Positions 1 to 64,000 of a DNA stretch of 64,000 nucleotides are shown piece by piece. Under the pieces are notes generated by a model, which was given only the letters and a program-made list of their open reading frames with translations, searched no databases and was not told the DNA's origin. Positions within the stretch are counted from its first letter, which is position 1. The number at the start of each line of letters is the position of its first letter. The DNA lies in NCBI GenBank assembly GCA_964612055.1, contig CAZTBI010000003.1:40268-104267 (forward strand), in the 5' to 3' direction. The stretch comes from an uncultured Bdellovibrionales bacterium (lineage in GTDB: Bacteria > Patescibacteriota > Minisyncoccia > Moranbacterales > UBA1568). Both the position numbers and the translations under genes were made by a program.

Positions 1-802
1 TTTCAAAAAGAAGTCGTAGTGCTTGAAGAGAAGTCGCAAGCGGTGTGCGGGTACTAAAATATATCTCCCAGCCTTCTTTCGTTTTCACGCGCAGCTCGTT
101 CGCAAAGCGGGAAGCGAGCATCATTTCGTTTTCTGTATCAATACCAAACTGTTCCTGGAGCGAGGACTGGAGCGAGGTGGTCAACAGCATAAACGGAGCA
201 TCATAAATCTCGCCTCCAAAACGAAGCGGTTCAGAACTTTCATCCCGAAGATACAGTGTCCGCAAATGATTCCCTTCTTCCTCATACGCCGCTGTTATCG
301 GCACCACACTGCCATCTTCGAGAACATGACCGCACAGGGATGCGACGCACCAGAGGATAATCCGCTCGCGCTCCTCTACCGTTATCTCAAGCTTGTCAGG
401 AAACACCCGCTTTGCAACGACACTCTGTATCAAAGGATAGCGCTCCTTGAGGAGGCGTTCGAGTTTTACTGGCTGAATAAGGAAAAAACTCCCGCGCGGG
501 ATGAAGCCAAGATACTTCTGTGAAAGTTCCTGATCCACCGTCTCTCGAAAACGCGCCTCTTCTACCAGAGACAGTCCCTGTACGCGCCACTCTGCCAATG
601 CGAGGTACGAAGAGAAAATAAGGGCATACCCCACCGTTCCAAAAAAAAGAAGCCAGAGAAAAAGAACTCCAAGCAAAGACGATGAAGAACCCTGGTGTGA
701 TTCCAGGCGTTCTTTGCGTGGGACAGCATTCTTCCCAGACGTCGTCTTTGGAAGAAACTTCCCGCGCTCTTTTTTCAATTGCGATTTCCACAAAAAACGC
801 AT
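1..802 (-). CDS. cell division protein FtsQ/DivIB-like, 5' part only (runs off the window at coordinate 1)
   Basis: My own translation of the minus strand from ATG ~802, in a frame not listed in the ORF track because it has no stop inside the window. It reads MRFLWKSQLKKERGKF, then a TM helix LLGVLFLWLLFFGTVGYALIF, then a POTRA-like stretch KLERLLKERYPLIQSVVAKRVFPDKLEITVEERERIILWC. Position downstream of holB in a cell-wall/division gene run. Confidence 0.55.
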   Translation of the reverse strand, partial: MRFLWKSQLKKERGKFLPKTTSGKNAVPRKERLESHQGSSSSLLGVLFLWLLFFGTVGYALIFSSYLALAEWRVQGLSLVEEARFRETVDQELSQKYLGFIPRGSFFLIQPVKLERLLKERYPLIQSVVAKRVFPDKLEITVEERERIILWCVASLCGHVLEDGSVVPITAAYEEEGNHLRTLYLRDESSEPLRFGGEIYDAPFMLLTTSLQSSLQEQFGIDTENEMMLASRFANELRVKTKEGWEIYFSTRTPLATSLQALRLLFE

Positions 803-822
803 GCTGATATCTTTTGTATTTT

Positions 823-1734
823 TTACACTGCCAAAAAGATCTTCTCGAGAAGCAGTCTGGCGTTACTCTGTGTTGTTTTGAGCAGTCTCATTGTTTTCTC
901 CACTTCATCAAGAAGAGCGAAGAATCTCACTGTTCCTCTTTTTTCACTCACTAGAAGTGCCTGACGATGAAGTCCTGGAAGCCACCATTCCAAAAGCCGC
1001 ACCGTTCGTTCCGTATGCGATCCTAACTTTTCCGCCAAAGACAGCCGGTCGGCAAGAGGCAGAGTCGAAAGACGAAACAATTGCCCCAAAAGTTCTCGCT
1101 CAAGCGTGAAGGCTGCCGGATCATTCAAGGCCGAGAGTACCATCCCTGGTCGGCCCAAAGCAAAAAAGAAAGGTGCCACTTGGGAGAGTTCTTTTTCATC
1201 ATACAGTGAAGCAACGGCGTCAAAGAGGATTTTCTCTGGCACAAAATCAAAACGGACTCTTTTGACACGAGAAAGGACTGTCGAAAGCATGTTCCCCACT
1301 TCGTGAGTCAGGAGGATAATGACCGCCGTCGACTGCGGCTCTTCCAAAGTCTTCAAAAGGACATTCTGTGCCGTTTCCGAAAGCGTATGCGCATCCTCGA
1401 TAATGAGTACTCGAAAACCACCGGATACCGGAAAATGAGAAAGGAAGCCTAAACTTTCACGAACAGCTTCAGCAGAAATATTCCTCAACTTGGTCACGCC
1501 TCGCTTTGTTTCTACCAAGGGTCGCAAAATTTTGACATCAAAAGGGTGCGGCTTGTCCTCGCTTGGTTCGAAATCGGGCTCTTTGGCCAAAAGTGAAGCA
1601 AACTCCAGAGCACAAAGACTCTTTCCTATGCCGCGCGGCCCGGTAAAAAGATAAGCTTGAGCAATATTTCCCTGCCCCAAAGATGTCCGCAGCATCTTCC
1701 GTTCCTTGTGATGACCAATAATATCCATAACCAA
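823..1734 (-). CDS. holB: DNA polymerase III delta' subunit (AAA+ clamp-loader)
   Basis: Walker A motif FTGPRGIGKS, LKTLEEP motif, ~300 aa. Confidence 0.85.
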   Translation of the reverse strand: MVMDIIGHHKERKMLRTSLGQGNIAQAYLFTGPRGIGKSLCALEFASLLAKEPDFEPSEDKPHPFDVKILRPLVETKRGVTKLRNISAEAVRESLGFLSHFPVSGGFRVLIIEDAHTLSETAQNVLLKTLEEPQSTAVIILLTHEVGNMLSTVLSRVKRVRFDFVPEKILFDAVASLYDEKELSQVAPFFFALGRPGMVLSALNDPAAFTLERELLGQLFRLSTLPLADRLSLAEKLGSHTERTVRLLEWWLPGLHRQALLVSEKRGTVRFFALLDEVEKTMRLLKTTQSNARLLLEKIFLAV

Positions 1735-1738
1735 TACC

Positions 1739-2851
1739 TTACCCTACTACCCTTCTTATTCCTTCTTGAAATGATTCTTTGGTGAAATGCGCTACTGATG
1801 CTTTCATCGAATCAACACTATACGTTCCTTCTTTTTCCAAAAAGCGTCGTACTCCCTCGGCAATGATTTCTGGAGCGTTGCTATGAAAGAATTCCCCCGT
1901 TTCGCCAGAGCGGACAATCTCACGGATACCACCGTATTCAAGCGCAATCACCGGCACACCAAATGATAAGGCCTCCACCGCCACCATACCGAAATCCTCT
2001 TCTGACGGAAAAATAAGAGCCCTCGCTCCAGAATACAGCCGGGTCAATTCGTTGTCATCGACAAAACCCGTGAAACGAATGTGTTTTCCGGCTCGCTTCT
2101 GCAACCGCTCTGCTTCTGGCCCGTTGCCAACAATCACCAGTGGTAATCCGAGTTTATTGAAGGCGTCCACAACCGCATCAATCTTCTTGGACTGAGTCAA
2201 CCGAGAGACAAGCAAGAAATATTCTTTCTCTGACGGCTCCATTGGAAGAGAGTCCTTTGACCCATGAGAGAGAAAAAGTGCCCCGGGATAAATTACTTCC
2301 GCATCGCGACGATAGTATTTCTTGATGCGATCTTCTGTAAAATGAGAATTTGCGAGCAGTATATCTGGTCGTTCTGCTGCTTGCTTATCCCAGATACGGA
2401 GATAACTCATAAGCATCCGCGTAAAGATACTTCGTCTCCCTCGAGCTCCGAGCTCCTTCAGGTAGGCCTCGTGGTAATCCCAGGCATAGCGCATCGGGGA
2501 ATGGAGATAGGCAATATGCTTCGTATTGAGCCGCGTGATGATGCCTTTGCTCCAGGCACCCGAAGAAGAAATCACGAGATCGAATTCACGGAGATCAAGA
2601 CTTTCTACAGCGGCCGGGAAAAATGGGAGAAATATTCGATACCGTTTCTGGATAAAACGCGGGAGTTTCCCAAGCCAGGAAGTACAAATCTCACGTCCTT
2701 TGAAATGACTACCCATACGCTCCTCATCATAAAGCAGCGTATAAATGGGCGCTTCAGGATACATTTCACAAAGCATTTCAAAAACACGCTCGGCACCCCC
2801 ATAGGAAACGAGAAAATCATGGACTAATGCTATCTTTTTCTTCCTCGCCAT
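1739..2851 (-). CDS. GT4-family (group 1) glycosyltransferase
   Basis: GT-B C-terminal motif EDFGMVAVEALSFGVPVIALEYGGIREIV. The ORF track extends to 2875; I prefer the MARKKKIALVHD start. Confidence 0.8.
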   Translation of the reverse strand: MARKKKIALVHDFLVSYGGAERVFEMLCEMYPEAPIYTLLYDEERMGSHFKGREICTSWLGKLPRFIQKRYRIFLPFFPAAVESLDLREFDLVISSSGAWSKGIITRLNTKHIAYLHSPMRYAWDYHEAYLKELGARGRRSIFTRMLMSYLRIWDKQAAERPDILLANSHFTEDRIKKYYRRDAEVIYPGALFLSHGSKDSLPMEPSEKEYFLLVSRLTQSKKIDAVVDAFNKLGLPLVIVGNGPEAERLQKRAGKHIRFTGFVDDNELTRLYSGARALIFPSEEDFGMVAVEALSFGVPVIALEYGGIREIVRSGETGEFFHSNAPEIIAEGVRRFLEKEGTYSVDSMKASVAHFTKESFQEGIRRVVG

Positions 2852-2867
2852 TTCTGTACCCATAATA

Positions 2868-3983
2868 TTAATCATTCAATAAAACAGAAAGGTTTGCTGC
2901 GCACCCCTCCCAAGAGAATCTTTTGATATTTTCCCTACCTTTTGAAATTATACCATTTCTCATGCCCTCGTCCGAAAGGAGCTTCTGAGCCCCTTCGGCG
3001 ATACTTTCTACACTTGCAGGGTCCACAAATACCGCTCCATCCCCTGCTACTTCGGGTAAAGATGACGTACTAGATGTCACCACTGGTACCCCGACACTCT
3101 GAGCTTCCAAAACCGGTATGCCAAAACCTTCGTAGAGCGTTGGGAAAAGAAAAACATCAGCATTTTGAAGGAGTGGCCATTTCTCTTCTTCGACTACGTA
3201 TCCTTTCTCGATAATGGCGCTCTGATATTTGCTCTTTGCTATCTGTTGTTTGATTCTATCGTATCCATAGCCTGGCTTCCCAACCAAGAGAAGTTCGTGT
3301 GGTATTTGGTACTTTTCTTTCAGCATTTCAAACGCCTCGATAATTCGCACAATATTTTTTCGTTCTTCCAAGCGCCCAATAAAAAGTAAGTATGGTTTCT
3401 CCGACTTTTTTATTGATTGTTGATTGTTTTCTGGTAATTGTTTTTCGTAGCCTTCGGAGACAACGCGAATCTTTCCTTCGGACACTCCATAGAAACCCGT
3501 CACATCACGCTTGGTATTTTCTGAGACACAGATAACCGTGCTCGCTACCTGACAAGAAAACATAATCGAGTAGTGCATGTAGACCCGCTCCCAAAAAGAG
3601 TAGGCTTCTTTACAAAACTCATACTCCAAACCATGGATGGTGACGATCGTCTTCTTAGGATGGATGAGCGGTACCGTGTGCGCTGGCACAAACAAAACGT
3701 CCGGCGTATGAAAAAGCATTTCCAGTGATAATCCTATCTGGGTCCAAAAACGTGGCGCCCATAATCCGCGCACTGTCCAATTTCTCGGCAACTCAAAATC
3801 AATATCTGGAATTTTCAAAGACATACGACCGTGAGCAAAAGAAAGTTTCTTACGAACGTACAAAACCACCTCCGCATCACGAGGCAGCTCATCACGCAGG
3901 TGCTTGATCACCTGATAGCTATACTCTTCTATCCCGGTTCGTCGTTTGAGAAACGCCCGTGACGCGTCAATTCCGATGATCAT
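2868..3983 (-). CDS. GT4-family glycosyltransferase
   Basis: EGFGIPVLEAQSVGVPVVTSSTSSLPEVAGDGAVFVDP. The track start at 4055 is a TTG inside the repeat element; the likely start is MIIGIDASRAF at 3983. Confidence 0.8.
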   Translation of the reverse strand: MIIGIDASRAFLKRRTGIEEYSYQVIKHLRDELPRDAEVVLYVRKKLSFAHGRMSLKIPDIDFELPRNWTVRGLWAPRFWTQIGLSLEMLFHTPDVLFVPAHTVPLIHPKKTIVTIHGLEYEFCKEAYSFWERVYMHYSIMFSCQVASTVICVSENTKRDVTGFYGVSEGKIRVVSEGYEKQLPENNQQSIKKSEKPYLLFIGRLEERKNIVRIIEAFEMLKEKYQIPHELLLVGKPGYGYDRIKQQIAKSKYQSAIIEKGYVVEEEKWPLLQNADVFLFPTLYEGFGIPVLEAQSVGVPVVTSSTSSLPEVAGDGAVFVDPASVESIAEGAQKLLSDEGMRNGIISKGRENIKRFSWEGCAANLSVLLND

Positions 3984-4012
3984 AGAAATTCCGGTAAATT
4001 TCGAAAGCTTGG

Positions 4013-4178
4013 AAAGATATTTCTTTTCTGAACTCCCGGTTGACGTCGGTAACATTTCTGATGAATGAGCCGCTAGAAATGATTGATTCTCGATGGCTTC
4101 GAGTATGTGAGATCATTTCTCGGTCGAGAGAGTCAGAAATGTTCGACGGAAAGAAAGGGGAAGAAAAGGAATATCTTT
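4013..4178. repeat. MITE-like ~166-bp intergenic hairpin element, copy A
   Basis: Differs from copy B (18295..18460) at 3 positions. Terminal inverted repeats AAAGATATTTCTTTTC / GAAAAGGAATATCTTT. Nested internal inverted repeats AACATTTCTGA/TCAGAAATGTT, AGAAATGAT/ATCATTTCT and CTCGA/TCGAG. Confidence 0.7.
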
Positions 4179-4194
4179 TGAAGCTGCCACAAAA

Positions 4195-5223
4195 CTATTT
4201 CGCCAGCATGATACTGCGCTTGTAGAGCTCGAGGTTTTCGAGCACAATCCCCGTCCCCTTCACCACGCAAAATGCTGGATCATCCGCCACATAGCACGGC
4301 ACATTGATCGTCTTTGATATCAGCTGATCGAGATATTTCAGTTGAGCCGTTCCGCCAGAAAGCACCATCCCTTTATCCATAATATCCGCTGCCAATTCCG
4401 GCGGCGTTTCCTGAAGCACCTGCTTGATGACATTGATAATCTCACGCAGTTCATCCTGGATCGCTTCGGTGACCTCGTTCGACGAGACCGTGATCGTCTT
4501 CGGCAAACCACCCATCAGGTCCCGACCCCGAACATCCATGTGCTCCTCCTTCACCTGAGCGATAGCTGACCCGATCTTCATCTTGATCTCCTCAGCCGTT
4601 CGATCACCGATCGCCAAACTGTGTTTACGCTTGATGTAATCCGAAATGGCCTGATCGATTTTGTTCCCACCAACACGAGCACTGTGAGACGCCACCACGC
4701 CACCAAGAGAAATAATAGCAATCTCCGATGTCCCGCCGCCAATATTGATAATCATATTCCCCTGCGCTGTATGAATCGGAATACCCGCCCCGATAGCAGC
4801 AAGGATCGGCTCTTTCACTACATAGGCAGCCTTGGCTCCAGCTTTCAGTGCCGCATCGATGACCGCGCGTCGTTCAGTCGAAGTAATACCAGCAGGAATA
4901 GACAGTACCACTTCTGGACGAAAGAAACGCACTCTACCACCCACCTTGTTCAAAAAGTATTTAAGCATCGCCTCGGTAATACGGTAATCCGCGATAGCAC
5001 CATCACGCAGTGGCTGACTCGCCACAATCGTATCCGGTGTGCGACCGAGCATTTCCTTGGCTTCATTACCGACCGCGAGCACCTTGTTCTCTGTCAGTGA
5101 AATAGCAACTACCGAAGGTTCGTTAATCACCACACCTTTCCCTGGCACAAAGACCAAGGTATTGGCTGTACCCAAGTCGATCCCGATTTTCCGCAAAAAC
5201 ATGGATTTCATATCAAAACTCAT
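4195..5223 (-). CDS. mreB: rod-shape-determining actin homologue MreB
   Basis: IGIDLGTANTLVFV N-terminal actin fold; length 342 aa. Confidence 0.9.
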   Translation of the reverse strand: MSFDMKSMFLRKIGIDLGTANTLVFVPGKGVVINEPSVVAISLTENKVLAVGNEAKEMLGRTPDTIVASQPLRDGAIADYRITEAMLKYFLNKVGGRVRFFRPEVVLSIPAGITSTERRAVIDAALKAGAKAAYVVKEPILAAIGAGIPIHTAQGNMIINIGGGTSEIAIISLGGVVASHSARVGGNKIDQAISDYIKRKHSLAIGDRTAEEIKMKIGSAIAQVKEEHMDVRGRDLMGGLPKTITVSSNEVTEAIQDELREIINVIKQVLQETPPELAADIMDKGMVLSGGTAQLKYLDQLISKTINVPCYVADDPAFCVVKGTGIVLENLELYKRSIMLAK

Positions 5224-6485
5224 GACAGATCCTTTCTTTTTATCTCTGCGCCAATTTTTTGTAGGCGTTCTTCGATACGTTCATAACCACGATCTACCTG
5301 ATAAATTTCTTCGATTATGGTTTTCCCTTGAGCCGTCAGAGCCGCAATGATGAGAGCCGCCCCCGCTCGCAAATCATAGCTCTTGATCATCGTTCCCATA
5401 AGCTTTGTTTTTCCGGAAATGACTACTTGATGTGGATTGAGCACTTCAATTTTTCCACCCATCTTCTGTATCTCTGGAACATAGTTGAAGCGGCCCTCGA
5501 AAAGCGTATCAAAAACAAATGTCTCACCCTCCGCCTGGGTCGCCAAGACTCCAAAAGGCGCCTGCACATCAGTCGGCAATCCCGGATAGACGCGCGTATC
5601 GAGTTTCGTAACAGCACGTAACTTTTTTGCTGGCACGACGGTAATCTCATTTTTCTTCACGGAAAAATCAGCACCAAATTCACGGAGCTTTTCTAAGACC
5701 AGATCCAGATGTTCTTCACGAGCGTTTTTCACCGTGATCGGACTACCGGTCGCTACACCCAGGATAAGAAACGTAGCGGCTTCATTGGCATCAGGAATCA
5801 CCGCATGTTTCACACCTTTCAATTTTTTTGTTCCTTGAATTTCCAAGACATTCGTTCCGAGACCTTTGATCTTGGCTCCCATGGCCACAAGAAATTTTCC
5901 CAGATCCTCGACATGCGGTTCACAGGCAGCGATTTTGATAATTGTCTTCCCTGGCATACTGGCCGCAAGCATCATAGCATTCTCTGTCCCAGTCACTGAA
6001 AACTCGCGCAGTACCACCATAGCCGGATGACGCTTGGTAGCATCAACCACATAGCCTTTTTCTTTTGCTTGTACTCGCACGCCCATTTTCTGCAAAGCAT
6101 CGAGATGAGTATCCACCGGACGAGCACCGATGAGACAGCCACCGGGACGATAAAAAGAAAAATGATCGAAGCGCGCGGCCAGTGACCCCCATAGAAGAAT
6201 CGACGAACGAAGTTGTTTCACCAGTTCCGTATCCATTTTTTTCGGATCGATATTTTTAGCGGTGATCGCGACCGTGCGTTTCCCACGCCACTTCACTTCC
6301 GCTCCCAAGCTTTCCAAAATTTCGAGCATACGAAAAACATCCTCAATCAAAGGGATATTGCTAATCACACAGGTCTCTTTGGTCAGAAGCGTGGCAGCCA
6401 AAATCGGCGTCGTGGCATTCTTTGAACCACAGACGATTATCTCGCCTTTAAGCCTTTTTCCACCCTGTATTTCAAAAACTTCCAT
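5220..6485 (-). CDS. murA: UDP-N-acetylglucosamine 1-carboxyvinyltransferase
   Basis: MEVFEIQGGKRLKGEIIVCGSKNA matches the MurA N-terminus; ~420 aa. The track start at 6521 is a TTG that is actually the -35 element. Confidence 0.9.
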   Translation of the reverse strand: MEVFEIQGGKRLKGEIIVCGSKNATTPILAATLLTKETCVISNIPLIEDVFRMLEILESLGAEVKWRGKRTVAITAKNIDPKKMDTELVKQLRSSILLWGSLAARFDHFSFYRPGGCLIGARPVDTHLDALQKMGVRVQAKEKGYVVDATKRHPAMVVLREFSVTGTENAMMLAASMPGKTIIKIAACEPHVEDLGKFLVAMGAKIKGLGTNVLEIQGTKKLKGVKHAVIPDANEAATFLILGVATGSPITVKNAREEHLDLVLEKLREFGADFSVKKNEITVVPAKKLRAVTKLDTRVYPGLPTDVQAPFGVLATQAEGETFVFDTLFEGRFNYVPEIQKMGGKIEVLNPHQVVISGKTKLMGTMIKSYDLRAGAALIIAALTAQGKTIIEEIYQVDRGYERIEERLQKIGAEIKRKDLS

Positions 6486-6492
6486 ACTGGCT

Positions 6493-6521
6493 AGTATAGC
6501 CCAGGGTAAGGCACTTTTCAA
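6493..6521 (-). promoter_or_regulatory. sigma70-like promoter of murA (leaderless arrangement)
   Basis: Minus strand TTGAAA-17 nt-TATACT. The -10 ends 7 nt upstream of the murA ATG, with no Shine-Dalgarno. Confidence 0.6.
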
Positions 6522-6693
6522 GTCTCGGGAAATTTTAAACGGCTGGGAGAAGTTTTTCTCGGCCAGCCGTGATTTTTGCCATTCTAATGGCGAGAGTATG
6601 GGAACATACCCTGCTTGTTTTTGTTTTGGTTTTTATTTTTAAAGGACTTGTGGGAAATTTTCCCGAGAGAAAGCACTGTTAATGCACTCTCTC

Positions 6694-6735
6694 GGAAAAA
6701 AGAAAACGGGTGTTTCACCCCCTGGAAACACCCGT
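6694..6735 (-). terminator. rho-independent terminator after trxB
   Basis: Minus strand ACGGGTGTTTC-loop-GAAACACCCGT followed by TTTTCTTTTTT. Confidence 0.8.
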
Positions 6736-6785
6736 CCTCTTACTTGTAAATACAGTATAGCACGTTTTTTCACTCTTGTAAAGAG

Positions 6786-7709
6786 CTACTTCCCCTTTCG
6801 GACGAAATCGTACGCTGAAAGTGCGGCCGTCACACCAACACCGGCGGAAATATTATTTTGCTTGTAGGGAAGATCGGTCGCATCACCGGTCGCAAAGATG
6901 CCCGGTCGCGATGTCGCAGCAGTTCTCGCATCAACAATAATCTCGCCGCGCTCATTGAGATCTATGATGTCTTTCACAAATTCCGTGTTCGGCACCATTC
7001 CAATTTCTACGAATACGCCATCAAGCATGATATCTTCCGGTGTATTCGTTTCGCTATTGAGAGCTGTGATACCTGTCACCTTTCCCTCCCCCAAGATCGC
7101 CTGGGTCGTCATGTGGTAACGGACGCTCACTTTTGGTGAAGCGAGAATCTTTTCTTGGGTCACGGCATCACCCTTCAATTCTCCGGAACGAACAAGGAGT
7201 ACGATCTCTCCGGCATACGGCATGAGATCCTCTACTGCCTCCAAAGCAGAGTTGCCACTTCCAACGACTGCCACTTTCTTATTACGGAAAAATGGCGCAT
7301 CACAAGTCGAACAAAACACAACACCCTTCCCAACGAACTGTTCTTCACCTGGTACACCCAGATGACGATGTCGTCCACCGGAAGCAACGATGATCGTCTT
7401 TGTTTCGTAACGCTCACCATTTTCAGTTTCTACGATATAACCACCTTCGGTTCTTTCCGAAACCTTGCTCGCTTTGGTTCCAGTTTTTATCTCAATACTT
7501 TCCTGAGCCCGTAAATGCTTCTCAAGCATCTGCCCAAATTCATAGCCCGGTACCGTCACTGTCCCGATCCAGTTTTCAATGGAAGCTGAAACGACTGACT
7601 GACTCAAAAAATCCTGCGTCAAAAAAAGTGTCTTCATCTGCTTGCGTGCCGTATACACCCCCGCTGCTATCCCTCCGGGTCCCCCACCGATGATAATACA
7701 ATCGTACAT
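6786..7709 (-). CDS. trxB: thioredoxin-disulfide reductase
   Basis: FAD site GGGPGG, redox-active CSTC (CxxC), second NAD(P)-binding site VVGSGNSALE; 307 aa. Confidence 0.85.
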   Translation of the reverse strand: MYDCIIIGGGPGGIAAGVYTARKQMKTLFLTQDFLSQSVVSASIENWIGTVTVPGYEFGQMLEKHLRAQESIEIKTGTKASKVSERTEGGYIVETENGERYETKTIIVASGGRHRHLGVPGEEQFVGKGVVFCSTCDAPFFRNKKVAVVGSGNSALEAVEDLMPYAGEIVLLVRSGELKGDAVTQEKILASPKVSVRYHMTTQAILGEGKVTGITALNSETNTPEDIMLDGVFVEIGMVPNTEFVKDIIDLNERGEIIVDARTAATSRPGIFATGDATDLPYKQNNISAGVGVTAALSAYDFVRKGK

Positions 7710-7735
7710 AGATTTATTTAAAAAATGGTTATTGT

Positions 7736-7777
7736 TTAAAAAAAGAAGGAGGTTCCGTCAAACACGGTTGCCTCCTT
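7736..7777 (-). terminator. rho-independent terminator after the SDR gene
   Basis: Minus strand AGGAGG-caaccgtgtttgacggaa-CCTCCT followed by TCTTTTTTT. Confidence 0.7.
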
Positions 7778-7781
7778 TTCA

Positions 7782-8546
7782 TCAACGATAGCCTCCGTCA
7801 ATCATGAGATTTTGGCCATAGATATACGAACCACCAGAACCCGCAATGAAAGCAACGAATGCTGCCACTTCTGCCGGCTCGGCAAAACGACCACTCCAGA
7901 TTTTAGCCATCTCAGCTGCCCGCTCTTCATCTGGCAAGGTATCGTTCATGCTCGTATTGATCCAACCAGGTGCCACACCGTTGATACGAATACCGAACTT
8001 GGCATAGTACTCTGCGATGGTACGCATCATGTGCGCTTGCGCAGCCTTGGAAGCATCGTAGTGAACCGAAATCTGTGACTGAGAATTCACTCCATTGGTT
8101 GATGTGATCAACACGATCGAACCCTTGGTACCAGCGTCTCTCATACGGTTGGCAATGACTCTGGTAGAGAAGAAACAGCCGTGGACATTCACATCAAAAA
8201 CCTTCTCCCATTCGTCCTGAGTCTGTTCTTCAAGCGGAGTATTAGGTGAGGTGCCGATAGCATTCACTGCTACCGATATCTCCATTCCTGTAGCCGCCAC
8301 AGCCGCGGTCAGGAAATCAGCTACTTCTTTTTCATCACGCTGCTGCATAGAGCCGATGAAGACCTTCACGCCCAAAGCTTCAATCTCTGCCTTCAGAGTT
8401 TCAGCAACCTCTTGGTTGCGACCATAGGTGAAGCTCACGGCGCTAGCGCCATTGGCCACCAAAGCTCGAACAACTTCTGAGCCGATACCGCCGCTTCCAC
8501 CAAGAACGAGAGCGTGACCGGTGACTTTTGAAAGGTACTTGTCCAT
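7782..8546 (-). CDS. short-chain dehydrogenase/reductase (SDR) family oxidoreductase
   Basis: Rossmann motif LVLGGSGGIGSEVVRAL; start chosen at MDKYLSKVTG because the track start at 8645 overlaps the csoR-like gene. Confidence 0.75.
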   Translation of the reverse strand: MDKYLSKVTGHALVLGGSGGIGSEVVRALVANGASAVSFTYGRNQEVAETLKAEIEALGVKVFIGSMQQRDEKEVADFLTAAVAATGMEISVAVNAIGTSPNTPLEEQTQDEWEKVFDVNVHGCFFSTRVIANRMRDAGTKGSIVLITSTNGVNSQSQISVHYDASKAAQAHMMRTIAEYYAKFGIRINGVAPGWINTSMNDTLPDEERAAEMAKIWSGRFAEPAEVAAFVAFIAGSGGSYIYGQNLMIDGGYR

Positions 8547-8584
8547 ATGTGTTTTCTCCGTTTGGTTTGGGTTACAAAAAGGTA

Positions 8585-8833
8585 CTATTGCATTTTGAAA
8601 AGGGATTTGAGATAGGCTTCGTCGATCTTCTTCTTGCCATCCCACTTGCAGGCGATGTCATCCTTCAAGAGCTCTACCCCGAGCATGGCTACCGCTTCGC
8701 GGATCGCTGTTACCTGGGTGATCACTTTGAGACAATCCTGCTTTTCTTCCACCATACGCCGAATACCCTTCAACTGTCCTTCGATGCGCGCGATACGCGA
8801 CAGGACGGGACTGGTTTTTTTGGTCGTTGGCAT
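8585..8833 (-). CDS. CsoR/RcnR/FrmR-family (DUF156) sensor-type transcriptional repressor
   Basis: 82 aa. RIARIEGQLKGIRRMVEE ... C ... DIAC helical-bundle signature. Metal-ligand positions read x-C-D-C (Asp where CsoR has His). Palindromic operator lies immediately upstream. Confidence 0.75.
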   Translation of the reverse strand: MPTTKKTSPVLSRIARIEGQLKGIRRMVEEKQDCLKVITQVTAIREAVAMLGVELLKDDIACKWDGKKKIDEAYLKSLFKMQ

Positions 8834-8845
8834 AGGCTTAGAAAA

Positions 8846-8866
8846 ATATACCCTCTGGGGGTATAT
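8846..8866. promoter_or_regulatory. CsoR-type operator palindrome overlapping the -10 of the csoR-like promoter
   Basis: ATATACCC-TCTGG-GGGTATAT, a 21-bp inverted repeat. It closely resembles the published GTA-rich/C-G tract CsoR operators (TACCC...GGGTA) from memory. It overlaps TAATAT (-10, ~8863-8868), with TTGACC (-35, ~8886-8891) 17 nt upstream. Confidence 0.7.
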
Positions 8867-9087
8867 TACACCAAGAGTCAAATCTGGTCAAGAGGGACTA
8901 AAAAGAATACAAGAGGCAAGTATTTTCTCTTCCCAAGAATTCTCTCAGGCGAGCCTGGAGCCAAAAGCATGGCCTTTCCCACCTCGGGAAAGTTTTGGCG
9001 GAAGATTCAGAAAAAATCACGCTGGGATTTTCTCGGCATGAGAGAGTTGCTTGGGAGCGAGAAGGCTATACCCCCTAATTTTTGACG

Positions 9088-10491
9088 TTACAGCGCTTCC
9101 ACCGCTTTGCGAAATTGTTCCCCACGGTCAAATTCGTTCTTGAAAAGCCCGAAACTGGCCGCTCCTGGCGAGAGGAGAACGACGTCTCCAGGCTCTGCTC
9201 CGCGTGTCGCCAATTCCACTGCTTTTTCCATACTTTCCACCACTTCAAAAGATCGTCCCTTTTCCTCTGCCGGCAAAAGATCCTGCAATGCCTGAAGTAA
9301 CTTCTCTGTCCCTTCTCCTTTGAAGAGCACCAATCCTTTGGAGCGGGTCAAAATTTCTTTGGCAAGCGAAGTAAAGTCGAGACGCTTGTCGCTCCCACCG
9401 GCGATGAGAATGACTGGTTCCGAAAAAGAACGGAGTGCCGCGACAGCAGCATCTGGAATAGTGGCCGCCGTATCATTGTAATAGACAATGCCCTTTTTCT
9501 CAGTAACTTTTTCGAGACGATGCGGAACTCCCGGAAAGTTTTTTATTCCAGCTCGCACTTCCTTCACCGACAAACCAGCAGCTAGCGAAGCGAGAGCGGC
9601 CAAAAGGACATTGGAAGTATTGTGCTCCCCTTTGAGAGGGATATCAGCAAGTGGTAGAAGAACACTTTCCTTCCCTTGCTCGGAAACCAAGAGGGTCTCA
9701 TCAGCAAGCCACGCTCCATCTCCCTCGATACCGTGTTTCACTGAAGAAAAAAGTATGGCTCCCGGAGCGTCCTGTACCATCGTACGCGCCTCTTCATTAT
9801 CGAAATCAGCGATTACGATATCACTTGGCTTCTGAAAACGAAAGATGTTTCCTTTGTCAGCTTGGTAGGCCGCCATTGTCTTGTAGTAATTCAAATGATC
9901 AGGATAGATATTGGTCAACACCGCGATGTGCGGACTTTTCTTTAGTGACGAGAGCGCCGAAAGACGCCACGAAGAAAGTTCGAAGACGACTACGGAATCT
10001 TTGATCACCCGATCGAGCATCGAAAGTACGCCCACCTGACTGATACCAACCCGCACCACTTGCTTCCCGGCCTGCTCGAGAATGTGGGCAATGAGAGTAG
10101 CAGTCGTTGTTTTTCCTTTACTCCCCGTCACACCAATAATCGGCGCTTTACAGAAACGAAAAAACAAACTGGAGTCCATCTCCACGGGGATGTGATGATC
10201 CAAGGCCAATTTCACGTATTCATTGGTCCAAGGGATAACCGGATTCTTGATCACCATGTCGACTCGAGTGAAATCTTCCGGTCGATGCTGACCCAAGACA
10301 TAGGTAACGTTCTTGTAGGAAGTAAGTTTTTTGAGTGACGGCGCCAATTCCTCGCGACTCTTGATATCAGTAACGATGACCTCCTTGGCTCCCTCTCGTA
10401 CCAAATACTGCACCGTCCCGACCCCGCCCATGTTTAAACCGAGTCCGAAAACGGTAACGCGCTTATTTTTGAAAAAAGATTCTGTAGCCAT
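9088..10491 (-). CDS. murD: UDP-N-acetylmuramoylalanine--D-glutamate ligase
   Basis: N-terminal VTVFGLGLNMGGVG Rossmann fold, Mur ligase ATP site GVTGSKGKTTT. Confidence 0.9.
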   Translation of the reverse strand: MATESFFKNKRVTVFGLGLNMGGVGTVQYLVREGAKEVIVTDIKSREELAPSLKKLTSYKNVTYVLGQHRPEDFTRVDMVIKNPVIPWTNEYVKLALDHHIPVEMDSSLFFRFCKAPIIGVTGSKGKTTTATLIAHILEQAGKQVVRVGISQVGVLSMLDRVIKDSVVVFELSSWRLSALSSLKKSPHIAVLTNIYPDHLNYYKTMAAYQADKGNIFRFQKPSDIVIADFDNEEARTMVQDAPGAILFSSVKHGIEGDGAWLADETLLVSEQGKESVLLPLADIPLKGEHNTSNVLLAALASLAAGLSVKEVRAGIKNFPGVPHRLEKVTEKKGIVYYNDTAATIPDAAVAALRSFSEPVILIAGGSDKRLDFTSLAKEILTRSKGLVLFKGEGTEKLLQALQDLLPAEEKGRSFEVVESMEKAVELATRGAEPGDVVLLSPGAASFGLFKNEFDRGEQFRKAVEAL

Positions 10492-10548
10492 AAGAGCCTC
10501 TAGTCTCTCATATCACCGCCCTTTTGTCACGCCCCAAAGAAGTGGCTT

Positions 10549-12138
10549 TTATGAGCCGAAAAATCCCCGTTTCTGACGAAGTACCAGGCCATTTCTCGCG
10601 CCTATTTTCCCATCTTCGTAGGCAAGAGCGCCGTTTACAATCACATGAGAAATACCAACTGGATACTGATAGGGATCTTCCAGTGTCGCCTTGTCTTCTA
10701 TAGTCTCTGGATCGAAAATCACGAGATCAGCAAAGTAGCCTTTTTCCAGAATACCTCTCTTTTCCAAACGAAACTTGAGTGCTGGCTTGCCCGTCATCTT
10801 GTGTACCGCCTCCTCCCATGATAGAGCTTTTTCCTTACGCACGTACTCTGCAAAAACCTTGGGGAAGGTTCCAAAATTTCTTGGATGTACCAAATCACCA
10901 GTATCAGCATACGACTTGTTATACCCGACACCGTTACTCGAGATAATAGAAAATGGATGCTGCACGGCTTTCAAAACGTTTCTTTCCGAAAGTGCCTCAA
11001 CAGAAACAATCGCTCGGCCATCACTCGCTAAAAGAAGATCGAGTACCACTTCTTCTGGAGACTTCCCCTGCAGCTCTGCGATCTCAGAAACCTTGCGCCG
11101 CGTCATCATCTTTGAAAGCGTCGAAGAGGAGATAAAAATCTGAGAGTAGTCATGGGAGTTTTTGTGCATATCACGCAGTACCGAAAGGTATGTCTGACGA
11201 TCTTTCAGATGCTCAATCATCATCTTGCGACCATGCTGCGTCACCCACTCCGGAAGAAACGTGTAAAGCACTGATCCGGTCGACGTATATGGATACACAT
11301 CGAAGGTCACTTCAATATCATTGAGCGCAGCGGTTTCGATCAAATTAAACACTTCGTCCATGAGGTGCCAGTTTTTCTCACCAACAGCCTTCAAGTGAGA
11401 AATATGGATTGGCGCTTCTGATTCTCGCGCCACCAAGAGTGCCTCCTCCACTGCTTTGACCAAATTCTCCTCTTCATCACGAACGTACGTAGCATAGACG
11501 CCACCCAAGTCAGCTGTTGTCTTGGCTAAGGTTGTCAGTTCACGAGCGCCAGCACCACGAGCATGCGTGTAGCGAAGACCCGTCGAAAACCCAATCGCTC
11601 CCTCCTTGAGAGCGCCTTTCAAAAAACCACGCATCATTTCAATTTCATCAGGGGCAATAGCCCGCGTCTCATCCTTAAGGGCGCCACGACGCAGCGTACC
11701 ATGACCTACCAATGTAGCAAAGTTCACCGATGGCGCACGTTTCTCCACTTCCCGCAAAAATTCCTCCATCGAAAGCCAGTTGAAATTTATCTTTTCTACG
11801 TCCGTCCACTTCTGGATAGAGCGGATGACCTCTGGACGAGCCAGTGGCGCCAAAGAGGATCCAGAATTTCCCCCGATAATAGTCGTGACTCCCTGAAAAA
11901 GCATACTTTCAAGTAATGGATTCGAAAGAAGCTGCCAATACGTATCGGAGTGGTTGTTGACGTCAACAAAACCGGGAGTCACATATTTTCCGGCAGCATC
12001 GATTTCTTTCTCCCCTCGGGCATGAGAAAGATCACCGAGCGCGACAATCTTGTCTTCGCTTAGGGCGATATCAGAGCGATACATCGGCCGACCACTACCA
12101 TCGATAACGGTGCCGTTCCGAATGAGGATGTCGTACAT
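10549..12138 (-). CDS. N-acyl-D-amino-acid deacylase (D-aminoacylase) family amidohydrolase
   Basis: MYDILIRNGTVIDGSG ... PGFVDVNNHSD; 529 aa; metal-dependent amidohydrolase fold. Confidence 0.75.
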   Translation of the reverse strand: MYDILIRNGTVIDGSGRPMYRSDIALSEDKIVALGDLSHARGEKEIDAAGKYVTPGFVDVNNHSDTYWQLLSNPLLESMLFQGVTTIIGGNSGSSLAPLARPEVIRSIQKWTDVEKINFNWLSMEEFLREVEKRAPSVNFATLVGHGTLRRGALKDETRAIAPDEIEMMRGFLKGALKEGAIGFSTGLRYTHARGAGARELTTLAKTTADLGGVYATYVRDEEENLVKAVEEALLVARESEAPIHISHLKAVGEKNWHLMDEVFNLIETAALNDIEVTFDVYPYTSTGSVLYTFLPEWVTQHGRKMMIEHLKDRQTYLSVLRDMHKNSHDYSQIFISSSTLSKMMTRRKVSEIAELQGKSPEEVVLDLLLASDGRAIVSVEALSERNVLKAVQHPFSIISSNGVGYNKSYADTGDLVHPRNFGTFPKVFAEYVRKEKALSWEEAVHKMTGKPALKFRLEKRGILEKGYFADLVIFDPETIEDKATLEDPYQYPVGISHVIVNGALAYEDGKIGARNGLVLRQKRGFFGS

Positions 12139-12170
12139 AATTTTCTAAGTATCTATCTCAAATCTCAACG

Positions 12171-13238
12171 CTATTTCTCTGCTGATTTTTTCTCTGCTTT
12201 CGAAACTACCTGTTCAATCTGTTTCATGAACTCCTTATCTTTCTGAAGAATCTTTGGTACCAACAATCCGATATCAACGCTTTCCTTCAATTCCTGCACC
12301 TTTTCCATGGCACCACTTTTTGCTCGAGAAAGCATCTCATCATACCCCTCCATCTGTGGTAAAGCGAAACGAACATTGCGATAATCAGCCCGGATACCAG
12401 CCACCACCACTTTGGCCGTTCTCATCTCCGGAAGCATTTCCGAAAGAGCGCTCCCTGAGTTACGACTACTCTTCACAGAGGCAACTTTCACGTTGAAATC
12501 CTCATCCTTCTTGAGGTTAGCGTCAGCATAGTGCATGGCATAGGCCGGATCAACTTTGGCTACCTCCAACATGAAAGGTTTATCCTTCTTGGCATTGGCC
12601 GGCAATCCCTCAAGAACCTTCCCGAGAGAACCCGTCGCCCGCTTCACTTCCTCAAGATAGTGGGCAAACTCATTCCCCGTACTCATGCCAGCTTCGGCAA
12701 TTTGCTCCTGCCCAAAACTTTCGTCAGGGGCGATACCTAGTCCTTCGCGACTCTTTTCTATTTCTGCCTCATTGACAGTATTTTTTTCCGGAACACTTTC
12801 CTTCACTACCACCGGTTCTGGTATTACCTGAGCCACCTCTTCCGCTACCGACTCTTTTTCTGGAGCGGTTGTCTTTTCGGGCTGCTCCGATTGAGGGGCG
12901 CTCACAGTACGAGGACTCTGTCCGGTCAGGGCCGCTAATTTAAGCTCCCAAGTCTTGCGTTCCTCAATCAACCGAATCAATTCGTCATCCGGCTTATCCG
13001 GAGAAATGAACTTGTTCAAACGATCAATCTCTTTTTCAATATCTGTTTTTTCTTCTTCGAGACGCGCTTGCTTTTCCTCCTCCTCTTGGAGTTTCTCATA
13101 CTGTTTCTGCAACTCTTCCAACCGTTTCCGTTCAGCCAATAACTGCAGAATCTCTTCATCAGAAAGTTTACCGAATGAAGTATCAGCTATTTCTGTCAAA
13201 CGACTCTCGTGATCTTCTCCTTTTTTCATAAAACGCAC
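12171..13238 (-). CDS. hypothetical coiled-coil protein (E/K-rich N-terminus, low-complexity linker, C-terminal globular part)
   Basis: ORF of 355 aa with heptad-like EELQKQYEKLQEEEEKQARLEEEK; no recognisable catalytic motif. Confidence 0.5.
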   Translation of the reverse strand: MRFMKKGEDHESRLTEIADTSFGKLSDEEILQLLAERKRLEELQKQYEKLQEEEEKQARLEEEKTDIEKEIDRLNKFISPDKPDDELIRLIEERKTWELKLAALTGQSPRTVSAPQSEQPEKTTAPEKESVAEEVAQVIPEPVVVKESVPEKNTVNEAEIEKSREGLGIAPDESFGQEQIAEAGMSTGNEFAHYLEEVKRATGSLGKVLEGLPANAKKDKPFMLEVAKVDPAYAMHYADANLKKDEDFNVKVASVKSSRNSGSALSEMLPEMRTAKVVVAGIRADYRNVRFALPQMEGYDEMLSRAKSGAMEKVQELKESVDIGLLVPKILQKDKEFMKQIEQVVSKAEKKSAEK

Positions 13239-13247
13239 ACGTGATTA

Positions 13248-14249
13248 TCAAACAAGCTCTGCCATTTCAACGAGACGATTCGAATACCCCCACTCGTTAT
13301 CGTACCAGGCGATAATTTTCACGAGATCCCCATCAATGACCTTGGTCAGAGAGAGGTCCACAATGCTGGAATACGGATTCCCGATAAAGTCAGAGGATAC
13401 TAACGGCTCTTCGGTCACAGAAAGTACCTTGCTGTACCGAGCCTCTTTGGAGGCTGCTTTCAAAACAGCGTTTATTTCTTCAACCGTTGTTTTCTTTTTC
13501 AAAACAAAAGTGAAGTCAGTCAGTGAGACGACGATGGTCGGCACACGAAGCGAGTGTCCATCGAACAATCCTTTCAATTCCGGCATCACCTGTGTCACCG
13601 CAATCGCCGCCCCTGTAGTCGTCGGCACAATATTGGAAGCAGCGGCTCGCGCTCGACGGAGATCTTTGTGCGGACCATCCTGAAGATTCTGATCGGCCGT
13701 ATAGGAGTGGATCGTCGTCATAAGCGCTTTGGCGATACCAAACTTGTCATGAATAACCTTGGCTACCGGAGCTAAGGAGTTCGTCGTACAGGAAGCATTG
13801 GAAACAACTGCCTGACCTTTATACTCATCTTCATTGACACCCATGAGAAACGTCGGTACCGAATCATCTTCGCCCTTAGCAGGAGCAGAGAGGATAACTT
13901 TTTTCGCCCCAGCAGAAACATGCTGTGAGGCCCCTTTTTGATCAGTAAACCGCCCCGTACATTCGAGCACCACGTCAACGGCAAGCTCTTTCCATGGCAG
14001 TTTGGTAGGATCAGGTTCGGCATAGACAGGAAATTCTTTCCCATCTACAACCAGTTTCGATCCGTTCACTGACACCTCTTTACGGTAATGACCATAGGCC
14101 GTATCGTAACGGAGCAGATGAGCCAGGACGGAAGGTTCGGTCAGGTCGTTGATAGCTACCACTTCCAGATCATTTTTTTCCAAAGCGATTTTGAAAGCAG
14201 CGCGACCAATCCGACCAAAACCATTAATAGCGATGCGTTTCTTGTTCAT
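13248..14249 (-). CDS. gap: glyceraldehyde-3-phosphate dehydrogenase
   Basis: INGFGRIGR, catalytic SNASCTTNSLAP. Confidence 0.95.
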   Translation of the reverse strand: MNKKRIAINGFGRIGRAAFKIALEKNDLEVVAINDLTEPSVLAHLLRYDTAYGHYRKEVSVNGSKLVVDGKEFPVYAEPDPTKLPWKELAVDVVLECTGRFTDQKGASQHVSAGAKKVILSAPAKGEDDSVPTFLMGVNEDEYKGQAVVSNASCTTNSLAPVAKVIHDKFGIAKALMTTIHSYTADQNLQDGPHKDLRRARAAASNIVPTTTGAAIAVTQVMPELKGLFDGHSLRVPTIVVSLTDFTFVLKKKTTVEEINAVLKAASKEARYSKVLSVTEEPLVSSDFIGNPYSSIVDLSLTKVIDGDLVKIIAWYDNEWGYSNRLVEMAELV

Positions 14250-14268
14250 GACATTTCATAGCTAATGA

Positions 14269-15126
14269 TTAGACCTTGTGGGCACTGCCAAAGGCCAGTA
14301 TTTTTGCTTTCACTGCCTCTTTCACAGCTGTTTGTCCTTTCCCCAAAACCTTACGCAAATCGGTTTCGTCCTCGGACTGAAGCGCTTCACGCAAGCCTCC
14401 GATAAAAGCCAATCTGGTAGCGGTATCGACATTGAAGCAGCTAATCCCGCGCTTGATCACTTCGGCCACACGGCCATCCTCCCAGTCTGAAGCACCATGT
14501 AAAACCAATGGCACCTCTACGAGTTCAGCGATAGAGGATAGGCGCTCATAATCAGCCTCACTTCGTTCACGAAAAAAACCATGAGCATTTCCAATAGCCA
14601 CCGCCAAAGTATCAATGCCGGTTTCTTTGACGAACTGCGCCGCCTGATCTGGATCAGTCATGTACTTCGCCCAGTCAACGGTCTCCATTTGCATTTCCCC
14701 AATATAGGGAACATTACCGAGTTCAGCCTGCACAACCACGCCTCGTTCGTGAGCGATTTCAACAATCTTCTTCGTCATCATGAGATTATCGACATAGTCC
14801 TTGCGCGAACCATCATACATGACAGAGGCAAAGCCAATGTCCATAGCTCGGCCCACTACTTCAAAACTCTTTCCATGGTCGAGATGAATCCCAACTGGTA
14901 TTTCAGGGGCATAAAACTCGGCAATATTCTTTGTGAGATGATAGATAGCCCGACCACCAGCATAATCAAAAGTCTTTTCCGTCATCTGAATAATAACGGG
15001 CGAGGAAAGTTCTTTGGCCGCCTCAATAATGGCTCGCGTCGTTTCAAGATTCACGGTATTAAAAGCACCCACCGCGTACCCGCCTGCCTTCGCCTTCTCC
15101 AACAATTCTTTGACGTTTGCTATCAT
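14269..15126 (-). CDS. fba: class II fructose-bisphosphate aldolase
   Basis: VGAFNTVNLE N-terminus; HGAS ... zinc-ligand region; 285 aa. Confidence 0.85.
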   Translation of the reverse strand: MIANVKELLEKAKAGGYAVGAFNTVNLETTRAIIEAAKELSSPVIIQMTEKTFDYAGGRAIYHLTKNIAEFYAPEIPVGIHLDHGKSFEVVGRAMDIGFASVMYDGSRKDYVDNLMMTKKIVEIAHERGVVVQAELGNVPYIGEMQMETVDWAKYMTDPDQAAQFVKETGIDTLAVAIGNAHGFFRERSEADYERLSSIAELVEVPLVLHGASDWEDGRVAEVIKRGISCFNVDTATRLAFIGGLREALQSEDETDLRKVLGKGQTAVKEAVKAKILAFGSAHKV

Positions 15127-15131
15127 ACTGA

Positions 15132-15929
15132 TTATTTTTTATTTTTTTCTTCCTGTTCTGCAGTCGCCCGCTCCTCAAATATATTCATCATTTTCGCTAT
15201 TTCATACGGAAACAAACTCTCTCGCCCGACCAAGACACCATCCATCCCAGCCTCGAAAGAAACTGCCGGCAAAAAAGAACTCTTGACCGATCCACCGTAG
15301 AGCACCGAGATCTTGTCGGCTGTCTCGGCATCAAACATTTCCGAAAGTATCTTGCGCAGCAACACTCGTACCTGGAGAATTTCTTGTGATGTTGGCAACT
15401 GATCAGTACCTATCGCCCAACGCGGCTCGTACGCAATCATAATTTTCTCTGCCTGCAACTTTGAAAGGTCAGCAAAAATACTCTGCACCTGAAGAGAAAG
15501 GATCCGGTCAGTTTCTTCAGCGTGCCTCTCTTCTTCGGTCTCGCCAATACAGACAATAGGAATCAAGAGATTCTTGAGAGCGGCCGATATCTTTTTCTTC
15601 ACAATTTCATTGGTTTCTCCTAAAATGGCACGCCGCTCGCTATGCCCGATGATAACCGCTGTCACGCCAGCGTTCTTCAGCATCAAGGGAGAAATTTCTC
15701 CCGTATAGGCACCACTTTTTTCCCAAAAGACATCCTGCGCCCCACACTCTATGCCCTTGGGAAGATGAGAGAAATCAGAAAGATACAGAAATGGCGGACA
15801 GAGAGTAGTTTTGACATGGCGATACGCATGATCTTTCAACTCTCGCTTCAAGACGGCGATATACTGAAGCGCCTCCTCATGAGAAAGCATGTTCATTTTC
15901 AGATTTCCGACGACATGGAACGTGCGCAT
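15132..15929 (-). CDS. tpiA: triosephosphate isomerase
   Basis: GNLKMN, AYEPRWAIGTD and GGSVK motifs. Confidence 0.9.
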   Translation of the reverse strand: MRTFHVVGNLKMNMLSHEEALQYIAVLKRELKDHAYRHVKTTLCPPFLYLSDFSHLPKGIECGAQDVFWEKSGAYTGEISPLMLKNAGVTAVIIGHSERRAILGETNEIVKKKISAALKNLLIPIVCIGETEEERHAEETDRILSLQVQSIFADLSKLQAEKIMIAYEPRWAIGTDQLPTSQEILQVRVLLRKILSEMFDAETADKISVLYGGSVKSSFLPAVSFEAGMDGVLVGRESLFPYEIAKMMNIFEERATAEQEEKNKK

Positions 15930-15934
15930 AGATT

Positions 15935-16966
15935 TCAGAGGCTACTTAATTTGGAACGGAGGTATTCGGCTGCCACTTCCGGCTGAAGAGTTGAGACCTC
16001 AATCCCTGTTGAAAATTCAAATCCTCCCCAATTTGCGGTATGAGGCAAAATCTCAATATGCCACTGATAATGCGGGTAATCCTTACCATCACAAGGAGCG
16101 GTATGGATATAGAAATTGTAGGCAGGATCATTTAAGCCCAAGTAGAGAGATTGGAGCGCTTTTTGGAGTGCCTCAGCGGCTGTAAACTTCTCTTCTTCTG
16201 TAATGCGCTCAAAATAGGGGTTGTGACGCTTCCCAACTACCCAAACTTCAAATGCCGCTCGAGAAGCAAAGGGACAGAAAACGACAAAGTGCTCATTCTC
16301 AAAAATCACCCTTTCTTTGCGTTCCTGCTCATACTCCACCATCACATCATACACATGGTGCTTGTTACTCTTGTAATAACGAGCGGCTCCTTGCAGTTCT
16401 GATTCAATATAAGGAGAGACCACCGGGATGGCCATGAGCTGTGAGTGCGGATGGGCGAGTGATGCCCCAGCCTCCTTACCGTGATTATGAAAAAGTTGAA
16501 TATAATTAACACTCTTTTTATTCATGAGATCCAGGTAGCGCTCTTGATAGGCATCAATCACCTCAGCCACCTGCCAAGTGTCAAGAAGTGCTAGTGATGT
16601 ATGAGCATCTCTCGTAACAATCACTTCATGATACCCCACTCCAGACATAGCAAAATATGGCCCCTGAGAGAGCTCTTTCACCTGCCTGCCTCGAGAAAAG
16701 GCTGGGTACTTATTCGGAAAAACCCGCAGACTCCAATCACCATCTTCGCGACGATACACGAGCACGTCTTTCTCCTGTCCACTCTCTTCCGGATCTTCAA
16801 AAGGATCAATCTCATCACGAGCTATAATGCGTTCCGACTGAACAAAAGCATCTGGACGCTTGGCGCGACCAGTCGCAATCACTACCCAATCACCGGTTAC
16901 GATATCCTGACGTAACTCTGATTCTTGAGAACTCTTTTTCGTTTTTTCTGCTGTTTGTTCTGTCAT
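15935..16966 (-). CDS. galT: galactose-1-phosphate uridylyltransferase (HIT superfamily)
   Basis: HPHSQ active-site motif, FENEHFVVFCPFASRAAFE. Confidence 0.8.
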   Translation of the reverse strand: MTEQTAEKTKKSSQESELRQDIVTGDWVVIATGRAKRPDAFVQSERIIARDEIDPFEDPEESGQEKDVLVYRREDGDWSLRVFPNKYPAFSRGRQVKELSQGPYFAMSGVGYHEVIVTRDAHTSLALLDTWQVAEVIDAYQERYLDLMNKKSVNYIQLFHNHGKEAGASLAHPHSQLMAIPVVSPYIESELQGAARYYKSNKHHVYDVMVEYEQERKERVIFENEHFVVFCPFASRAAFEVWVVGKRHNPYFERITEEEKFTAAEALQKALQSLYLGLNDPAYNFYIHTAPCDGKDYPHYQWHIEILPHTANWGGFEFSTGIEVSTLQPEVAAEYLRSKLSSL

Positions 16967-17026
16967 TTTTTTGGTTTTTGTTTACCCTGATCCGTAAGCT
17001 TGCGGATGTCGAAGGGTTGCCTCAAT

Positions 17027-17791
17027 CTACTGTGCCCGTTTCGTGTACTCTGTGATACGGTAGGCTCCAGAGAGCAATCGCCACTTGGTCTTGAAAAGAT
17101 CAATGAGTACCTGAATGAAACCATTCGGGCCAGTGAGAGAGACTGTCGAGCCTTCTTCATTCATCCAGCGCACCGGCATCTGCTTCACCTTGAACCCCAG
17201 TTTGAGCGAGAGAATGACGAGTTCAAAATCAAATCCGAAACGATCAACCACCATACGACTGGCTACCTCGTGAGCCGCTGTACCAGAAAGCATTTTGAAC
17301 CCACACTGGGTATCAGGATAATTCCAGAGTCCGAGGACGATACGAATCAACCAGTTACCGCCCTGACCCAAAATTTCACGATGCTTGGGCTGATGCACCT
17401 GAATGAAAGAGCCTTCTGCTTTCCGAGAACCAATAACGACATCACAACCTGCCTCGAGCTGTGGTAAGAATGTCTCAAGATGCGTAATCGATGTCGAGCC
17501 ATCTGCATCAAGGAAAACACAGTACTTGCCCTTGGCTTCGAGAAGTCCCTGACGAACGACATATCCCTTGCCATGATTTTCGGTATTCTCAATGACCCGC
17601 AAACAGGGCACTTGCAGAGCATAGTTACGCGCCACTTCCGCCGTATTATCGGGAGATCCATCTACGACCACCACGATCTCGTAGGTATAGCTCTTGCTCT
17701 TCAAATACTTATCGATCTCGAGCAAATTGCGTCCGATACGCTCTCCTTCTTTGTACGCCGGAATAACAACTGAAAGATAGGGTGTTTCCAT
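17027..17791 (-). CDS. GT2-family glycosyltransferase (polyprenyl-phosphate sugar transferase-like)
   Basis: LSVVIPAYKE ... VVVVDGSPDNT ... VFLDADGST, a DxD-type GT-A fold. Confidence 0.8.
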   Translation of the reverse strand: METPYLSVVIPAYKEGERIGRNLLEIDKYLKSKSYTYEIVVVVDGSPDNTAEVARNYALQVPCLRVIENTENHGKGYVVRQGLLEAKGKYCVFLDADGSTSITHLETFLPQLEAGCDVVIGSRKAEGSFIQVHQPKHREILGQGGNWLIRIVLGLWNYPDTQCGFKMLSGTAAHEVASRMVVDRFGFDFELVILSLKLGFKVKQMPVRWMNEEGSTVSLTGPNGFIQVLIDLFKTKWRLLSGAYRITEYTKRAQ

Positions 17792-17880
17792 AGAAAAAAT
17801 AGCGGGTGAAAAAGTTTCCGAATCACGTCTTTATTGTAACACAAAACGAAACCCACTGCACTGCTTTTCTCGCCCTCTTC

Positions 17881-18279
17881 TTACCTTTTTTCAAGCCAAG
17901 ACTGAAGAATAATCCGAGCCGCCTCTGTATCATCCTGAGAAGAAACTTGAGAGTACCCCTGGGCAATGAGGTTACTCTGGGCCATTTTTGACGTAAACAT
18001 CTCATCCTGATACTCCACGGCTACTTCGAAGCGTTCCGATATACGTTTTCCCAGTTTTTCACCTTCGTGATCCCCCTTATAAGTGTCACTTTTGTGTATT
18101 CCAATAATCACTGTTCCGACTTCTTCCTTTTGAAGAAGCGCTCCAATCTCTTCCAAAAGCCCCTCATCATTTTTGAGAACCCCATAAGGAAGCGCTATAC
18201 CGGTTTCCTCATGCGCCAAAGCGACCCCCACTTTGGAGGAGCCCCAATCAAGCCCGAGATAATTCTTTGCGTCATTCAT
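17881..18279 (-). CDS. ruvX: Holliday-junction resolvase-like RNase RuvX/YqgF
   Basis: YLGLDWGSSKVGVALA N-terminal RNase H-like motif; 132 aa. Confidence 0.85.
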   Translation of the reverse strand: MNDAKNYLGLDWGSSKVGVALAHEETGIALPYGVLKNDEGLLEEIGALLQKEEVGTVIIGIHKSDTYKGDHEGEKLGKRISERFEVAVEYQDEMFTSKMAQSNLIAQGYSQVSSQDDTEAARIILQSWLEKR

Positions 18280-18294
18280 AGAAGAAAATTGTTC

Positions 18295-18460
18295 AAAGAT
18301 ATTTCTTTTCTGAATTCCTGATTGACGTCGGTAACATTTCTGATGAATGAGCCGCTAGAAATGATTGATTCTCGATGGCTTCGAGTATGTGAGATCATTT
18401 CTCGGTCGAGAGAGTCAGAAATGTTCGACGGAAAGAAAGGGGAAGAAAAGGAATATCTTT
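18295..18460. repeat. MITE-like ~166-bp intergenic hairpin element, copy B
   Basis: Same terminal inverted repeats and internal hairpins as copy A (4013..4178). It lies just 3' of the map stop; copy A lies just 3' of the mreB stop. Confidence 0.7.
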
Positions 18461-18478
18461 GGATAATTTTTACACAAA

Positions 18479-19252
18479 CTACACTCTCGTCAAAACTTCT
18501 GCGCCATTCTCCGTAATCACTACCGTATCCTCAAAGTGCGCGGAGAGCTTTCCATCAGCCGTAATAAATGTCCAGTCGTCGGGAGCGATATCTACCGTAA
18601 AGGTGCCGACATTAATCATTGGCTCCAAAGCCAAGGTCATGCCTTTTTCAAGAACAAAGTCATGCATATGTCGAGATACATAGTTTGGTACTTGCGGATC
18701 TTCATGGAGCTCTCGGCCGACACCATGACCAACGAGATCGCGCACCACGGAAAAGCCATTCTCTTCCACAAAACTCTGAACCGCCTCTGCATAGGCTGAA
18801 ATCGAAGCGCCTGGTCGAAGCGTCGCGATACCACGCTCCAGACTCTCCTTGGTTACCGCTACCAGCTTTTCTGCCTCTGCTGTAACCTTGCCCACCATCA
18901 CGGTACGCGCCATATCACTCACCATCCCCTCAAAACGCATACCGATATCAAGTTTCAGGAGATCCCCATCCTTGATAATACGATCTGCCCGCGGAATACC
19001 GTGTACTACTTCATCATTCAGCGATACACAGATAGTAGCCGGAAAGGGCCGATCAGAACCGGCGTTGTAGCCTTTGAAAATGGGTATACCCCCTGCCTCC
19101 CTGATAAGTCGTTCGGCCAAAACATCGATAGCTTCCGTCGTCATACCCGGTTCTACCGCTTTGATAACCGTCTCGAGCACGGTGGCTAGACGCTTGCCAG
19201 ATTCTCGCAAACGCTTGATTTCATCTTCAGTTTTGATCCAATCTTTCGCCAT
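18479..19252 (-). CDS. map: type I methionine aminopeptidase
   Basis: DEVVHGIP and HGVGRELHEDPQVPNY metal-ligand motifs. Confidence 0.9.
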   Translation of the reverse strand: MAKDWIKTEDEIKRLRESGKRLATVLETVIKAVEPGMTTEAIDVLAERLIREAGGIPIFKGYNAGSDRPFPATICVSLNDEVVHGIPRADRIIKDGDLLKLDIGMRFEGMVSDMARTVMVGKVTAEAEKLVAVTKESLERGIATLRPGASISAYAEAVQSFVEENGFSVVRDLVGHGVGRELHEDPQVPNYVSRHMHDFVLEKGMTLALEPMINVGTFTVDIAPDDWTFITADGKLSAHFEDTVVITENGAEVLTRV

Positions 19253-19254
19253 AG

Positions 19255-19917
19255 TTAGTCCGGACGGACGTGCTCCAGAATATACTTAAAGACTTTATAA
19301 GTTTCCTGATTGCCATCAACGTGAAGAAGTTGTCCAGTGGCTTCAAAATACTTGGCTACCGGAAGAGTTTCTTCATGAAAGATCTGGTGACGCTTACGCA
19401 CTCCCTCTTCGGTATCATCAGCCCGCTGGCTAATCTTGCCGCCACAGTAACGACAAGGCTTCTCGCTATCAATAAGGTTCTTCCCTAAAATATAGGTGCG
19501 CTTGCAAACCTGACAGGCATAGCGCTTGGAAATACGCCCCACTGAAACCGCTTCCGGCACTTCAATAAAAATCACTTTGTTCAAAGATCTTCCTGACTCT
19601 TTCAAAACATCGAGCGTCTTCTGTATTTGACTCTCCCGCCGAGGAATACCGTCAATCAACAGCCCCACTGTTTCCGGAACAGAGCGCACCGCATCTGTCA
19701 GTACGGCAAAAACAACCTCGTCTGGCACGAATTCGTGCTTCACATTGATGATATCGTTCACTTGCTTACCAAGTTCGGTATCATGCGAAGCCACAGCGCG
19801 CAATTCTCCTCCAATATCAATATGCGCCAAATGGAGCGAACTTTTCAAAAGTTCCGCCTGCGTACTCTTGCCACTCCCAGCTGAACCGAGAAGGATGTAG
19901 GTGTCTCTCAAGGGCAT
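19255..19917 (-). CDS. adk: adenylate kinase with zinc lid
   Basis: P-loop GSAGSGKSTQ; lid cysteines CQVC...CRYC. Confidence 0.9.
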   Translation of the reverse strand: MPLRDTYILLGSAGSGKSTQAELLKSSLHLAHIDIGGELRAVASHDTELGKQVNDIINVKHEFVPDEVVFAVLTDAVRSVPETVGLLIDGIPRRESQIQKTLDVLKESGRSLNKVIFIEVPEAVSVGRISKRYACQVCKRTYILGKNLIDSEKPCRYCGGKISQRADDTEEGVRKRHQIFHEETLPVAKYFEATGQLLHVDGNQETYKVFKYILEHVRPD

Positions 19918-19952
19918 ATGTCTAGTACTTGAAGAAAAGGTTTATTCTTTCA

Positions 19953-21224
19953 CTAGAAAGATTCATAACTGCGCATAGTCAGTTGAGACTGAATATGTTT
20001 CACTGTTTCCAAGACTACCGATACAACGATCAAAATACTGACACCGCCCAAAGAAAAGGCTTGGATTCCGGTAACGCCCTGTACTACGAAAGGTAGCACT
20101 GCAATGACGCCCAAGAAGAGCGACCCAGCTAAAGTAATACGGTTAATGATGTGATAGAGATAATCAGCGGTAGTGGCTCCAGGACGGATTCCTGGGATGT
20201 ATCCCCCTTGTTTCTGGAGGTTCTCAGAAATTTTTGCTGGGTCAAAGACAACGGCCGTATAGAAGTAGGTGAAAAGCACTACCAAAACGAAGTAGGTAAT
20301 TCCATATACCCACTGATCCTGAAGCCAGGCACTGACACTCACCGCCACACTCGCCACTTTGACATTGGCACTTTGCGCCAAGAAGTTAGCCATCATGGTT
20401 GGGATGAGGATAATCGAAACCGCAAAAATAATCGGGATGACGCCGGCCTGATTGACTTTGAGTGGCAGATGTGTCGCTGAACCACCATACACCTGGGCGC
20501 CACGTACTCGCTTGGCATAGGCTACCGGCACTGTCCGCTGTCCTTCGTTGATAAAGATCACGCCCGCAATCGTTACTGCCGCCAAGATAAGGAACGTGAG
20601 GTAGGTAAAGATCTGCGAAGGATCCCAGGTTGAAACGAAGCGAGAAAGCGATGTCGGGAGACTCGAAACAATACCAGCAAAGATAATCATCGAAACTCCA
20701 TTGCCCAAACCTTTTTCTGTAATGAGCTCGCCCAACCACATGAGAAAAACCGTTCCAGCGGTAGCGCACGAAATAATAATCACCATCGTGAACGGGTTGA
20801 TATCGCCCAAGATATTCTGAGAACGAAGGAGTGACAGCATGCTAAAAGATTGAAGTGCTGCGAGCGGCACCGTTAACCAGCGTGTCCACATATTGAATTT
20901 CTGACGCCCCTGCTCCCCTTCTTCCTTGTACAAACGCTCCAGGCTCGGCACGAGCGTGGTCAAAAGCTGCATGATGATGGAAGCCGTGATATACGGCGCG
21001 ACACCCAGAAGCACGATGGAGATATTGGAAAGTCCTCCGCCCGAAAAAATATTCAAAAGTCCAAGAAAGGCATTTTCTTCGAAGAGGCGCTTCAAAGCCA
21101 AAACATCCACTCCAGGAAGAGGGATATTGGCGGCTAAACGATAGACGACGAGCAGGCCGAGAATGAAGAAAATCTTGTTGCGAAGTTCTCGGACCCGAAA
21201 AATATTGAGAAAAGTCTCGTTCAT
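19953..21224 (-). CDS. secY: preprotein translocase subunit SecY
   Basis: 423 aa, about 10 TM segments, position after rplO. Confidence 0.9.
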   Translation of the reverse strand: MNETFLNIFRVRELRNKIFFILGLLVVYRLAANIPLPGVDVLALKRLFEENAFLGLLNIFSGGGLSNISIVLLGVAPYITASIIMQLLTTLVPSLERLYKEEGEQGRQKFNMWTRWLTVPLAALQSFSMLSLLRSQNILGDINPFTMVIIISCATAGTVFLMWLGELITEKGLGNGVSMIIFAGIVSSLPTSLSRFVSTWDPSQIFTYLTFLILAAVTIAGVIFINEGQRTVPVAYAKRVRGAQVYGGSATHLPLKVNQAGVIPIIFAVSIILIPTMMANFLAQSANVKVASVAVSVSAWLQDQWVYGITYFVLVVLFTYFYTAVVFDPAKISENLQKQGGYIPGIRPGATTADYLYHIINRITLAGSLFLGVIAVLPFVVQGVTGIQAFSLGGVSILIVVSVVLETVKHIQSQLTMRSYESF

Positions 21225-21302
21225 GTGTATTTCTGCTACTGTTTCCTACCCAGTATACCGCATTTCGGAATCACTTTGAAGAGAGCTGTTTGAGAGAGGA
21301 TG

Positions 21303-21719
21303 CTAGGCTGTAAAAGCCTTTTTAGCAGTTTCTGAGACAAGGACATCGTCCCCAAGGGAGAGCTTTTTTGTGAGCGTGCCGGTAGCAAGGATCTTCACAC
21401 CGTGCAGGAGTGCCTTTTTGTCCACCAGGCGCTTTTCAACAAGCAAGGCCCGAGTAACGACATCACCATCAGAAAGCACCCGCTCCAAGGCAGCCAAAGT
21501 CACGGTATGCTTCTTTGGATGAATCGACTTGAAACCACGCACCTTTTTCATGCGCTCCAAAAGAGTCGAGCGGCCACCTTCAAAAAGAGGGTCGACAGAT
21601 GATCCGGTACGAGACTTCTGACCATTCGAACCACGACCAGCGGTCGTACCAGTCTTGCCGCCGCGACCGATGCGCTTGCGCTCTTTTCTCTTGGCTACTT
21701 TCAATTCATGAATTTGCAT
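21303..21719 (-). CDS. rplO: 50S ribosomal protein L15
   Basis: KRIGRGGKTGTTAGRG. Confidence 0.9.
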   Translation of the reverse strand: MQIHELKVAKRKERKRIGRGGKTGTTAGRGSNGQKSRTGSSVDPLFEGGRSTLLERMKKVRGFKSIHPKKHTVTLAALERVLSDGDVVTRALLVEKRLVDKKALLHGVKILATGTLTKKLSLGDDVLVSETAKKAFTA

Positions 21720-21739
21720 AAACGTGCTTTAAAAAGGTT

Positions 21740-22267
21740 TTAGGCCGCTACTTCAGGAGTTACAACTGGAGCCTCCTTTGGAGCCTTCGGAACACGAGGA
21801 GCCTTGAGCTGTCCCAAAGCCTTCACAGTAACACGAGCAACGTTCAGTGGATTGGAAGCACCGAGAGACTTCGAAACGATATCTTTGACTCCCAAGAGGT
21901 CCACTACCGAACGGACGGCTCCACCAGCGATGATTCCCCGTCCTTCTGAAGCAGGCTTGAGAAGCACACGAGCACTTCCTAATTTTGCTGAAATATCATG
22001 CGGTAATGTTCCAGTGCTCGTCAGTTCTACCGTAATCATGTTCTTCTTGGCATCGTTGTAGGCCTTCTTGATAGCATCAGAGACGTCAGATCCTTTGGCG
22101 ACACCAACCCCTACCTTGCCGCGACGGTTTCCAATCACAAGAGTAGCTCGAAAACGGAAACGACGACCGCCCTTCACAACACGCGTCACACGCGCCAAAT
22201 TGAGAAGTTTCTGATCAAACTCCGGCTTTTCACGTCGTGCCATTTTTCTCCCTTGCTTTGGTGCCAT
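21740..22267 (-). CDS. rpsE: 30S ribosomal protein S5
   Basis: VVKGGRRFRFRATLVIGNRRGKVGVG. The only gap before rplO is 20 nt, so there is no L30 gene. Confidence 0.9.
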   Translation of the reverse strand: MAPKQGRKMARREKPEFDQKLLNLARVTRVVKGGRRFRFRATLVIGNRRGKVGVGVAKGSDVSDAIKKAYNDAKKNMITVELTSTGTLPHDISAKLGSARVLLKPASEGRGIIAGGAVRSVVDLLGVKDIVSKSLGASNPLNVARVTVKALGQLKAPRVPKAPKEAPVVTPEVAA

Positions 22268-22300
22268 ACGATTATTGTATACGAATCACTGAGTATTTTA

Positions 22301-22657
22301 CTAAATATGGATACCACCTTCACGCAGAGCTTCGGCCACAGCCTTCACCTTGCCATGATAACGGTATCCTGAACGATCAAAAACAGCTTTGGTAATTTTC
22401 AATTGTGTCAGACGCTCCGCCAAGAGTTTTCCCAAAAGAGTAGCACTTGGAACAGTATTCTTTGGATTCTTTCCAAGATCAGCCAATTTAGCATGAGCCA
22501 CCGTCTTGCCGGCCATGTCATCAATCGCCTGGATAGAAAGACTCTTCAGACTGCGGAAAACGGAAACGCGAGGACAATCACCAGTGCCAGAAATCTTGGC
22601 TCTGATGCGGCGCTTGCGCTCAAACCGCTTCACTTTTTTTGCTTCTTTCTTCAACAT
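22301..22657 (-). CDS. rplR: 50S ribosomal protein L18
   Basis: RKRRIRAKISGT...PRVSVFRS. Confidence 0.9.
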   Translation of the reverse strand: MLKKEAKKVKRFERKRRIRAKISGTGDCPRVSVFRSLKSLSIQAIDDMAGKTVAHAKLADLGKNPKNTVPSATLLGKLLAERLTQLKITKAVFDRSGYRYHGKVKAVAEALREGGIHI

Positions 22658-22680
22658 ACTCTTCGTCTTATATACACATG

Positions 22681-23217
22681 TTAGGCGGCCGCCTTCTTTC
22701 CTTCCTTGCGACGTACGATTTCACCGACGTAACGGAATCCTTTCCCCTTATACGGCTCAACTGGTTTCAACTTTCGTACCACCGCTGCAAACTCTCCTAC
22801 TTGCTGCTTATCCATACCAGCAACCTTCAGTACATTACCTTCGAGAGTCGCTGCGATCCCTTCGGGCAGTACCATCTCTACTGGATGAGAGAATCCGAGA
22901 GCTAACACCAGCTTCTTCCCCTGCAAGTTCATACGGTATCCAACACCGTTTAATTCAAGAGCTTTCTCAAAGCCAGCAGTGACACCCATAATCATGTTCG
23001 CAATGGTCTTGGCAGTCGTGCCCCACAGCGCCTGAGCTTTCTTGGTATCGCCACCCTTGGCTACATGAACCGAACCCTCTTCGATAGTTACCAAAACTTC
23101 ACGACGATGTTCGAAAGAGAGCGTCCCCTTCGGACCCTTCACGTGTACCACGCGCTTATCAAGCGTGATTTCAACACCGCTCGGAATGGCTACTGGTTTT
23201 TTTCCAATTCTACTCAT
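22681..23217 (-). CDS. rplF: 50S ribosomal protein L6
   Basis: MSRIGKKPVAIPSGVEIT. Confidence 0.9.
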   Translation of the reverse strand: MSRIGKKPVAIPSGVEITLDKRVVHVKGPKGTLSFEHRREVLVTIEEGSVHVAKGGDTKKAQALWGTTAKTIANMIMGVTAGFEKALELNGVGYRMNLQGKKLVLALGFSHPVEMVLPEGIAATLEGNVLKVAGMDKQQVGEFAAVVRKLKPVEPYKGKGFRYVGEIVRRKEGKKAAA

Positions 23218-23240
23218 AACATTAGCTTACTCGCTGTCAA

Positions 23241-23648
23241 TTACCACACTTTGCACAGGTATTCCCCTCCCAAGCCCTTGGCATACGCTTCGCCTCCGGT
23301 CATCACGCCCTGAGAAGTAGAGAGGATAGCGATACCATAGCCGTTCTTGACCTTTTTCACATCATGGCTTTTCACATAGATACGGCATCCCTGCTTCGAA
23401 ACGCGCGTAATCTCTCTGATAGCCGGTGCTTTTTTCGTTTGAGAGACTTCAGTATACTTGAGCCAAACGCACAGTGCCTCTTTGCCGTCTTCACTCGTCT
23501 CTTTTTCGACGCGCGCGACAAATCCTTCACGCTCCAAGATCTGGGCGATCACGTGCTTTAGCTTCGACGCCGGAAAGGTCACTAGTGACTTCCCTGCCGC
23601 CTGGGCATTACGGATTCTCGTTAACATGTCTGCAATTGGATCAAGCAT
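23241..23648 (-). CDS. rpsH: 30S ribosomal protein S8
   Basis: DPIADMLTRIRNA. Confidence 0.9.
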   Translation of the reverse strand: MLDPIADMLTRIRNAQAAGKSLVTFPASKLKHVIAQILEREGFVARVEKETSEDGKEALCVWLKYTEVSQTKKAPAIREITRVSKQGCRIYVKSHDVKKVKNGYGIAILSTSQGVMTGGEAYAKGLGGEYLCKVW

Positions 23649-23675
23649 AGTCTTCTTTAGCTTATAGCTCTTATA

Positions 23676-23861
23676 CTACCAGGAGGCCTTCTTCACTCCC
23701 GGGATCTCACCTGTTGAGGCGAGTTCACGGAAACAGATGCGACAAATATCATATCGGCGCAAATATCCTCGCTTGCGACCGCACTTCCAACACCGTCTCA
23801 CGATACGGGTAGAGAACTTCGGAGTTTTCAGCGCTCTTGCTTGGGTAGATGTCTTAGCCAT
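23676..23861 (-). CDS. rpsZ: 30S ribosomal protein S14 type Z (zinc-binding)
   Basis: 61 aa, CWKCGRKRG...CRIC. Confidence 0.9.
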
Positions 23862-23867
23862 AATACT

Positions 23868-24431
23868 TTATTTATCGTTAGTGTCACTTTGCTGGAACGG
23901 CACTCCCAAGGAACGAAACAGCACCCGACCTTCTTCGCTGTTCTTGGCAGTGGTTACAACGTTTACCTGGAAACTGAAAATGTGCTGCACTTTTTCTGGG
24001 ACAATTTCTGAAAAAATACTGTGATCTTTAATCCCGAGATTCAGGTTCCCGCTGTGGTCCACGGAGTTCATTGTTACTCCCTGGAAGTCACGAACACGTG
24101 GGAGAGCGATCATAAACAAACGATCCAAGAAATCCCACATGCGCTTCCCATGAAGCGTGGTACGAGCACCAACTTCGAGATCCTCACGAATCTTGAACCC
24201 GGCGATAGCTTTGCGGGCCTTCGTCAAGAGAATCTTCTGGCCAGTAATAGCCTCAAGCGATGCGATCACTTCATCGACGCGCTTCTGATCCTTCAAGATC
24301 TTACCGATACCCACGTTTATCACTACTTTGGCAACACGAGGCAAAGCCATAGGATTCTTGATCCCAAGCTCCTGCTTCAAAGCAGGAACAGCTTTTTCGG
24401 TATAGATTTTCTTCACTGATGGAGTTTTCAT
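23868..24431 (-). CDS. rplE: 50S ribosomal protein L5
   Basis: Position and length (187 aa), ...NLGIKDHSIFSEI. Confidence 0.9.
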   Translation of the reverse strand: MKTPSVKKIYTEKAVPALKQELGIKNPMALPRVAKVVINVGIGKILKDQKRVDEVIASLEAITGQKILLTKARKAIAGFKIREDLEVGARTTLHGKRMWDFLDRLFMIALPRVRDFQGVTMNSVDHSGNLNLGIKDHSIFSEIVPEKVQHIFSFQVNVVTTAKNSEEGRVLFRSLGVPFQQSDTNDK

Positions 24432-24439
24432 AGAGAGTT

Positions 24440-24745
24440 CTAAATAGCTTTGCCAGCCCGTTTACTCATGCGAATCTTTTCCCCGCCTTCAATCTTGTAA
24501 CCAACACGGGTTGGCTTGTTGGTATGAGGACAGACCAACATGACGTTAGAAACATGAATCGGAGCCTCTTTTTCGATGCGCTCCCCTTTTTCGCCATCAC
24601 GCCGAGGACGTATATGACGCTTCATCATGTTGGCACCCTTGACCACGACCTTCAACGTCACCGGAAGCACATGCAGAACTTCGCCCTGCTTTCCGCGGTC
24701 CTTGCCAGCCATGATTTGTACTTTGTCGCCTTTCTTGATTTTCAT
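24440..24745 (-). CDS. rplX: 50S ribosomal protein L24
   Basis: MKIKKGDKVQIMAGKDRGKQGEVL KOW motif. Confidence 0.9.
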   Translation of the reverse strand: MKIKKGDKVQIMAGKDRGKQGEVLHVLPVTLKVVVKGANMMKRHIRPRRDGEKGERIEKEAPIHVSNVMLVCPHTNKPTRVGYKIEGGEKIRMSKRAGKAI

Positions 24746-24759
24746 AATACTCTAATACA

Positions 24760-25131
24760 TTACAGAACTTCAGGAGCCAGCGATACGATCTTGGAGAATC
24801 CCTTCTCACGAAGTTCGCGCGCTACTGGACCAAAGATACGGGTACCTTTTGGATCTTGGAGGTTCGTATCGAGAATAACAGCCGCATTTTCATCGAAACG
24901 GATATAGGAATTGTCCTTGCGACGATACTCCTTGGCCTGACGAACAATAACAGCCTTGACCTTCTCCCCTTTTTTCACCATACCTCTTGGTTCAGCCGAT
25001 TTGACCGAAGCAACGATGATATCACCCAGCGCTGCGTAGCGACGGCGTGTTCCGCCAAGCACCTTGAAACATTCGATGATTTTGGCACCGGTGTTGTCAG
25101 CAACTTTGAGTCTTGATTCTGCTTGGATCAT
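24760..25131 (-). CDS. rplN: 50S ribosomal protein L14
   Basis: [17 protein letters not shown]; start taken at MIQ (track 25203). Confidence 0.9.
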
Positions 25132-25157
25132 AGTAACGGCTTTAAAGTGAAGATTCT

Positions 25158-25418
25158 CTAGGCAATTATCGTGTGGTGCTTCCCGCGGCTCATGGGGCGA
25201 CACTCTTGAAATGAAACGGTCGTACCAACCGCGTACTTACCACTCTCTTCTACGTGAACCTTGTACTTCTTGGAAGAGCGGTACTGCTTCAAGTACTTCG
25301 GATGAGTCTTCAGTGTATCCACCTTGACCACCAATGTCTTCTGCATCGAGTTACTCACCACCACACCTTTCAGGGTTGGAGCTTTGCTCGTCTTTTCTGT
25401 TGTCGTTGTTGTCTTCAT
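25158..25418 (-). CDS. rpsQ: 30S ribosomal protein S17
   Basis: [17 protein letters not shown]. Confidence 0.9.
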
Positions 25419-25438
25419 AAGTATATGTAAGAGGAAAA

Positions 25439-25657
25439 CTATTTGGTGTCAGAAACTGGAACAGCGATTTCCATTTCCATTTCGGTCTGCAGTGTCAAAA
25501 GCCGAGCAATATCCTTCTTCATCTTTCGATAATCACTGTGATTTTTTGCTTCACGAGTCGACAAGTCAAAACGCAGTTTACGCACCTTGTCAGAGAGCTC
25601 CAAAAGGGCCTTCTCTCGTTCTGCTTCAGATTTTTCTCGCCATTCTTTTGCTTGCAT
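25439..25657 (-). CDS. rpmC: 50S ribosomal protein L29
   Basis: 72 aa helical protein in the expected position between rplP and rpsQ. Confidence 0.8.
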   Translation of the reverse strand: MQAKEWREKSEAEREKALLELSDKVRKLRFDLSTREAKNHSDYRKMKKDIARLLTLQTEMEMEIAVPVSDTK

Positions 25658-25682
25658 AAACTCTCACCTTATTCAAATATTC

Positions 25683-26096
25683 CTATTGCTTTACGACAAA
25701 CTTCGTTTTGATGGACAACTTGTGTGCTGCCAAGCGCATAGCCTCTGCTGCTGCTGTCTTTGGGATACCTTCGAGTTCAAACAACATCTTTCCGGCACGG
25801 ACCTTGGCAACAAAGTGATCGACGCTTCCCTTTCCCTTACCCATCGGGGTCTGTTCACCCTTTTTGGTCATTGGTTTGTCAGGAAACACGCGAATCCACA
25901 CTTTTCCACCACGCTGGATCGATCGAGTCATCGCTCGACGCGCAGATTCAATCTGGCGTGCTGAGACGAGTCCTTCTTCCATGGCTTTGAGACCATAGCT
26001 TCCAAAACTCACACTCGTCCCGGAGGTCGCCGGCTTTCCCGACCAACCACCGCGCTGGACTTTGCGATGCTTTACTTTTCTTGGCATGAGCAACAT
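25683..26096 (-). CDS. rplP: 50S ribosomal protein L16
   Basis: [13 protein letters not shown]. Confidence 0.9.
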
Positions 26097-26103
26097 AAGC
26101 GTT

Positions 26104-26763
26104 TTACTCTGTTTCTTTCTTGGTAAACTTCTCTCCCTTGTAAATCCACGTCTTCACTCCAATCACTCCGTACGTTGTGCGAGCCTCAGTACGAGCGAAG
26201 TCGATATCGGCGCGCAGTGTATGAAGAGGGATTTTTCCACGAGAGAGCCATTCGCGACGAGACATTTCTGCTCCCCCGAGGCGTCCGGAAATTTCGATCT
26301 TCACTCCCTGAGCCTCCTTATTCCCCTCTACCTGATCAAGCATTCCCTTGAGCACCCGACGAAATGGCATACGCTTCTCCAATTGTTCAGCCACCTGCTG
26401 ACCAACAAGCATGGCGTTCAGCTCTGCATTCTTCACTTCCTGCACTTCTACTTTCAACTCTACCTTTTTTCCAGGAAAGAATTGTTTCTTAATAGCGCGG
26501 GAAAGATCCTCAATACCCGTACCACCACGACCGATGAGTACTCCTGGGCGCGAAGTATGAATCACCAAACGAATCGCATTGGCAGAACGCTCGATAGTGA
26601 CGCTCGCAATAGCGGCCGCCTTCCACTTGCTCATGATAAGCTCACGGATCTCGATGTCCTTGCGCAACTGCTCTCGATAGGTCTTCTTACTTCCAAACCA
26701 GCGCGATTGCCAGTTGGTCGTGATACCGAGACGGATTCCTGTTGGGTGTACTTTATTGCCCAT
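26104..26763 (-). CDS. rpsC: 30S ribosomal protein S3
   Basis: [16 protein letters not shown] domain. Confidence 0.9.
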
Positions 26764-26772
26764 ATTTCTATG

Positions 26773-27312
26773 TTATGAGGATTTTCGCTGAAACATTTTC
26801 TTTACCACCTTGCCACCAGCTGGCTTGCTTCCCTTCACGGCTTCTTTCTTTGACTCTATTTTTGGCAGAGCCATTCCTTTCTTCTCTTCCTTTTTCTCTT
26901 CCTGGTCTACAGATTCAAGTTCTTTTTCTTTTACCGCCTTTACTACAGGCTTTTTCTTTTCCGTACGATTCTTTCCTTCAATGCGCTCTTCCAGAATAAT
27001 CGTTACGTTCGATCCACGGCGGAGAAGCGGAGTCGCTCGGCCAAAGGCGCGAGGCAACCAGCGCTCCAGACGAAGACCATCACCGACGTTGATCGTGTGG
27101 ACATAGAGGTTATTCTCATCCAAGCCAAAGTTATTGACCGCATTCGCCACCGCGCTCGCAAGCAGCACATAGAGCGGATCAGAAGATTTCTTCACCATCT
27201 TTTTGAGCTGAAGCAAGGCTTCGCGAGTATCAACGCCAATCAAAGCATGCGTCACCAGACGGACTTTTCGTGGAGCGATTCTTAAGTTTTTGAGGGTAGC
27301 TCGTACTTTCAT
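26773..27312 (-). CDS. rplV: 50S ribosomal protein L22 with a Lys/Glu-rich C-terminal extension
   Basis: MKVRATLKNLRIAPRKVRLV; 179 aa, about 60 aa longer than usual. Confidence 0.85.
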   Translation of the reverse strand: MKVRATLKNLRIAPRKVRLVTHALIGVDTREALLQLKKMVKKSSDPLYVLLASAVANAVNNFGLDENNLYVHTINVGDGLRLERWLPRAFGRATPLLRRGSNVTIILEERIEGKNRTEKKKPVVKAVKEKELESVDQEEKKEEKKGMALPKIESKKEAVKGSKPAGGKVVKKMFQRKSS

Positions 27313-27320
27313 AACTTCAA

Positions 27321-27665
27321 TTACTTTTTGGTAGCAGCATCAGACGCCTTGGCAGCTTTGGCAGCATCGAGTTCACGTTGCTTCGCAGCTATTTCAATTT
27401 CTTTCTGCATCTTTCCTCCATGACGACGGAAGGTTCGAGTTGGAGAAAATTCTCCCAAGCGATGTCCTACCATCTCTTCTGTCGTAAATACCGGAATAAA
27501 ATCCTTACCGTTGTGAACACCGAAGGTGAACCCTACCATCTCAGGAGAGATAACACAAGCACGCGACCAGGTTTTGATCACAGTGCGATCACCCAGCTTC
27601 TTCCCTTCGATCTTCTTCAGAACTCGAGGGTCGACGTATGGTCCTTTTTTGAGACTTCGTGACAT
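27321..27665 (-). CDS. rpsS: 30S ribosomal protein S19
   Basis: [18 protein letters not shown] ... TFGVHNGK. Confidence 0.9.
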
Positions 27666-27688
27666 AGGTTTTTACCTTCAATGCAATG

Positions 27689-28516
27689 TTATTTCTTGAT
27701 ACGACGGCGAACGATATATTTGCTGCTCTGATTCTTACGACTGCGAGTCTTCTTACCGAGAGCCGGCTTACCCCATGGGGTCTTCGGATGCATACCGATC
27801 GGCTGGCGACCTTCTCCTCCTCCGTGTGGATGATCCACTGGGTTCATCGCGCTTCCACGGACATGCGGACGACGATTCTTCCAACGACTGCGTCCGGCCT
27901 TACCGATACGCTCCGCACTGTGCTCGAAGTTACTAACCTGACCTAAGGTAGCGTAGCACTCTTTGCTGATCAGACGAATTTCTCCGGAAGCCAGTTTGAT
28001 CTGAGCCATAGCTCCGTCGAGAGCCATCAAAACCGCTTGAGAACCAGCGCTGCGAACGATCTGACCACCCTTCCCAATCTTCATTTCAATATTACAAATC
28101 GTCGTTCCAACAGGAATATTCTTCAAAAGCATGCGATTGCCATTCACCACTGGGACGCTTTCTCCAGCGATCACTTCCTGGCCCTGCTTCATACCATCGG
28201 TCGCGAGGATATAGCGCTTTTCACCATCACGGTAGAATACCAGAGCAATAAGGGCTGAGCGGTTTGGATCCTTTTCCAAATGAGCAATCTTTCCAGGAAT
28301 ATTCAACTTATCCTGACGGAAATCAACAATACGATAGCGACGCTTGTGACCACCACCCTGGTGACGAACAGAGATCTTTCCTCCAGAACGACCCGCGTGC
28401 TTTTTGTGAGCAGCAAGCAGGGACTTCTCCGGCGCTTTGTCGGTGATTCCTTCTGGCTTGACGATCGACATATTACGTCGTCCAGCGTGGTTCTTTTTGT
28501 AGATCTTAATCGCCAT
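27689..28516 (-). CDS. rplB: 50S ribosomal protein L2
   Basis: MAIKIYKK ... GGGHKRRYR ... HPHGGGEG; start at MAIK (track 28555). Confidence 0.9.
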   Translation of the reverse strand: MAIKIYKKNHAGRRNMSIVKPEGITDKAPEKSLLAAHKKHAGRSGGKISVRHQGGGHKRRYRIVDFRQDKLNIPGKIAHLEKDPNRSALIALVFYRDGEKRYILATDGMKQGQEVIAGESVPVVNGNRMLLKNIPVGTTICNIEMKIGKGGQIVRSAGSQAVLMALDGAMAQIKLASGEIRLISKECYATLGQVSNFEHSAERIGKAGRSRWKNRRPHVRGSAMNPVDHPHGGGEGRQPIGMHPKTPWGKPALGKKTRSRKNQSSKYIVRRRIKK

Positions 28517-28529
28517 AACAGTTTCTTCT

Positions 28530-28889
28530 TTACATCGAAGTCTTAAACAATTCAATCGTCTGTCCTTTCACAACCGTTACAATCGCTTTCTTGACCGCCC
28601 CTTTGAAACCCGCGGTACGGCTTTGCGGAGAAACACGCTTCTTCGCTGGCAGGCGCACCATATTCACATCCGCCACATTGACGCCATACACTTCTTCGAC
28701 GGCTCGCTTCACCGATTTCTTCGTTGATGTCTTGGTGACTTCAAAAACGTATTTGTTTTGCGCGTTCAAAGCGTAGGCCTTTTCAGTAATACGTGGACGA
28801 GACAAAAGACGCATGGCCAAAGGACTCTCTTTTGGAGCAAGCTTGCGAAGCGACTTCTTCTCTTCAGTTTTCTGGTCAAATAATGCCAT
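28530..28889 (-). CDS. rplW: 50S ribosomal protein L23
   Basis: Position between rplD and rplB; 119 aa. Confidence 0.85.
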   Translation of the reverse strand: MALFDQKTEEKKSLRKLAPKESPLAMRLLSRPRITEKAYALNAQNKYVFEVTKTSTKKSVKRAVEEVYGVNVADVNMVRLPAKKRVSPQSRTAGFKGAVKKAIVTVVKGQTIELFKTSM

Positions 28890-28898
28890 AAAATTTCT

Positions 28899-29558
28899 TT
28901 ATTCCTTGGTCTTTGTCGGAGTATCCCAGGAAGCAAAACGCTTTTCCAGAACCTTTACCCCAGCCTCAGTCATGAGTACATACTCGTGATCCAACAACTG
29001 CACTACGTTGAGGTTTTCTGTCAAAGTATTTTCTATTTTTGGAATGTTACGAGACATAACAGTGAGAGCAAACTCATCTCCCGAGAGAGACAGGGTCAAG
29101 CTCCGCCCATTCATACCGAGCGCCTTCATGGTCTCTGCAAACAATTTGGTCTTCTTTTCAGAGTAAGAGAGCGTATCAACAACCACTAACTTTCCAGCAC
29201 GAAGCTTTTCTGAAAGCGCAATCATGACGGCCTTCTGACGCATCTTAGCATTGGTATTCTTAGAAAAATTTCGTTCCTTGGTCGGACCAAAGGTGACTCC
29301 TCCCTTGCGCCACAATGGGCTACGGGTAGCACCAGCACGAGCGCGACCTGTTCCCTTCTGGCGCCACGGCTTGATACCGGAACCAGCACGCTCTCCCCGA
29401 TCTTTGGTATGAGCAATAGCCACACGCTTGTTCCCTGTCAAAGCAACGTATACCTGGTGCAAGAGCGTATCATTGGAAGGCTGCCCGAAAACAGACTCTT
29501 TCAAAGAAAGTTCTTTCACATCAGCTCCAGCAATATTTTTGACAGTGACAGTAGACAT
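28899..29558 (-). CDS. rplD: 50S ribosomal protein L4
   Basis: RQKGTGRARAG motif. Confidence 0.9.
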   Translation of the reverse strand: MSTVTVKNIAGADVKELSLKESVFGQPSNDTLLHQVYVALTGNKRVAIAHTKDRGERAGSGIKPWRQKGTGRARAGATRSPLWRKGGVTFGPTKERNFSKNTNAKMRQKAVMIALSEKLRAGKLVVVDTLSYSEKKTKLFAETMKALGMNGRSLTLSLSGDEFALTVMSRNIPKIENTLTENLNVVQLLDHEYVLMTEAGVKVLEKRFASWDTPTKTKE

Positions 29559-29571
29559 ACATTCGTTACAG

Positions 29572-30189
29572 TTAGTTTGCGCTCATCACTTGGACGATCC
29601 GGCCATTCACACCTGGGACAGCACCCTTCACACCGATCAAACCCTCTGCTTCATTGACATACACTACTGAGAGGTTGAGTGCGGTCATATTCTCACCACC
29701 CATGCGGCCAGCCATACGACGACCCTTGATGACGTGTTCTGGAAATGTGGCACCGATAGATCCTGGCTTGCGCAAGTCGTGCTTACCGCCGTGACTGCCG
29801 CGACCGCCAGCAAATCCATGACGCTTCACCACACCCTGGAATCCCTTTGATTTTGTCACACCAGCGACATTGACCTTGTCTCCTACAGCAAATACCGATA
29901 CGGCAATCTGCGTGTCGACAGGAAATTTCTCCAATTCCTTGGCGAGTTCCTGTATCTCTTCCGTGCGATTTTCTTTGGTCAATGCGCGATCAACACGGAA
30001 TTCCTTACGGACCGTTTTCTTAGCATTTTTCTTGGTCTCTACCTGAATCGCGAGGTAGCCGTCCTTTTCCAATGTTCGATTCAAAGTCACCTTATTCTCG
30101 CCACAAGCAATCAAAGTCATATTCAAGGCGCCCTTCGCTTCATCGAAGAGAGTCGTCATGCCAAGTTTTTTTCCTATGATGAATTTCAT
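29572..30189 (-). CDS. rplC: 50S ribosomal protein L3
   Basis: KGKGFQGVVKRHGF. Confidence 0.9.
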   Translation of the reverse strand: MKFIIGKKLGMTTLFDEAKGALNMTLIACGENKVTLNRTLEKDGYLAIQVETKKNAKKTVRKEFRVDRALTKENRTEEIQELAKELEKFPVDTQIAVSVFAVGDKVNVAGVTKSKGFQGVVKRHGFAGGRGSHGGKHDLRKPGSIGATFPEHVIKGRRMAGRMGGENMTALNLSVVYVNEAEGLIGVKGAVPGVNGRIVQVMSAN

Positions 30190-30328
30190 CGTCGTAGAGT
30201 ATCCTTATTTACAAACAAAAAACTGGGCTTGAAGCGTGCCAGTTTTCAGATTTCCTGAAATTGGTTCGCTTAGTATCCGCTCTTCTCACCTGAAGACTTC
30301 AAATGAAGAGGGACTTGAACGAGGGTGA

Positions 30329-30655
30329 CTACATCTTTATCTCCACATCTACACCAGCGGGGAGATCAAGGTTCGTCAGGTTGTCTATTGTTTTTGCTGT
30401 CGGATTGATAATGTCGATCAGGCGCTTGTGCACTCGCATCTCGTATTGATCACGAGAGTTTTTGTGCACGAACGTCGAGCGGTTAACAGTCACTTTGTGG
30501 ATTTCTGTCGGAAGCGGCACTGGACCGGTAATTTCTGCTCCGGTACGCTCGGCTGTTTCGACGATCTTCCGCGCTGACTGGTCAATCACCTTGTGATCGT
30601 ACGCTTTGATCTTGATTCGGACACGCAGATTAGGCGTTGTTTCTGTCTTTTTCAT
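30329..30655 (-). CDS. rpsJ: 30S ribosomal protein S10
   Basis: [16 protein letters not shown]; start taken at the second ATG (MKK), 7 nt downstream of TATAAT. Confidence 0.9.
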
Positions 30656-30662
30656 TGCGTTC

Positions 30663-30691
30663 ATTATAATCTATCTTTTCCCTTTTTTCAA
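30663..30691 (-). promoter_or_regulatory. consensus sigma70 promoter of the S10 operon (leaderless arrangement)
   Basis: Minus strand TTGAAA-17 nt-TATAAT; the -10 abuts or overlaps the first in-frame ATG and lies 7 nt from the second. Confidence 0.7.
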
Positions 30692-30768
30692 GAGAACTAT
30701 CGTGGGAGTAACCGCCAACCGGTTACTCTCCACTAAGTTGTCTCGAAGTGTATCCGCCTGAAGCAGGA

Positions 30769-31962
30769 TTATTTCGTGATCTTGGTAGCAACACCAGCAC
30801 CGACAGTGCGTCCACCTTCGCGGATAGCAAAGCGCATACCTTCTTCCATGGCAACTGGAGCCAAGAGCTTGATATTGAGCTTGACGGTATCACCAGGCAT
30901 CACCATCTCAGTTCCTTCTGGCAAAATCACTTCACCAGTCACGTCAGTCGTGCGGATATAGAACTGTGGCTTGTAACCCTTGAAGAACGGAGTGTGACGA
31001 CCACCTTCCTCTTTGGAGAGGACGTACACTTCACCTTCAAATTCAGTATGAGGAGTGATCGAACCAGGCTTGGCCAATACCTGACCACGCTCGACATCTT
31101 CCTTTTTGATACCACGAATGAGGAGTCCGGCATTGTCACCAGCAGTTCCCTTGTCGAGCTGCTTGTTAAACATTTCGATACCAGTCACTACCGTCTTGGC
31201 AGTATCCTTGATACCAACGATTTCTACTTCTTCGTTGATGTTCACCATACCACGCTCGATACGGCCAGTCACTACTGTACCGCGACCTTCGATCGAGAAA
31301 ATGTCTTCGATTGGCATGAGGAATGGCTTGTCGAGATCACGCACTGGCTGTGGAATCTGCGTGTCAAGAGCCGCCATCAGATCCAAAATTGGCTTGGCAT
31401 CAGCTTCATCAGCACTCTTAGCATTCAAAGCCTTCAAAGCGCTTCCACGAACGATAGTAGCGTTATCACCGTCAAATTCGTACTTGGAAAGGAGTTCGCG
31501 AACTTCAGCCTCTACGAGGTCGATCAATTCAGCGTCATCTACCATATCTACCTTGTTCAAGAAAACCACGATAGCTGGTACACCCACTTGACGAGCCAAA
31601 AGGATGTGCTCGCGGGTCTGAGGCATAGGACCATCAGTGGCAGACACCACCAAGATAGCGCCGTCCATCTGAGCGGCACCCGTAATCATGTTCTTGATAT
31701 AGTCAGCGTGACCAGGACAGTCAACGTGAGCATAGTGACGAACATCAGATTCGTATTCACAGTGTGAGGTCGAGATGGTGATACCACGCTCTTTTTCCTC
31801 TGGAGCCTTGTCGATCTCATCAACACTTTTCTCCTTGGCAAATCCCTTCATGGACATGACGTGAAGAATAGCGGCGGTAAGCGTTGTCTTACCGTGGTCA
31901 ACGTGACCGATGGTACCAACGTTTACATGGGGCTTAGAACGGTTGAATTGCTCTGCTGCCAT
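30769..31962 (-). CDS. tuf: translation elongation factor Tu
   Basis: [26 protein letters not shown]. Confidence 0.97.
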
Positions 31963-32063
31963 AACCTTTTATTCAAACGAATTATTATAAAACTTTGCTT
32001 GTTTTTCTATCGAGTCTTGAGACGTCAAAAACGAAAAAAGCTCGAGAAAAAGCGTCACTCGCT

Positions 32064-32092
32064 ATAATATCAACTGGTTGGAAAACTGTCAA
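32064..32092 (-). promoter_or_regulatory. sigma70 promoter of tuf with GGGG-extended -35
   Basis: Minus strand GGGGTTGACA-17 nt-TATTAT, about 100 nt upstream of the tuf ATG. Confidence 0.7.
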
Positions 32093-32238
32093 CCCCGATA
32101 CCATTTCTTCCTCATCAGTCCTGATATTCCCTCTCCAGCCAAGTCACCGGAGAGGAAAATACAGGGCCTCCAGTGTACACTTTGGTAATGAAAACCCCGC
32201 GCTGACCGTAGCCAAACGCGGGATCCGATCCGAGGTGT

Positions 32239-32562
32239 TCAGAAATTGAATTCTTGATAGCCGTGCTCCGTGTCATAGTCGGGCAGCCAGTAGTCAGCTC
32301 GTTGAGCGTCAATGTAGCTCAGGTGGACTTCATAGTCGCAGTCATCTCCCAGCCGGTACTGCTCCAGGACATACGTCGCCAATCCCTGCGCATCTTCAAT
32401 ACACACTCGCAGGATTTTCACCCCATTCCACATACCACGCTGAGCGGATATGAGATTGAGCTCCAACTTACGTTCCCTGAGCCAAGCGATCAATTCTTCT
32501 CGATAGGACTCCTGATGTCCGACTCGGATATCAACATACTGCTTTGCTGTGACAGCTGACAT
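32239..32562 (-). CDS. hypothetical acidic 107-aa protein inserted between fusA and tuf
   Basis: ORF with its own promoter and an ACGGAGAC Shine-Dalgarno 5 nt before the ATG (MSAVTAKQYVDIRV...); no recognisable family. Confidence 0.55.
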   Translation of the reverse strand: MSAVTAKQYVDIRVGHQESYREELIAWLRERKLELNLISAQRGMWNGVKILRVCIEDAQGLATYVLEQYRLGDDCDYEVHLSYIDAQRADYWLPDYDTEHGYQEFNF

Positions 32563-32607
32563 GACAAGTCTCCGTAGCAAACCCGTTGGAGAGATTTCCA
32601 ACAGACT

Positions 32608-32636
32608 AGACTACCCAAAAAGAAGGTGGTTGTCAA
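32608..32636 (-). promoter_or_regulatory. sigma70 promoter of the orphan gene
   Basis: Minus strand TTGACA-17 nt-TAGTCT, directly downstream of the fusA terminator. Confidence 0.6.
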
Positions 32637-32640
32637 TTTC

Positions 32641-32669
32641 AAAAACAAAAACCAGCCCACTCGGGCTGG
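32641..32669 (-). terminator. rho-independent terminator after fusA
   Basis: Minus strand CCAGCCC-GAGT-GGGCTGG followed by TTTTTGTTTTTG. Confidence 0.8.
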
Positions 32670-32696
32670 TTTGGAAGTTTCGTGATTCCCCCCTCC

Positions 32697-34808
32697 TTAT
32701 GCTACGGCCTTCACATCACCAGAAGCCGTGCGGGTACCGATAATTTCAGTCGCCACGTTGTTTGGCACTTCGGCATAGTGACCGAATTCCATGGAGTAGC
32801 TGGCGCGACCCTGCGACATCGAGCGCATCTGAGTCGCATAGCCGAACATGGACGAAAGAGGCACTTCGGCATGAATCTCTTTGACGGCAGCTGTACCCTC
32901 TCCACGAGCATTCATCTCCTTGATGACACCACGCTTGGACGATAGGTCACCCACGATATCACCCATGAAGTTTTCTGGAGTAATGACCACCACTTTCATA
33001 ATTGGTTCCAAAATCATCGGCTTGGCCTTGCGACAAGCTTCCTTGAACGCCATAGAACCAGCGATACGGAACGCAGCTTCCGAAGAGTCAACATCGTGAT
33101 ACGATCCATCGTAGACAGTCGCTTTCACGTCCACCATTGGATAACCAGCAAGCACACCCGTCTGCATCGCTTCCTGAATTCCCTTGTCGATCGGCTTGAT
33201 GAATTCCTGTGGGATAGCACCACCCTTTACTTCGTTACCGAATTCATAGCCCTTACCAGTTTCATTGGCTTCCACCCGGATCCAACAATGACCATATTGC
33301 CCTCGTCCACCAGACTGCTTGATGTACTTTCCTTCGGATTCAGCCATGCCACGAATGGTTTCACGGTAGGCCACCTGAGGACGACCGACGTTCACTTCTA
33401 CTTTGAATTCACGACGCATACGATCCACCAAGATATCAAGGTGCAGCTCTCCCATACCAGACATGATCGTCTGTCCCGTCTCTTCATCAGTGTGGACACG
33501 GAAGGTCGGATCTTCTTCGAGCAGTTTCTTCAAAGCCATACCCATCTTTTCCTGGTCAGCCTTCGTTTTTGGCTCGACAGAAATATCGATCACCGGTTCT
33601 GGAAAAGTAATCGATTCGAGAATCACTGGTTTGTCCAAATCGCAGAGTGTGTTCCCAGTGGTAGTCACTTTCATACCAACCAAAGCACCAATATCACCAG
33701 CGGAAAGCTCTTCGATTTCTTCACGGTGATTGGCATGCATACGGAGAATACGTCCGATACGTTCCTTCTCATTCTTGGTGGAGTTGAGCACGTAGGATCC
33801 AGCCTTTACCGTACCAGAGTAGACACGGAAGAACGTCAGCTGTCCCACGAACGGATCGGTGGCGATCTTGAACGCTAGCGCCGAGAAGATTTCATCATCT
33901 CGCGTCTCACGAACAAGCGGTGCATCGGTCTTTGGATCAGTGCCCGTCACTGGAGGAATATCAATTGGGGATGGAAGATAATCAACAACCGCATCAAGTA
34001 CCAACTGCACGCCCTTATTACGAAGAGCAGTACCAGTCATCACTGGATGAAGCTTCACAGCGATAGTCGCTTTACGAAGCGCTGCCTTTAATTCGGCAAC
34101 CGAAATTTCTTCACCATTCAAGTACTTCTCAGTGAGCGTATCATCCGTTTCGGAAATCTTTTCCACCATTTTTTCACGCCATTCGCGGGCCTGCTCAGCG
34201 TACTCAGCTGGAATCTCACCCTCAATCACTTTCTCACCCATGTCGCCATCGAACGTGTAGGCCTTCATGGTCATGAGGTCAATCAGACCATAGAAATCAC
34301 CGCGCAGTCCCATCGGGTACTGGATAGCCACAGCATGTGGAGTCAAGCGGTTCCAAATAGAAGACAGCGCTTCTTCAAAGACGGCGCCCTCTTTGTCGAT
34401 CTTGTTGATAAAGCACATACGAGGCACTTCGTATTTCTCAGCCTGGCGCCATACGGTCTCAGACTGCGGCTCCACACCTTCTTTCCCATCGAAAACAACC
34501 ACGCCACCGTCAAGGACGCGCAAAGAACGCTCTACTTCTACGGTAAAGTCTACGTGACCAGGCGTGTCGATGATGTTGATGTGATGACCCTTCCAGTAAC
34601 AGGTGGTGGCAGCGGAAGTGATCGTGATGCCACGCTCCTGCTCCTGCTCCATCCAGTCCATGGTCGCGGTTCCTTCGTGCACTTCACCAATCTTGTGCGT
34701 GATACCGGTGTAGAACAAAATACGCTCCGTCGTCGTTGTCTTACCAGCGTCGATGTGCGCGATAATACCGATATTGCGATATTTCTCGATAGGAGTCTTG
34801 CGAGCCAT
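32697..34808 (-). CDS. fusA: translation elongation factor G
   Basis: [20 protein letters not shown]; 703 aa. Confidence 0.97.
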
Positions 34809-34919
34809 ACACGTTTATGAAAAGGAAATTATTTTACTTTATGATTTATGAAAGGAAAGAAGAAAGAAAAGTGACTCTTCTTTCTTCTCATTCATCTCAG
34901 GAATAGACATTGGAGAGCC

Positions 34920-35387
34920 TTAGGCGAAATGGGCAAAAGCCTTGTTGGCTTCGGCCATACGGTGCGTTTCGTCACGCTTCTTCATAGCTGATCCAACTTT
35001 GTTCGAAGCATCAAGGAGTTCGTCGGCCAGCTTCTCAGCCATAGCCTTCCCCTTCTTGTTGCGACAGCTGTCGCGAATCCAACGCATAGCGAGCACCTGG
35101 CGACGCTCACCAGAAACCGGCACCGGCACCTGATAGTTGGCGCCACCAACGCGGCGACTCTTCAACTGCAAAAGTGGTGAAACGTTCTTGATCGCCTGTT
35201 CAAAAGTATTGAGACCACCCTTCTTGGTACGCTCATGGATAATATCAAATGATTCGTAGACAATCTTTTCAGCCACGCTCTTCTTGCCGCACCACATGAT
35301 CATGCCAACAAAATGACCAACTAACGGATTTCCATACAGAGTATCCGGCTTCCATTCACGGGCAAATTGTCGTTTTCTTCGTGGCAT
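34920..35387 (-). CDS. rpsG: 30S ribosomal protein S7
   Basis: MPRRKRQFAREWKPD...; 155 aa. Confidence 0.92.
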   Translation of the reverse strand: MPRRKRQFAREWKPDTLYGNPLVGHFVGMIMWCGKKSVAEKIVYESFDIIHERTKKGGLNTFEQAIKNVSPLLQLKSRRVGGANYQVPVPVSGERRQVLAMRWIRDSCRNKKGKAMAEKLADELLDASNKVGSAMKKRDETHRMAEANKAFAHFA

Positions 35388-35415
35388 AGCGTCTTACAAA
35401 AATATCAGGGAGAAA

Positions 35416-35832
35416 TTAATCCTTCTTCTTGTCCTTCTTGGCACCGTACTTGCTGCGGCTTTGCTTACGCGCTACACCAGCGGCATCGAAGATACCACGG
35501 ACGATGTGATAGCGTACACCAGGGAGATCCTTCACGCGACCACCGCGGATCATGACGATCGAGTGCTCCTGCAAATTATGTCCTTCACCTGGGATGTAGG
35601 CCGTCACTTCCATACCGTTCGTCAAACGCACACGAGCAATCTTACGAAGAGCGGAGTTTGGCTTCTTTGGAGTCGTGGTCGATACCTTGATACACACACC
35701 GCGCTTGAATGGACTATCGTGAAACGTGTTGCGGTTCTTGACCGTGTTGATCGAATACGTCATGGCCGGAGATTTGGATTTCTTCACCGATGAAGTACGA
35801 GGACGCTTGATAAGTTGGTTGATCGTGGCCAC
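35416..35832 (-). CDS. rpsL: 30S ribosomal protein S12
   Basis: ATINQL...[10 protein letters not shown]; GTG start. Confidence 0.92.
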
Positions 35833-35930
35833 AGGACTTGGAAAAAATTAGAGCGATTATTATTGAAAGAATCTGAGGGGAATCCCTCGTACAAAGACAA
35901 ACAAAAAAGCGGTGCTTTTCCGTAGTGCCT

Positions 35931-35960
35931 ATACTACCCTACGATTCAGGTTTGTGTCAA
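35931..35960 (-). promoter_or_regulatory. sigma70 promoter of the str operon (rpsL-rpsG-fusA) with GGGG-extended -35
   Basis: Minus strand GGGGTTGACA-18 nt-TAGTAT. Confidence 0.65.
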
Positions 35961-35986
35961 CCCCGCCCTCCCTTAGAGGCTTTTGC

Positions 35987-36709
35987 TTAGAGGGTAAGCC
36001 GGAGAAAAAGACTCAAGACAAAGTTGATAAAAATACCAATGGGCTCAGAAAAGAAGAAGATGACGAAAATAAGGAGAAAAAGTCCGTACTGCTCAATCAT
36101 GAGGACCGTTCGTTCCGAAAGGGAGAGGAAAGTATAGAGAATCTTGGAGCCATCAAGCGGCGGAACAGGCAAGAGATTAAAACACCCTAAAACCACATTC
36201 CACAAGATAATCATTAGGAGTATAAGGAAAATGATGTGCCAAAATGACCCCGCAACAGAGTCCGCTAAAAGTCCCCACTTATCCATGAATCCATCTTTCG
36301 GCGAAGCCATATAAAGCCTCCTAATAATGTCTACTTTAGCAGCTGTAACGATTGGCAACATACTCGCAATCAGAGCAGCTACAAAGGCGACAATAAAGTT
36401 TGAGGCTGGTCCAGCTAAAGCTACTAGTGTGGGCCCCCACTTCTGATCACGCAGATTATAAGGATTGTACGGTACTGGTTTAGCCCAACCGAAAATAAAT
36501 GGTGACTGAGTGATAAAAAGAAGTACTGGCAAAATGACTGATCCAAACGGATCAATATGCTTCATGGGGTTCAAATTGAGCCGCCCGGCATATTTGGCCG
36601 TCAGATCCCCTAGAAAAAGTGCCATCACCCCGTGGGACACCTCGTGAATAATAACCGAATAAATGAGGGTCAGGAGATAAAAACCGACCAAAACTATTTC
36701 GTGCATCAT
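35987..36709 (-). CDS. M50-like (site-2 protease family) integral-membrane zinc metalloprotease
   Basis: HEVSHGVMA HExxH within a TM helix; multiple TM segments. Start set at MMHEIVLVGF, because the longer track ORF would overlap rpmB. Confidence 0.7.
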   Translation of the reverse strand: MMHEIVLVGFYLLTLIYSVIIHEVSHGVMALFLGDLTAKYAGRLNLNPMKHIDPFGSVILPVLLFITQSPFIFGWAKPVPYNPYNLRDQKWGPTLVALAGPASNFIVAFVAALIASMLPIVTAAKVDIIRRLYMASPKDGFMDKWGLLADSVAGSFWHIIFLILLMIILWNVVLGCFNLLPVPPLDGSKILYTFLSLSERTVLMIEQYGLFLLIFVIFFFSEPIGIFINFVLSLFLRLTL

Positions 36710-36739
36710 GTTTTCTGAAAAAAGTAACGACTCTCTTCC

Positions 36740-36769
36740 TTGGCCTTGCCAAGAAAGCTTCTCTATGAT
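36740..36769 (+). promoter_or_regulatory. possible promoter of rpmB
   Basis: TTGGCC-18 nt-TATGAT, about 33 nt upstream of the rpmB ATG. Confidence 0.35.
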
Positions 36770-36802
36770 ACTCTGATTTTTGTAACTGTTCAACAGGATC
36801 TT

Positions 36803-36979
36803 ATGAGCCGAACCTGCCAACTCACCGGCCGTGGAACGAAAACTGGGAATAAAATCAGCCATTCCAAGCGTCACAGTCGTCGCACTTTCAAGGTAAACGT
36901 GCAGACCAAGCGTCTCGGAGGCATGAAACTCCGTCTGGCCACCAAAACACTGCGCACTCTTGCCAAAGCAACTGCGTAG
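36803..36979 (+). CDS. rpmB: 50S ribosomal protein L28
   Basis: MSRTCQLTGRGTKTGNKISHSKRHSRRTF matches the L28 N-terminus; 58 aa from the internal ATG of track ORF 36740..36979. Confidence 0.85.
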   Translation: MSRTCQLTGRGTKTGNKISHSKRHSRRTFKVNVQTKRLGGMKLRLATKTLRTLAKATA

Positions 36980-36990
36980 TCCAAAACAAA

Positions 36991-37019
36991 AAACCTCCCC
37001 ATTCTGGGAGGTTTTTTTT
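36991..37019 (+). terminator. rho-independent terminator after rpmB
   Basis: CCTCCCA-ttc-TGGGAGG followed by TTTTTTTT. Confidence 0.85.
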
Positions 37020-37101
37020 GTTTTTTGTGACGCCCGATATATTTACCTGCCTACAGCAGGCTACAGCCCGTAAAATATAGGTGAGCGTAACGAAATTTGA
37101 G

Positions 37102-37134
37102 ACAAATGAAAAGAGGGAACCGTGAGATTCCCTC
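37102..37134 (-). terminator. rho-independent terminator of the small-protein cassette
   Basis: Minus strand GAGGGAA-tctcacgg-TTCCCTC followed by TTTTCATTT. Confidence 0.65.
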
Positions 37135-37158
37135 TGTATTGTTGCTGGCGTTGCCAGC

Positions 37159-37359
37159 TTAGAAGCCGTGTTGCTCCGGATGATCGAGCGAATGCTGCAG
37201 CGCCGGATTGGTGATGCCAGCATCATCGAGACCAAAGCGCTGATCGAACCGACTCAGCACAAGCTTCGTGTTCGCCGCAAGTTGCTCTGCCGTCAAACCG
37301 CTCTGCGGTTGCGGTAGTGGACCGTTTCCGAGGTCACCCCCGGGGTTTTCGTTTGCCAT
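37159..37359 (-). CDS. hypothetical acidic Pro/Gly-rich 66-aa protein (cassette gene 2)
   Basis: AAGGAG Shine-Dalgarno 6 nt before the ATG (MANENPGGDLGNGPLPQPQ...); GC-rich codons. Confidence 0.5.
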   Translation of the reverse strand: MANENPGGDLGNGPLPQPQSGLTAEQLAANTKLVLSRFDQRFGLDDAGITNPALQHSLDHPEQHGF

Positions 37360-37396
37360 GGCATACTCCTTGTTCAACTCGAACGGGGTGATTGGG

Positions 37397-37594
37397 TCAA
37401 GCGGTAGCAGCCGCTGCAGCCAACCGCTTCTTGAAAAAGATCATGACCAGATCGGACCGGTCTCCGTGAATCCGACGCTTGCACGAACCAGCGCCCATAG
37501 CATTCACGCACGCCTGGCCGCCTTCCACATGCAGGATGCACTTGGGATTGTCCCGGACACAGGACCAGCTTTGATCCTTCTCTTTGGCATTCAT
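37397..37594 (-). CDS. hypothetical basic 4-Cys 65-aa protein (cassette gene 1)
   Basis: AAGGAG Shine-Dalgarno 9 nt before the ATG; cysteines in SCVRDNPKC...ACVNAMGAGSC; C-terminal AAAAATA. Confidence 0.5.
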   Translation of the reverse strand: MNAKEKDQSWSCVRDNPKCILHVEGGQACVNAMGAGSCKRRIHGDRSDLVMIFFKKRLAAAAATA

Positions 37595-37721
37595 GATGAA
37601 ACTCTCCTTCTTGCTTTTGCTATTGAACCGTCAAAATGTCAAACAACCAAACGAAGAATGCACTTTGTGATGCATCCCCCTATTACCCTTCGTGCCAAAG
37701 CTTGTGACTTGGTACCCCGGC

Positions 37722-37750
37722 ATTATACGTTGCTTTCTCCACTTTGTCAA
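37722..37750 (-). promoter_or_regulatory. perfect-consensus sigma70 promoter of the small-protein cassette
   Basis: Minus strand TTGACA-17 nt-TATAAT followed by a ~110-nt structured leader. Confidence 0.7.
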
Positions 37751-37754
37751 GGGT

Positions 37755-37780
37755 ACAAAAAAGGCCTCTATGAGGCCATT
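37755..37780 (-). terminator. rho-independent terminator after ndk
   Basis: Minus strand GGCCTC-ata-GAGGCC followed by TTTTTTGT. Confidence 0.75.
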
Positions 37781-37816
37781 TTTGACACCTATTTTTTGAA
37801 AAATCGCTTGAAACTG

Positions 37817-38422
37817 CTATTCGAGGATGCCATCCAAATTCACATCGTAGAGTACCTGTTCCTGTACCAGACGATAGGAAACGATATCTGAAGCATTGAA
37901 CCAAAGAGGAATCTCTCGTTCCGCTTCTTCTGGGCTATCAGAACAATGAACGAGATTACGTACGGCACGATTATCGAGACTAGAAAGCGCATAAGAATCA
38001 ACAGTCAGATCACCACGAATGGTTCCGACATCGGATGTTGTTGGTTCGGTTCCTCCAACTAACTTCTTTACAATCGCCACAGATTGGTTGCCCTCAATGA
38101 CAGCGGCCAGTACTGGACCGGAAGTAAAGAAATCAACATTTGACTGAATGATATCCTTCCCATATTCCATGGCTTCTTTTTCGATAGACAGACCGTGAGT
38201 CTTGCGGTCTTCAACAACACGTGTCCCCTTCTTCATGAACCATTCGTCGTCTTTGTTGTAATGCTTCCAGCATTGATCGGCCTTTGGCAACAGAAACTTC
38301 ACCGCTACAAACTTGAGTCCGGTACGCTCAATGCGAGTCATGACTTCACCAAGGAGTGAACGTTGAACACCGTCAGGCTTCACGATAACGAGGGTGCGCT
38401 CTTTTTTCGGATGAGTCTCCAT
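37817..38422 (-). CDS. ndk: nucleoside-diphosphate kinase (long form)
   Basis: ERTLVIVKPDGVQR and NLVHCSDSPEEAEREIPLWF; 201 aa. Confidence 0.8.
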   Translation of the reverse strand: METHPKKERTLVIVKPDGVQRSLLGEVMTRIERTGLKFVAVKFLLPKADQCWKHYNKDDEWFMKKGTRVVEDRKTHGLSIEKEAMEYGKDIIQSNVDFFTSGPVLAAVIEGNQSVAIVKKLVGGTEPTTSDVGTIRGDLTVDSYALSSLDNRAVRNLVHCSDSPEEAEREIPLWFNASDIVSYRLVQEQVLYDVNLDGILE

Positions 38423-38513
38423 AAAATCCTATAGCTCAAAAACTTATCACAACTTATTATGACACAGAAAATAAACAATAGCAATATCACGCCATATTTT
38501 CTACATCGCAAGC

Positions 38514-38542
38514 AGTATACAGGACTCGCCTCTTCTTGGCAA
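38514..38542 (-). promoter_or_regulatory. sigma70 promoter of ndk
   Basis: Minus strand TTGCCA-17 nt-TATACT. Confidence 0.55.
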
Positions 38543-38551
38543 GACACCACT

Positions 38552-39391
38552 TCAAGGAGCGAAGTTGCATACATTTTCTAAACATTCATACCGAAGAGCG
38601 CCCTCCTCATCGGTCCGGTGCACGATAATCCCCCTTTTCCAAAGACGCTCGAGGACACTTGAATCAGGATGGCCGTAGGAATTCTTCCCCACAGAGATGA
38701 CAGCCTCTTTGGGCTGCACCAGATCGAGAAAGGCTTCGCTCGTCGAATACTTGGAGCCATGATGCGCTGCCTTGAGTATGGTCACCGGCTCCTCATCGGG
38801 CAAGACCGTTTCCTCATGTGGCAAATCGCCCGTCAGGAGAAAACTCGTTTCACCATAGAGAAAGCGAGCGATGGTGCTCCCTTCATTCGTATCAGATGCT
38901 TCCTGTGACAGAGGGGTAAGTGGATACTCGATCAAAAGTTCGCCACCATGTGGCAATGTAATCTTGGTTCCTTGAGATACCTTGGTTAATCCAAAACGGG
39001 TCTCGGAGAGGGCCTCCTGAAAGAAACGTGATGTTTCGGTATCACTCTCTGCCCCAGTTGTGAGTACATGACCCACCTGATAGGTACGGAAAAGTGCCGG
39101 CAGCCCTCCGATATGATCGGCGTCAGGATGTGTCGCGATCACAAATTCAATACTTCTATCCCAAAAGGGTACGTGTCGACCGATTTGAGCCAAAAGCTCC
39201 TTTCCTGTCCGACCACCATCGATGAGTATTTGATTCTTTCCTTGAGAAATGAGGATGGCATCTCCCTGACCGACATTGAGAAAGACGACTTCTGTCTGTC
39301 TCTCAAAAACAGAAAGGTGCCACAAAAACAAGCCGCCCATGAGGACTAGACCCAAGAGTACTACGAATGAAAGTTTATACTGGGCGTTCAT
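38552..39391 (-). CDS. comEC: ComEC/Rec2 C-terminal metallo-beta-lactamase domain (probably the 3' part of a split comEC)
   Basis: VFLNVGQGDAILIS ... HPDADHIGG ... AHHGS. Preceded by a TM helix. Overlaps the upstream comEC ORF out of frame. Confidence 0.7.
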   Translation of the reverse strand: MNAQYKLSFVVLLGLVLMGGLFLWHLSVFERQTEVVFLNVGQGDAILISQGKNQILIDGGRTGKELLAQIGRHVPFWDRSIEFVIATHPDADHIGGLPALFRTYQVGHVLTTGAESDTETSRFFQEALSETRFGLTKVSQGTKITLPHGGELLIEYPLTPLSQEASDTNEGSTIARFLYGETSFLLTGDLPHEETVLPDEEPVTILKAAHHGSKYSTSEAFLDLVQPKEAVISVGKNSYGHPDSSVLERLWKRGIIVHRTDEEGALRYECLENVCNFAP

Positions 39392-40853
39392 ACGACTGAG
39401 AAAGAAAAAATTTCTGCAAAACAAACACTCCTATCACAAGGAAACTGTACCACACAACCACGTGGACGACGCCGAAATTCTCTACTGATATCTTGGCTCC
39501 ATCAATACTGCCCAACCACTCCACCGAACGAGTAATCGTCGAGAGGATGCCCCATGCAAGCCAGGATAAGACAAGGTGTGCGCCAGGGACAACCAGAAAG
39601 AGGAGCGCGGCACCGAAAGCACTCGCCATGGCAAAAGGGACCAGTATCACCAGAAAATTTCCAAAGATGATAAGTGGCGAAAATGTATGGAACGAAAAAA
39701 GGATAATGGGCAATACGAAAAGTTCGACTGCGATCGTCATAAGAACAACCTCTCCAATATGTCGTGTGAGAAACCCGAAGCGAGCGAGGCGTTCCTGATA
39801 GGGAGCACTCCACAAAATACCCAGGGTCGCCAAAAATGAAAGTTGGAATCCCAAATCGTAACGCAAGAGGAGCGGATTGAAAAAGAGCATCGCACCGCAA
39901 GCAAACAAGAGAGCGTTAATCGGCTGCGCCAGTCTCCCTGTTTGGAGTGCCACAAAGACGACTGCAGCCATAGCGCCAGCCCGAGACGCTGAAGCCGGCA
40001 TACCAATCATTACAATAAAGAATGCTATCCCTACCAAAGCCGCCCAGACCGCCTGCTTGCGCCAAAGACCGAAAAATAGGCCAAGCCACAAAAGCATCTC
40101 CGCAATAAGGGTAATATTGTATCCTGATACCGCAATCATGTGAGAGAGTCCTACGGCAGCAAAGTCCTCTTTCAACGCTCGTGGCAGATAGTTATCACCA
40201 CCGAGGAGTAACCCCTTAGCCAGTCCGGCCTCTGGTTCAGAGAGCGTCCGCGAAAGAGCCCGCTCCAGGATATGCTTGGGAATGTACAACCACGAAAACA
40301 ATTTCCCCTCTCTATCCTCTGGAAGGAGCACTGCATCCTTGGCCCGTACGCAGGTATAGCCAATGCCATCTTTGGCCAAAAACATTCGGTAATCAAACTG
40401 ATCGTTGAAATTTTTCGGCCGCTCAAGCGCGCAAGTGAAAGCAAGCCTGGTTCCAGCCGTACCAGTGAAAGATAAAGGGGCCTGCCACAAGATCCGTTCT
40501 TTCGGACACTCTTTACTCTCACATCTTTCGAAACGAAGTATCGTGTGTCGGAAAAAATCCTTATCCTCTGGATCAGAAATAACACGCACTTCACCACGAA
40601 CCGGTTGTTCGAAAAGTGGCAGTGTCTGAAAAACTACCTGCTTCGTCAAGGCAAGGTGAGCCCCTCCGCACCAGACAAGAAAAAAGAGGCCACAGAAAAT
40701 GACCTCCTTTTTCGGAAACGCCACCGTCACCGCTACACCGAGAGCACTTCCCATGAGGAGAAGTGGGACGAGCGGGAGAATAAAAAACGACCCACAAAAT
40801 ATACCGATGATGAAAGAAAGAATACTCCAAAAAAATACCTCATCTTTCTGCAT
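39375..40853 (-). CDS. comEC: ComEC/Rec2 membrane channel (DUF4131 plus competence domain), 5' part
   Basis: LSHMIAVSGYNITLIAE competence-domain motif; about 10 TM segments. Stops 17 nt into the MBL-domain ORF, next to an A6T3 homopolymer tract. Confidence 0.75.
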   Translation of the reverse strand: MQKDEVFFWSILSFIIGIFCGSFFILPLVPLLLMGSALGVAVTVAFPKKEVIFCGLFFLVWCGGAHLALTKQVVFQTLPLFEQPVRGEVRVISDPEDKDFFRHTILRFERCESKECPKERILWQAPLSFTGTAGTRLAFTCALERPKNFNDQFDYRMFLAKDGIGYTCVRAKDAVLLPEDREGKLFSWLYIPKHILERALSRTLSEPEAGLAKGLLLGGDNYLPRALKEDFAAVGLSHMIAVSGYNITLIAEMLLWLGLFFGLWRKQAVWAALVGIAFFIVMIGMPASASRAGAMAAVVFVALQTGRLAQPINALLFACGAMLFFNPLLLRYDLGFQLSFLATLGILWSAPYQERLARFGFLTRHIGEVVLMTIAVELFVLPIILFSFHTFSPLIIFGNFLVILVPFAMASAFGAALLFLVVPGAHLVLSWLAWGILSTITRSVEWLGSIDGAKISVENFGVVHVVVWYSFLVIGVFVLQKFFLSQSYERPV

Positions 40854-40870
40854 ACCGAGTGGAATAACGA

Positions 40871-41317
40871 CTATTTCAGTTTTTCCAAAGCCTTGAGAAA
40901 ACTTTTGGCACTGCCAAATGATTTGTAGACCGAAGCGAAACGGATATAGGCCACCTCATCGACGTCTCGTAACTTTTCCATGATCAGAGCGCCGATTTCT
41001 CGGCTCGGAATTTCCGTCGCCTGCTTCTCATGAAGTACGTATTCTATTTCACCAAGGAGCTTTTCTACCCGCTCTTCAGCAAACGGCCGTTTTTCAAAAG
41101 CTCGACGAAGTCCCTTCTCAATCTTGGTCTTGTCATACTCTTCCTTGTGCCCATCTTTCTTGATGACCAACAATCGGAAGATCTCCACTTCTTCATAGGT
41201 ACTGAAACGAGCAGCACACTTTTCGCACTCCCGACGACGACGAATAGCCCGCCCCTCCTGGGTTTCGCGGGAATCAACAACTCGTGTATTAGGGTGATTA
41301 CAGAATGGGCAAACCAT
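40871..41317 (-). CDS. nrdR: transcriptional repressor NrdR
   Basis: MVCPFCNHPNTRVVDSRE zinc ribbon plus ATP-cone. Confidence 0.9.
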   Translation of the reverse strand: MVCPFCNHPNTRVVDSRETQEGRAIRRRRECEKCAARFSTYEEVEIFRLLVIKKDGHKEEYDKTKIEKGLRRAFEKRPFAEERVEKLLGEIEYVLHEKQATEIPSREIGALIMEKLRDVDEVAYIRFASVYKSFGSAKSFLKALEKLK

Positions 41318-41414
41318 AGGAGCGGCTCATAGGGAAAAACCTGATGCCTCCAGCATAGCAGACTCGAGGCAGAAAAGAAAAAGCCAGGAATTTCAGCAAA
41401 AAAAGATCAGTTCC

Positions 41415-42335
41415 CTAGTGCACCATAACAACGGTGCCCGTGTCAGCCCAGTCGTACACCTCCTTGGCAGAACCCACCCCGAGACGGATACAACCATGCG
41501 AGACCGGACGTCCCAGGTGATCAGCCCCTTCTTTGTACCCACCCGGCCACTCCGGCAACTCGTGGATACCGAACTTACCATCAGCGGTAAAAGCCATCCA
41601 ATACGGCATGTAGAGTCCGTAGGTCTTGGACCAAGGACGGGGCGCTTTGTTGTATATGGAAAACTCCCCTTTCGGCGTATCCATACCCCGCTTGCCGGAC
41701 GAAATGAGGTAACTGCCTACCGCCTGACCATTGTCAAAAAGCACCATCGTCTGATGCGCGAGGTCGACATCAATATATCTCCCTTCCCGACTCGCTACCG
41801 TACCATTGAGTGCTTCACGTAACCGCGTGACGGTATTACGCTCGGCTTCGGCCACTGGCGAAATAAGAGTCATGAAGCTCGTTTCAGAAAGTGGTCGGTA
41901 AGCGGCATCCGGTGTCTCACGCGAGACATACGAGACCTTGAGTGTATAGCGCGTCCCCTCACGGAGCGGTTCTTTGGGGAGCAGTCGAAATTCCGTCTTC
42001 TCCGGATTATTTTCCAAGAGGAGTTCCATGGACGGACTGAGTTCGAAGCGAATATGGTATGACTTCACCGAATCAGCAAACTTTACCACCACCGGATCCT
42101 CAATACCCAAAAGGATACTCTCCGCATCTTGTGCCGGCACTATATCCGTAATCCGAGGCGGAAACAGACTAGGGATTTCATCTGAAGTAGCTGCATTGAT
42201 CACTACCGGTTCTGCTTGTGAGGAAAGGCTGTAGTTTCCAGAAAGAAAATAGACTCCGACCGCAGAAACGATCAGTACGAAGGCCCAAAATTTCAACAAC
42301 GTCCGCAGATGCTCTACCGAAAGTTTCATAGCCAT
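41415..42335 (-). CDS. L,D-transpeptidase (YkuD fold) with N-terminal TM anchor
   Basis: Catalytic GRPVSHGCIRLG; N-terminal hydrophobic helix. Confidence 0.8.
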   Translation of the reverse strand: MAMKLSVEHLRTLLKFWAFVLIVSAVGVYFLSGNYSLSSQAEPVVINAATSDEIPSLFPPRITDIVPAQDAESILLGIEDPVVVKFADSVKSYHIRFELSPSMELLLENNPEKTEFRLLPKEPLREGTRYTLKVSYVSRETPDAAYRPLSETSFMTLISPVAEAERNTVTRLREALNGTVASREGRYIDVDLAHQTMVLFDNGQAVGSYLISSGKRGMDTPKGEFSIYNKAPRPWSKTYGLYMPYWMAFTADGKFGIHELPEWPGGYKEGADHLGRPVSHGCIRLGVGSAKEVYDWADTGTVVMVH

Positions 42336-42382
42336 GATTTTGTTTTGGCATCACTACCCGTTCAGCATACCAACAAATCATG

Positions 42383-42411
42383 AAAAAGAAAAAGCGCCCC
42401 GGGTGGGGCGC
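42383..42411 (-). terminator. rho-independent terminator after ftsZ
   Basis: Minus strand GCGCCCC-ACCC-GGGGCGC followed by TTTTTCTTTTTC. Confidence 0.85.
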
Positions 42412-42424
42412 TTTGATATCGGAT

Positions 42425-43663
42425 CTATTTCTTCATTTTCCGGCGGATGAAGGCGGGAATTTCGAGGTCTTCTTCCTCTACCAGCTCTTTCGATTCACTC
42501 CGAGGAGCCATGCCTCGTGGCTGAATCTTCTCTTCGATAATCATCACTGGCTGCTCGATCTTGCGTGATGGAAAGGTGATTGCCTCTTCGAGCATTTCTT
42601 CTTCATCTTTTTCCTGCTCCTCTTCGATTACAGCTCTTTCAGCAGCACGCTGTCGGCTCGCAATACTCGGTGCCCGATTCACCAAGCCCACTGATTCTTT
42701 GGAGCGAGGGATATCAAAGCCAGTCGCCACCACCGTAATCTGGATCTCACCCTTACGGATCTGATCATCAGTGACCGCACCAAAGATAACTTTGGCATTC
42801 GGATCGATATTTTCGGTGATGATATTAGCGGCTTCATTGATTTCGAGCATGGTCAGGTCGGTAGAGCCAGAAATATTGAAGAGAACTCCCTTGGCACCAT
42901 CAATAGACAGCTCGAGGAGCGGACTGTTGATAGCGGCCTTGGCAGCTTCGACAGCACGGTTTTCACCAGCCGCGATACCGATACCCATAAGCGCACTGCC
43001 GCTATCCTCCATGATAGCTCGCACATCAGCAAAGTCGACATTAACGATACCCGGCTTGGTAATCAGATCAGAGATACCCTGCACACCCTGACGCAATACA
43101 TCATCGACGATACGGAAGGCATTGACTAGGGTCGTCTGACGGTCAATGATCGAAAGCAATTTATCATTTGGAATAGTGATGAGCGTATCCACACGATCCT
43201 TCAAATTCTCCAATGCTTCTTCGGCGATGGAGCGACGTTGTGAACCCTCGAAAGCAAACGGCTTGGTTACAACACCGACGGTCAAAGCGCCCAGTTCTTT
43301 GGCAGTCTCAGCGACGATCGGCGCAGCACCAGATCCAGTACCGCCACCCAAACCACAAGCAACAAAAACCATATCAGCCCCTTTCAACACTTCTTGGATT
43401 TCGTCACGATTTTCTTCTGCGGCCTGGCGACCAATTTCCGGATTCATACCGGCACCAAGACCCTTGGTCAAGTTCTTTCCAATGTGAACTTTTTCTTGAG
43501 CCTTGGAATGATGGAGAGCCTGAGCATCAGTATTGATAGCGACGAACTCTACCCCCTTGATTTTGGCATCGATCATGCGAGAAATAGCATTGTTTCCAGA
43601 GCCACCCACACCCACCACCTTGATCTTCGCGAATGTTTCGATATCGGGTTTGATCTCAGCCAT
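42425..43663 (-). CDS. ftsZ: cell division GTPase FtsZ
   Basis: [10 protein letters not shown] tubulin signature. Confidence 0.97.
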
Positions 43664-43704
43664 ACATCTTTGATTAGAAAAATTGTTGTCCTGCCAGTGT
43701 CGAT

Positions 43705-43788
43705 AGTATACTGCGCTCCACCGATTCTGTACAAGCCCTTGAATTTGCTTGAAGATTTACTCTATCACAGGGAAAGAATGAGTGTCAA
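43705..43788 (-). promoter_or_regulatory. two tandem sigma70 promoters upstream of ftsZ
   Basis: Minus strand TTGACA-18 nt-TAGAGT (~43759-43788) and TTGTAC-18 nt-TATACT (~43705-43734). Confidence 0.55.
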
Positions 43789-43854
43789 GAAAAGCCAAAA
43801 AGGGAGAAAAAATCTCCTTTCTGAATAATAAAAAGTGTTTGTTTTAGCCCCTTT

Positions 43855-45114
43855 TTAGGGGAGAAAGCGCTGTGACCAATGCTTCGCCTTGCTCATGAAT
43901 TTTTGCAGTCCTTCTGGAAGAGAACCGAAGGCTCCATGCACAGAAAAACCCTTTTTCTCGCCTTCCGTCGTCTGAGCCAAAAGAATCAATCCGATCGTCG
44001 TCGCAAACTGCGGGTTATCCACCTGGTCCAAAATACCTCCGAGCGGCTTCGGGTATCCAATCTGTGCCGGCAGGCGCAGTGTCTGCTTCGCCAATTCCAC
44101 AACTCCTGGAAGAAGTGCGCCGCCACCTGTCAGCACCACGCCACCAGGAAGCAAGCCTTCCCGACCAATGTTTTTCAGTTCCGTATTGACGAACAAAAAT
44201 ATTTCTTCCAATCGAGCTTCAATAATTTCTGCTACATGATGACGAGAAACCAACCCCTCTTCTTGAGAATCAATCACGCCGAGATCTATTTCCTCTTTCT
44301 TTGTCACCTCATGCGGTAAGGCGGTGCCATAGTGAAGCTTTACCGCTTCAGCCACTTCGATAGAGGTGCGCAAACCAATAGCAATATCATTCGTCACATG
44401 CGATCCACCCACTGGAAGCACTGCCAGATGCAAAAGATCGCCATCTTCGAAAACTGCCAAGGACGTCGTACTGCCACCCATATTGATGAGTACGGTACCA
44501 AGCTCCTTCTGCTTCTCATGAAGCACCGCTTCGGCTGCGGCCAGCGGTTCCACAACAAAGCTATCGGGATTGGTCCCTGCCTGCTCGAGGCTGCGACTGA
44601 TATTCTTCAAATGAGACGTACTATCACTCACGACGAGCGCGTTCATTTCGAGACGCACTCCATGCATCCCGAGTGGATCTTTGATATTCTTCTGATCATC
44701 CAATCGGTAGTCCTTGGGAATAACATGAATAATCTCACGGTTCAGAGGGAGTGTCAGTCGCGTTTGCACTTCCTCTAAAACACGAGTCATATCATCTCGC
44801 GCCACTTCTCCATCAGCCCGACCCACCGCAATCACTCCCAAAGCACTTTGACAAGCAATCTCTGTACCAGAAACACTCACGACGACCGTTTCCGCTGGAT
44901 GCCCGGCCATACGCTCGGCTTGCTCCAAAGCAGCATTCGCTGCCTTGGCTACGGCATCAATATTCACGACGGATCCACGACGGATACCTTCAGAAGGAAC
45001 AGCTCCTATCCCGATAACACGAGGAAGCTCTTCTTCGGATATCTCTTCGGCGATCATGGCTCGGATATTCGAAGATCCGATATCAAGACCGACATAGTAA
45101 TTACTTCTCGACAT
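43855..45114 (-). CDS. ftsA: cell division protein FtsA
   Basis: YYVGLDIGSSNIRAMIAE actin-like fold. Confidence 0.92.
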   Translation of the reverse strand: MSRSNYYVGLDIGSSNIRAMIAEEISEEELPRVIGIGAVPSEGIRRGSVVNIDAVAKAANAALEQAERMAGHPAETVVVSVSGTEIACQSALGVIAVGRADGEVARDDMTRVLEEVQTRLTLPLNREIIHVIPKDYRLDDQKNIKDPLGMHGVRLEMNALVVSDSTSHLKNISRSLEQAGTNPDSFVVEPLAAAEAVLHEKQKELGTVLINMGGSTTSLAVFEDGDLLHLAVLPVGGSHVTNDIAIGLRTSIEVAEAVKLHYGTALPHEVTKKEEIDLGVIDSQEEGLVSRHHVAEIIEARLEEIFLFVNTELKNIGREGLLPGGVVLTGGGALLPGVVELAKQTLRLPAQIGYPKPLGGILDQVDNPQFATTIGLILLAQTTEGEKKGFSVHGAFGSLPEGLQKFMSKAKHWSQRFLP

Positions 45115-45180
45115 AGAAAAATATCAGGGACAGAACAAGAAACCCAAGCTCTCTGTACAAGACGGAGCTCTTTGCCACTC

Positions 45181-45209
45181 ATTATACCCCAAAATACATG
45201 TCACTGCAA
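45181..45209 (-). promoter_or_regulatory. sigma70 promoter of ftsA
   Basis: Minus strand TTGCAG-17 nt-TATAAT. Confidence 0.55.
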
Positions 45210-45247
45210 AAAAATCCAGGCTCTCTTTTGACAAGGTGGCTCTTTTC

Positions 45248-45613
45248 TTAAAACATCCGGCCTGCTCCCAAGAAATAAGGAAAGAAAATGATCACTCCTA
45301 AGAGCAAGGCTCCGAAAGAAATAACAAAAACGGCGCCAGCCATGACATCTTTCACCACTCTGGCGTATGGATGGACTCGTGGCTTCAAGATATCCATCAC
45401 TCTCTCGATAGCCGTGTTGACGAGCTCAAAGGCGAGCACCAACATAACAGCTATCACCAAAACGATATTTTCAAAATGCGAAAGCGGTAACAGGAACATG
45501 AGGAAGAAAACCACTCCAGCCATGGCTACTTCTACCTGAAAATTGCGCTCGCTTCGTAAAGTAAAAAGTATTCCCTTGATAGCATGAGCAAAGCTCCTGA
45601 CGAGATGTTTCAT
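45248..45613 (-). CDS. dgkA: diacylglycerol/undecaprenol kinase DgkA family
   Basis: ELVNTAIERVMD motif; 3 TM segments; 121 aa. Confidence 0.85.
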   Translation of the reverse strand: MKHLVRSFAHAIKGILFTLRSERNFQVEVAMAGVVFFLMFLLPLSHFENIVLVIAVMLVLAFELVNTAIERVMDILKPRVHPYARVVKDVMAGAVFVISFGALLLGVIIFFPYFLGAGRMF

Positions 45614-45652
45614 ACGAAAAGATTTTTGTTATGTATTTTTGGTATCGAGAAA

Positions 45653-46120
45653 CTATTTCTTCTCTATCATACACTGCTCTGTGACCGCATCCTGGAGAGC
45701 AAACATTTCCGACGAGTGATCGTATCCGAGTAAATGGAGTACCCCGTGAGAAAAAACATAGATCATTTCATGCTCCCCCGTCACCTCATCTTCTTTTGCT
45801 GCCTCGGCAATAAAATCCTGACAGAAAAAAAGTTCTCCTAAAAACACCGCTGCTTCTGTGTCATTCTCAAAGTCCTTGATATCAGTATACTCCCCAAAAG
45901 AAAGAATGTCTGTCACGGCATCTTTCGCGCGGTATGTCTTATTGAGTTCTTTGATTTTTTCAGAAGAAACCGCTATCACATTGAGCGACACTTCTTCTTT
46001 CTCTTGTAACGCCTGAACTTGAGATGCGCAACGCCTGAGCGTCTCCTCTGCCACACGATGAAAAAAAGTCTCCTTAAAAGGCGTGGCCACTTCTTCAGTG
46101 TAGCGGACAACCACTCTCAT
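45653..46120 (-). CDS. ybeY: rRNA maturation endoribonuclease YbeY
   Basis: HGVLHLLGYDH zinc-binding motif; start at MRVVV (track 46159). Confidence 0.85.
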   Translation of the reverse strand: MRVVVRYTEEVATPFKETFFHRVAEETLRRCASQVQALQEKEEVSLNVIAVSSEKIKELNKTYRAKDAVTDILSFGEYTDIKDFENDTEAAVFLGELFFCQDFIAEAAKEDEVTGEHEMIYVFSHGVLHLLGYDHSSEMFALQDAVTEQCMIEKK

Positions 46121-46121
46121 A

Positions 46122-46574
46122 TTATGAAAGAAGAGATTCGACGACTCGACGGACATCATCCCCTGAAGCGCGACCAGCTACTTTCTTCATGACAACCCCC
46201 ATAGCCTGCCCCATCTTGTCCTTGGTCGTCATGCCACTTTCTTTCAGGGCTTCTTCCACAAGAGCCTTCAGCTCCGCCTCCGGCATAGCCTCTGGCAGAT
46301 AGGTAGCAAGCAGATCGAGCTCTTCCTGCTCCTTGGCGGCCAAGTCAGGACGATTGCCCGATTGATACTGAGCGATACTATCTTTGCGTTGCTTGACCAG
46401 TTTCTTGATCACTTCCTCTACTTCCGTATCCGAAAGATCAGCTGGAGCCTGACGCTTATCAATGGCCACATTTTTCACGGCACTCTGAAGCAGGCGAAGT
46501 GTATCCCTACGGAACACGTCGCCTGCTTTCATGGCCTGTTTCAAATCATCTCCCAACGTTTGATAGAGACTCAT
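46122..46574 (-). CDS. GatB/YqeY-domain protein
   Basis: MSLYQTLGDDLKQAMKAGD...RRDTLRLL. Confidence 0.8.
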   Translation of the reverse strand: MSLYQTLGDDLKQAMKAGDVFRRDTLRLLQSAVKNVAIDKRQAPADLSDTEVEEVIKKLVKQRKDSIAQYQSGNRPDLAAKEQEELDLLATYLPEAMPEAELKALVEEALKESGMTTKDKMGQAMGVVMKKVAGRASGDDVRRVVESLLS

Positions 46575-46594
46575 AGAGAACAGAAGAAGAGAAA

Positions 46595-46843
46595 TTAGAT
46601 TCTTTTTTTGATGTCACGAAGGGCTTCATCGTCAAACTTCCCAAGCTTCTTCAAGCGGGAAATCTCTTTACGGATCTTCACTTTATAGAGAGCTCCAGCA
46701 CGTCTCTTGTCACGGCTCTGTTCTTCAACGCGGAAACGCTGTTTGCGGACCTGTCGTAGAACACCGCTCTGCTGAACGCGACGCGAAAAGCGCCGAATCA
46801 AGCTTTCGGCTGTCTCTCTCTCTTTTCTTTTTACCTGAATCAT
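46595..46843 (-). CDS. rpsU: 30S ribosomal protein S21
   Basis: MIQVKRKERETAESLIRRFSRRV; preceded by an AAAGGAGG Shine-Dalgarno. Confidence 0.85.
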   Translation of the reverse strand: MIQVKRKERETAESLIRRFSRRVQQSGVLRQVRKQRFRVEEQSRDKRRAGALYKVKIRKEISRLKKLGKFDDEALRDIKKRI

Positions 46844-46948
46844 ATACAAGACCTCCTTTCAAATGTTTTCTCCCCTTATGGGCAGAAGTATCAATCATTA
46901 CCGGGGTTTACCCTGTGTAATTCCGCGGAGCGGACCGGCAAAGCCGGA

Positions 46949-47296
46949 TTACACTGGGTGAATATTTTCGCTCAAACGAGCCCCTCCAAGAAGATGGAGG
47001 TGGAGGTGCGGCACTTCTTGTCCACCATCCCTTCCTACCCGGATAACCAGTTTATACCCTTTCTCAGAAATTTTCAAGTCTCGAGCAATATTGCGAGCTA
47101 CCAGAAACATTTTTCCTACCGTAGCAGCATCCTCATCATCCATCTCGGCGATACTGACGATGACCTTCTTCGGAACAATGAGTACATGCACTGGAGCAAT
47201 CGGATCGATACTAGGGAACGCCATCACTTCCTCATCTTCATAGAGAAACGTGGCAGGAAGTTCACGGTCGCGGATTTTTTCAAAGACAGTCTTCAT
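46949..47296 (-). CDS. HIT-family (histidine triad) nucleotide hydrolase
   Basis: HLHLHLLGG triad motif. Confidence 0.85.
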
Positions 47297-47315
47297 GATA
47301 CGTGCTCTCAAGAAC

Positions 47316-48743
47316 TTAGACGTTCAGCGTGAGATTGGTCTTCAAGACCTTCTTCACCGCGTCCACCAATTTTTCCTGGGTCACGGTTTCCTGTGTTCCA
47401 GAAACCATATCTTTCACGATGGCTGTCTCATCAAGCGCTTCTTTCTGTCCAACAATGATAGTCACTTCGACACCAAGACGATTCGCCACGCGGAGCTGTG
47501 ACTTCAAACTGCCACGGCCAAAGCTTTCTGCTATGAGAATACCATTTTTCTCGAGCGCTGAGAACAGACGCAGACTCTTTTTCTTGGCCATATCCCCAAG
47601 CTGCGCCAGAAAGACACGGGGCTTTGGTTCCTGATACGGCTTTACCTGAGTACGCTTCATTTCAAGAACGATACGATCGAGGCCGAGACCAAAACCGATC
47701 GCTGGCGTCGACTCGCCACCAAGCGTTTCGATCAGGCGGTTGTAGCGGCCACCACCACCAAGGGAATAGTTCTTACCATCCTTATCAGTGGAACGGATTT
47801 CAAACACCGTATTCGTATAGTAGTCGAGTCCGCGTACCAATCGAGTATTGATAGAGTATGGCAGTTCCAATTCATCGAGATATTCGAGGAGGCGCTTGAA
47901 GTGATCGCGTGATTCCTGATCGAGATAGTCAATCGACTGCGGAGCATGTGCTGTCAACTGCACACACTTATCCTCTTTACAATCGAGAATGCGCATTGGA
48001 TTCGAAATCAAACGCTCACGACAGTTCTGACAAAGCTTGCTCTTCTGCGCTTCGAGATAGCGCACCAGCGCCTTCTCGTAATCACGACGTGACTCTGGTG
48101 TTCCGATACTGTTCACCTGAAACTCAATATTCTTCAGTCCCAGCTGCTGCACCACACGATAGGCCAACTGGATGATCTGAGCATCGAGAATCGGATCATT
48201 TTCCCCGAACATATCAAAGTTCGCCTGCCAGTGTTCGCGATAACGCCCTTCCTGGGGACGATCATAACGAAACAGCGGTCCCATGGTAAAAAGCTTAATC
48301 GGCTTGGGCAAAATTCCCATACCATGCTCGATGTAGGCACGACACAAACCAGCCGTCATTTCTGGACGAAGGGCTACTCGATCACCACCACGAGTATTGA
48401 AGAGGTAAATTTCCTTATCAAGAATATCCGTCCCTTCTCCAATAGTACGGAGATAGAGGTGGGCATATTCCACCATCGGGAGATCAATGCGCTGGAATCC
48501 GTATTCCGAAGAAGCGGCTGAGAGCGCCTTGCGAACACGTTCCCAGTACGGCTGCTCGTCCGGCATGATATCGCGCATACCACGAAGCGTCTGAAGAAGC
48601 ATCTCTTCCTGACTCTTCACAGAAACCGATTTCTTGGCAGCGGCTTCTTTCGTCAACGCCGCGTCCTTCTTAGGTGCCACAACCTTCTTCGTCATCTCTT
48701 TCTTGACGGTCTTCTTGCTAGCCACTGTTTTCTTCTGAGACAT
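47316..48743 (-). CDS. hisS: histidine--tRNA ligase with a Lys-rich N-terminal extension
   Basis: [12 protein letters not shown] class II motif and HisRS core; 47 aa of K-rich sequence precede the canonical start (internal ATG at ~48602). Confidence 0.85.
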
Positions 48744-48781
48744 ACCACTACAACGTTAAAGGTAAAGAGAGAAATATACTT

Positions 48782-49423
48782 TTAATAAAACGAGAAGCGC
48801 TCTACTGGCCAGGCACGAAGCAGTACCCGTCCAATGATGCGCTCTTTCCCAATCGGACCAATAGCTCGTGAGTCATAACTGAACATGCGATTATCACCCA
48901 TCATAAAATACTGATCTTCCGGGACTTCCATGCGCGGCATATCCTTGGTCAAAATCGCCGGGCTGAGGTAGGCGCTCTCATCGAGGATGAAACCATCCGG
49001 ATGCTCTGTATTATAGACAATGACCTTGCCTTGCCTGATCTCAACTGCTTCCCCTGGCAAGCCAATCACTCGCTTGATAAAAAACTCTTTCGGATTCTTG
49101 GGGAAACGAAAAACGAGGACGTCTTGTCTGGCGACATCCTTGAAAGGTGTCACTTGAAAAGAAGGTTTGTCCGACCATCCAATATTGGTCTGCTTGTACC
49201 CGAACTCACTCACTACCAAGTACTCGCCATCCTCAAAATTCGGCTCCATACTCGACCCCTGAACAAAGAACGGCTGGAACAAAAAAACCCGAACCGGTAT
49301 AATGATAACAACGGCGAGAATAAACACTCGTACCATTTCCAGCAAGAGTCCGCCGATACCCAAGTACTCTTCCTTTTTTTGGTCCGTACCCGTATCGCTA
49401 GTATTGCGAATATCCTCTCCCAT
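48782..49423 (-). CDS. lepB: signal peptidase I
   Basis: GSSMEPNFEDGEYLVV catalytic Ser box; N-terminal TM helix. Confidence 0.88.
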   Translation of the reverse strand: MGEDIRNTSDTGTDQKKEEYLGIGGLLLEMVRVFILAVVIIIPVRVFLFQPFFVQGSSMEPNFEDGEYLVVSEFGYKQTNIGWSDKPSFQVTPFKDVARQDVLVFRFPKNPKEFFIKRVIGLPGEAVEIRQGKVIVYNTEHPDGFILDESAYLSPAILTKDMPRMEVPEDQYFMMGDNRMFSYDSRAIGPIGKERIIGRVLLRAWPVERFSFY

Positions 49424-49538
49424 AGGGGTGAAAATGCGCCAAAAATAAAATAAACATTACTATTGTAACAGATTTTTCACGTTCAAGCAAGGGTCATCCT
49501 ATCCCATAAACAAAGCATTTCTAGACATTTTACGATCC

Positions 49539-51122
49539 ATGGACGATATACGAAAAACAAGCTCCTCTCGACCGCCACATTCATTCACTGTGGCTGATTC
49601 CGAACCCGCTTTTTTCTCTTCAGAATCTGAGAAACCAACATTTCTGAAGCAAAGGCGCTCTCGAACACTCATAGCAAAACTCTTCCTGGGAGCTGTCGGC
49701 GTACTCTTTTTCCTGACGCTCTGCCTCGTAGGATTCTTCCTCTCCAAAAGCATCTCCTTAGGAGAACGTATCCAATTTGAAAACACCTCTTCTCGTTCTT
49801 TCATGACACAACTCAAAGACCTCGGTCACGCTTTTTTGATCGAGAAGAACGGACTTCTTGAAGGAGAGGGCTCTGGCCGAATCAATATCCTCCTCCTTGG
49901 ACGAGCCGGAGAACACTATCCTGGGAAAAATCTGACCGATACCGTCATGATCATGAGTATCGATACCGAGACAAAACAAGTAGCACTCCTCTCGCTCCCC
50001 CGTGATCTCTACGTCCCTATCGGAAACACCGGTCTCTATACAAAATTAAACTCTCTCTACCAGTACGGCCTCTCAAGCAATGAAGGGACGACGCCTCTCA
50101 AAGAAACAATCAAACATATCACCGGAGAACCAATCCACTATTTTGTGACGCTCGACTTCGATGGCTTTGAAAAGATTGTCGATACCCTAGGTGGCATATC
50201 TGTCGATGTTGTTCGGGATTTCTATGATACCCGCTATCCAGGGAAAAACTACAGCTACGAAACCTTCGAGATCAAACGTGGCTGGCAGACGCTCGACGGT
50301 GCCACAGCGCTCAAATATGTCCGTGAGCGACACAATGACCCAGAAGGTGACTTTGGACGCGCCAAGCGCCAACAGCAAGTCATCCAGGCGATCAAGAGCA
50401 AAGCCTTTTCCTTAGGCACGCTCTTTAATGTCGTCACCATCAATCATCTCTTAGAGACACTCGGTGAAAGCGTCAAAACCGATATGTCACTCGAAGACAT
50501 GGCTCGTTTCCTGGAACTCTCTCGAACCCTTGATACTCAAAACGTCACCACCGTCGTCATCGACGCTTGGAAAAAAGAAAGTCTCCTTCGTGTCTCCCAT
50601 GTCCAGGTAGGGAGCGTGGCCGCTTTCATTCTCGTCCCTCGTGTTGGAAACTGGAGTGAGATACAAGACGTCAGTCGCGACATCTTCCACCGCGATGAAG
50701 AAAGGAGGCGTAAAGAAGCGATCAAAAATGAGGCCGCCTCACTGACTCTCTTCTCCACTCCAGCTGATATAGCCATTGCTACGAAAATAGCCACCTTTGC
50801 CAAAGAAGAATTGGGTTTTGCGACCGCTACCGCCCTTTCGATCCCCTCCATGGACAATCGCCCTGAAAAGAGTATCATTACTGAACGAGGGAATCTTACC
50901 AAGCCCTGGAGTTTAGATGAGCTCCTCAGGAAATTTTCCCTCACCAAAGCTCCTCTCCTACCGTTTGTATCTTCACGCGGCATGGAAAGCGACTTCCTCA
51001 TCGTTATTGGAGGGGATCTCGCCGAAGCCTTTTCACTCAAAGAAACCGCCGATCAAGCTGCTCTCGAAGAAGATCTCATGTTTTCCGAACCACTCCCCCC
51101 TCAACCGAAGAAAAAGAAATAA
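49539..51122 (+). CDS. LytR-CpsA-Psr (LCP) family cell-envelope phosphotransferase
   Basis: N-terminal TM helix then LLLGRAGEHYPGKNLTDTVMIMSIDT...LLSLPRDLYV; 527 aa. Confidence 0.85.
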   Translation: MDDIRKTSSSRPPHSFTVADSEPAFFSSESEKPTFLKQRRSRTLIAKLFLGAVGVLFFLTLCLVGFFLSKSISLGERIQFENTSSRSFMTQLKDLGHAFLIEKNGLLEGEGSGRINILLLGRAGEHYPGKNLTDTVMIMSIDTETKQVALLSLPRDLYVPIGNTGLYTKLNSLYQYGLSSNEGTTPLKETIKHITGEPIHYFVTLDFDGFEKIVDTLGGISVDVVRDFYDTRYPGKNYSYETFEIKRGWQTLDGATALKYVRERHNDPEGDFGRAKRQQQVIQAIKSKAFSLGTLFNVVTINHLLETLGESVKTDMSLEDMARFLELSRTLDTQNVTTVVIDAWKKESLLRVSHVQVGSVAAFILVPRVGNWSEIQDVSRDIFHRDEERRRKEAIKNEAASLTLFSTPADIAIATKIATFAKEELGFATATALSIPSMDNRPEKSIITERGNLTKPWSLDELLRKFSLTKAPLLPFVSSRGMESDFLIVIGGDLAEAFSLKETADQAALEEDLMFSEPLPPQPKKKK

Positions 51123-51124
51123 CT

Positions 51125-51667
51125 ATGAAGCTCGTTATTGGTCTCGGCAATCCTGGAAAGAATCATGCGACCACGCGTCACAATGCCGGTTTTCTGTGTC
51201 TTGATTTCCTCCAGAAGGAATGGGGCACCGACGCCTTTCACGAAAACAAGAAGATGTCTGCCGAGATAAGCGAGGGACAAGTCGGTAAGTACAAAGTGTT
51301 ACTCGTGAAACCGACAACCTTCATGAACGCCTCTGGCACTACCGTGAGTCAACTGGTGCACTTCTATAAGCTCACTCCCGAAGATATCATAGTGCTCCAT
51401 GATGATCTCGATATCGCTCCTGGCACCTACAAAGCCACCACATCCTCACGTGCTGCCGGACATAATGGCGTGAGCGATATCATCGAAAAACTTGGTACTC
51501 AAGACTTTTATCGTATTCGTCTCGGTATCGGCCGCCCGACAGAAGTAAAAGGCGCCTGTATGCCTTCCCATGATTTTGTCCTAGAGAATTTTTCTTCCGA
51601 AGAACTCTCGACACTTTCCACACTCTTCCCGCAGGTACAAGACGAACTCACCAAGCGCCTTTCGTAA
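51125..51667 (+). CDS. pth: peptidyl-tRNA hydrolase
   Basis: MKLVIGLGNPGKNHATTRHNAGF. Confidence 0.92.
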   Translation: MKLVIGLGNPGKNHATTRHNAGFLCLDFLQKEWGTDAFHENKKMSAEISEGQVGKYKVLLVKPTTFMNASGTTVSQLVHFYKLTPEDIIVLHDDLDIAPGTYKATTSSRAAGHNGVSDIIEKLGTQDFYRIRLGIGRPTEVKGACMPSHDFVLENFSSEELSTLSTLFPQVQDELTKRLS

Positions 51668-51683
51668 AAAGACGGCGCAATAG

Positions 51684-51714
51684 AAAAAGACCAGCTCTAC
51701 GCTGGTCTTTTTTG
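51684..51714 (+). terminator. rho-independent terminator after pth
   Basis: AGACCAGC-tctac-GCTGGTCT followed by TTTTTTGT. Confidence 0.85.
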
Positions 51715-51947
51715 TGGTCGTTTCTCATTTCTATCCTCAGCCGGTAAAAACGGCAGCGAACTGCCATTTTCACACATTTCAGAAAGAACCTGCTAGGAGG
51801 GATGCCTGTACTTTCCCTGAGGACAGAAATCAAAAACCACCCTTATAACGTAAGTCTCATCATAGCAAAAATCCGCCCTTCTGTCAATTCACCCAGTGAA
51901 ATCCTCGCGAAGCTAAGGTATCCGTTTATGCGGATAATTTCATAGGG

Positions 51948-51987
51948 TAAAAGAAAAAGAGCCCTGCTACTTGCGTAGACAGGGCTC
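51948..51987 (-). terminator. rho-independent terminator after the flotillin gene
   Basis: Minus strand GAGCCCTG-tctacgcaagtag-CAGGGCTC followed by TTTTTCTTTT. Confidence 0.75.
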
Positions 51988-52018
51988 GGGCTTCACACGG
52001 CGTTGCCGCTAAAGCGAG

Positions 52019-53860
52019 TTACTTCTTGTCAGATGCCCCAGCCGTCGCAAACGCTTCGCCGGTCAGTGCGGTCTTGGCCTCACCGATCGAATCAGGCGTC
52101 AACTTGTCGAAGTCGAAGCCGAACTTGGCAGCGAACTGCTTCAGCACGTCTCCGTACCCCATGCTCTTGGCCTTCTCGATGAGACCGAAGATGGTCTCGT
52201 TCGGCATCGCAGCGAACTGCTTCAGCACATTGCCGTTGCCAGCCTGGCCGTTGCCGCCCATATCGATGATGCGCACCTCGTCGATGTTGCCGAGACCTTG
52301 GCCGATGGCTTCTGCAACCGGTACCATGATCTCCTTGGCAACTGCGCCAACGGCCGTGAGGACCGGAGGCAGTGCCTCGAGGATCATGAGGATTCGGCCA
52401 GTATCGTCGAGCTTCGCCAGCGCCTGTGCCCGTGCATCGATGCCTTCGGCTTCGGCCATGAGCCTGGCCTTGGTGACATCGGCTTCGGCCATGCCTTGAG
52501 CACGCGTACCGGTTGCACGCGCTTCGAGGTTGGCCTGCTCGACAGCTGCTGCTGCGAGGCCCTTGGCACGCTCACCGGCGGCTTCGGCTTCGGCTTCGGC
52601 CTGAGTGGCCTGTGCCAACCGCGTACGACCATCCGCTTCTGCTTGCTGCTTGGCGAGCTGGCCAGCTGCTTCTTTCTCAGCCGTGACGCGGAGTGCTTCG
52701 CCGCGTGCAGTAGCGGCATTCTGTTCAGCGTTGGCTGCCGCAACCGCTGCTTCGCCCTTCTTGGTAGCTTCGATAACCGCACCTTCGCCGCGCTTGGTGG
52801 CTTCAGCAACTGCTGCATCACCCTTCTTGAGGGCTTCGATGACCGCTGCTTCGCCCTTCTTGTTGGCCTGGACGATCACGGTGGCATTCATCTCAGCTTC
52901 GGTCCGCTGCCTGATCACATCTTGCAATGCGATTTGGGCTTGAGCCTCAGCTTGCTCGGCGGCGACGCCAGCAACCTTGAGCTTCTGGCCTTCTTCAGTT
53001 GCAGCGATCTCGGCAACGATCGGCACACGAGCCTTCTGGGCCCCGACCTTGGCTGCGTTGTCGGCGATCTGCATGTCACGGGCGCGTTCGGCATCCGAGA
53101 TAGCAGTGGTCGCTTCAGCCTTGGCCACTTCGCCTGCACGACGAGCGGCAGCAGACTGGACATCGCCACGACGCAGCGCCTCGGCTTCACCGATGCGTGC
53201 TTCCGCGACGACTTCCGCTGTCCGCTGCTTGCCGAGTGCTTCGATGTAACCTTCGGTATCAGTGACTTCCTGGATGGTCAGCAGGTCGATGGTCAGACCA
53301 AGCTTGGCCAAACTGCCATTGCCGATCTCAAGGGCACTCGTCTCGAACTGCTGACGATCACCGATGAGCTCTTCGACGGTCAACGTGGCGATGATGCCGC
53401 GCAGCACGCCGTCGAGGTTCTGCTTGGCCGTGTTACTGATGAAGGATTCGTCCTTGCCGAGGAAACGCTCGATCGCCAGAGCGAGCGAAGCGTCATCGGA
53501 GAGGATCTTGGTATTGCCAATGGCCTTCACACGAACCTGGACCCTGTTCTTGCTGGGAGCGACGACGTTCAGCTCCAAAGGGATGGTGTTGAGCGAAAGT
53601 GTCTGCACATCCTCCATGATGGGGATGCGCAGGAAGCCGCCGCCTTTCACCACTCGGTAGCCACGTTCAATTGCCTTCCCCTCATCACTGACCGACTTCC
53701 TCCTGCGGCCGAAGACGACCGCGACGACGTTGGGCGCGACCTTGGTGTACAGCTTCGAAACGGTGCGTAGCGTAGCGAGAACCACGCCGACGAGAACCAG
53801 AACGATCGCTGGAATGGTAAGCGCCGAAAAGACGCTATTGATTGTTTCCCACATGGTCAA
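52019..53860 (-). CDS. flotillin-like SPFH/band-7 protein (FloT-type, long Ala/Glu-rich helical tail)
   Basis: 613 aa. N-terminal TM helix. SPFH domain: YRVVKGGGFLRIPIMEDVQTLSLNTIPLELNV. About 250 aa of EA-repeat coiled coil follow. GC-rich locus. Confidence 0.8.
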   Translation of the reverse strand: MTMWETINSVFSALTIPAIVLVLVGVVLATLRTVSKLYTKVAPNVVAVVFGRRRKSVSDEGKAIERGYRVVKGGGFLRIPIMEDVQTLSLNTIPLELNVVAPSKNRVQVRVKAIGNTKILSDDASLALAIERFLGKDESFISNTAKQNLDGVLRGIIATLTVEELIGDRQQFETSALEIGNGSLAKLGLTIDLLTIQEVTDTEGYIEALGKQRTAEVVAEARIGEAEALRRGDVQSAAARRAGEVAKAEATTAISDAERARDMQIADNAAKVGAQKARVPIVAEIAATEEGQKLKVAGVAAEQAEAQAQIALQDVIRQRTEAEMNATVIVQANKKGEAAVIEALKKGDAAVAEATKRGEGAVIEATKKGEAAVAAANAEQNAATARGEALRVTAEKEAAGQLAKQQAEADGRTRLAQATQAEAEAEAAGERAKGLAAAAVEQANLEARATGTRAQGMAEADVTKARLMAEAEGIDARAQALAKLDDTGRILMILEALPPVLTAVGAVAKEIMVPVAEAIGQGLGNIDEVRIIDMGGNGQAGNGNVLKQFAAMPNETIFGLIEKAKSMGYGDVLKQFAAKFGFDFDKLTPDSIGEAKTALTGEAFATAGASDKK

Positions 53861-53879
53861 CTACTCCTTCTTGGTTGGT

Positions 53880-54416
53880 TCAGTTGGATTGCTTGGCAAC
53901 GCGGACAAGGCTGCCCGCGGCCTCCACGATGTAGACCGTTTCGCCGTCGACGAAGGATCGGCCTTCCTCGGAAGATCGCGCGGAGAGGTAGATGGTGCTG
54001 CCATTCTTGTCGGTGGTCACGACTTGACCCATTTGGCCGACAGGGATGCGCGTAGCCACGGTGGCCCGGCTTCCGACCAGGTCCCCTGTGTTGGTGTTGG
54101 TGGACACCTGCTGCCGACTGATGGTTCGGTAGAACAACCAACCAAGCAGAGCAATCACCAGTCCCGTGGCGGCCCCGGCAATACACGAAATCACAAGGGA
54201 GGATCCTAAGTGAGTCGCAATGGCACCGACAGCACCAAACCCGAGACCGAACAGAAACAGGTTGCGGAGAGACAACAGGCTGGGCCCACTGTCTCCGTGT
54301 GAGAACCCATCGCTGAGTTCAACATCGCTGTCGTGACCAAGGAGGCTCGCACCGATGATGCCCAAAGTCGAGACCCCGAGCAGCATCACAAAGCCCATCA
54401 TCTGAGAGATTTCCAT
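53880..54416 (-). CDS. NfeD-like membrane protein (short form; TM helices plus C-terminal OB-fold)
   Basis: 178 aa with 3-4 TM helices and a beta-rich C-terminus; sits 19 nt upstream of the flotillin gene, which is the conserved NfeD-SPFH operon arrangement. Confidence 0.65.
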   Translation of the reverse strand: MEISQMMGFVMLLGVSTLGIIGASLLGHDSDVELSDGFSHGDSGPSLLSLRNLFLFGLGFGAVGAIATHLGSSLVISCIAGAATGLVIALLGWLFYRTISRQQVSTNTNTGDLVGSRATVATRIPVGQMGQVVTTDKNGSTIYLSARSSEEGRSFVDGETVYIVEAAGSLVRVAKQSN

Positions 54417-54426
54417 GGAGATTTCC

Positions 54427-54714
54427 TCAAAACTTGAGTTGACCTTGACCTTCGTCTTCAGGGCGAAAGAAACGCGCTTTATAGGCGCGCCACTTTTCCT
54501 TCTTACGTAGGTCCCCTAAAACTACCTTCATCCCACGTTCCGGCCACGCCTCATCTTCCCAAACATCTGCGTCTGGTCCGAGTGAAAACGTAATCGTTCC
54601 GGAGATACCTTGGGCTGTGGCGACAGCGTACGGATAGCGGACATTATGCACCGACTCAACCGTAGCAATCACCGCATCCCTCTTTGAGGATGCTTGTATC
54701 ACATCTGTATTCAC
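54427..54714 (-). CDS. hypothetical 95-aa protein, first gene of the NfeD-flotillin operon
   Basis: ORF ending 10 nt before nfeD on the same strand; GTG start; no family recognised. Confidence 0.4.
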   Translation of the reverse strand: MNTDVIQASSKRDAVIATVESVHNVRYPYAVATAQGISGTITFSLGPDADVWEDEAWPERGMKVVLGDLRKKEKWRAYKARFFRPEDEGQGQLKF

Positions 54715-54825
54715 TTTCTGGGGGATATACCCACCTACATTGTCAAAGGGCCAGCCCAGAGAGCACTTTCAAAAAGGCACTCGGGACGCTCAATAATAGC
54801 AGATAAATCTATTTTTGTCAAGAGT

Positions 54826-54855
54826 AAAAAGGCACAAAAAAAAGAGGCTCCGAAG
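54826..54855 (-). terminator. rho-independent (bidirectional) terminator after rplY
   Basis: GAGGCTC-cgaa-GAGCCTC flanked by an A8 run on one side and TTTT on the other. Confidence 0.8.
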
Positions 54856-54886
54856 AGCCTCTTTTGGTTCAAATGTAGAGGAGAAT

Positions 54887-55573
54887 CTACTTCTTCTCTT
54901 CCTTTTTGACTTCGGCTACAGCAGGAGTAGCGGGATCAACTTCTTTGACTACGCCTTCTACCTTGGTCACATCGCCTTCGACTTTCTCATCAAGAGCAGC
55001 CATTTCAGCCTCCGTACGAGGAGCCTCGACCAGTACGATCGTCGTCAGCTCATCAGTGAGGACCTTCACGCCCTTCGGAAGAACCAGGTCCTTCACCTGG
55101 ATATGGGTAGAGAAATCTTTCAGGATCGAGAGATCGATAGGAAGTGTATGAGGCAGATCCTTCGGCAGACAGCTGACCGTCACTTCTTCCAATGTCTTCA
55201 CCAAGATACCGCCCTGCTCACGAACAGCTGGGGATTCACCAACGAATTCGAGAGGAATACGGGCTTCCAATTCTTCATCCATGCTCACCTCAAAAAAATC
55301 AATATGGGAAACGCGATTCGTCATAGCATCATGAGCCATGTCCTGGACAATGACACTCGCTTTCTTGCCATCACCAATCTGGAGAGAGATGATGCTCGAT
55401 TCACCAGCCAAGGCAAAAACTTTGCTAAAGGCGAAAAAATCAACCCAAAACATCTTTGAAGCCCCTTTGTGTCCATACATCACGGCTGGGATCTTTCCTT
55501 CTTTGCGAGAGCGTTCGAGCACGGCGCTGGAAGCCTTTTCACGAAGCGTAGCGGTAAGCTGTAGTTCTGCCAT
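54887..55573 (-). CDS. rplY: 50S ribosomal protein L25 / general stress protein Ctc (long form)
   Basis: MAELQLTATLREKASSAVLERSRKEGKIPAVMYG. Confidence 0.85.
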   Translation of the reverse strand: MAELQLTATLREKASSAVLERSRKEGKIPAVMYGHKGASKMFWVDFFAFSKVFALAGESSIISLQIGDGKKASVIVQDMAHDAMTNRVSHIDFFEVSMDEELEARIPLEFVGESPAVREQGGILVKTLEEVTVSCLPKDLPHTLPIDLSILKDFSTHIQVKDLVLPKGVKVLTDELTTIVLVEAPRTEAEMAALDEKVEGDVTKVEGVVKEVDPATPAVAEVKKEEKK

Positions 55574-55612
55574 AAAAAAATACTAGCTGATTATACTTGA
55601 AATTCTATGAAA

Positions 55613-55933
55613 TTAGAGAAGTGCCTCTACACCACCGGTATAGTTCTTGAGAAATTGGTGGACTTCGATAACGTTATTCGAAGACACTGCTTCACCCTGA
55701 AACACCTTGCGCGCCTCGCTTTGTTCCAAGTCAGTCAGCGTCCCTAAGGTAACGACACCAAACTGTCCGAGCGAGACAAAAACAATCGCCGCCGCTCCAC
55801 AACTTTCGCAGGTCATGTGAAACGTCGTCCGCTTATCATCTTCGTCGATGATGAGCATCTTGACCGGCCGATACTTCTTGTTACAGACCGGGCAACGAAC
55901 CAACGATTGGATGTTTTCAAGTGGCAGTTTCAT
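55613..55933 (-). CDS. hypothetical zinc-ribbon protein (CPVC...CESC) cotranscribed with rplY
   Basis: 106 aa from the ATG (MKLPLEN); the track's upstream TTG extension is the 5' leader. Confidence 0.55.
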   Translation of the reverse strand: MKLPLENIQSLVRCPVCNKKYRPVKMLIIDEDDKRTTFHMTCESCGAAAIVFVSLGQFGVVTLGTLTDLEQSEARKVFQGEAVSSNNVIEVHQFLKNYTGGVEALL

Positions 55934-55984
55934 GTTTGTAGTGTACCAAAAAGAGCTCGATACAAGCAACTTTTGAGTAAAAGC

Positions 55985-56013
55985 AGTCTACCAGAAATAA
56001 TTCCCTTGGTCAA
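55985..56013 (-). promoter_or_regulatory. sigma70 promoter of the zinc-ribbon/rplY operon, with its -35 inside an inverted-repeat arm
   Basis: Minus strand GCGGGGTTGACC-17 nt-TAGACT. Confidence 0.6.
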
Positions 56014-56163
56014 CCCCGCACCTTTTGTGCTGATATGCTTTATCCGGCGCACGGGCGAATAGCCCGATCCTATTCGGATCAGCGCCGGCATTTCAAAAAA
56101 TCACAGGACATTTTACTGTGTCGGGCGTTTGAAAAAACGGCACAAAAGGTGCGGGGTCAAGCC
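56005..56163. repeat. 159-bp element bounded by an 18-19-bp perfect inverted repeat, with nested internal hairpins
   Basis: Arms ACCCCGCACCTTTTGTGC (~56011-56030) and GCACAAAAGGTGCGGGGT (~56140-56157). The interior holds CCGGCGC...GCGCCGG enclosing CGGGC-gaata-GCCCG and GATCC-tattc-GGATC. Confidence 0.6.
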
Positions 56164-56164
56164 A

Positions 56165-56187
56165 AAGAAAAAAGAGCTTTGAAGCTC
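56165..56187 (-). terminator. probable terminator after gyrB
   Basis: Minus strand GGAGCTT-ca-AAGCTC followed by TTTTTTCTTT. Confidence 0.5.
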
Positions 56188-56206
56188 CTTCTCTTTCTCC
56201 CTATCT

Positions 56207-58261
56207 TTAGATATCCAGGTTCTTTACGGTTTTCGCGTAAGTCTGAATGAAACGGCGGCGTGGTTCCACTTCGCTACCCATCAAGATATCAAAGAGTTCA
56301 TCAGCGGCTTCGGCATCCTCGATCGTCACCTGAAGCATGATGCGATTGTCTGGATTCATGGTGGTCTCCCAGAGCTGTTCTGGGTTCATTTCTCCGAGAC
56401 CTTTATACCGCTGAATAGCGACGCCACCGATTGTTTCTGAACCTTCGGGAGCAGCTCCAGCTTCTACAACCTCCTCAACACCTGCAGCAGCTACTTTTGC
56501 CTTCTTCGCTTTTCTGGCATCCGCCTTGGCAGAGGCGTCCTTTCTCATATCATCGAGCACCCGCTCTTTTTCTGCATCGGTGTAGACATAGCGAACATCC
56601 TTCCCCTTGGCCAATCTATAGAGCGGTGGCTGAGCAATGTAGATGTTGCCGCCCCGAACCAATTCTTCGTAGTAACGATAAAAGAAGGTGAGGAGCAAAG
56701 TTCGAATATGCGAACCATCGACGTCGGCATCGGCCATGATAATAATCTTGTGGTAACGCAGTTTGGAGATATCCAACGTCTCACCGATCCCCACTCCGAG
56801 CGCAATGATAATCGGTTTCAAGGTGTCGGATTTTACCACCTTATCAAGACTGGTCTTTTCGACGTTCACGAGCTTACCACGAAGCGGCAAGATAGCCTGG
56901 AACATACGGTTGCGACCCTGCTTAGCCGAACCACCGGCCGAGTCTCCCTCTACGATGTACACTTCTGAACGACTGGCATCGCGACTGGTACAGTCAGCGA
57001 GTTTCCCAGGAAGCGTCATGCCTTCGAGCGCCCCTTTGCGAAGCACAGCGTCCTTGGCAGCACGAGCAGCGATACGAGCCCGCACGGTGAGCAAACACTT
57101 TTCAATCATGGCTCGCGCATCAGCTGGATGGGTATCGAGGAATTCATTGAGGGCTTCTGCGGTCACGGATGACACGGCGCCACGAACTTCCACGTTGTTC
57201 AGTTTATCCTTGGTCTGACCTTCAAACTGCGGATTGGCGAGCTTTACCGACACGACCGCGGTCAACCCTTCAGCCAAGTCCTCAGAAGTCATGGAGCCCT
57301 CTTTTTCCTTGAGGAGGTTATTCTTCTTGGCGTAGTCGTTTAAGACACGTGTCAGCGCCATCTTCAATCCCGTGACGTGCGTTCCACCGCCCGGGTTCAA
57401 AATGTTGTTGGCAAAAGCAAACAAGTGTTCTTTGAAACCATCGGTGAACTGGAGTGACACTTCGACATTGATGTTATCGATATTCTTCTCGACATAGAAC
57501 GGAGTCGTATTCTTCACCTCACGCTTGCGATTCAAAAACTTCACGAAAGAAATGATACCGGAATCGAAATAGAAGCCGTGGCGTTTTACTTTATACTCCT
57601 CGCTCTCATTCGTGACATCGCGCCAGTCTTCGACTTTGATGCGCACGCCCTTGGTAAGAAACGCTTGGTAACGGAGATACTCAAGGATCTTACTCCAAGA
57701 GTATTGAATTTCTGGAAAGATTTCCGGATCAGCCTGAAAAGCCACCGTTGTCCCGGTGCGATCTGATTTACCAATAGGTTTGACTGCCCCTTCTGGCTTG
57801 CCGCGCTTGTAGCTGTGAAACCAGGTCTTGCCCTGGCGTTCAACGGTCACTTTAGTATGGACCGACAAAGCGTTCACGACCGACACACCGACACCGTGCA
57901 ATCCTCCGGAGATTTTGTAGCCGCTCTCGCTCCCACCGAATTTTCCTCCCGCGTGGAGCACGGTCATAACCGTCTCGAGCGTGGACTTTTTGGTCTGGGG
58001 GTGAATATCAACCGGAATACCACGACCGTTATCAGCCACCTCGACCCAGTTGTCCGGCATGAGACGCACGGAAATTTCGTTACAGTGGCCCGCCATCGCT
58101 TCATCGATGGAGTTGTTCACTACTTCCCAGACGAGGTGATGAAGTCCTTCAAGTGAAGTACCGCCAATATACATACCAGGACGCTTCCGTACCGGGTCTA
58201 GCCCCTCCAACACTTGAATGGAACTGGCATTGTATCCTGTTGTTTCTGTCTTTTTCGCCAT
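56207..58261 (-). CDS. gyrB: DNA gyrase subunit B
   Basis: GHKL ATPase motif EVVNNSIDEAMAGHC; TOPRIM EGDSAGG; 684 aa. Confidence 0.95.
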   Translation of the reverse strand: MAKKTETTGYNASSIQVLEGLDPVRKRPGMYIGGTSLEGLHHLVWEVVNNSIDEAMAGHCNEISVRLMPDNWVEVADNGRGIPVDIHPQTKKSTLETVMTVLHAGGKFGGSESGYKISGGLHGVGVSVVNALSVHTKVTVERQGKTWFHSYKRGKPEGAVKPIGKSDRTGTTVAFQADPEIFPEIQYSWSKILEYLRYQAFLTKGVRIKVEDWRDVTNESEEYKVKRHGFYFDSGIISFVKFLNRKREVKNTTPFYVEKNIDNINVEVSLQFTDGFKEHLFAFANNILNPGGGTHVTGLKMALTRVLNDYAKKNNLLKEKEGSMTSEDLAEGLTAVVSVKLANPQFEGQTKDKLNNVEVRGAVSSVTAEALNEFLDTHPADARAMIEKCLLTVRARIAARAAKDAVLRKGALEGMTLPGKLADCTSRDASRSEVYIVEGDSAGGSAKQGRNRMFQAILPLRGKLVNVEKTSLDKVVKSDTLKPIIIALGVGIGETLDISKLRYHKIIIMADADVDGSHIRTLLLTFFYRYYEELVRGGNIYIAQPPLYRLAKGKDVRYVYTDAEKERVLDDMRKDASAKADARKAKKAKVAAAGVEEVVEAGAAPEGSETIGGVAIQRYKGLGEMNPEQLWETTMNPDNRIMLQVTIEDAEAADELFDILMGSEVEPRRRFIQTYAKTVKNLDI

Positions 58262-58298
58262 ACTTGCTTCAATTTATATCTTTATCATGATTCACTCT

Positions 58299-58781
58299 TT
58301 ATGCTTCATGCTTCACGAGTCTGCGAAACGTAAACTCAAGAAGGAGTACTGCCGCGAGAACGAGTAACGTATCCCACCACGTCAGCAGCCTGTTCATCTG
58401 CAAAAAAACAATAGCCTCAAAAAAAAGTGCCAGGAGAAATGCCTGCCGGAAAGCACCCCCCAAATGATGAGCAGCACTTGCCTCTCCGAGTCCTTTCCGA
58501 TACACCCAGGTAACACAGAGCGTTGTGATACCCAAGACGACGCCGAAAAAACTGACAAAGAAAAGAATCGACCCCACTGTCCCTGCTCGATACGGATCAA
58601 CCGCTAAAACGATACCAACGAAGGCGCCCAGTGAAAGGAGTAAAAACAAACGAATTCCCCACAAATAGGCAGTCAGTGACATAGGGTGAAAATAGACAAC
58701 CCTCTCAAAAAACCCTTGGCTAAAAGCAAGGATTTCTCTCTCTATTCTAGCGCTTTTCAAGAAAAAGGGCAATGCCTGCAT
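58299..58781 (-). CDS. hypothetical integral membrane protein (4 TM segments)
   Basis: ORF of 160 aa with hydrophobic helices; no family recognised. Confidence 0.45.
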   Translation of the reverse strand: MQALPFFLKSARIEREILAFSQGFFERVVYFHPMSLTAYLWGIRLFLLLSLGAFVGIVLAVDPYRAGTVGSILFFVSFFGVVLGITTLCVTWVYRKGLGEASAAHHLGGAFRQAFLLALFFEAIVFLQMNRLLTWWDTLLVLAAVLLLEFTFRRLVKHEA

Positions 58782-58820
58782 ACGGCCATTCCATCCCTTT
58801 TCTAAGCCATTTTTTTAGGA

Positions 58821-58854
58821 AAAATACAAAAACCAGCACTCTTTATATGCTGGC
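58821..58854 (-). terminator. rho-independent terminator after efp
   Basis: Minus strand CCAGCA-tataaagag-TGCTGG followed by TTTTTGTATTTTT. Confidence 0.7.
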
Positions 58855-58865
58855 TTCTGATTCTT

Positions 58866-59423
58866 CTAGGCACGAGAGACGTAGGTGCCTTTTTCAGTGT
58901 TGATGATGATACGATCACCCGTTTTGACGAAAAGTGGTGTGGTGACCTGGAGACCTGTTTCTAGGGTCACTACCTTGTCACCACCCGAAGCGGTATCGCC
59001 CTTCAACCCTGGAGGGGCATCTGTCACCGCGAGTGTCACTTTGACCGGAATTTCAATATTGATAGGGCTGCCATTCCAATTCAAAATACTGACTTCAGTA
59101 CCCTCGACCAAATACTTGGTCATACCAGAAAGGCTTTCCTCTGTCAGAAAAAACTGATCGTACGTTGCTGTGTCCATAAACTGGTACTGATCCCCTTCGC
59201 GATACAAATACGAAGCATGAGACTTCGACATTTCCGCTTCTTCCACTTTTTCTGCCCCAGTAAACGTAAAGTCGATAATCACACCCGAAAGAAGATTTTT
59301 CAGCTTGGTACGCATCACCGCCCCACCGCGACCGATCATCGAGTGCAGATAATCAAGCACCAGATACGGCTCGCCATTGTGGATGATAGTTCTCCCTGTT
59401 TTGATGTCTGTCAGACCTAACAT
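58866..59423 (-). CDS. efp: translation elongation factor P
   Basis: MLGLTDIKTGRTIIHNGEPYLVLDY...; start at MLGLTD, because the longer track ORF would overlap rpsR. Confidence 0.9.
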   Translation of the reverse strand: MLGLTDIKTGRTIIHNGEPYLVLDYLHSMIGRGGAVMRTKLKNLLSGVIIDFTFTGAEKVEEAEMSKSHASYLYREGDQYQFMDTATYDQFFLTEESLSGMTKYLVEGTEVSILNWNGSPINIEIPVKVTLAVTDAPPGLKGDTASGGDKVVTLETGLQVTTPLFVKTGDRIIINTEKGTYVSRA

Positions 59424-59424
59424 A

Positions 59425-59619
59425 CTAGCGAACAAGGTATGGAACGAGTGCCATGAAACGAGCGCGCTTGATGGCGAGTGCCAAACCACGCTGTTCCTTG
59501 GCGGAAAGACCATAACGCTTCGGAGGATACATCTTGCCCTGCGAGTTCAAAAACTTACGCAGAAAGTATGCGTCCTTGTAATCAACATTTGCTAACTTCT
59601 TACTCATTGCTGCTTCCAT
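59425..59619 (-). CDS. rpsR: 30S ribosomal protein S18
   Basis: [43 protein letters not shown]. Confidence 0.9.
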
Positions 59620-59645
59620 ACAATTGAATGATAATTGCTAACTGT

Positions 59646-60125
59646 TTAAAAGGGGACATCTTCAATCTTAATCTCTTCCCGCTCGTCCTCCAGATTAATC
59701 GTCGGGATTTCTTCCTCTACCGGTGCGCTCTTCGGTGAAGCGGCGGCGCCTCCTGCGGCTGGAGCGGCGGCACGAGCCATGCCCTGGCCCGATCCTTGAG
59801 CACGACTGCCGAGTTGCATGGTCTCGCCCACGATCTCGGTCACTTTGCGCTGTGAGCCATCTTTGGCAGTGTACTCCCTGGTCTGCAAACGTCCTTCGAT
59901 ATAGCACTCCTGTCCCTTGGTGAGGTATTGCCCAGCAATCTCAGAGAGACGTCCCCAGAGTACCACCGTGTGGAATTCGGTACGCTCCTGACGAGTACCG
60001 CCCTTATCAGTCCAAAAATTATTGGTCGCCATAGAAAGCGTCGCTACCGACTGACCGCTGGTCGTTGTCCGCATATCCGGGTCACGGGTCAGGCGACCGA
60101 CCAAAATCACTTTGTTGACGTTCAT
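59646..60125 (-). CDS. ssb: single-stranded DNA-binding protein
   Basis: OB fold VILVGRLTRDPDMR; acidic tail ending EDVPF. Confidence 0.92.
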   Translation of the reverse strand: MNVNKVILVGRLTRDPDMRTTTSGQSVATLSMATNNFWTDKGGTRQERTEFHTVVLWGRLSEIAGQYLTKGQECYIEGRLQTREYTAKDGSQRKVTEIVGETMQLGSRAQGSGQGMARAAAPAAGGAAASPKSAPVEEEIPTINLEDEREEIKIEDVPF

Positions 60126-60155
60126 AGATTTCCGTCTTAATGATTGTTTTGTATG

Positions 60156-60656
60156 TTAGATATCGAGCTTGGCCTTGAGCTGTTCATCGATCTGCTCCGT
60201 GCTGACAGCAGCCTTGGTCTCTTCTTCCTTGACTTGGACAATCGGAGCTGGCATCGGACGGACAGCGCCACGCTTTTCATAGCGGTTACCGCGATTTTCT
60301 GTTCGTGGACGCTCCTCACGCTCGATCGCTTTCAGTTCTGGCAACCCATCAGCATTGATAATGAGAGAGCGTAGGACATCCTTCGAAAGCTGCAGCGCCT
60401 TGTTGATCTCAGTCAGGGGGTGCACCTCTGGATCACTCTCGCGGTCATCTTTTCCTGGCAAGGTAAAACGACGGGCAATGTACGTGCCACGTGCTTCCTT
60501 TTTCACTGGATAGGCCATCTTGCGCTTCTCTTCTGTCTGCACTGGAAGAAACGTACCCCCAAAAGACACCACCAACTTTTCCACATCCTCACGAATACGG
60601 GCCAGTTCTGCGTCCTTCGACTCCCCAACCAAATAAAACAATTCGTACTCCACCAT
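60156..60656 (-). CDS. rpsF: 30S ribosomal protein S6 with an acidic/basic C-terminal extension
   Basis: MVEYELFYLV...; rpsF-ssb-rpsR gene order. Confidence 0.85.
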   Translation of the reverse strand: MVEYELFYLVGESKDAELARIREDVEKLVVSFGGTFLPVQTEEKRKMAYPVKKEARGTYIARRFTLPGKDDRESDPEVHPLTEINKALQLSKDVLRSLIINADGLPELKAIEREERPRTENRGNRYEKRGAVRPMPAPIVQVKEEETKAAVSTEQIDEQLKAKLDI

Positions 60657-60832
60657 AGTATTCAACTGGTATAAAAATTAAATCCCCAACAAAGAAAGCC
60701 TTTCCACTGGGGATACTGCTCCTTCTAGTCCTTTATCAGAGCTCTTCGACAGGCTCAGAGTAAAGGCGGAAGAAACGTCGGACTTTCTCAGTTGTTTTCC
60801 CATCGTACCAGAAACTTCTCCTTTTGGCAAGG

Positions 60833-60864
60833 GTAAACAAATACCACCGGTTTCCCGGTGGTAT
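60833..60864 (-). terminator. rho-independent terminator after the large surface-protein gene
   Basis: Minus strand ATACCACCGG-gaaa-CCGGTGGTAT followed by TTGTTTACCC. Confidence 0.7.
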
Positions 60865-60887
60865 TGTCTTTCAGAAAGTACCCCCTC

Positions 60888-63887
60888 TTAAGGAGCGACT
60901 TCTTTCCAGTTGTAGTCACAGGTCCGAGCACCAGGACAATTGAGTGTTCCTCCACAGCTATCCGAAGGGTGGAACTGATCCGTGGTACAGACAAGTTGCG
61001 CCTCATCGGTATAGTTACTGCAAGTCACTTTTGTACAGATAACCGTAATAGCAGAACTATCTGAAAGACTCGAATATGTCGCCTGAATAGTGACAGGGCC
61101 ACCAGGGGTAACACCAGTGACTCTTCCCTTACTACTACCGTTATCTACGCTAGCTATACCACTGTTAGAACTACTCCAATTCGCTGAACTCGTACGATCG
61201 GTTCCGTTCGGAGCAGCACAACCATTGAAGGTGACACCTGTAGTAGTATGCCAAGCCTTGAGAGAAGCTGTTCCTCCTTTGTCCCCTACTGTCGCAGAGG
61301 TCGGACAGACGTTGAGCGCTGCGGCGACAGGATTGGTAATGGTAATCGTTTTCGCAGTAAAGTTAGAGCCCGCTCCTTTACTATCCTGGGCAGAAGCCTG
61401 AATAATGTAAGTGCCAGGAGTAGACCAAGACTTTATTGCTGTCTGGCCAGTACCAGAGGCAACATAACCAGTGCTTGGATAGAATCGATCGACACTATTA
61501 TTCCCATCACCATCGAAGCCATAACGAAGCGTGTCTCCATCTGGATCAGTCGAAGTCATAACATAGCTATAGTTGGTACCAGTCACTCCAGTGGCAGGAC
61601 CAGTAATAGTCGGGACGTTCGGCGCACTATTGACATTGACAGTGACCGAATCTGAATCAGTGCTCGTGCCAGTAGAATCCTTGCAATCTATGGTAAGAAT
61701 ATGCGTACCAGCAGTCAATCCAGCAACTGAATAATCAGTAGCATTGAGAGCGACGCCTCTCCCTGCAGCAGGTGGAATAGTAAGTGAACAACTTGCGGCA
61801 TTGACACTTGTCCAAGTAAGGAGTGCTGTTCCGCCGGCAGGGATATTCACCGCCGGACCGCTCGCTTCAGCAGAATTGGTAAACTGTTTCCAGAAACCAA
61901 GTTGCTTCGCCTTTCCAGTCATCGTGACATCGACGTTACCACCACCCTTGCCACCTTGGCAATAACGGACATAGGCCACGTTATCGACGCTCATATCCTT
62001 ATCACAACAGGAAGTCACGCTCCCCTGGCTACTTGCAGAATTCCCTCCTTTACCAGAGGTACAGACGCCATTCGGATACTTGGAGCACCAGCCAGGGGCA
62101 CTGCCTGCCCAGCCGTCATAGACAGCCTCACCATCACCCCAACCCGGAGCAACACAGGTTGGCTTACCAACGACTCTCAGAGTAACACTCTCCGCTCGAG
62201 GATTGATATATCCGCTCATAGTAACACCAAGAGAAAGAGTGAAGGTACCTGGTGTCATGGGAGCCTTGAGCTTAACATCACTATATGAATTAAAAACACC
62301 CTCACGCAATTCCTGAGCCCTATAACTTTTTCCATCCAAATTTCCTGTATTATTTGAACCATTAACTCCGAAGAATGCACCCCCTGTCACTGGCGTGATA
62401 GGATAATCATCGCTACCAATCGTCTGCCCAATAATGATATCTTCTCCGGGAGAAAAAGTATCTTTAACATTGTAATGAACCATGATAGTCGTTGCTTGAG
62501 GGCAAGGATCATCAGGCCAGCAGTAGTAATTCAAATTATACCCCTTTGAAGCAGCTTGCACTTCTCCCGTCCAGCCAGTAAACAATGCTGAAGCAGCGAA
62601 GATAAAGAGGAGCGGCATCATCCGAGTTGTATTCATACGCTTCCGTGCGAGATAACCAATCACAATCAATACCGGGAGTGAGAACAAGAGAATCAGTCCC
62701 CATGACATCATGGGTGTCGAGGTCATTTCATTCAAAGTAGGTGTCACCGCTGCTGCACGCACTGGTACTCGTTCCCCGAAAGCACGCACTGCCTGGTCAA
62801 GCTTCTTCCCAGAAGCATCAGAGAGCGTCACCATGATGACTGGATAGCGACATTCTTTGTCTATCGTAAAGGCACCGGTACTTTCATTTTTTGTCACATC
62901 AAGAGGAAGTTTGAGTGATCCAGCACAGGCCTTACCTTCAGAAGTAAGTGAGAGAGCGACTTGGTACGTACTGTCATCATACGTTTCTGTCAGAACTGAA
63001 ACTGGTACCGTAGACTTCCCATCCTTCTGCTCCACTTCCGTATCAGCAATGGCAACAATCTTACCGCCGACACCCTCTATAGCAATCGGAGTCCGAACAG
63101 ATACACCCACTGGGCGATCATCACTATCAAGCGGGGTGATTTCTAATTGATAGAACCCTGCTGGCAGCGCCTGGGAAAGCGGCACCGCCACAGAAGCAGC
63201 CTGCTTCGACAAAGATACCTCTGTCCGTCCAACTTCAAAGGCCGGGGCATAGCGCGAGTCAGTCAAGCGAACAGAGACAGTGGTCATGCCCGCCTCTTCT
63301 CCGCTCCAGGTCGCTTGACACGCGACACTGACCTCCGCAGGAGCGCTTTCTTTCACCTTGATATCATCTGAGAGAGACTGGCCAGAAAAAGTACAGTCTG
63401 AGAGACTCACTCGTTCTGTTCCGGAAAACTTCATGTCATCCAGATTAACCATACTGATGAGATTTCCCTTTTCATCACTGGCCCCAACGGACACGGTATA
63501 GATGCCCGAAAGAAACTTCGGTGAAGGAACAGTAAATTCCACACGCTCTTCCGTATCGCCTGCTATGGTATAGAGTTCAGGTGTGCGGGCGATGTACAAA
63601 CGATCAGATCCTTTGGCGCTGGTATTCCGAAAGTCCACTCCGAGACGATACTTCTGTTGATCAGGGGAAGTATTCTTCAGTAAAAGACTAAAAACAAGGC
63701 TGCCACTATTCTCATCCCCTGCGGTATAGGGAGCCAAGATCTCAAGCGAGTCAGTGGCATAATCCGCTCCTACTACAGTCTCTGGAGCGAGCTTCTCTTG
63801 CGCCTGCACGTGCCCTGTATATGAAAAAATGCCAACACCTGCGAGTACTATCCACGCAAATGCCCCAAACACTCTAGATGCGTTCAT
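60888..63887 (-). CDS. large (~1000 aa) Cys-rich surface protein with signal peptide, two internal TM helices and a PKD domain
   Basis: Start at MNASRVFGAFAWIVLAGVGIFSYTGHVQA (signal peptide). Mid-protein hydrophobic pair LILLFSLPVLIVIGYLARKRM / MMPLLFIFAASALFTGW. PKD signature TDPDGDTLRYGFDGDGN near the C-terminus. Ends CPGARTCDYNWKEVAP. Confidence 0.7.
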   Translation of the reverse strand: MNASRVFGAFAWIVLAGVGIFSYTGHVQAQEKLAPETVVGADYATDSLEILAPYTAGDENSGSLVFSLLLKNTSPDQQKYRLGVDFRNTSAKGSDRLYIARTPELYTIAGDTEERVEFTVPSPKFLSGIYTVSVGASDEKGNLISMVNLDDMKFSGTERVSLSDCTFSGQSLSDDIKVKESAPAEVSVACQATWSGEEAGMTTVSVRLTDSRYAPAFEVGRTEVSLSKQAASVAVPLSQALPAGFYQLEITPLDSDDRPVGVSVRTPIAIEGVGGKIVAIADTEVEQKDGKSTVPVSVLTETYDDSTYQVALSLTSEGKACAGSLKLPLDVTKNESTGAFTIDKECRYPVIMVTLSDASGKKLDQAVRAFGERVPVRAAAVTPTLNEMTSTPMMSWGLILLFSLPVLIVIGYLARKRMNTTRMMPLLFIFAASALFTGWTGEVQAASKGYNLNYYCWPDDPCPQATTIMVHYNVKDTFSPGEDIIIGQTIGSDDYPITPVTGGAFFGVNGSNNTGNLDGKSYRAQELREGVFNSYSDVKLKAPMTPGTFTLSLGVTMSGYINPRAESVTLRVVGKPTCVAPGWGDGEAVYDGWAGSAPGWCSKYPNGVCTSGKGGNSASSQGSVTSCCDKDMSVDNVAYVRYCQGGKGGGNVDVTMTGKAKQLGFWKQFTNSAEASGPAVNIPAGGTALLTWTSVNAASCSLTIPPAAGRGVALNATDYSVAGLTAGTHILTIDCKDSTGTSTDSDSVTVNVNSAPNVPTITGPATGVTGTNYSYVMTSTDPDGDTLRYGFDGDGNNSVDRFYPSTGYVASGTGQTAIKSWSTPGTYIIQASAQDSKGAGSNFTAKTITITNPVAAALNVCPTSATVGDKGGTASLKAWHTTTGVTFNGCAAPNGTDRTSSANWSSSNSGIASVDNGSSKGRVTGVTPGGPVTIQATYSSLSDSSAITVICTKVTCSNYTDEAQLVCTTDQFHPSDSCGGTLNCPGARTCDYNWKEVAP

Positions 63888-64000
63888 AAGCAACAATAAA
63901 AATTTAGTTTTGATTTTTACATTTTTAATATACCACAAAATAAGCAAAAGAAAAAGGCACCCTGCATTACACAAGGTGCCATTCGGGAGATCCCGAAGAG

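Follow-up and report, generated by a model that had tools for sequence, protein, structure and literature searches.

The stretch of DNA analyzed here (64,000 nucleotides, hereafter the window) carries a unit of ∼166 bp twice, and this locus raises the question of whether the unit is a mobile repeat, a structured RNA or a hairpin that serves the genes beside it. We consider it moderately probable that it represents a young subfamily of non-autonomous, mobile, structure-selected long-hairpin intergenic repeats, similar in kind to MITEs, ERIC and REPINs. The two near-identical copies described in the earlier note, A and B, could be aligned without gaps and differed at 3 of 166 positions (4033, C/T; 4037, C/T; 4039, G/A; copy A/copy B), and the likeness broke off sharply on both sides, in flanks that were indeed unrelated. 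A repeat finder placed both copies in one family (D1, 169 nt, 98%), and no further copy was detected in the 64-kb window by the repeat finder, by blastn (word size 7) or by a covariance-model scan with filters off. The covariance model matched copy A at 4018–4175 with 143 bits on the plus strand and 21 bits on the minus strand, and copy B at 18300–18457 with 142 bits on the plus strand. For both copies, plus designates the better-folding orientation, in which the 5' arm is pyrimidine-rich and the 3' arm is purine-rich. The copies and their neighboring genes are as follows:

2868–3983, minus strand: GT4 glycosyltransferase gene downstream of copy A, with its true start at the ATG at 3983
4013–4178, plus strand: copy A of the 166-bp hairpin repeat ('el' subfamily), in the mreB–GT4 spacer (repeat alignment, covariance model, fold)
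4195–5223, minus strand: mreB, upstream of copy A (Pfam MreB_Mbl)
17881–18279, minus strand: ruvX, downstream of copy B (Pfam RuvX)
18295–18460, plus strand: copy B of the 166-bp hairpin repeat, in the map–ruvX spacer, with three substitutions relative to copy A (repeat alignment, covariance model)
18479–19252, minus strand: map (methionine aminopeptidase), upstream of copy B (Pfam Peptidase_M24)

As had been described, each copy lies between the stop codon of a minus-strand gene and the start of the next gene. Copy A is separated by 16 nt from the mreB stop (4195–4197) and by 29 nt from the ATG of the glycosyltransferase gene (3983); an alternative start of that gene at 4055, which would overlap the element, was rejected. 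The corresponding distances for copy B are 18 nt to the map stop (18479) and 15 nt to the ruvX start (18279). The near-identity of the copies within unrelated flanks reflects recent spread. A related contig, L003, carries a copy that is intermediate between A and B.

The inverted-repeat ends and all three stem tiers proposed earlier (CATTTCTGA/TCAGAAATG, AGAAATGAT/ATCATTTCT and CTCGA/TCGAG) were borne out in the minimum-free-energy (MFE) fold, which was a single long imperfect hairpin with z values of −6 to −7.6. The plus strand of copy A folded at −67.8 kcal/mol (z −7.6; 0 of 200 shuffles were as good), and the minus strand at −51.4 kcal/mol (z −6.0). Other family members likewise each fold into one imperfect hairpin, about 75 bp long and with an A+T-rich base. 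The parts of the hairpin are listed below:

4006–4185, no strand: extended palindrome of copy A (24-nt arms, 88%), in which the flanks AGCTT/AAGCT add 5 bp past a small bubble
4013–4029, plus strand: 5' arm of the closing stem (AAAGATATTTCTTTTCT), the terminal inverted repeat of the earlier note, pairing with 4162–4178 in the MFE fold
4033–4039, plus strand: the only positions (4033, 4037 and 4039) at which any el-type copies differ, within the weakly paired GAAYTCCYGRTTG, mostly internal loop
4053–4141, plus strand: conserved module, a 9-bp stem (CATTTCTGA/TCAGAAATG) around a purine-rich internal loop, together with the inner stems (module search)
4089–4103, plus strand: apical hairpin CTCGA-TGGCT-TCGAG, with the GATGG motif conserved in the family (sequence, fold)
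4148–4171, plus strand: conserved purine tract GGAAAGAAAGGGGAAGAAAAGGAA, Shine-Dalgarno-like, pairing with the pyrimidine-rich 5' arm (alignment)
4162–4178, plus strand: 3' arm of the closing stem (AGAAAAGGAATATCTTT; MFE fold, inverted-repeat search)
18285–18470, no strand: extended palindrome of copy B (27-nt arms, 89%), with the flanks GAAAATTGTTC/GGATAATTTTT

The closing stem (4013–4029/4162–4178) measures 16–17 nt and provides terminal inverted repeats such as are found in MITEs; across the family, the termini were the least conserved part. In the module, the two sides of the internal loop are TGAATGAG at 4062–4069 (5') and a sequence ending in AGAGAG at 4132 (3'). TGATGA, GAGTCAG and ATGTTCG showed no variation across the family, and a search with the module recovered every member as well as an unrelated-looking 'alt' allele, with 0–1 matches in shuffled windows. 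In the MFE fold of copy A, position 4033 is unpaired and 4037 and 4039 lie in short interrupted helices. The palindrome reaches slightly beyond the common 166 bp, into copy-specific flanks. An unanchored duplex test of this flank complementarity was uninformative, and an anchored test favored copy B only: its flanks form 11 consecutive pairs, 3 of them G.T on the plus strand, where a run of at least 7 has P = 0.016 for random flank pairs. The run of 5 in copy A had a P of about 0.1 and is therefore not significant alone.

The structure is under selection: its stems covary while the internal-loop module and the apical GAUGG stay constant. Examination of covariation across copies, which the earlier note had proposed, revealed compensatory changes that keep the hairpin in 22 of 43 pairs (RNAalifold). 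In the MAFFT alignment, 96.9% of cells pair and both sides change in half of the core pairs (16/32). The covariation score was 0.366 versus 0.163 for shuffles, none of 500 reaching 0.366, and slid controls did not exceed 0.093. Both strands of the members fold (−51 to −80 kcal/mol), but the same strand folded better in all 12 members, by 9–29 kcal/mol, in a comparison of related, non-independent copies in which the asymmetry is partly due to the purine-rich loops and not to G.U pairs. Mismatches between arms were G.T in 56 cases and A.C in 24. The better-folding strand was the same even in the distant alt allele. Mutational C-to-T bias was rejected as a source of this asymmetry, the direction predicted from it (on the non-template strand; on the leading strand in the window) being opposite to that observed. 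No significant replication-strand bias of element orientation could be observed, although local GC skew was negative for 9 of 12 copies, a measure that is confounded by gene orientation.

Further copies do exist outside the window, at additional loci and in other genomes. When 185,579 species genomes were scanned with a degenerate pattern, seven loci were identified, six of them in two Ca. Moraniibacteriota MAGs (four copies in one) and one in a MAG labeled Bdellovibrionales; a pattern scan of metagenomes added one further real member and one chance match (L022). No member could be found in viral contigs, plasmids, phages or E. coli genomes, and the covariance model, run over 42 loci and, with filters off, over the window, returned only copies already known. 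All members came from MAGs of Ca. Moraniibacteriota or from related metagenome contigs, and the family appears to be limited to a clade of Candidatus Moraniibacteriota (CPR). Pairwise identity ranges from 50% to 93%, and copies are few (2 per 64 kb). They are dispersed, with unrelated flanks: two loci lie in the window, a third locus with two members on related contigs, and four loci in one MAG. Members were always located in spacers between housekeeping genes (recJ/dnaJ, tmk, pth, map, GT4/holB, nifU, rseP and rtcB), with mixed orientation relative to the host genes, and some lie directly upstream of genes.

Occupancy of these spacers did differ between closely related strains. In strains with 96–99% identity to the window, these spacers hold another hairpin; L011 (98.7% identical), for example, has a member of another subfamily downstream of map. 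L001 and L002 have two members in the murD–csoR spacer, where the window has none. Two unrelated spacer alleles segregate in both sequence clades, and within-clade flanks are essentially identical; the flanks of L003 and L001 showed no mismatch over 198 nt and two over 240 nt. All alleles of the three polymorphic spacers examined were some long hairpin, and the replaced segment was the whole spacer, from the stop codon to near the next start. The map site was conserved across several strains, and six contigs break within the element. Between the window and contigs L003/L008, the mreB–GT spacer is identical at 208 of 211 positions (98.6%), compared with 86.2% identity in mreB and 80.2% in the glycosyltransferase gene, and the high-identity tract stops ∼10 nt or less from the stop and start codons on both sides. 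The spacer, including its unpaired positions, is far more conserved than the synonymous sites of the flanking genes. Copies are at least 98% identical both at two loci in one genome and in genomes whose neighboring genes are 14–20% apart; they spread, or take each other's place, at a rate far above that of point mutation. Gene conversion restricted to the core was rejected as the cause of the identity of A and B at the map site: there, the difference between L011 and the window begins at the stop codon and is not limited to the core.

The earlier reading of the unit as a recently transposed MITE held in part: it is a dispersed, non-coding hairpin repeat that has recently spread, but classical MITE hallmarks were not found. 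In size (under about 400 bp) and lack of a transposase the unit agrees with a MITE, with its 166 bp and no conserved open reading frame. A target-site duplication, which the earlier note had proposed to look for, does not flank copies A and B at any of several possible boundaries examined, and no direct repeats abut them; the short flank matches (AGCTT, AATT) are palindromic and offset by 2–5 nt. No clean empty site was found either, the alternative alleles of occupied spacers always being another hairpin. The sequence searched for a partner amounted to ∼0.4 Mb and was largely redundant; in it, no autonomous IS with matching ends adjoined any copy, and no half-element, transposase, HUH/RAYT or reverse-transcriptase partner was found. 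The pattern of whole-spacer replacement is no less compatible with cassette replacement or very strong purifying selection than with transposition. By comparison, a second, unrelated intergenic hairpin repeat in the window (56014–56156, about 145 bp, −79.9 kcal/mol, z −8.6) is a textbook MITE, with 18-bp perfect terminal inverted repeats, a duplication of 4 bp (TCAA/TTGA; TCAA/TCAA at the element) and a clean empty site with a single TTGA, and it is polymorphic between strains. Because this repeat shows both duplication and empty site, the duplication test works on this material. Both families are polymorphic, intergenic long hairpins, but the 166-bp family shows none of the hallmarks of the other, and hence the two probably use different mobilization machinery.

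Several other explanations had to be weighed. Two copies 14 kb apart, and open reading frames of 40–64 aa on both strands, might raise the suspicion of a segmental duplication, an assembly artifact or small coding genes, and we consider these extremely improbable. The flanks are unrelated and not duplicated, so the larger segmental duplication that the earlier note had foreseen as an objection does not apply, and the same copies recur in independent assemblies from many samples, which speaks against an artifact. The small reading frames had rightly been regarded as artifacts: stop codons break them in most members, and neither plus- nor minus-strand peptides have a homolog in a collection of 5.8 billion proteins; coding genes were rejected on both grounds. 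An ordinary intrinsic terminator downstream of mreB and of map would suit the position just 3' of two genes and the conservation of the map site in several strains. However, a scan of both loci for a short G+C-rich stem-loop followed by a T-run gave 0 sites, leaving no terminator signature at either, so that the second objection foreseen in the earlier note, an ordinary terminator, fails as well; the hairpin is long (about 75 bp) with an A+T-rich base, and members also occur directly upstream of genes and in both orientations; we regard a terminator as very improbable. A self-cleaving ribozyme is suggested by hammerhead-like motifs (CUGAUGA ... GA ... GUC/A), with CUGAUGA in the 5' arm and GAGUC-A in the 3' arm of copy A around a junction. 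On the sequence this was rejected, and we give it practically no weight: most members carry G or U where a hammerhead has its invariant C3, the window copies read GAG in place of the GAA triplet, helix III is lacking, and models of the hammerhead and of other ribozymes gave no match even with E values of up to 10.

A multi-copy structured RNA gene or element, for example a protein-binding small RNA, deserves more attention. Its product would be the better-folding strand, with functional sites in the internal loop, where tandem G.A pairs are likely, and in the apical GAUGG; the copies would be paralogs and not transposed DNA. Stem covariation combined with loop conservation is the classical signature of functional RNA, one and the same strand gives the better fold throughout the family, the distant alt allele included, the covariance model clearly prefers one orientation (143 versus 21 bits), and the spacer is far more conserved, unpaired positions included, than flanking synonymous sites. 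On the other hand, no sigma-70-like promoter or terminator was found in or beside the element (a single 9/12 match, 18493–18466, is at chance level), and orientation relative to operons is random, so that for about half of the copies transcription would have to start within a housekeeping gene and run antisense to it. Rfam gave no match at the gathering score over the whole window, and when copy A, the alt allele and a distant member were compared at E values of up to 10, nothing rose above noise; no tRNA or tmRNA was found in the window. Moreover, close strains swap the element for unrelated spacer sequence and contigs break there, which is the behavior of a repeat and not of an essential RNA gene; an RNA gene seems unlikely to us. 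A host cis-acting intercistronic hairpin that is not itself mobile (an RNase III/E site, an mRNA 3' stabilizer or an attenuator) but is maintained by strong selection and shuffled between strains and loci by ordinary recombination, through horizontal transfer of intergenic regions or gene conversion between copies, would account for the constant location in spacers of co-directional housekeeping genes, a few nucleotides past the stop codon, for folding of both strands (−51 to −80 kcal/mol), for the fact that every allele of the three polymorphic spacers is a long hairpin and for the high conservation of each spacer allele across clades; ERIC and Correia elements have such effects on mRNA (PMC3184786). 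However, the identity tract ends within about 10 nt of the codons with no co-transferred flanking tract, which is not expected from homologous recombination through genes diverged by 14–20%, and the identical 166-bp core stands at two loci with unrelated flanks. Both orientations occur and the strand asymmetry is independent of the mRNA strand: the same element strand folds better whichever way the host genes run, which also weakens the 3'-UTR stabilizer raised in the earlier note. We consider this explanation quite unlikely.

The family, present in a few Moraniibacteriota genomes, has no earlier description; it behaves in the manner of bacterial MITE/ERIC-type repeats but without the usual transposon footprints. 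Integron attC sites are imperfect palindromes of 60–140 nt, 3' of genes, in which one folded strand is functional and structure matters more than sequence. The 166-bp family resembles them as a palindrome just 3' of genes, but its center is conserved and its ends vary, whereas attC sites have conserved ends (R/L boxes; R''/L'' and L'/R'), a variable center and a cassette array with an integrase; the neighbors here are core housekeeping genes (mreB, map, ruvX, glycosyltransferase) with no integrase nearby. ERIC/IRU (about 127 bp) and RU-2/YPAL (about 168 bp) are likewise imperfect palindromes of 130–170 bp with low to moderate copy number, found in transcribed spacers and at operon 3' ends in both orientations, and at a given spacer their presence varies between related genomes. 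Nevertheless, there is no sequence likeness to ERIC, REP, BIME or RU-2 (blastn, word size 11, 5,426 complete E. coli genomes: 0 matches), and the hosts differ (Enterobacteriaceae for ERIC, a CPR phylum here). ERIC reportedly duplicates a TA target, whereas the 166-bp family shows no duplication, and its conserved core is enclosed by outer stems that differ from copy to copy. Correia elements are marked by fixed 26-bp terminal inverted repeats, a TA duplication and an IHF site, and act through RNase III processing of the hairpin; in the 166-bp family, by contrast, the termini are most variable, the interior is most conserved and duplication is absent. Correia/NEMIS elements (Neisseria MITEs, 104–157 bp) are otherwise similar in being small, transposase-free, co-transcribed hairpins in operon spacers (PMC3184786). 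More generally, MITEs are small, lack a transposase, form long stem-loops at the RNA level and are often co-transcribed at gene 3' ends, and ERIC-type elements form a long RNA stem-loop able to affect mRNA decay (PMC3184786). REPINs, mobilized by RAYT HUH transposases, are likewise non-autonomous extragenic hairpins without target-site duplication, and are thought to move as single-stranded hairpin DNA recognized by structure (PMC3116915, PMC3337134); such movement would fit the strand-specific folding observed here. They consist, however, of two short REP seeds (about 20–25 nt) in inverted orientation and a spacer, in hundreds of copies with mostly vertical inheritance and with a single RAYT gene flanked by REPs, whereas the 166-bp family shows neither paired seeds nor hundreds of copies but a ∼150-nt conserved core at low copy number (2 in 64 kb), nearly unchanged between genomes 14–20% apart. 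No MITE-, REP- or ERIC-type repeats in CPR were described in the literature searched.

If the unit is a mobile, structure-selected hairpin repeat, the conserved loops may be the recognition site of a trans-acting protein, either a mobilizing enzyme or a host nucleic-acid-binding factor. As the better fold always belongs to the same strand, the form recognized would be single-stranded (ssDNA or an RNA copy) and not duplex terminal inverted repeats cut by a DDE transposase, and this would also explain the absent target-site duplication. The element may well be co-transcribed with its host operon, where it is probably an intercistronic hairpin, that is, an RNase III/E processing site or 3' stabilizer like ERIC, Correia and REP elements; any such effect on mRNA would be secondary to its spread. 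A bolder version, which we put forward tentatively as an unlikely possibility, is a strand-specific, structure-recognized single-stranded element (ssDNA or RNA intermediate), not a cut-and-paste MITE, in which an enzyme swaps whole intergenic hairpin cassettes. The G.A-rich internal-loop module might then be the handle of the enzyme, and exchange would be precise from the stop codon to the next start, also between genomes differing by 14–20%. Such exchange would account for the missing duplication, the copy-specific palindromic outer stems and the sharp identity boundaries at gene ends, as well as for one spacer with unrelated hairpins sharing module and orientation.

CPR genomes are tiny and tightly packed, and hairpin repeats actively colonize their few spacers. 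Two hairpin families are found in the window; such repeats turn over faster than point mutations arise, and metagenome assemblies break at them. With selection on structure, an invariant loop module and spacers that are near-identical between genomes with genes diverged by 14–20%, the family offers a useful case for studying how repeats move and what they cost or bring to host operons. It also provides a strain marker in Moraniibacteriota MAGs and is a source of contig breaks in them. Should the precise replacement of whole spacers prove enzymatic, it would represent a novel way for non-coding DNA to move in CPR bacteria.

The two copies of the 166-bp hairpin element could be aligned without gaps and differed at three positions only (4033, C/T; 4037, C/T; 4039, G/A), and their similarity broke off sharply at either end. 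Thus, an earlier note's description of a near-identical pair set in unrelated flanks was confirmed. The genes on either side of each copy are on the minus strand, as are nearly all genes of the window:

4013-4178, copy A, flanked by mreB (stop at 4195) and the GT4 glycosyltransferase gene (GT; ATG at 3983), both on the minus strand
18295-18460, copy B, flanked by map (stop at 18479) and ruvX (start at 18279), both on the minus strand

No third copy was detected in the 64-kb window by a repeat finder, by blastn with word size 7 or by a covariance-model scan with filters off. When folded, the unit forms a single long, imperfect hairpin, in which precisely the stems listed in the earlier note are present. 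The fold of copy A reached -67.8 kcal/mol on the plus strand (z -7.6) and -51.4 kcal/mol on the minus strand (z -6.0), with 0 of 200 shuffles as good in either case. The small ORFs inside the elements are artefacts, as the earlier note had thought most likely: their frames are not conserved among family members and no protein homologues of their peptides were found. Rfam gave no match at gathering score anywhere in the 64 kb, which also contain no tRNA gene; GC skew is negative throughout. Two further spacers fold far better than shuffles and have no Rfam match: 6522-6785 (z -5.8 on the plus and -10.4 on the minus strand), which includes two small hairpins (6658-6700 and 6700-6741), and 51668-52018 (z -9.3, minus strand). 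The gene at 52019-53860 (minus strand) encodes a 613-aa protein, putatively flotillin/SPFH-like from its sequence, with 11-residue repeats in an Ala/Glu/Lys-rich C-terminal half; a jump in G+C to 0.60 and 33-nt periodic DNA repeats (52416-52872) stem from this gene.

Related strains were taken to be contigs encoding exactly the window's MreB, Map, S8, RuvX or SSB proteins (L-numbers denote loci or contigs retrieved from other assemblies and metagenomes). L003 and L008 carry the same element between mreB and GT; L013, L014, L024 (NCBI GCA_018060865.1) and L025 carry it between map and ruvX, and a diverged relative was located downstream of map in L011. A degenerate pattern built from the blocks common to related-strain copies (GAGTCANNNATGTTCGNNGNNAAGAAAG) matched seven loci in 185,579 species genomes, six of them in two Candidatus Moraniibacteriota MAGs (four in one MAG) and the seventh in a MAG labelled Bdellovibrionales. 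Scanning JGI metagenomes added one real member and one chance match; viral contigs, plasmids, phages and E. coli genomes contained none. Pairwise identity among members was 50-93% (58-73% between the window's subfamily and the rest), and no Rfam family matched any member tested. Six contigs terminated within an element, as expected of a repeat that confuses assemblers. One member (L018 2248-2406, Moraniibacteriota MAG JBAQNF01) lies directly downstream of map, in opposite orientation relative to it and with a different downstream gene, which suggests that it reached a site of this kind independently.

All members are described in one orientation, the pyrimidine-rich arm at the 5' end and the purine-rich arm at the 3' end, as read on the window's plus strand. 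They share the following architecture:

outer stem, at the base of the hairpin, copy-specific in sequence and often with an AAATATT-like word
conserved block, inside the outer stem, TTTTCTGAACTCCCGG pairing with GGAAAGAAAGGGGAAGAAAAGGAA
9-bp stem, inside the conserved block, CAT(YY)NTGA / TCA(RR)ATG
purine-rich internal loop, inside the 9-bp stem, 5' UGA(G/A)(U/C)G(A/U)G and 3' (A)A(C/G)GAG
inner stem, inside the internal loop, wholly different between subfamilies and complementary in all
apex, at the tip of the hairpin, GAUGG

TGATGA, GAGTCAG and ATGTTCG are invariant across the family, and the internal loop may be represented as tandem G.A pairs. Of 43 pairs in the RNAalifold structure, 22 showed compensatory changes. 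In a MAFFT alignment, 96.9% of cells could pair and half of the pairs (16 of 32) had changed on both sides; the covariation score was 0.366, compared with 0.163 +/- 0.017 after shuffling (0 of 500 reached it) and at most 0.093 with slid partners. The hairpin structure of the family is therefore supported by covariation. The palindrome runs on into copy-specific flanks in both window copies, by 11 consecutive pairs at the base of copy B, three of them G.T (P = 0.016 for a run of at least 7 in random flank pairs), and by only 5 in copy A (P ~0.1); several MAG copies have 9-16 extra pairs of unrelated sequence. Such extensions possibly arose when the element inserted into the loops of small hairpins that were already there, when a hairpin intermediate with a 5' overhang was filled in by self-priming, or when template switching lengthened the palindrome.

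Occupancy of the spacers was compared between two clades drawn from contigs with identical MreB protein: clade W (the window, L004, L006, L007 and L010) and clade L (L001, L002, L003, L005, L008 and L009). Members of one clade are 93-100% identical; across the clades, identity is 86-88% for mreB and lower still for GT. In each clade the mreB-GT spacer occurs as two unrelated alleles. One, of 211 nt, contains the 166-bp element and is found in the window, L003 and L008; the other, of 165 nt, is present in all remaining contigs:

L001 11030-11194 (also L002, L004-L007, L009 and L010), alternative allele, corresponding to window 3984-4194, Y-shaped hairpin TATCACTATCAAACC...GGTTTATAGCGATA

Between clades, the element-bearing allele is identical at 208 of 211 positions, compared with 86.2% in mreB and 80.2% in GT, and this tract ends no more than ~10 nt from the stop codon on one side and the start codon on the other. 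The alternative allele, too, shows 98.8% identity across the clades, against ~86% in mreB. L003 and L001, both of clade L, have different alleles, yet mismatches next to the spacer number 0 in 198 nt and 2 in 240 nt. In L011, which shares 98.7% identity with the window, the sequence differs from the map stop codon onward, and the map-ruvX spacer holds a member of another subfamily. The murD-csoR spacer contains two diverged members in clade L and a third kind of hairpin in the window:

L001 5911-6068 (minus strand) and 6102-6259 (plus strand), adjacent diverged members in opposite orientation, also in L002
window 8895-9087, a different, weaker long-range hairpin with a closing stem of ~25 bp (z ~-3 on both strands)

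A good sigma-70-type promoter lies nearby on the minus strand (8848-8891 region; TTGACC 8891-8886, 17-nt spacer, TAATAT 8868-8863). A palindrome with perfect arms, ATACCCCCAGAGGGTAT (8864-8848), overlaps it; the gene for a CsoR-like metal-sensing repressor (PF02583) begins just downstream, and the palindrome is presumably the operator of this repressor. Promoter and palindrome are conserved in L002/L003, and the remaining spacer is not. The region downstream of efp (L035 11260-11851, L041 3668-4273, L042 3313-3918) is also polymorphic among strains with identical SSB (L035, L041 and L042 versus L036, L037 and L039), with a ~600-nt uncalled gap in some and, in others, a gap of 85 nt and then a 160-aa gene; the family model detected no member there.

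Changing occupancy among such close strains means that turnover outpaces point mutation, and one element sequence is common to genomes 14-20% apart. Either the element moves horizontally with precise boundaries, or whole spacers reassort under near-complete constraint. Movement is favored because unpaired positions are conserved as strongly as paired ones and the same core occurs at two unrelated loci. The alternative allele has no overall similarity to the element and was missed by the covariance model; it nevertheless holds the family's internal-loop module (stem, UGAGUGAG, inner hairpin, ACGAG and return strand of the stem) in the family orientation, and the same strand folds better (-60.8 versus -46.7 kcal/mol). 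Shuffled windows gave 0-1 matches to the module. That an allele of unrelated appearance keeps the same module and orientation points to some factor recognizing this module.

The earlier note had proposed a MITE or a strongly selected structured RNA, and its interpretation was partly upheld: a mobile hairpin repeat is favored, but the classical MITE hallmarks were not found. No direct repeats flank copy A or B at any plausible boundary, no empty site occurs among the alternative spacer alleles, and no transposase was seen near any family copy, the neighbors being recJ/dnaJ, a murJ-like gene and tmk, pth, map, GT4/holB, nifU, rseP and rtcB. The duplication test was not blind, since a second, unrelated repeat in the same window shows both a duplication and an empty site:

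56014-56156, textbook MITE with 18-nt perfect terminal inverted repeats ACCCCGCACCTTTTGTGC / GCACAAAAGGTGCGGGGT (-79.9 kcal/mol, z -8.6), bounded by a 4-bp TCAA duplication (56010-13 and 56157-60)
L006 95-248, ~75% identical copy flanked by TTGA, in the spacer just upstream of murA
window 6518-6521, single TTGA, clean empty site matching the L006 site

Each member is more stable by 9-29 kcal/mol in the pyrimidine-arm-5' orientation than as its reverse complement, and part of this difference is due to purine-rich loops rather than wobble pairs. In a strand-neutral comparison of the arms, G.T mismatches outnumber A.C (56 versus 24; the nominal p of 5e-4 exaggerates the significance, the copies being related). 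Orientation to neighboring genes is mixed (~6 sense, 5 or 6 antisense), both window copies being antisense to their operons. No promoter-like or terminator-like signal was found inside the element. An mRNA element acting purely in cis would be expected to follow the mRNA strand, and an independent RNA gene to bring its own promoter; neither is observed. The main rival readings, both improbable, are a multi-copy structured RNA and, marginally less likely, a non-mobile processing or stabilizer hairpin of the host that recombination has reshuffled. We infer that selection on a single-stranded form independent of host transcription, for example a transposition intermediate, fits best. On balance, the 166-bp element is somewhat more probably than not a mobile, structure-selected hairpin repeat.

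Among known systems, ERIC/IRU and Correia elements are nearest in behavior, being long, co-transcribed intergenic hairpins that occur in both orientations and, like this family, differ between relatives; they affect mRNA processing (PMC3184786). REPINs are nearest in lacking a duplication and in apparent single-strand recognition (PMC3116915, PMC3337134). The present family lacks REP seeds, and its copy number is not high. The conservation pattern of integron attC sites is opposite. The family belongs to none of ERIC/IRU, Correia elements or REPINs, and no similarity to E. coli repeats was found. We therefore file it as a new family within a known kind, the bacterial non-autonomous intergenic hairpin repeats. 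The searchable literature yielded no description of MITE- or REP-type repeats in CPR (the candidate phyla group including Ca. Moraniibacteriota) or Parcubacteria, and such hairpin repeats are first seen here in a CPR phylum. What makes the family noteworthy is this host phylum, together with the invariant loop module, the precise replacement of whole spacers and the near-identity across diverged genomes.

Follow-up and report, generated by a model that had tools for sequence, protein, structure and literature searches.

A CsoR-family repressor with a Cys-Asp-Cys site, probably a thiol switch linked to thioredoxin-type reductase genes in Patescibacteria

What does a repressor of the copper-sensing CsoR family respond to when the histidine expected to bind copper is replaced by an aspartate, and when the genes that follow it encode redox enzymes instead of copper efflux proteins? 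This question is raised by a small gene located in the 64,000-nucleotide stretch of DNA from a Moranbacteria-type patescibacterium that was analysed here as a whole (hereafter the window). The Patescibacteria (CPR) have tiny genomes; hardly any of them have been cultured, and hardly any of their regulators characterised. The original prediction, made from the letters of the window, proposed an autoregulated redox, persulfide or aldehyde sensor of the CstR/FrmR type, heading an operon composed of an SDR oxidoreductase gene and trxB.

The csoR-like gene is encoded on the minus strand (8585–8833; ATG at 8833–8831, TAG at 8587–8585) and specifies 82 amino acids followed by a stop codon. Its product had been described as a DUF156 protein, and it does belong to the CsoR/RcnR family, with a match to PF02583 (Trns_repr_metal/DUF156) at E=7.7e-18 and 65 bits for a cut-off of 22.8. 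Its relatives in the PDB are CsoR, CstR, InrS and FrmR, the best sequence matches being the Cu-sensing CsoR structures 4m1p and 4adz, and the top structural matches retrieved from the PDB with Foldseek are all FrmR, CsoR, CstR or InrS, a comparison that confirms the family only and does not discriminate between CsoR, CstR and FrmR at the level of residues. The AF2 monomer model displays the three-helix fold of the superfamily (residues 9–29, 34–57 and 72–78), helix 2 beginning at the cysteine of position X. In addition, the RLXR motif (R13-I-A-R16), Gln40 and Cys34 are invariant in the family alignment, the RLXR motif and the Gln having described roles in DNA binding (PMC3902906). The predicted operator is likewise typical of the superfamily, being a G/C-tract pseudopalindrome with a TAC/GTA dyad that overlaps the promoter. 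A longer reading frame of 98 aa starting at a TTG (8881) was rejected, since it would take in the promoter and since the orthologues begin at the ATG.

The cysteines originally pointed out in the QDC and DIAC motifs are the only two of the repressor: Cys34 (position X, codon 8734–8732) at the start of helix 2 and Cys62 (position Z, codon 8650–8648) at its end, both on the minus strand. No histidine occurs anywhere in the 82 residues. Positions Y and Z were assigned with hhalign against canonical C-H-C and C-x-C members, and the residue aligned with the Cu-ligand His of position Y is Asp59 (codon 8659–8657, minus strand), not Asp58. The aspartate proposed for the His position is thereby retained and refined, the alignment yielding no His at Y that would count against the original prediction, and the site is also shorter than had been described: Cys62 aligns with the canonical second cysteine via a one-residue deletion, the Cys34-to-Cys62 spacing being 28 residues versus 29 and the Y-to-Z spacing 3 versus 4. 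The AF2 model is confident for helices 1 and 2 but, because its pLDDT is only 54–74 across residues 58–71, it does not settle the register or geometry of Cys62. Our counts for the clade rest on 222 proteins, in all of which both cysteines (X and X+28) are present and X+25 is Asp or Glu, X+24 being variable; one member (L048) has a His at X+24, forming a C-H-x3-C pattern. In the wider branch, the position of the second cysteine shifts between 27 and 29. The residue that precedes the first cysteine is Asp33 in the window protein and D, E, G or similar across the clade, never Tyr; the canonical C-H-C relatives recovered by the same searches carry ‘YC’. The H-C-H-H or H-C-H-C patterns of RcnR and InrS are missing from this His-free protein, which scores 36 bits with the NCBIfam RcnR model for a cut-off of 138.

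Direct reading and a promoter scan both located a -35 hexamer TTGACC (8886–8891, minus strand) upstream of the gene, 17 nt from a -10 hexamer TAATAT (8863–8868, minus strand) that shares 4 nt with the left arm of the predicted operator. This operator is a 21-bp palindrome, ATATACCC-TCTGG-GGGTATAT (8846–8866), with perfect 8 + 8 arms and a 5-nt centre; the overlap with the -10 and the distance to TTGACC are as the original prediction gave them. Its claimed likeness to characterised CsoR operators proved equally sound: the palindrome contains TAC-N9-GTA at 8849–8863, the ‘type 2’ site of the CsoR family, and is built in the same way as the CsoR sites of S. lividans (PMC3902906), while its arms are identical to those of the S. 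mitis CstR operator ATATACCCTTATGGGGTATAT (PMC8643695). As the TAC-N9-GTA type is common to copper-sensing CsoRs (PMC3902906) and to CstR (PMC8643695), it supports binding by the repressor and not an inducer class; the operator was consequently rejected as a classifier of the inducer, the TAC-N9-GTA/ATACCCC architecture serving both types of sensors alike.

The palindrome is the sole match of its kind in the window even when 3 mismatches are allowed, for an expectation of 0.05 derived from shuffles. Furthermore, operator arms and promoter are conserved at 50 of the 51 orthologous loci with upstream DNA, a footprint that argues for the predicted autoregulation. The arms are invariant across these orthologues and the centre and spacer drift; the -10 is kept as TAATAT or TAxTAT, with TTGAC located 16–18 nt from it across an unconserved spacer in nearly all Moranbacteria-type loci. 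In the Wolfebacteria, the same operator is placed inside the -35/-10 spacer instead, so that the operator has changed place with its regulatory logic preserved. A relaxed search for further operators returned two one-mismatch matches to the core in the window, at 17298 and 39157, about 2 being expected by a hand estimate (64,000 positions x 30 x 4^-10 ~ 2) that is not based on shuffles.

Thirty-eight nucleotides past the repressor gene, and preceded by GGAG, lies the gene of a classical SDR oxidoreductase of 254 aa (7782–8546, minus strand; Pfam adh_short_C2, E=2.8e-44) that reaches no NCBIfam equivalog cut-off; RNA folding revealed no hairpin in the 38-nt spacer. The next gene encodes a TrxR-family flavoprotein of 307 aa with a CSTC redox motif (6786–7709, minus strand; Pfam Pyr_redox_2). 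The SDR of the original prediction is thus confirmed, but its ‘trxB’ scores nearer to the NCBIfam model of AhpF (positions 213–511, 308 bits) than to TRX_reduct (TIGR01292, 264 bits for a cut-off of 343), below the cut-off in both cases. This flavoprotein is devoid of the AhpF N-terminal domain and has AhpF structures (1hyu, 1fl2) as best PDB matches; by these comparisons, it appears closer to the C-terminal module of AhpF than to TrxR.

The operon organisation itself has to be qualified. The genes are co-directional, as had been proposed, but a terminator-like hairpin followed by U7 stands between the SDR and flavoprotein genes (7738–7777, minus strand; RNA fold -15.5 kcal/mol, z = -2.7), so that transcription of csoR, SDR and trx as one unit is uncertain in the window. 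A GC hairpin with a T-run is found at the same position in every SDR-type locus whose sequence covers the SDR-flavoprotein junction, with stems of different sequence, and this type of hairpin is absent from loci with a glutamate dehydrogenase (GDH) gene and from those where the flavoprotein gene directly follows csoR. The 7738–7777 element resembles an intrinsic terminator and could act as an internal attenuator, and the flavoprotein gene may be partly or wholly uncoupled from the csoR-like promoter in the window. As for a promoter of its own, the sole consensus match (7722–7693) was rejected on account of its overlap with the start codon; an AT-rich, TAAATA-like hexamer is observed ~5 nt before the flavoprotein ATG in SDR-type loci, for which a promoter role would be speculative. 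A strong intrinsic terminator (6695–6741, minus strand; 17-bp stem, -25 kcal/mol, z = -3.6, then a U-run) closes the unit before murA, and the neighbours of the repressor in the window are murD, the SDR gene, the TrxR-type gene and murA. An Rfam scan of positions 6500–9200 returned nothing relevant, no copA or copZ was detected nearby in the window, and neither a thioredoxin gene nor a second, housekeeping TrxR was found within the 64 kb.

Comparison of the neighbourhoods of ~55 related loci revealed which of these genes accompany the repressor. The clade was seen here only in Patescibacteria (Moranbacteria, Wolfebacteria and relatives), and a TrxR-family flavoprotein is encoded downstream of the repressor in 42 related Moranbacteria-type loci; it follows the repressor gene directly in 10 loci, with a gap of 10–93 nt, and elsewhere is separated from it by an SDR or GDH gene. 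Twelve related loci (about a quarter) possess the SDR, others having GDH instead or neither; the SDR is thus an accessory and variable member of the operon, and the TrxR-type flavoprotein is the conserved partner of the repressor. The gene order is csoR-trxA-trxB in Wolfebacteria, csoR-trxA-malic enzyme in L048 and csoR-GDH-trxB in L047, and three more contigs with differing flanks carry trxA, trxA with Pyr_redox_2, or GDH with Pyr_redox_2. Thioredoxin-system genes therefore follow the clade in several independent contexts, which strengthens the redox link originally proposed, and the repeated association of TrxR-type genes with NAD(P)-linked dehydrogenases points to a co-regulated supply of reductant. 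According to the sample names, homologous sequences originate largely from groundwater and wastewater metagenomes, habitats in which sulfide is plausible.

From this combination of residues, operator and neighbours, we consider it likely that the repressor is an autoregulated dithiol switch with a CstR-like mechanism, controlling a thiol-reducing system and NAD(P)-linked dehydrogenases rather than copper efflux; the signal would most likely be thiol oxidation or reactive sulfur, and not copper. In its reduced form, the repressor, a tetramer by homology, would bind the palindrome at 8846–8866 with two tetramers per site, as is the case in the family, covering both the -10 hexamer and the probable start of transcription and thereby occluding RNA polymerase; once bound, it could also stop read-through from murD. 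The sensing site would be composed of Cys34, Cys62 of the partner subunit and the invariant carboxylate, Asp59, which replaces the Cu-ligand His. Formation of an intersubunit disulfide or, as in CstR, of a di- to tetrasulfide bridge would release the DNA; the inducer may be general disulfide or oxidant stress, or else a reactive sulfur species such as persulfide. The repressor gene and the adjacent NAD(P)-dependent dehydrogenase gene (here the SDR) would then be derepressed, together with the AhpF/TrxR-type flavoprotein gene by read-through of the internal hairpin, and, once induced, the reductase system would return the sensor to its reduced form, closing a negative feedback loop. A more specific version of this reading, which we put forward tentatively and rate at somewhat below even chances, is that the clade serves Moranbacteria, Wolfebacteria and related Patescibacteria as a dedicated regulator of disulfide stress (thiol redox); its non-canonical Cys...(Asp/Glu)-x-x-Cys site would turn on the thioredoxin system and, with it, a dehydrogenase that supplies NAD(P)H (GDH, malic enzyme or SDR), and would be reset by that same thioredoxin system.

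The closest alternative in kind is a true CstR, i.e. a per- and polysulfide-specific sensor of sulfide and reactive sulfur detoxification, for which the TrxR-type flavoprotein and thioredoxin would serve as persulfide reductases. Such a role agrees with the x-C-x-C arrangement of two conserved cysteines with a Y residue other than His, with the ‘DC’ at the first cysteine as in CstR, with the operator arms shared with the S. mitis cst operator (PMC8643695) and with the provenance of the homologues from groundwater and wastewater. Moreover, E. faecalis CstR controls a CoA persulfide reductase of the pyridine-nucleotide-disulfide family (PMC8643695), and two further papers describe thioredoxin-type proteins as reducing persulfides and removing sulfane sulfur (PMC6196236, PMC6831875). 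However, none of the sulfur genes by which cst operons are defined (PMC8643695), namely those of rhodanese/sulfurtransferase (CstA), CstB, persulfide dioxygenase, SQR, CoAPR and TauE, was found at the ~55 loci examined, where the co-regulated genes are trxA, trxB and NAD(P)-linked dehydrogenases. In addition, the cysteines are in a register of 28 versus 29, position Y is a conserved carboxylate and not the Asn of characterised CstRs (N55 in SpCstR; PMC8643695), and the repressor is no nearer in sequence to CstR than to CsoR. We therefore regard a true CstR as rather unlikely.

Sensing of Cu(I) or another thiophilic metal through Cys-Asp-Cys, the thiol-reducing genes providing a defence against metal-induced thiol stress, would fit a family in which most PF02583 clusters are metal sensors (PMC8643695), an operator resembling Cu-CsoR sites (PMC3902906), the binding of Cu(I) that CstR still exhibits in vitro (PMC8643695) and the C-H-x3-C pattern of L048. 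We nevertheless judge it very unlikely, as the x-C-H-C triad of Cu(I)-CsoR is disrupted by an invariant Asp or Glu at Y in a protein without His, and the copper-blindness of CstR stems from the very loss of the Y His (PMC8643695). The second-shell Tyr (Tyr35 in MtCsoR) is replaced by Asp33, a second cysteine that wanders from 27 to 29 across the wider branch is poorly compatible with a fixed coordination geometry, and no copA, copZ, rcnA or other metal efflux gene belongs to the conserved operon, an HMA/P-type ATPase being likewise absent from the operon at every examined locus. A distinct CsoR paralogue with the canonical C-H-C triad is also present in L047, implying that labour is divided between the two. 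That the repressor is not a copper sensor, as first suggested, is thus supported. The aldehyde option raised at the same time fares worse than its redox or sulfur counterparts, and we hold it to be extremely improbable. A FrmR-like sensor would be crosslinked between Cys34 and the amine of Pro2 by formaldehyde or a different electrophile, with induction of a detoxifying SDR; the window protein does start with MPTTKK, placing Pro2 32 residues before the cysteine, for a Pro2-to-Cys distance of 33 residues in FrmR, its SDR gene comes next after the repressor gene, and the NCBIfam FrmR model is among its top partial matches. That match of 39 bits is, however, far under the cut-off of 133, and the P-C-H-x signature of FrmR lacks its Y His. 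Pro2 occurs in just 19 of the 222 clade proteins, and N-termini differ considerably in length, also between close orthologues heading the same operon. Finally, no frmA/frmB-type gene was found beside the repressor, and the constant partner is the TrxR-type gene and not the SDR.

The reading of a dithiol switch over thiol-reducing genes takes the non-metal repertoire of the CsoR family beyond the detoxification of sulfur and formaldehyde, adding to it the control of the core thiol-reducing system. The literature searched contained no CsoR-family regulator of trxA/trxB and none in Patescibacteria; if the dedicated disulfide-stress version is true, this would be the first CsoR-family protein with trxA/trxB as primary regulon, and among the few regulatory circuits assignable in CPR bacteria. 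The locus offers a complete and testable circuit (promoter, operator, sensor residues and target genes) conserved in at least two patescibacterial lineages. In addition, the sensing site occurs here in a naturally altered form, in which a carboxylate takes the place of His or Asn and the second cysteine is shifted by one residue; this variant could inform how inducer specificity is set, a point left open by the W-X-Y-Z model (PMC8643695).

Among known systems, the Cu-sensing CsoRs of M. tuberculosis, B. subtilis, S. lividans and G. thermodenitrificans share with the repressor the RLXR motif and Gln, a TAC-N9-GTA type 2 operator over the promoter and autoregulation, but differ by their C-H-C triad, second-shell Tyr and copZ/copA neighbours. 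TTHA1953, the sox regulator of T. thermophilus, is likewise a non-metal repressor of the family with two cysteines, whose intersubunit disulfide abolishes or lowers DNA binding (PMC10318464); unlike those of the repressor, its Cys39 and Cys68 are 29 residues apart, and its operator (TACNNTACNNNNGTANNGTA) has no G/C tract and serves a regulon of sox genes (PMC10318464). The CstRs of S. aureus, E. faecalis, S. pneumoniae and S. mitis (SSN clusters 4 and 10; PMC8643695), of the same fold family, resemble the repressor in having two conserved cysteines, a Y other than His, an acidic residue before the first cysteine, an operator of the form ATATACCC-N5-GGGTATAT with identical 8-nt arms and 5-nt centre, and an operon containing a flavoprotein disulfide-type reductase (CoAPR in E. 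faecalis). CstR no longer binds an operator with these same arms once its subunits are joined by di- to tetrasulfide links (PMC8643695), and by analogy an intersubunit Cys-Cys (poly)sulfide crosslink would be expected for the repressor. The latter departs from CstR by its Cys spacing of 28 and Y-to-Z distance of 3, by an invariant Asp or Glu in place of Asn, by a very short C-terminal helix (...IDEAYLKSLFKMQ) and by regulated genes that, instead of sulfurtransferases, persulfide dioxygenase or SQR, encode TrxA, TrxB or an AhpF-like flavoprotein together with NAD(P)-linked dehydrogenases; its clade is seen here in Patescibacteria only, and its own sequence is no more similar to CstR than to Cu-CsoR.

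Beyond the CsoR fold, Spx in Firmicutes, RsrA-SigR in Actinobacteria and OxyR are thiol-based sensors that induce a thioredoxin system, by which they are in turn re-reduced. They belong to unrelated protein families, Spx being an RNAP-binding activator, RsrA an anti-sigma factor and OxyR a LysR-type activator, whereas the mechanism proposed here would be the simple occlusion of a promoter by a repressor. Should the dedicated disulfide-stress reading hold, the clade would represent a functional analogue of Spx, RsrA or OxyR built on the CsoR fold.

The repressor gene, on the window's minus strand, runs from its ATG at 8833 to a TAG at 8587-8585 and encodes an 82-aa protein matching Pfam PF02583 (E = 7.7e-18), the CsoR/RcnR "metal-sensitive transcriptional repressor" family. 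Its promoter, on the same strand, combines a -35 TTGACC (8891-8886) and a -10 TAATAT (8868-8863) across a 17-nt spacer, and the last 4 bases of the -10 fall within a perfect palindrome, ATATACCC-N5-GGGTATAT (8866-8846, read on the gene strand), the ATG lying 12 nt beyond. The DUF156 protein and the 21-bp palindrome over its -10 were thus found as originally predicted, as were two co-directional downstream genes: a classical SDR (7782-8546, minus strand), 38 nt past the repressor stop, and a CSTC-bearing pyridine-nucleotide-disulfide oxidoreductase of 307 aa (6786-7709, minus strand), 72 nt past the SDR. A strong intrinsic terminator (6741-6695, minus strand; -25 kcal/mol) lies 3' of this flavoprotein gene, with murA and mreB beyond it, while murD lies upstream of the repressor gene. 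The minus strand carries nearly all long ORFs of the 64-kb window, in which no tRNA gene was found; this suggests one long co-directional gene array.

The palindrome is the sole copy in the 64-kb window even at 3 mismatches (shuffle expectation 0.05). A lone half-site, TATACCCCCTA, occurs at 9066-9079 (plus strand), directly past the murD stop and ~200 nt upstream of the operator; no partner arm accompanies it and it is probably due to chance. Counting only orthologous loci whose sequence includes upstream DNA, TACCC-N5-GGGTA (at most 1 arm mismatch) stands directly upstream of the gene in 50 of 51, and further such sites are nearly absent from ~500 kb of flanking sequence. Across 52 distinct sequences aligned on the site, information content peaks at TTGAC (-35), TAATAT and both arms of the operator and nowhere else; its 5-nt centre and the spacer between the hexamers are free to drift. 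In Wolfebacteria, the same operator lies within the promoter spacer, filling the stretch from TTGACA to the -10, so the site is shifted and the promoter overlap is kept. Comparatively, this conservation argues strongly for autoregulation, which had been judged very likely, through occlusion of the promoter. The site has a TAC-N9-GTA "type 2" architecture, and the resemblance to characterised CsoR operators holds: the arms are identical to those of the S. mitis CstR operator ATATACCCTTATGGGGTATAT (PMC8643695), and the copper-sensing CsoR of S. lividans also binds TATACCCCCTAGGGGTA-type sites (PMC3902906). Since sites of this kind serve both CstR and a copper-sensing CsoR, the operator marks CsoR-family binding and is silent on the inducer.

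The repressor has no His, and its only cysteines, Cys34 and Cys62, are 28 residues apart, against 29 in canonical CsoR/CstR proteins, as read from the canonical C-H-C and C-x-C relatives that these searches recovered (L056, L071 and L054 among them). Alignment by hhalign of the profile of its clade with ten canonical members is gapless through the helix-2 core to Ile60, with Asp59 on the Cu-ligand His (position Y), and a one-residue deletion after Ile60 brings Cys62 into register with the second Cys of canonical members (position Z). This makes the pattern x-C-D-C, with a Y-to-Z distance of 3 rather than 4, and the Asp proposed in place of His between the two cysteines (QDC and DIAC) was confirmed. 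Both cysteines are present in 222/222 clade proteins, as is Asp or Glu at X+25 (X being the first Cys); X+24 (Asp58 in the repressor) varies between D, N, E, G, S, H and others, so that Asp59 emerges as the conserved site residue independently of hhalign. Cys34 is preceded by Asp/Glu, a feature shared with CstR (SpCstR reads "RDC"), whereas Tyr takes this place in copper sensors, among them the C-H-C relatives recovered here. Also invariant in the alignment are the RLXR motif (R13-I-A-R16) and Gln40, whose equivalents are required for operator binding by S. lividans CsoR (PMC3902906). The AF2 monomer displays the three expected helices; residues 58-71 are unreliable, so the model gives no geometry for Cys62.

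Homologues at 70-95% identity belong to Candidatus Moranbacteria/Moraniibacteriota MAGs and carry generic annotations only, and a profile built from more divergent members finds matches in Wolfebacteria and unclassified Patescibacteria. A search of 1.84 billion 50%-identity representatives with the profile recovered 6238 proteins (E<=1e-3); no more than a few dozen of them have the short C-terminus of the clade. In the wider branch with a short "...YLKxLFK" C-terminus, the second Cys lies at X+27 (P0229, P0235, P0243, P0255), X+28 or X+29 (P0238, P0250), and is absent from P0228; this variation in position is easier to reconcile with a redox-active thiol at the flexible end of a helix than with a metal ligand of fixed position. 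Another non-canonical register, with the second Cys at X+24 rather than X+29 ("...GCMIEQG", "...IACLVEG"), was seen in CsoR-family proteins of mostly proteobacterial MAGs and two Thermoanaerobaculia (L074, L078), the full set being L055, L060, L062-L064, L066, L068, L069 and L072-L079. Several TPA MAGs titled "uncultured Bdellovibrionales" or "uncultured Gammaproteobacteria" hold the same loci as Moranbacteria (L002-L006, L008, L009, L011-L014 and others), with 85-95% protein identity and synteny, and these titles look wrong.

A TrxR-family flavoprotein (63-93% identity to the window copy) is encoded downstream of the repressor gene in 42 Moranbacteria-type loci: directly after it in 10 (gaps of 10-93 nt), behind a glutamate/leucine-type dehydrogenase in 21 (L029 has this glutamate dehydrogenase, GDH, only), and behind an SDR in 11 plus the window (L004 also has the SDR, where its contig ends). 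The repressor gene is followed in Wolfebacteria by thioredoxin (WCGPC) and canonical TrxR (CATCDG), in L048 by thioredoxin and malic enzyme, and in L047 by GDH and canonical TrxR; three more contigs with unrelated flanks hold trxA, trxA with Pyr_redox_2, or GDH with Pyr_redox_2. The constant theme is a thiol-disulfide reducing system with an NAD(P)-linked dehydrogenase. In the Moranbacteria locus L039, an insertion between murD and the repressor gene brings an extra promoter (4350-4420; TTGACA...TATAAT) with two tandem operators, ATATACCCCCATGGGGTAC and GTATACCATAAGGGGGTATAG, ahead of a 145-aa gene without a Pfam match (4454-4891) and a shikimate-dehydrogenase-like gene (4866-5870), both probable additional regulon members. 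An Anaerolineae CsoR-family gene (L057:4352-4899; x-C-Y-C, spacing 29) is also followed directly by a thioredoxin gene, so the pairing may reach beyond Patescibacteria.

The proposed SDR-trxB operon stands in part. Repressor-SDR co-transcription is well supported by an unstructured spacer and a GGAG before the SDR start. Past the SDR stop and before the start of the flavoprotein gene lies a terminator-like hairpin (7777-7746; -15.5 kcal/mol, z = -2.7) followed by U7 (whole element 7738-7777, minus strand). GC hairpins with a T-run and other stem sequences recur at this junction in the SDR-type loci that include it (L001, L002, L003, L006, L009, L012, L013, L014, L016, L017, L018), and GDH-type and direct loci have none in that slot. 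The element is thus kept in structure but not in sequence, and follows the presence of the SDR, which appears to be a cassette that arrived with its own terminator-like or attenuator element. The promoter scan gave no convincing promoter for the flavoprotein gene, whose expression in this window may depend on read-through or an unrecognised promoter. Its product, predicted as trxB, is by sequence a TrxR-family disulfide reductase, but its highest score is to the TrxR-like C-terminal half of AhpF (NCBIfam TIGR03140 positions 213-511, 308 bits; best PDB matches 1hyu/1fl2), above the 264 bits it reaches with TIGR01292, the thioredoxin reductase model, whose cut-off is 343; the AhpF N-terminal domain is absent.

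We infer, with reasonable confidence, a thiol switch. The comparisons establish the family, the conserved residues, the conserved operator with its promoter and the recurring gene linkage, and the chemistry, inducer, oligomeric state and feedback loop are proposed on top of these. The reduced repressor, by homology a tetramer with two tetramers per type 2 site, would block the -10 and transcription start; oxidation of Cys34/Cys62' to a disulfide or polysulfide bridge would release it and allow operon expression, and the induced reductase system would restore its thiols. DNA binding is lost through an intersubunit Cys (poly)sulfide bridge in CstR (PMC8643695) and on disulfide formation in Thermus TTHA1953 (PMC10318464).

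A strictly persulfide-specific CstR is a less likely identity, made plausible by thioredoxins, which also reduce persulfides (PMC6196236, PMC6831875); the sulfurtransferase, persulfide dioxygenase and SQR genes typical of cst operons are missing from the loci examined. A metal sensor is very improbable, as the protein lacks both the His and the Tyr, its second Cys drifts in position, and no copA/copZ or rcnA was found in any locus, in line with the original view that copper is not sensed. We regard an FrmR-type aldehyde sensor as the least probable identity: the window protein does have Pro2, but only 19/222 relatives share it, and the loci likewise show no frmA.

The locus offers biochemistry a good and fully specified target, though not one of a surprising kind. 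In the published literature searched, neither a CsoR-family regulator of trxA/trxB nor the family in Patescibacteria is described, and several large clusters of the family-wide network are still uncharacterised (PMC8643695). Besides the clade repressor, the patescibacterial contig L047 holds a second, canonical C-H-C CsoR gene ("KYC...HLNTC"; 3021-3293) beside a DsbA-like thioredoxin-fold gene (3298-4011); the two CsoR-family paralogues, with different sensing sites within 3 kb, parallel the split of roles between CsoR and CstR in S. aureus. In the locus as a whole, the fold, the operator and probably the thiol chemistry are familiar, and what is new is the sensing-site register, the Asp/Glu replacing His/Asn, the regulon, and a clade recovered in this analysis from CPR bacteria alone.

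What the first reader, a model, noticed from the sequence alone, without database searches (positions are those of the whole stretch)
37102..37780. Self-contained GC-rich two-gene small-protein cassette between rpmB and ndk
Between the rpmB terminator and the ndk terminator lies a ~680-bp unit that looks foreign to its surroundings. Three things set it apart. (1) Its GC content is visibly higher than the flanks, for example ...GCGCCGGATTGGTGATGCCAGCATCATCGAGACC.... (2) It has a perfect-consensus TTGACA-17-TATAAT promoter (~37722-37750), a ~110-nt structured leader and its own terminator (~37102-37134). (3) Both ORFs carry canonical AAGGAG Shine-Dalgarno sites, whereas many housekeeping genes in this window are leaderless or lack a Shine-Dalgarno. 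Gene 1 (65 aa) is basic with four Cys (C12, C19, C29, C38) and a poly-Ala C-terminus. Gene 2 (66 aa) is acidic and Pro/Gly-rich. Neither matches a family I recognise. A basic Cys-rich plus acidic pairing under one promoter suggests a toxin/antitoxin-like, bacteriocin/immunity-like or small zinc-binding regulator pair. This may be a horizontally acquired micro-island and is the most plausible novel element in the window.
Basis: partly seen in the sequence, partly recalled or inferred. Interest (0 to 1): 0.7.

Follow-up and report, generated by a model that had tools for sequence, protein, structure and literature searches.

The report
Swappable small-protein operon in Moranbacteria
This is a real, probably strongly expressed two-gene operon for two tiny proteins of unknown family, in an uncultured Moranbacteria (CPR) genome; related genomes swap its coding parts like cartridges while keeping the expression signals, but what it does is still unknown.

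Summary
On the minus strand between ndk and rpmB there is a perfect TTGACA-17-TATAAT promoter, the only one in the 64 kb. It is followed by a ~120-nt leader, two AAGGAG-preceded ORFs (65 and 66 aa) and a terminator. GC is moderately raised.

Both ORFs are protein-coding (dN/dS 0.1-0.6 in frame). Neither matches Pfam, NCBIfam, PADLOC, PHROGs, PDB, Rfam, phage or plasmid data.

The host is a Candidatus Moranbacteria genome. The cassette is lineage-specific, not foreign. Relatives carry versions at the same site, upstream of a tRNA-Pro(GGG) gene that this species has lost. Their cassette ORFs are also GC-richer than their surroundings.

- Gene 1 belongs to a tiny family with four invariant Cys.
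- Gene 2 is acidic and, on a low-confidence model, mostly unstructured. It has a conserved ~15-aa N-terminus, an NPN motif and an otherwise hypervariable body.
- Within one species, gene 2 is replaced by unalignable alleles between ~100% identical flanks. Alleles are shared across species.
- The first gene is swapped in the same way.
- The two genes often occur without each other, which argues against a toxin/antitoxin or bacteriocin/immunity pair.

Function is unresolved. My best guess is a cytoplasmic Cys4 metal-binding protein plus a disordered partner, evolving under diversifying selection.

The parts
37763..37777 (-). ndk terminator hairpin. This is the upstream boundary of the cassette.
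   Evidence: GGCCTCATAGAGGCC followed by TTTTTTG on the minus strand. It is 94-100% identical in sister contigs.
37722..37750 (-). Sigma-70-type promoter, TTGACA-17-TATAAT. It is a perfect consensus match.
   Evidence: 12/12. It is the only perfect site in the 64 kb. The same promoter (TTGAC[AT]-N16-17-TATAAT) precedes the cassette in 17 of the 71 species-representative relatives, including L017-L024, L026, L027, L034, L045, L053, L061, L065 and L069.
37692..37716 (-). 5'-terminal stem-loop of the transcript, with a CACAA loop. The transcription start near 37715 is inferred.
   Evidence: the homologous position in L017, L019-L024, L027 and L053 folds into a 7-10 bp stem. The stem sequences differ and the loop is CACAA or a close variant. 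The hairpin is present whichever gene follows it.
37653..37680 (-). Leader hairpin (11 bp) followed by a U-rich stretch. It looks like a terminator and may be an attenuator or a stability element.
   Evidence: There is a compensatory A-U to G-C change in L001 and L016. More distant relatives have a different hairpin at the same relative position.
37397..37594 (-). Gene 1. It encodes a 65-aa basic protein with four invariant Cys (type 1A) and an Ala-rich C-terminus. The SD AAGGAG is at 37609-37604.
   Evidence: - ORF and sequence.
- dN/dS is 0.24-0.35 in frame, with no excess of synonymous change (pN >= pS) in five of the six off-frame comparisons.
- C12, C19, C29, C38 and G36 are invariant in 15 relatives.
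- Only 4-6 homologues exist in 1.8-5.8 billion proteins.
37159..37359 (-). Gene 2. It encodes a 66-aa acidic protein that a low-confidence model leaves mostly unstructured. The N-terminus (MANENPGGDLGNG.L) is conserved, followed by one predicted helix (residues 24-42) and an NPN motif. The body is hypervariable. The SD AAGGAG is at 37371-37366.
   Evidence: - ORF and alleles.
- ORF length is kept at 64-68 aa across alleles that cannot be aligned.
- dN/dS is 0.12-0.62 within allele classes.
- The family alignment has N51 invariant and L10 and P52 nearly so.
- The AF2 model has pLDDT 55 with a single helix.
37144..37158 (-). 3' UTR stem-loop A (GCTGGC-AAC-GCCAGC), directly after the stop codon.
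   Evidence: In most relatives the per-locus folds place a 5-7 bp hairpin with a 3-4 nt loop at this position, with stem sequences that differ compensatorily. A position-blind scan found a hairpin of at least 5 WC pairs in 18 of 21 loci (15 distinct 5' stem arms), against 14% of shuffled windows; a few of those 18 are other hairpins.
37112..37135 (-). Intrinsic terminator hairpin B plus a T-run, followed by the conserved block TTTTCATTTGTCTCAAATTT.
   Evidence: The sequence is conserved even in relatives whose coding parts are unrelated, at 87-94% over 32-34 nt.
37028..37071 (-). Degenerate remnant of a tRNA-Pro(GGG) gene. In relatives this gene follows the cassette.
   Evidence: ARAGORN finds tRNA-Pro(GGG) at this position in 13 of the 18 loci scanned, including L001, L015-L024, L048 and L063. 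It finds none in the window, L006 or L010. The alignment shows that only the first ~10 nt are retained.

Best explanation
**What it is (shown).** This is a lineage-specific, probably strongly transcribed bicistronic operon for two small proteins. It sits in a conserved 'expression slot' between ndk and tRNA-Pro(GGG)/rpmB of Candidatus Moranbacteria.
- The slot has a consensus promoter, a 5' stem-loop with a CACAA loop, a leader hairpin, a 3' stem-loop and a terminator.
- These signals stay constant while the ORFs between them are exchanged as modules.
- The first position holds one of at least three unrelated or distantly related small genes. The window has type 1A, a basic protein with four invariant Cys.
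- The second position holds members of an acidic family. They share a conserved ~15-residue N-terminus and an NPN motif, and their bodies are hypervariable and mosaic.

**How the variation arises (inferred from the pattern).** Alleles are replaced by homologous recombination, with breakpoints in the conserved segments. This happens both within a species and between Moranbacteria species.

**What it does (inferred, roughly 30% for this part).**
- Gene 1 is a cytoplasmic protein that binds a metal, most likely Zn, through its four Cys.
- Gene 2 is a disordered acidic protein that docks onto partners through its N-terminal motif and its amphipathic helix.
- The variable part is kept diverse by diversifying or frequency-dependent selection from a fast-evolving partner, such as a phage, a host cell or kin.
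- It is not a toxin/antitoxin pair.
For: **Anatomy:**

**Protein-coding**
- Gene 1 has dN/dS 0.24-0.35 in frame, and pN >= pS in five of the six off-frame comparisons.
- Gene 2 has dN/dS 0.12-0.62 within allele classes.
- The gene 2 ORF stays 64-68 aa long across alleles rich in indels.
- The conserved N-terminus of gene 2 shows mostly synonymous change.
- The four Cys are invariant.

**Lineage and site**
- ndk is 62-89% identical to the Moranbacteria and other Patescibacteria MAGs that make up nearly all of the 71 loci.
- The cassette is always just downstream of ndk.
- tRNA-Pro(GGG) follows it in relatives.
- The site is empty (141-308 nt) in 8 relatives.

**Module swapping**
- Window against L010: flanks, gene 1 and the first 14 codons of gene 2 are 95-100% identical, but the rest of gene 2 is 50% identical.
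- L013 carries a third allele behind an identical gene 1.
- L021 against L022: promoter and leader are identical, the first gene is 4-Cys in one and an unrelated gene in the other, and the sequences rejoin at the gene-2 SD.

**Exchange between species**
- Gene 2 synonymous divergence is lower than that of the adjacent ndk: window-L018 0.35 against 0.73, L021-L023 0.15 against 0.44, L039-L049 0.25 against 0.45.

**Not foreign**
- Cassette ORFs are GC-richer than their own locus in 27 of 30 relatives.
- There are no phage, plasmid or viral relatives.

**Gene 2 apparently unstructured:** a low-confidence AF2 model (pLDDT 55) has one helix at residues 24-42.
Against: - No experiment or homology ties either protein to a function.
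- Both AF2 models are low confidence, with pLDDT about 55.
- The Cys spacing (x6, x9, x8) is not a known metal-binding signature. Disulfides or an Fe-S cluster are not excluded.
- Diversifying selection is inferred from allele replacement and allele sharing across species. No dN/dS value above 1 was found.
- Relaxed constraint combined with a recombination hot spot could produce much of the same pattern.
- The conserved N-terminus with a variable body also fits a leader/core secreted peptide.
- Expression strength is inferred from consensus sequences only.
- The gene-2 family was never searched exhaustively. Only a word-indexed search was run.
Confidence: 0.55

Rival explanations
1. Gene 2 is the precursor of an exported peptide, such as a bacteriocin, RiPP or pheromone. 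The conserved N-terminal ~15 residues would act as a leader and the hypervariable remainder as the core. The within-species alleles would then be 'pherotypes' or competition types, as with ComX, ComC or AgrD.
For: - The N-terminus (M-x-N/D-E/Q-N-x-E/G-G-D/N-L-G-x-G-E/P-L) is conserved across alleles whose bodies are unrelated.
- Unalignable alleles sit between identical flanks within one species.
- Alleles are shared across species.
- The promoter is a perfect consensus match.
- This N-terminal motif is found only on second-slot proteins in all the DNA fetched.
Against: - There is no double-glycine consensus (LSxxELxxIxGG) and no signal peptide.
- No maturase, C39-peptidase ABC transporter, radical-SAM enzyme or sensor kinase lies in the locus in any relative. 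The neighbours are ndk, tRNA-Pro, rpmB and an M50 peptidase, whether or not the cassette is present.
- The 'core' itself carries family-wide motifs (LTxEQ helix, NPN, EHGF) and is under purifying selection. That looks more like a folded or binding protein than a free core peptide.
- There are no NCBIfam or Pfam precursor hits.
Confidence: 0.17
2. The two genes form a toxin/antitoxin-like or toxin/immunity pair. The basic Cys-rich gene 1 would be neutralised by the acidic gene 2.
For: - The genes are adjacent, co-oriented, small and of opposite charge, and they share one promoter.
- The locus is accessory, patchy and hypervariable.
- Gene 1 relatives have Ala-rich tails that resemble degrons, for example ...KLAA in L024.
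Against: - The genes are not an obligate pair. The 4-Cys gene occurs alone in 8 species-representative loci and gene 2 occurs without it in 12. They are together in only 4 of 71.
- Neither protein hits any toxin, antitoxin or defence model.
- Gene 2 has no DNA-binding domain and is mostly unstructured in a low-confidence model.
- Fixed synteny across a class-level clade is unusual for mobile toxin/antitoxin modules.
Confidence: 0.1
3. These are young, weakly constrained small ORFs in a recombination-prone intergenic hot spot next to a tRNA gene. On this view the variability reflects relaxed constraint and frequent recombination, not selection for diversity, and the proteins have little or no specific function.
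For: - The site is empty in 8 relatives and holds unrelated inserts in others, such as hydrogenase genes and a LuxI-like gene.
- dN/dS is 10-20 times higher than for ndk.
- The families are tiny and lineage-restricted.
- The structure predictions have low confidence.
Against: - dN/dS is clearly below 1 for both genes.
- The four Cys and one Gly are invariant across about 20% sequence identity.
- Motifs are conserved across genera.
- ORF length and expression signals are preserved through every swap.
- The dedicated consensus promoter and conserved UTR hairpins argue for maintained expression.
Confidence: 0.13
4. The region is a structured non-coding RNA, or a recently imported foreign island, and the ORFs are incidental.
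For: - GC is above the flanks.
- Local hairpins are present.
- A tRNA gene lies next to the site in relatives.
Against: - There are no Rfam or ARAGORN hits.
- The leader and the whole transcript fold no better than shuffled sequence (z = -0.13 and -0.89).
- The substitution pattern is frame-specific.
- There is no integrase, no flanking repeats, and no template repeat or reverse transcriptase.
- Homologues occur only in Moranbacteria at the same site.
- High GC is shared by the families in relatives.
Confidence: 0.03

Closest known systems
Polymorphic pheromone or bacteriocin loci of Firmicutes (Bacillus comQXP pherotypes, Streptococcus comC/blp, Staphylococcus agrBDC hypervariable region). 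This comparison rests on my own knowledge, not on a tool result.
   Same: - Small precursor-sized genes with a conserved N-terminal part and a hypervariable remainder.
- Unalignable alleles between near-identical flanks within one species.
- The same allele classes shared across species through recombination.
   Different: - No cognate processing enzyme, exporter or receptor kinase is linked to the locus.
- There is no recognised leader motif.
- The variable protein keeps family-wide internal motifs.
- The host is a CPR bacterium and both proteins are orphans.
Type II toxin-antitoxin modules with the toxin gene first (for example higBA and hicAB). This comparison rests on my own knowledge.
   Same: Two small adjacent genes of opposite charge under one promoter, in an accessory and patchy locus.
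   Different: - The two genes occur independently in most relatives.
- There are no family hits.
- The acidic partner is apparently unstructured and has no DNA-binding domain.
- The chromosomal position is fixed.
Small Cys4 zinc-binding proteins (zinc ribbons, YacG-like proteins, small CPxCG zinc-finger proteins). This comparison rests on my own knowledge.
   Same: About 65 aa, basic, with four invariant Cys.
   Different: - The Cys residues are spaced x6, x9 and x8 (x5, x8, x8-9 in type 1C), not as two CxxC knuckles.
- There are no Pfam or PDB sequence hits.
- The predicted fold is helical and low confidence.
tRNA-adjacent genomic islets or integration hot spots.
   Same: - The site is variable.
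- A tRNA-Pro gene lies immediately next to it in relatives.
- Presence, absence and content vary, and other cargo is inserted nearby in some genomes.
   Different: - There is no integrase, att repeats or other mobility genes.
- The cargo comes only from the same bacterial class.
- The swap boundaries are the expression signals, not an attachment site.

Membership tests
Type II toxin-antitoxin system | Two adjacent, co-transcribed small genes | tested here: met
   One promoter, two ORFs 37 nt apart, one terminator.
Type II toxin-antitoxin system | Toxin and antitoxin always occur together | tested here: not met
   Of 71 species-representative loci, 12 have the 4-Cys gene, 16 have the gene-2 family, and only 4 have both.
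Type II toxin-antitoxin system | Either protein belongs to a known toxin, antitoxin or defence family | tested here: not met
   Pfam, NCBIfam, PADLOC and PHROGs gave nothing significant.
Type II toxin-antitoxin system | Gene 1 is toxic and gene 2 neutralises it | not testable with these tools
   This needs an expression assay.
Double-glycine-leader bacteriocin or peptide pheromone | N-terminal leader with the consensus LSxxELxxIxGG, ending in GG, GA or GS | tested here: not met
   The N-terminus is MANENPGGDLGNG(P/E)L. Only a Gly at -1 and a Leu at -4 could be matched.
Double-glycine-leader bacteriocin or peptide pheromone | Linked C39-peptidase ABC exporter, immunity gene or sensor kinase | tested here: not met
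   The neighbours are ndk, the ComEC/MBL genes, tRNA-Pro, rpmB and an M50 peptidase in all loci. Only about +/-4-6 kb was examined, plus the 64-kb window by motif only.
RiPP precursor | Conserved leader plus hypervariable core | tested here: inconclusive
   The pattern is present. However, the 'core' carries conserved motifs and is under purifying selection.
RiPP precursor | Adjacent maturase (radical SAM, LanM, YcaO or similar) | tested here: not met
   None is present in any locus. There are no precursor-family hits in NCBIfam.
Classical Cys4 zinc finger or zinc ribbon | Four conserved metal-ligand residues | tested here: met
   C12, C19, C29 and C38 are invariant in 15 sequences.
Classical Cys4 zinc finger or zinc ribbon | Two CxxC (or CxxH) knuckles, or a match to a zinc-finger profile | tested here: not met
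   The spacing is x6, x9, x8. There are no Pfam or PDB hits.
Classical Cys4 zinc finger or zinc ribbon | The protein actually binds a metal | not testable with these tools
   This needs ICP-MS or spectroscopy on purified protein.
Diversity-generating retroelement target | A template repeat and a reverse transcriptase nearby, with variation limited to adenine-templated sites | tested here: not met
   The window has no second copy of the variable region and no long ORF with a YxDD motif. The alleles differ by indels and cannot be aligned.
Structured non-coding RNA | An Rfam match, or folding energy or covariation beyond chance across the unit | tested here: not met
   There are no Rfam hits. The z-scores are -0.13 for the leader and -0.89 for the transcript. 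Only local UTR hairpins are conserved.
Horizontally acquired genomic island | Atypical composition specific to this genome, mobility genes, and relatives in unrelated taxa or mobile elements | tested here: not met
   The GC excess is shared by the families in 27 of 30 relatives. There are no mobility genes. There are no relatives in phage, plasmid or viral data.
Horizontally acquired genomic island | Patchy presence at a tRNA-adjacent hot spot, with evidence of lateral exchange | tested here: met
   Empty and filled sites both occur. tRNA-Pro is adjacent in relatives. Gene 2 synonymous divergence is lower than that of ndk between species. The exchange is within Moranbacteria only.

The most novel reading that the evidence does not exclude
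Moranbacteria may carry a previously undescribed kind of hypervariable locus: a fixed, probably high-output 'expression slot' with a consensus promoter, a 5' CACAA stem-loop, a 3' stem-loop and a terminator. Unrelated small-protein genes would be swapped into its two positions by recombination within and between species. The second-position protein (conserved N-terminal handle, variable body) would serve as a polymorphic recognition, signalling or anti-phage determinant of these symbiotic, ultra-small bacteria.
Probability: 0.3. Interest if true: 0.8.

Novelty: new variant of a known kind. Interest (0 to 1): 0.55.

Why it matters
CPR/Patescibacteria are uncultured and have reduced genomes. They are thought to live attached to other cells, and almost nothing is known about how they recognise partners, compete, or resist phages.

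This locus spends a consensus promoter on two orphan small proteins. It also keeps many unalignable alleles in circulation within and between species. That makes it a concrete candidate for such an interaction determinant.

It offers three things:
- two new small-protein families, one with an unusual invariant Cys4 pattern;
- a clear example of modular ORF swapping bounded by expression signals;
- a simple marker locus (ndk to tRNA-Pro) for studying strain-level diversity in Moranbacteria metagenomes.

If the proteins turn out to have no specific role, the locus would still illustrate how small genes turn over at a tRNA-adjacent hot spot.

Tried and rejected
**Known non-coding RNA or tmRNA.** I suspected this because of the high GC, the 'ANEN...' start of gene 2 and the Ala-rich end of gene 1. 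Rfam at gathering and at E-value thresholds, and ARAGORN, found nothing. The folding z-scores are not significant. Rejected.

**Family assignment.**
- Pfam, NCBIfam, PADLOC, PHROGs and PDB sequence profiles gave nothing for the window proteins or for the family alignments.
- Sequence searches of 5.8 billion and 1.84 billion proteins found only 4-6 relatives of gene 1 and 4 of gene 2.

**Structure.** AF2 with the shallow alignments available gave pLDDT of about 55 for both proteins. I did not run fold searches, because low-confidence models give meaningless matches.

**Searches that returned nothing.**
- Scans of genome contigs and metagenome contigs with gene 1, and a DNA pattern for the gene-2 N-terminus in metagenome and viral contigs.
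- Phage and plasmid BLAST and viral protein scans. Two of the viral scans could not run because the alignments were too diverse.

**RNA consensus folding.** Whole-leader and 3'-module RNAalifold runs failed because MAFFT did not put the hairpins in register. I used per-sequence folds and a hairpin scan instead.

**Other ideas tested and rejected.**
- *The conserved gene-2 N-terminus reflects an RNA hairpin that sequesters the SD.* The putative partner segment is absent in L016, and the changes in the N-terminal codons are mostly synonymous.
- *The tail of 4-Cys type 1C is a fused gene-2 domain.* hhalign gave a probability of 0.2%.
- *A DGR diversifies gene 2.* No template repeat or reverse transcriptase was found.
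- *Weak self-similarity to window 891-946.* This is a chance match.

**Literature.** Searches found no description of this locus.
Full report
**1. What is in the sequence**

All the features sit on the minus strand between ndk (38422..37817) and the convergent rpmB (36803..36979, plus strand), in this order:
- the ndk terminator (37777-37763);
- a perfect TTGACA-17-TATAAT promoter (37750-37722);
- a ~120-nt leader;
- gene 1 (37594..37397, 65 aa), with AAGGAG 9 nt upstream of its start;
- a 37-nt spacer with a second AAGGAG;
- gene 2 (37359..37159, 66 aa);
- a small stem-loop directly after the stop codon (37158-37144);
- an intrinsic terminator (37135-37112).

The promoter is the only perfect consensus match in the 64 kb.

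GC is raised but not extreme. The two ORFs are at 0.57-0.58 against a window mean of 0.487. The peak is in the top 2.5% of 300-bp windows. GC3 is 0.61-0.65 against 0.51 +/- 0.05. A flotillin gene at 52-53.9 kb is GC-richer.

About half of the long ORFs in the window have no SD-like motif, so the two canonical SDs stand out somewhat.

The leader is not globally structured (z = -0.13). It does contain a 5' stem-loop and an 11-bp hairpin with a U-rich tail (37680-37653).

**2. Coding or RNA**

Rfam and ARAGORN find nothing, and the whole transcript folds like shuffled sequence (z = -0.89).

Gene 1 shows frame-specific constraint. Between three variants, dN/dS is 0.24-0.35 in frame, and pN is at or above pS in five of the six off-frame comparisons.

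Gene 2 has dN/dS of 0.12-0.62 within allele classes. Its ORF stays 64-68 aa long across alleles that differ by many indels. Its conserved N-terminal codons differ mainly at synonymous sites.

Both are therefore real protein-coding genes.

**3. Host and distribution**

The ndk protein is 62-89% identical to ndk in 63 of the 71 loci, nearly all from metagenome-assembled genomes named Candidatus Moranbacteria/Moraniibacteriota, related Patescibacteria, or mislabelled bins. The host is therefore a CPR bacterium.

Gene 1 has only 4-6 relatives among 1.8-5.8 billion proteins. Gene 2 had 4 in a word-indexed search.

Every contig that carries either gene has it immediately downstream of ndk.

I then looked downstream of ndk in the 71 species-representative genomes:
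- The site is empty (141-308 nt) in 8 genomes.
- In many others it holds one or two small genes. A perfect or near-perfect promoter of the same type was detected in front of them in 17 of the 71 loci.
- Iterative HMM searches place a 4-Cys gene there in 12 genomes, a gene-2-family member in 16, and both in 4.
- A tRNA-Pro(GGG) gene follows the cassette in relatives.
- In the window's species that tRNA is reduced to a remnant at about 37028-37071.

**4. The proteins**

*Gene 1.* It is basic. C12, C19, C29, C38 and G36 are invariant across 15 sequences that are otherwise only 18-74% identical.
- There are two subtypes. Type 1A has W-x-C-x2-[DN]-N-P-x-C...E-x-G-x2-C...G-x-C-x-R. Type 1C has C...C...C-R-x2-V-x2-G-x-C-x-P-P with a different tail.
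- The Cys spacing (x6, x9, x8) is not that of CxxC zinc knuckles.
- No Pfam, NCBIfam, PHROGs or PDB profile matches.
- AF2 gives three short helices at pLDDT 56.

*Gene 2.* It is acidic.
- The family shares an N-terminal E/G-G-[DNE]-L-[GS]-x-G-E-L motif, an amphipathic helix (LTxEQ...L..V..R), an almost invariant N-P-N-[ILM] and often EHGF.
- AF2, at pLDDT 55, predicts a single helix (residues 24-42) with no other regular structure.
- There are no family or PDB hits.

**5. Module swapping**

This is the most striking result.

*Within the window's species.* Gene 1 is 100% identical at the protein level in 12 contigs, yet three unrelated gene-2 bodies occur.
- Against L010, everything from ndk through codon 14 of gene 2 is 98-100% identical, and the downstream region is 95-96% identical.
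- The ~155 nt in between are 50% identical, which is random level.
- The L013 allele resembles genes found in the second slot of other genera (L036, L058).

*In a sister lineage (L001).* ndk is 94% identical and rpmB 96%. The gene 1 core is 74%, the gene 1 end plus intergenic region is 93%, and the gene 2 body is 51%.

*Between L021 and L022.* Promoter and leader are identical. The first gene is a 4-Cys protein in one and an unrelated Cys-free protein ending in GDSRRP in the other. The sequences rejoin at the gene-2 SD.

*Between species.* Gene 2 is less diverged at synonymous sites than the adjacent ndk:
- window-L018: 0.35 against 0.73;
- L021-L023: 0.15 against 0.44;
- L039-L049: 0.25 against 0.45.

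Alleles therefore move between Moranbacteria species, or are maintained across them.

*What stays constant is the expression machinery:*
- the promoter;
- a 5' stem-loop with a CACAA loop and co-varying stems;
- a 3' stem-loop with co-varying stems; a hairpin of at least 5 WC pairs was found in 18 of 21 loci, against 14% of shuffles;
- the terminator and its TTTTCATTT tail, which are 87-94% identical even where the ORFs are unrelated.

**6. Is it foreign?**

- The families occur only in Moranbacteria, at this one site.
- There are no phage, plasmid or viral relatives.
- There are no mobility genes and no DGR components.
- Cassette ORFs are GC-richer than their own locus in 27 of 30 relatives, by a mean of +4.4 points. 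The composition is therefore a family trait. It may come from Gly/Ala/Pro/Arg-rich proteins, and biased gene conversion at a recombination hot spot is another possible cause (inference).

**7. What it most likely does**

*Shown:* a dedicated operon with consensus expression signals, encoding two constrained orphan small proteins, with modular allele replacement.

*Inferred:*
- Gene 1 binds a metal through its four invariant Cys.
- Gene 2 is a disordered adaptor-like protein with a conserved N-terminal handle and a variable body.
- The variation is maintained by selection from a fast-evolving partner such as a phage, a host cell or kin.

I put about 30% on this functional reading and 55% on the overall statement.

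The toxin/antitoxin or bacteriocin/immunity reading is weakened because the two genes usually occur without each other.

A leader/core exported peptide, analogous to pherotype loci, remains the most interesting rival at about 17%. It fits the conserved N-terminus and the unalignable within-species alleles. It lacks any linked maturase, exporter or receptor, and the 'core' has conserved motifs.

Relaxed constraint at a hot spot (about 13%) cannot be excluded without population data.

**8. Comparison with known systems and novelty**

The phenomenon resembles polymorphic pheromone and bacteriocin loci and tRNA-adjacent islets. The membership tests for toxin/antitoxin systems, double-glycine peptides, RiPPs, classical zinc fingers, DGR targets, structured RNAs and foreign islands each fail on at least one defining feature (see the membership table).

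I found no description of this locus in the literature. One paper reports quorum-sensing homologues in CPR, including LuxI-like proteins (PMC7567580). That is relevant only to a neighbouring gene seen in three relatives.

I rate this a new variant of a known kind (a hypervariable small-gene locus), built from two new protein families. Interest is 0.55: the anatomy and evolutionary behaviour are unusual and well supported, but the function is unknown.

Noticed in passing
window 37028-37071 (minus strand); L001:1443-1514, L016:711-782, L018:5335-5406 and others: A tRNA-Pro(GGG) gene follows the cassette in 13 of the 18 loci scanned. In the window's species (window, L006, L010) only a degenerate remnant is left, with the first ~10 nt recognisable, and ARAGORN finds no tRNA in the whole 64 kb.
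   Followed up: partly
L019:5470-6102, L027:5813-6433, L053:5455-6102: In three relatives a ~210-aa gene sits after tRNA-Pro. Its own promoter is a perfect TTGACA-17-TATAAT in L019 and L027 and TTGACA-17-TACAAT in L053. One of the three was scanned and weakly matches the Pfam autoinducer synthase family (PF00765, E = 0.014, below threshold). All three end in ...AA. LuxI-like genes in CPR have been reported before (PMC7567580).
   Followed up: partly
L026:5953-7524, L077:5553-7313: In two relatives, large inserts that look like hydrogenase genes lie between the cassette/tRNA-Pro and rpmB: an Fe-hydrogenase-like protein in one, and NiFe large-subunit-like and HypC-like proteins in the other. I judged this by eye from the sequences. 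The whole ndk-rpmB interval appears to be a general insertion hot spot.
   Followed up: no
L019:4303-4524, L020:4852-5034, L022:4847-5017, L053:4780-4989; window 37374-37541 (alternative frame): A third kind of first-slot gene has no Cys and ends in GDSR(R/L)P. An out-of-frame ORF inside window gene 1 also reads ...DSRRPV.... The DNA of these regions does not align, so I treated this as coincidence, but it is not explained.
   Followed up: partly
window 37653-37680 (minus strand): The leader hairpin is followed by a U-rich stretch and scores as terminator-like. It could end a ~75-nt RNA or act as an attenuator. Relatives have a different hairpin at the same relative position.
   Followed up: partly
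window 37100-37111 and downstream; the same block in L017-L024, L039, L049 and others: The block TTTTCATTTG(T/C)C(T)AAAATTT(T/C)GTTACGCTCA, between the cassette terminator and tRNA-Pro, is more conserved than any coding part of the cassette. It may be the tRNA promoter or an UP element.
   Followed up: no
gene 1 family C-termini (window 37397-37425; L024:4837-5055): Type 1A proteins end in Ala-rich tails: ...RLAAAAATA, ...FAAAASAT and ...REKLAA. These resemble ssrA-type C-terminal degrons and may mark the protein as short-lived. This is pure inference.
   Followed up: no
window 52022-53860 (minus strand): The GC-richest stretch of the window (0.63-0.66) is an ordinary 613-aa SPFH/flotillin gene with a long Ala/Lys/Arg-rich region (Pfam Band_7, 1e-20). 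It shows that the high GC of the cassette is not unique.
   Followed up: yes
whole window: By a lenient test, 31 of 67 long non-overlapping ORFs have no SD-like motif before any plausible start codon. There are no tRNA or rRNA genes in the 64 kb.
   Followed up: partly
L068:2195-2737, L069:4960-5532: More distant Parcubacteria carry a different small Cys-rich gene downstream of ndk (MCGDGG...CDGC...) followed by a 111-119-aa gene. 'Small Cys-rich gene after ndk' may therefore be a wider theme.
   Followed up: no
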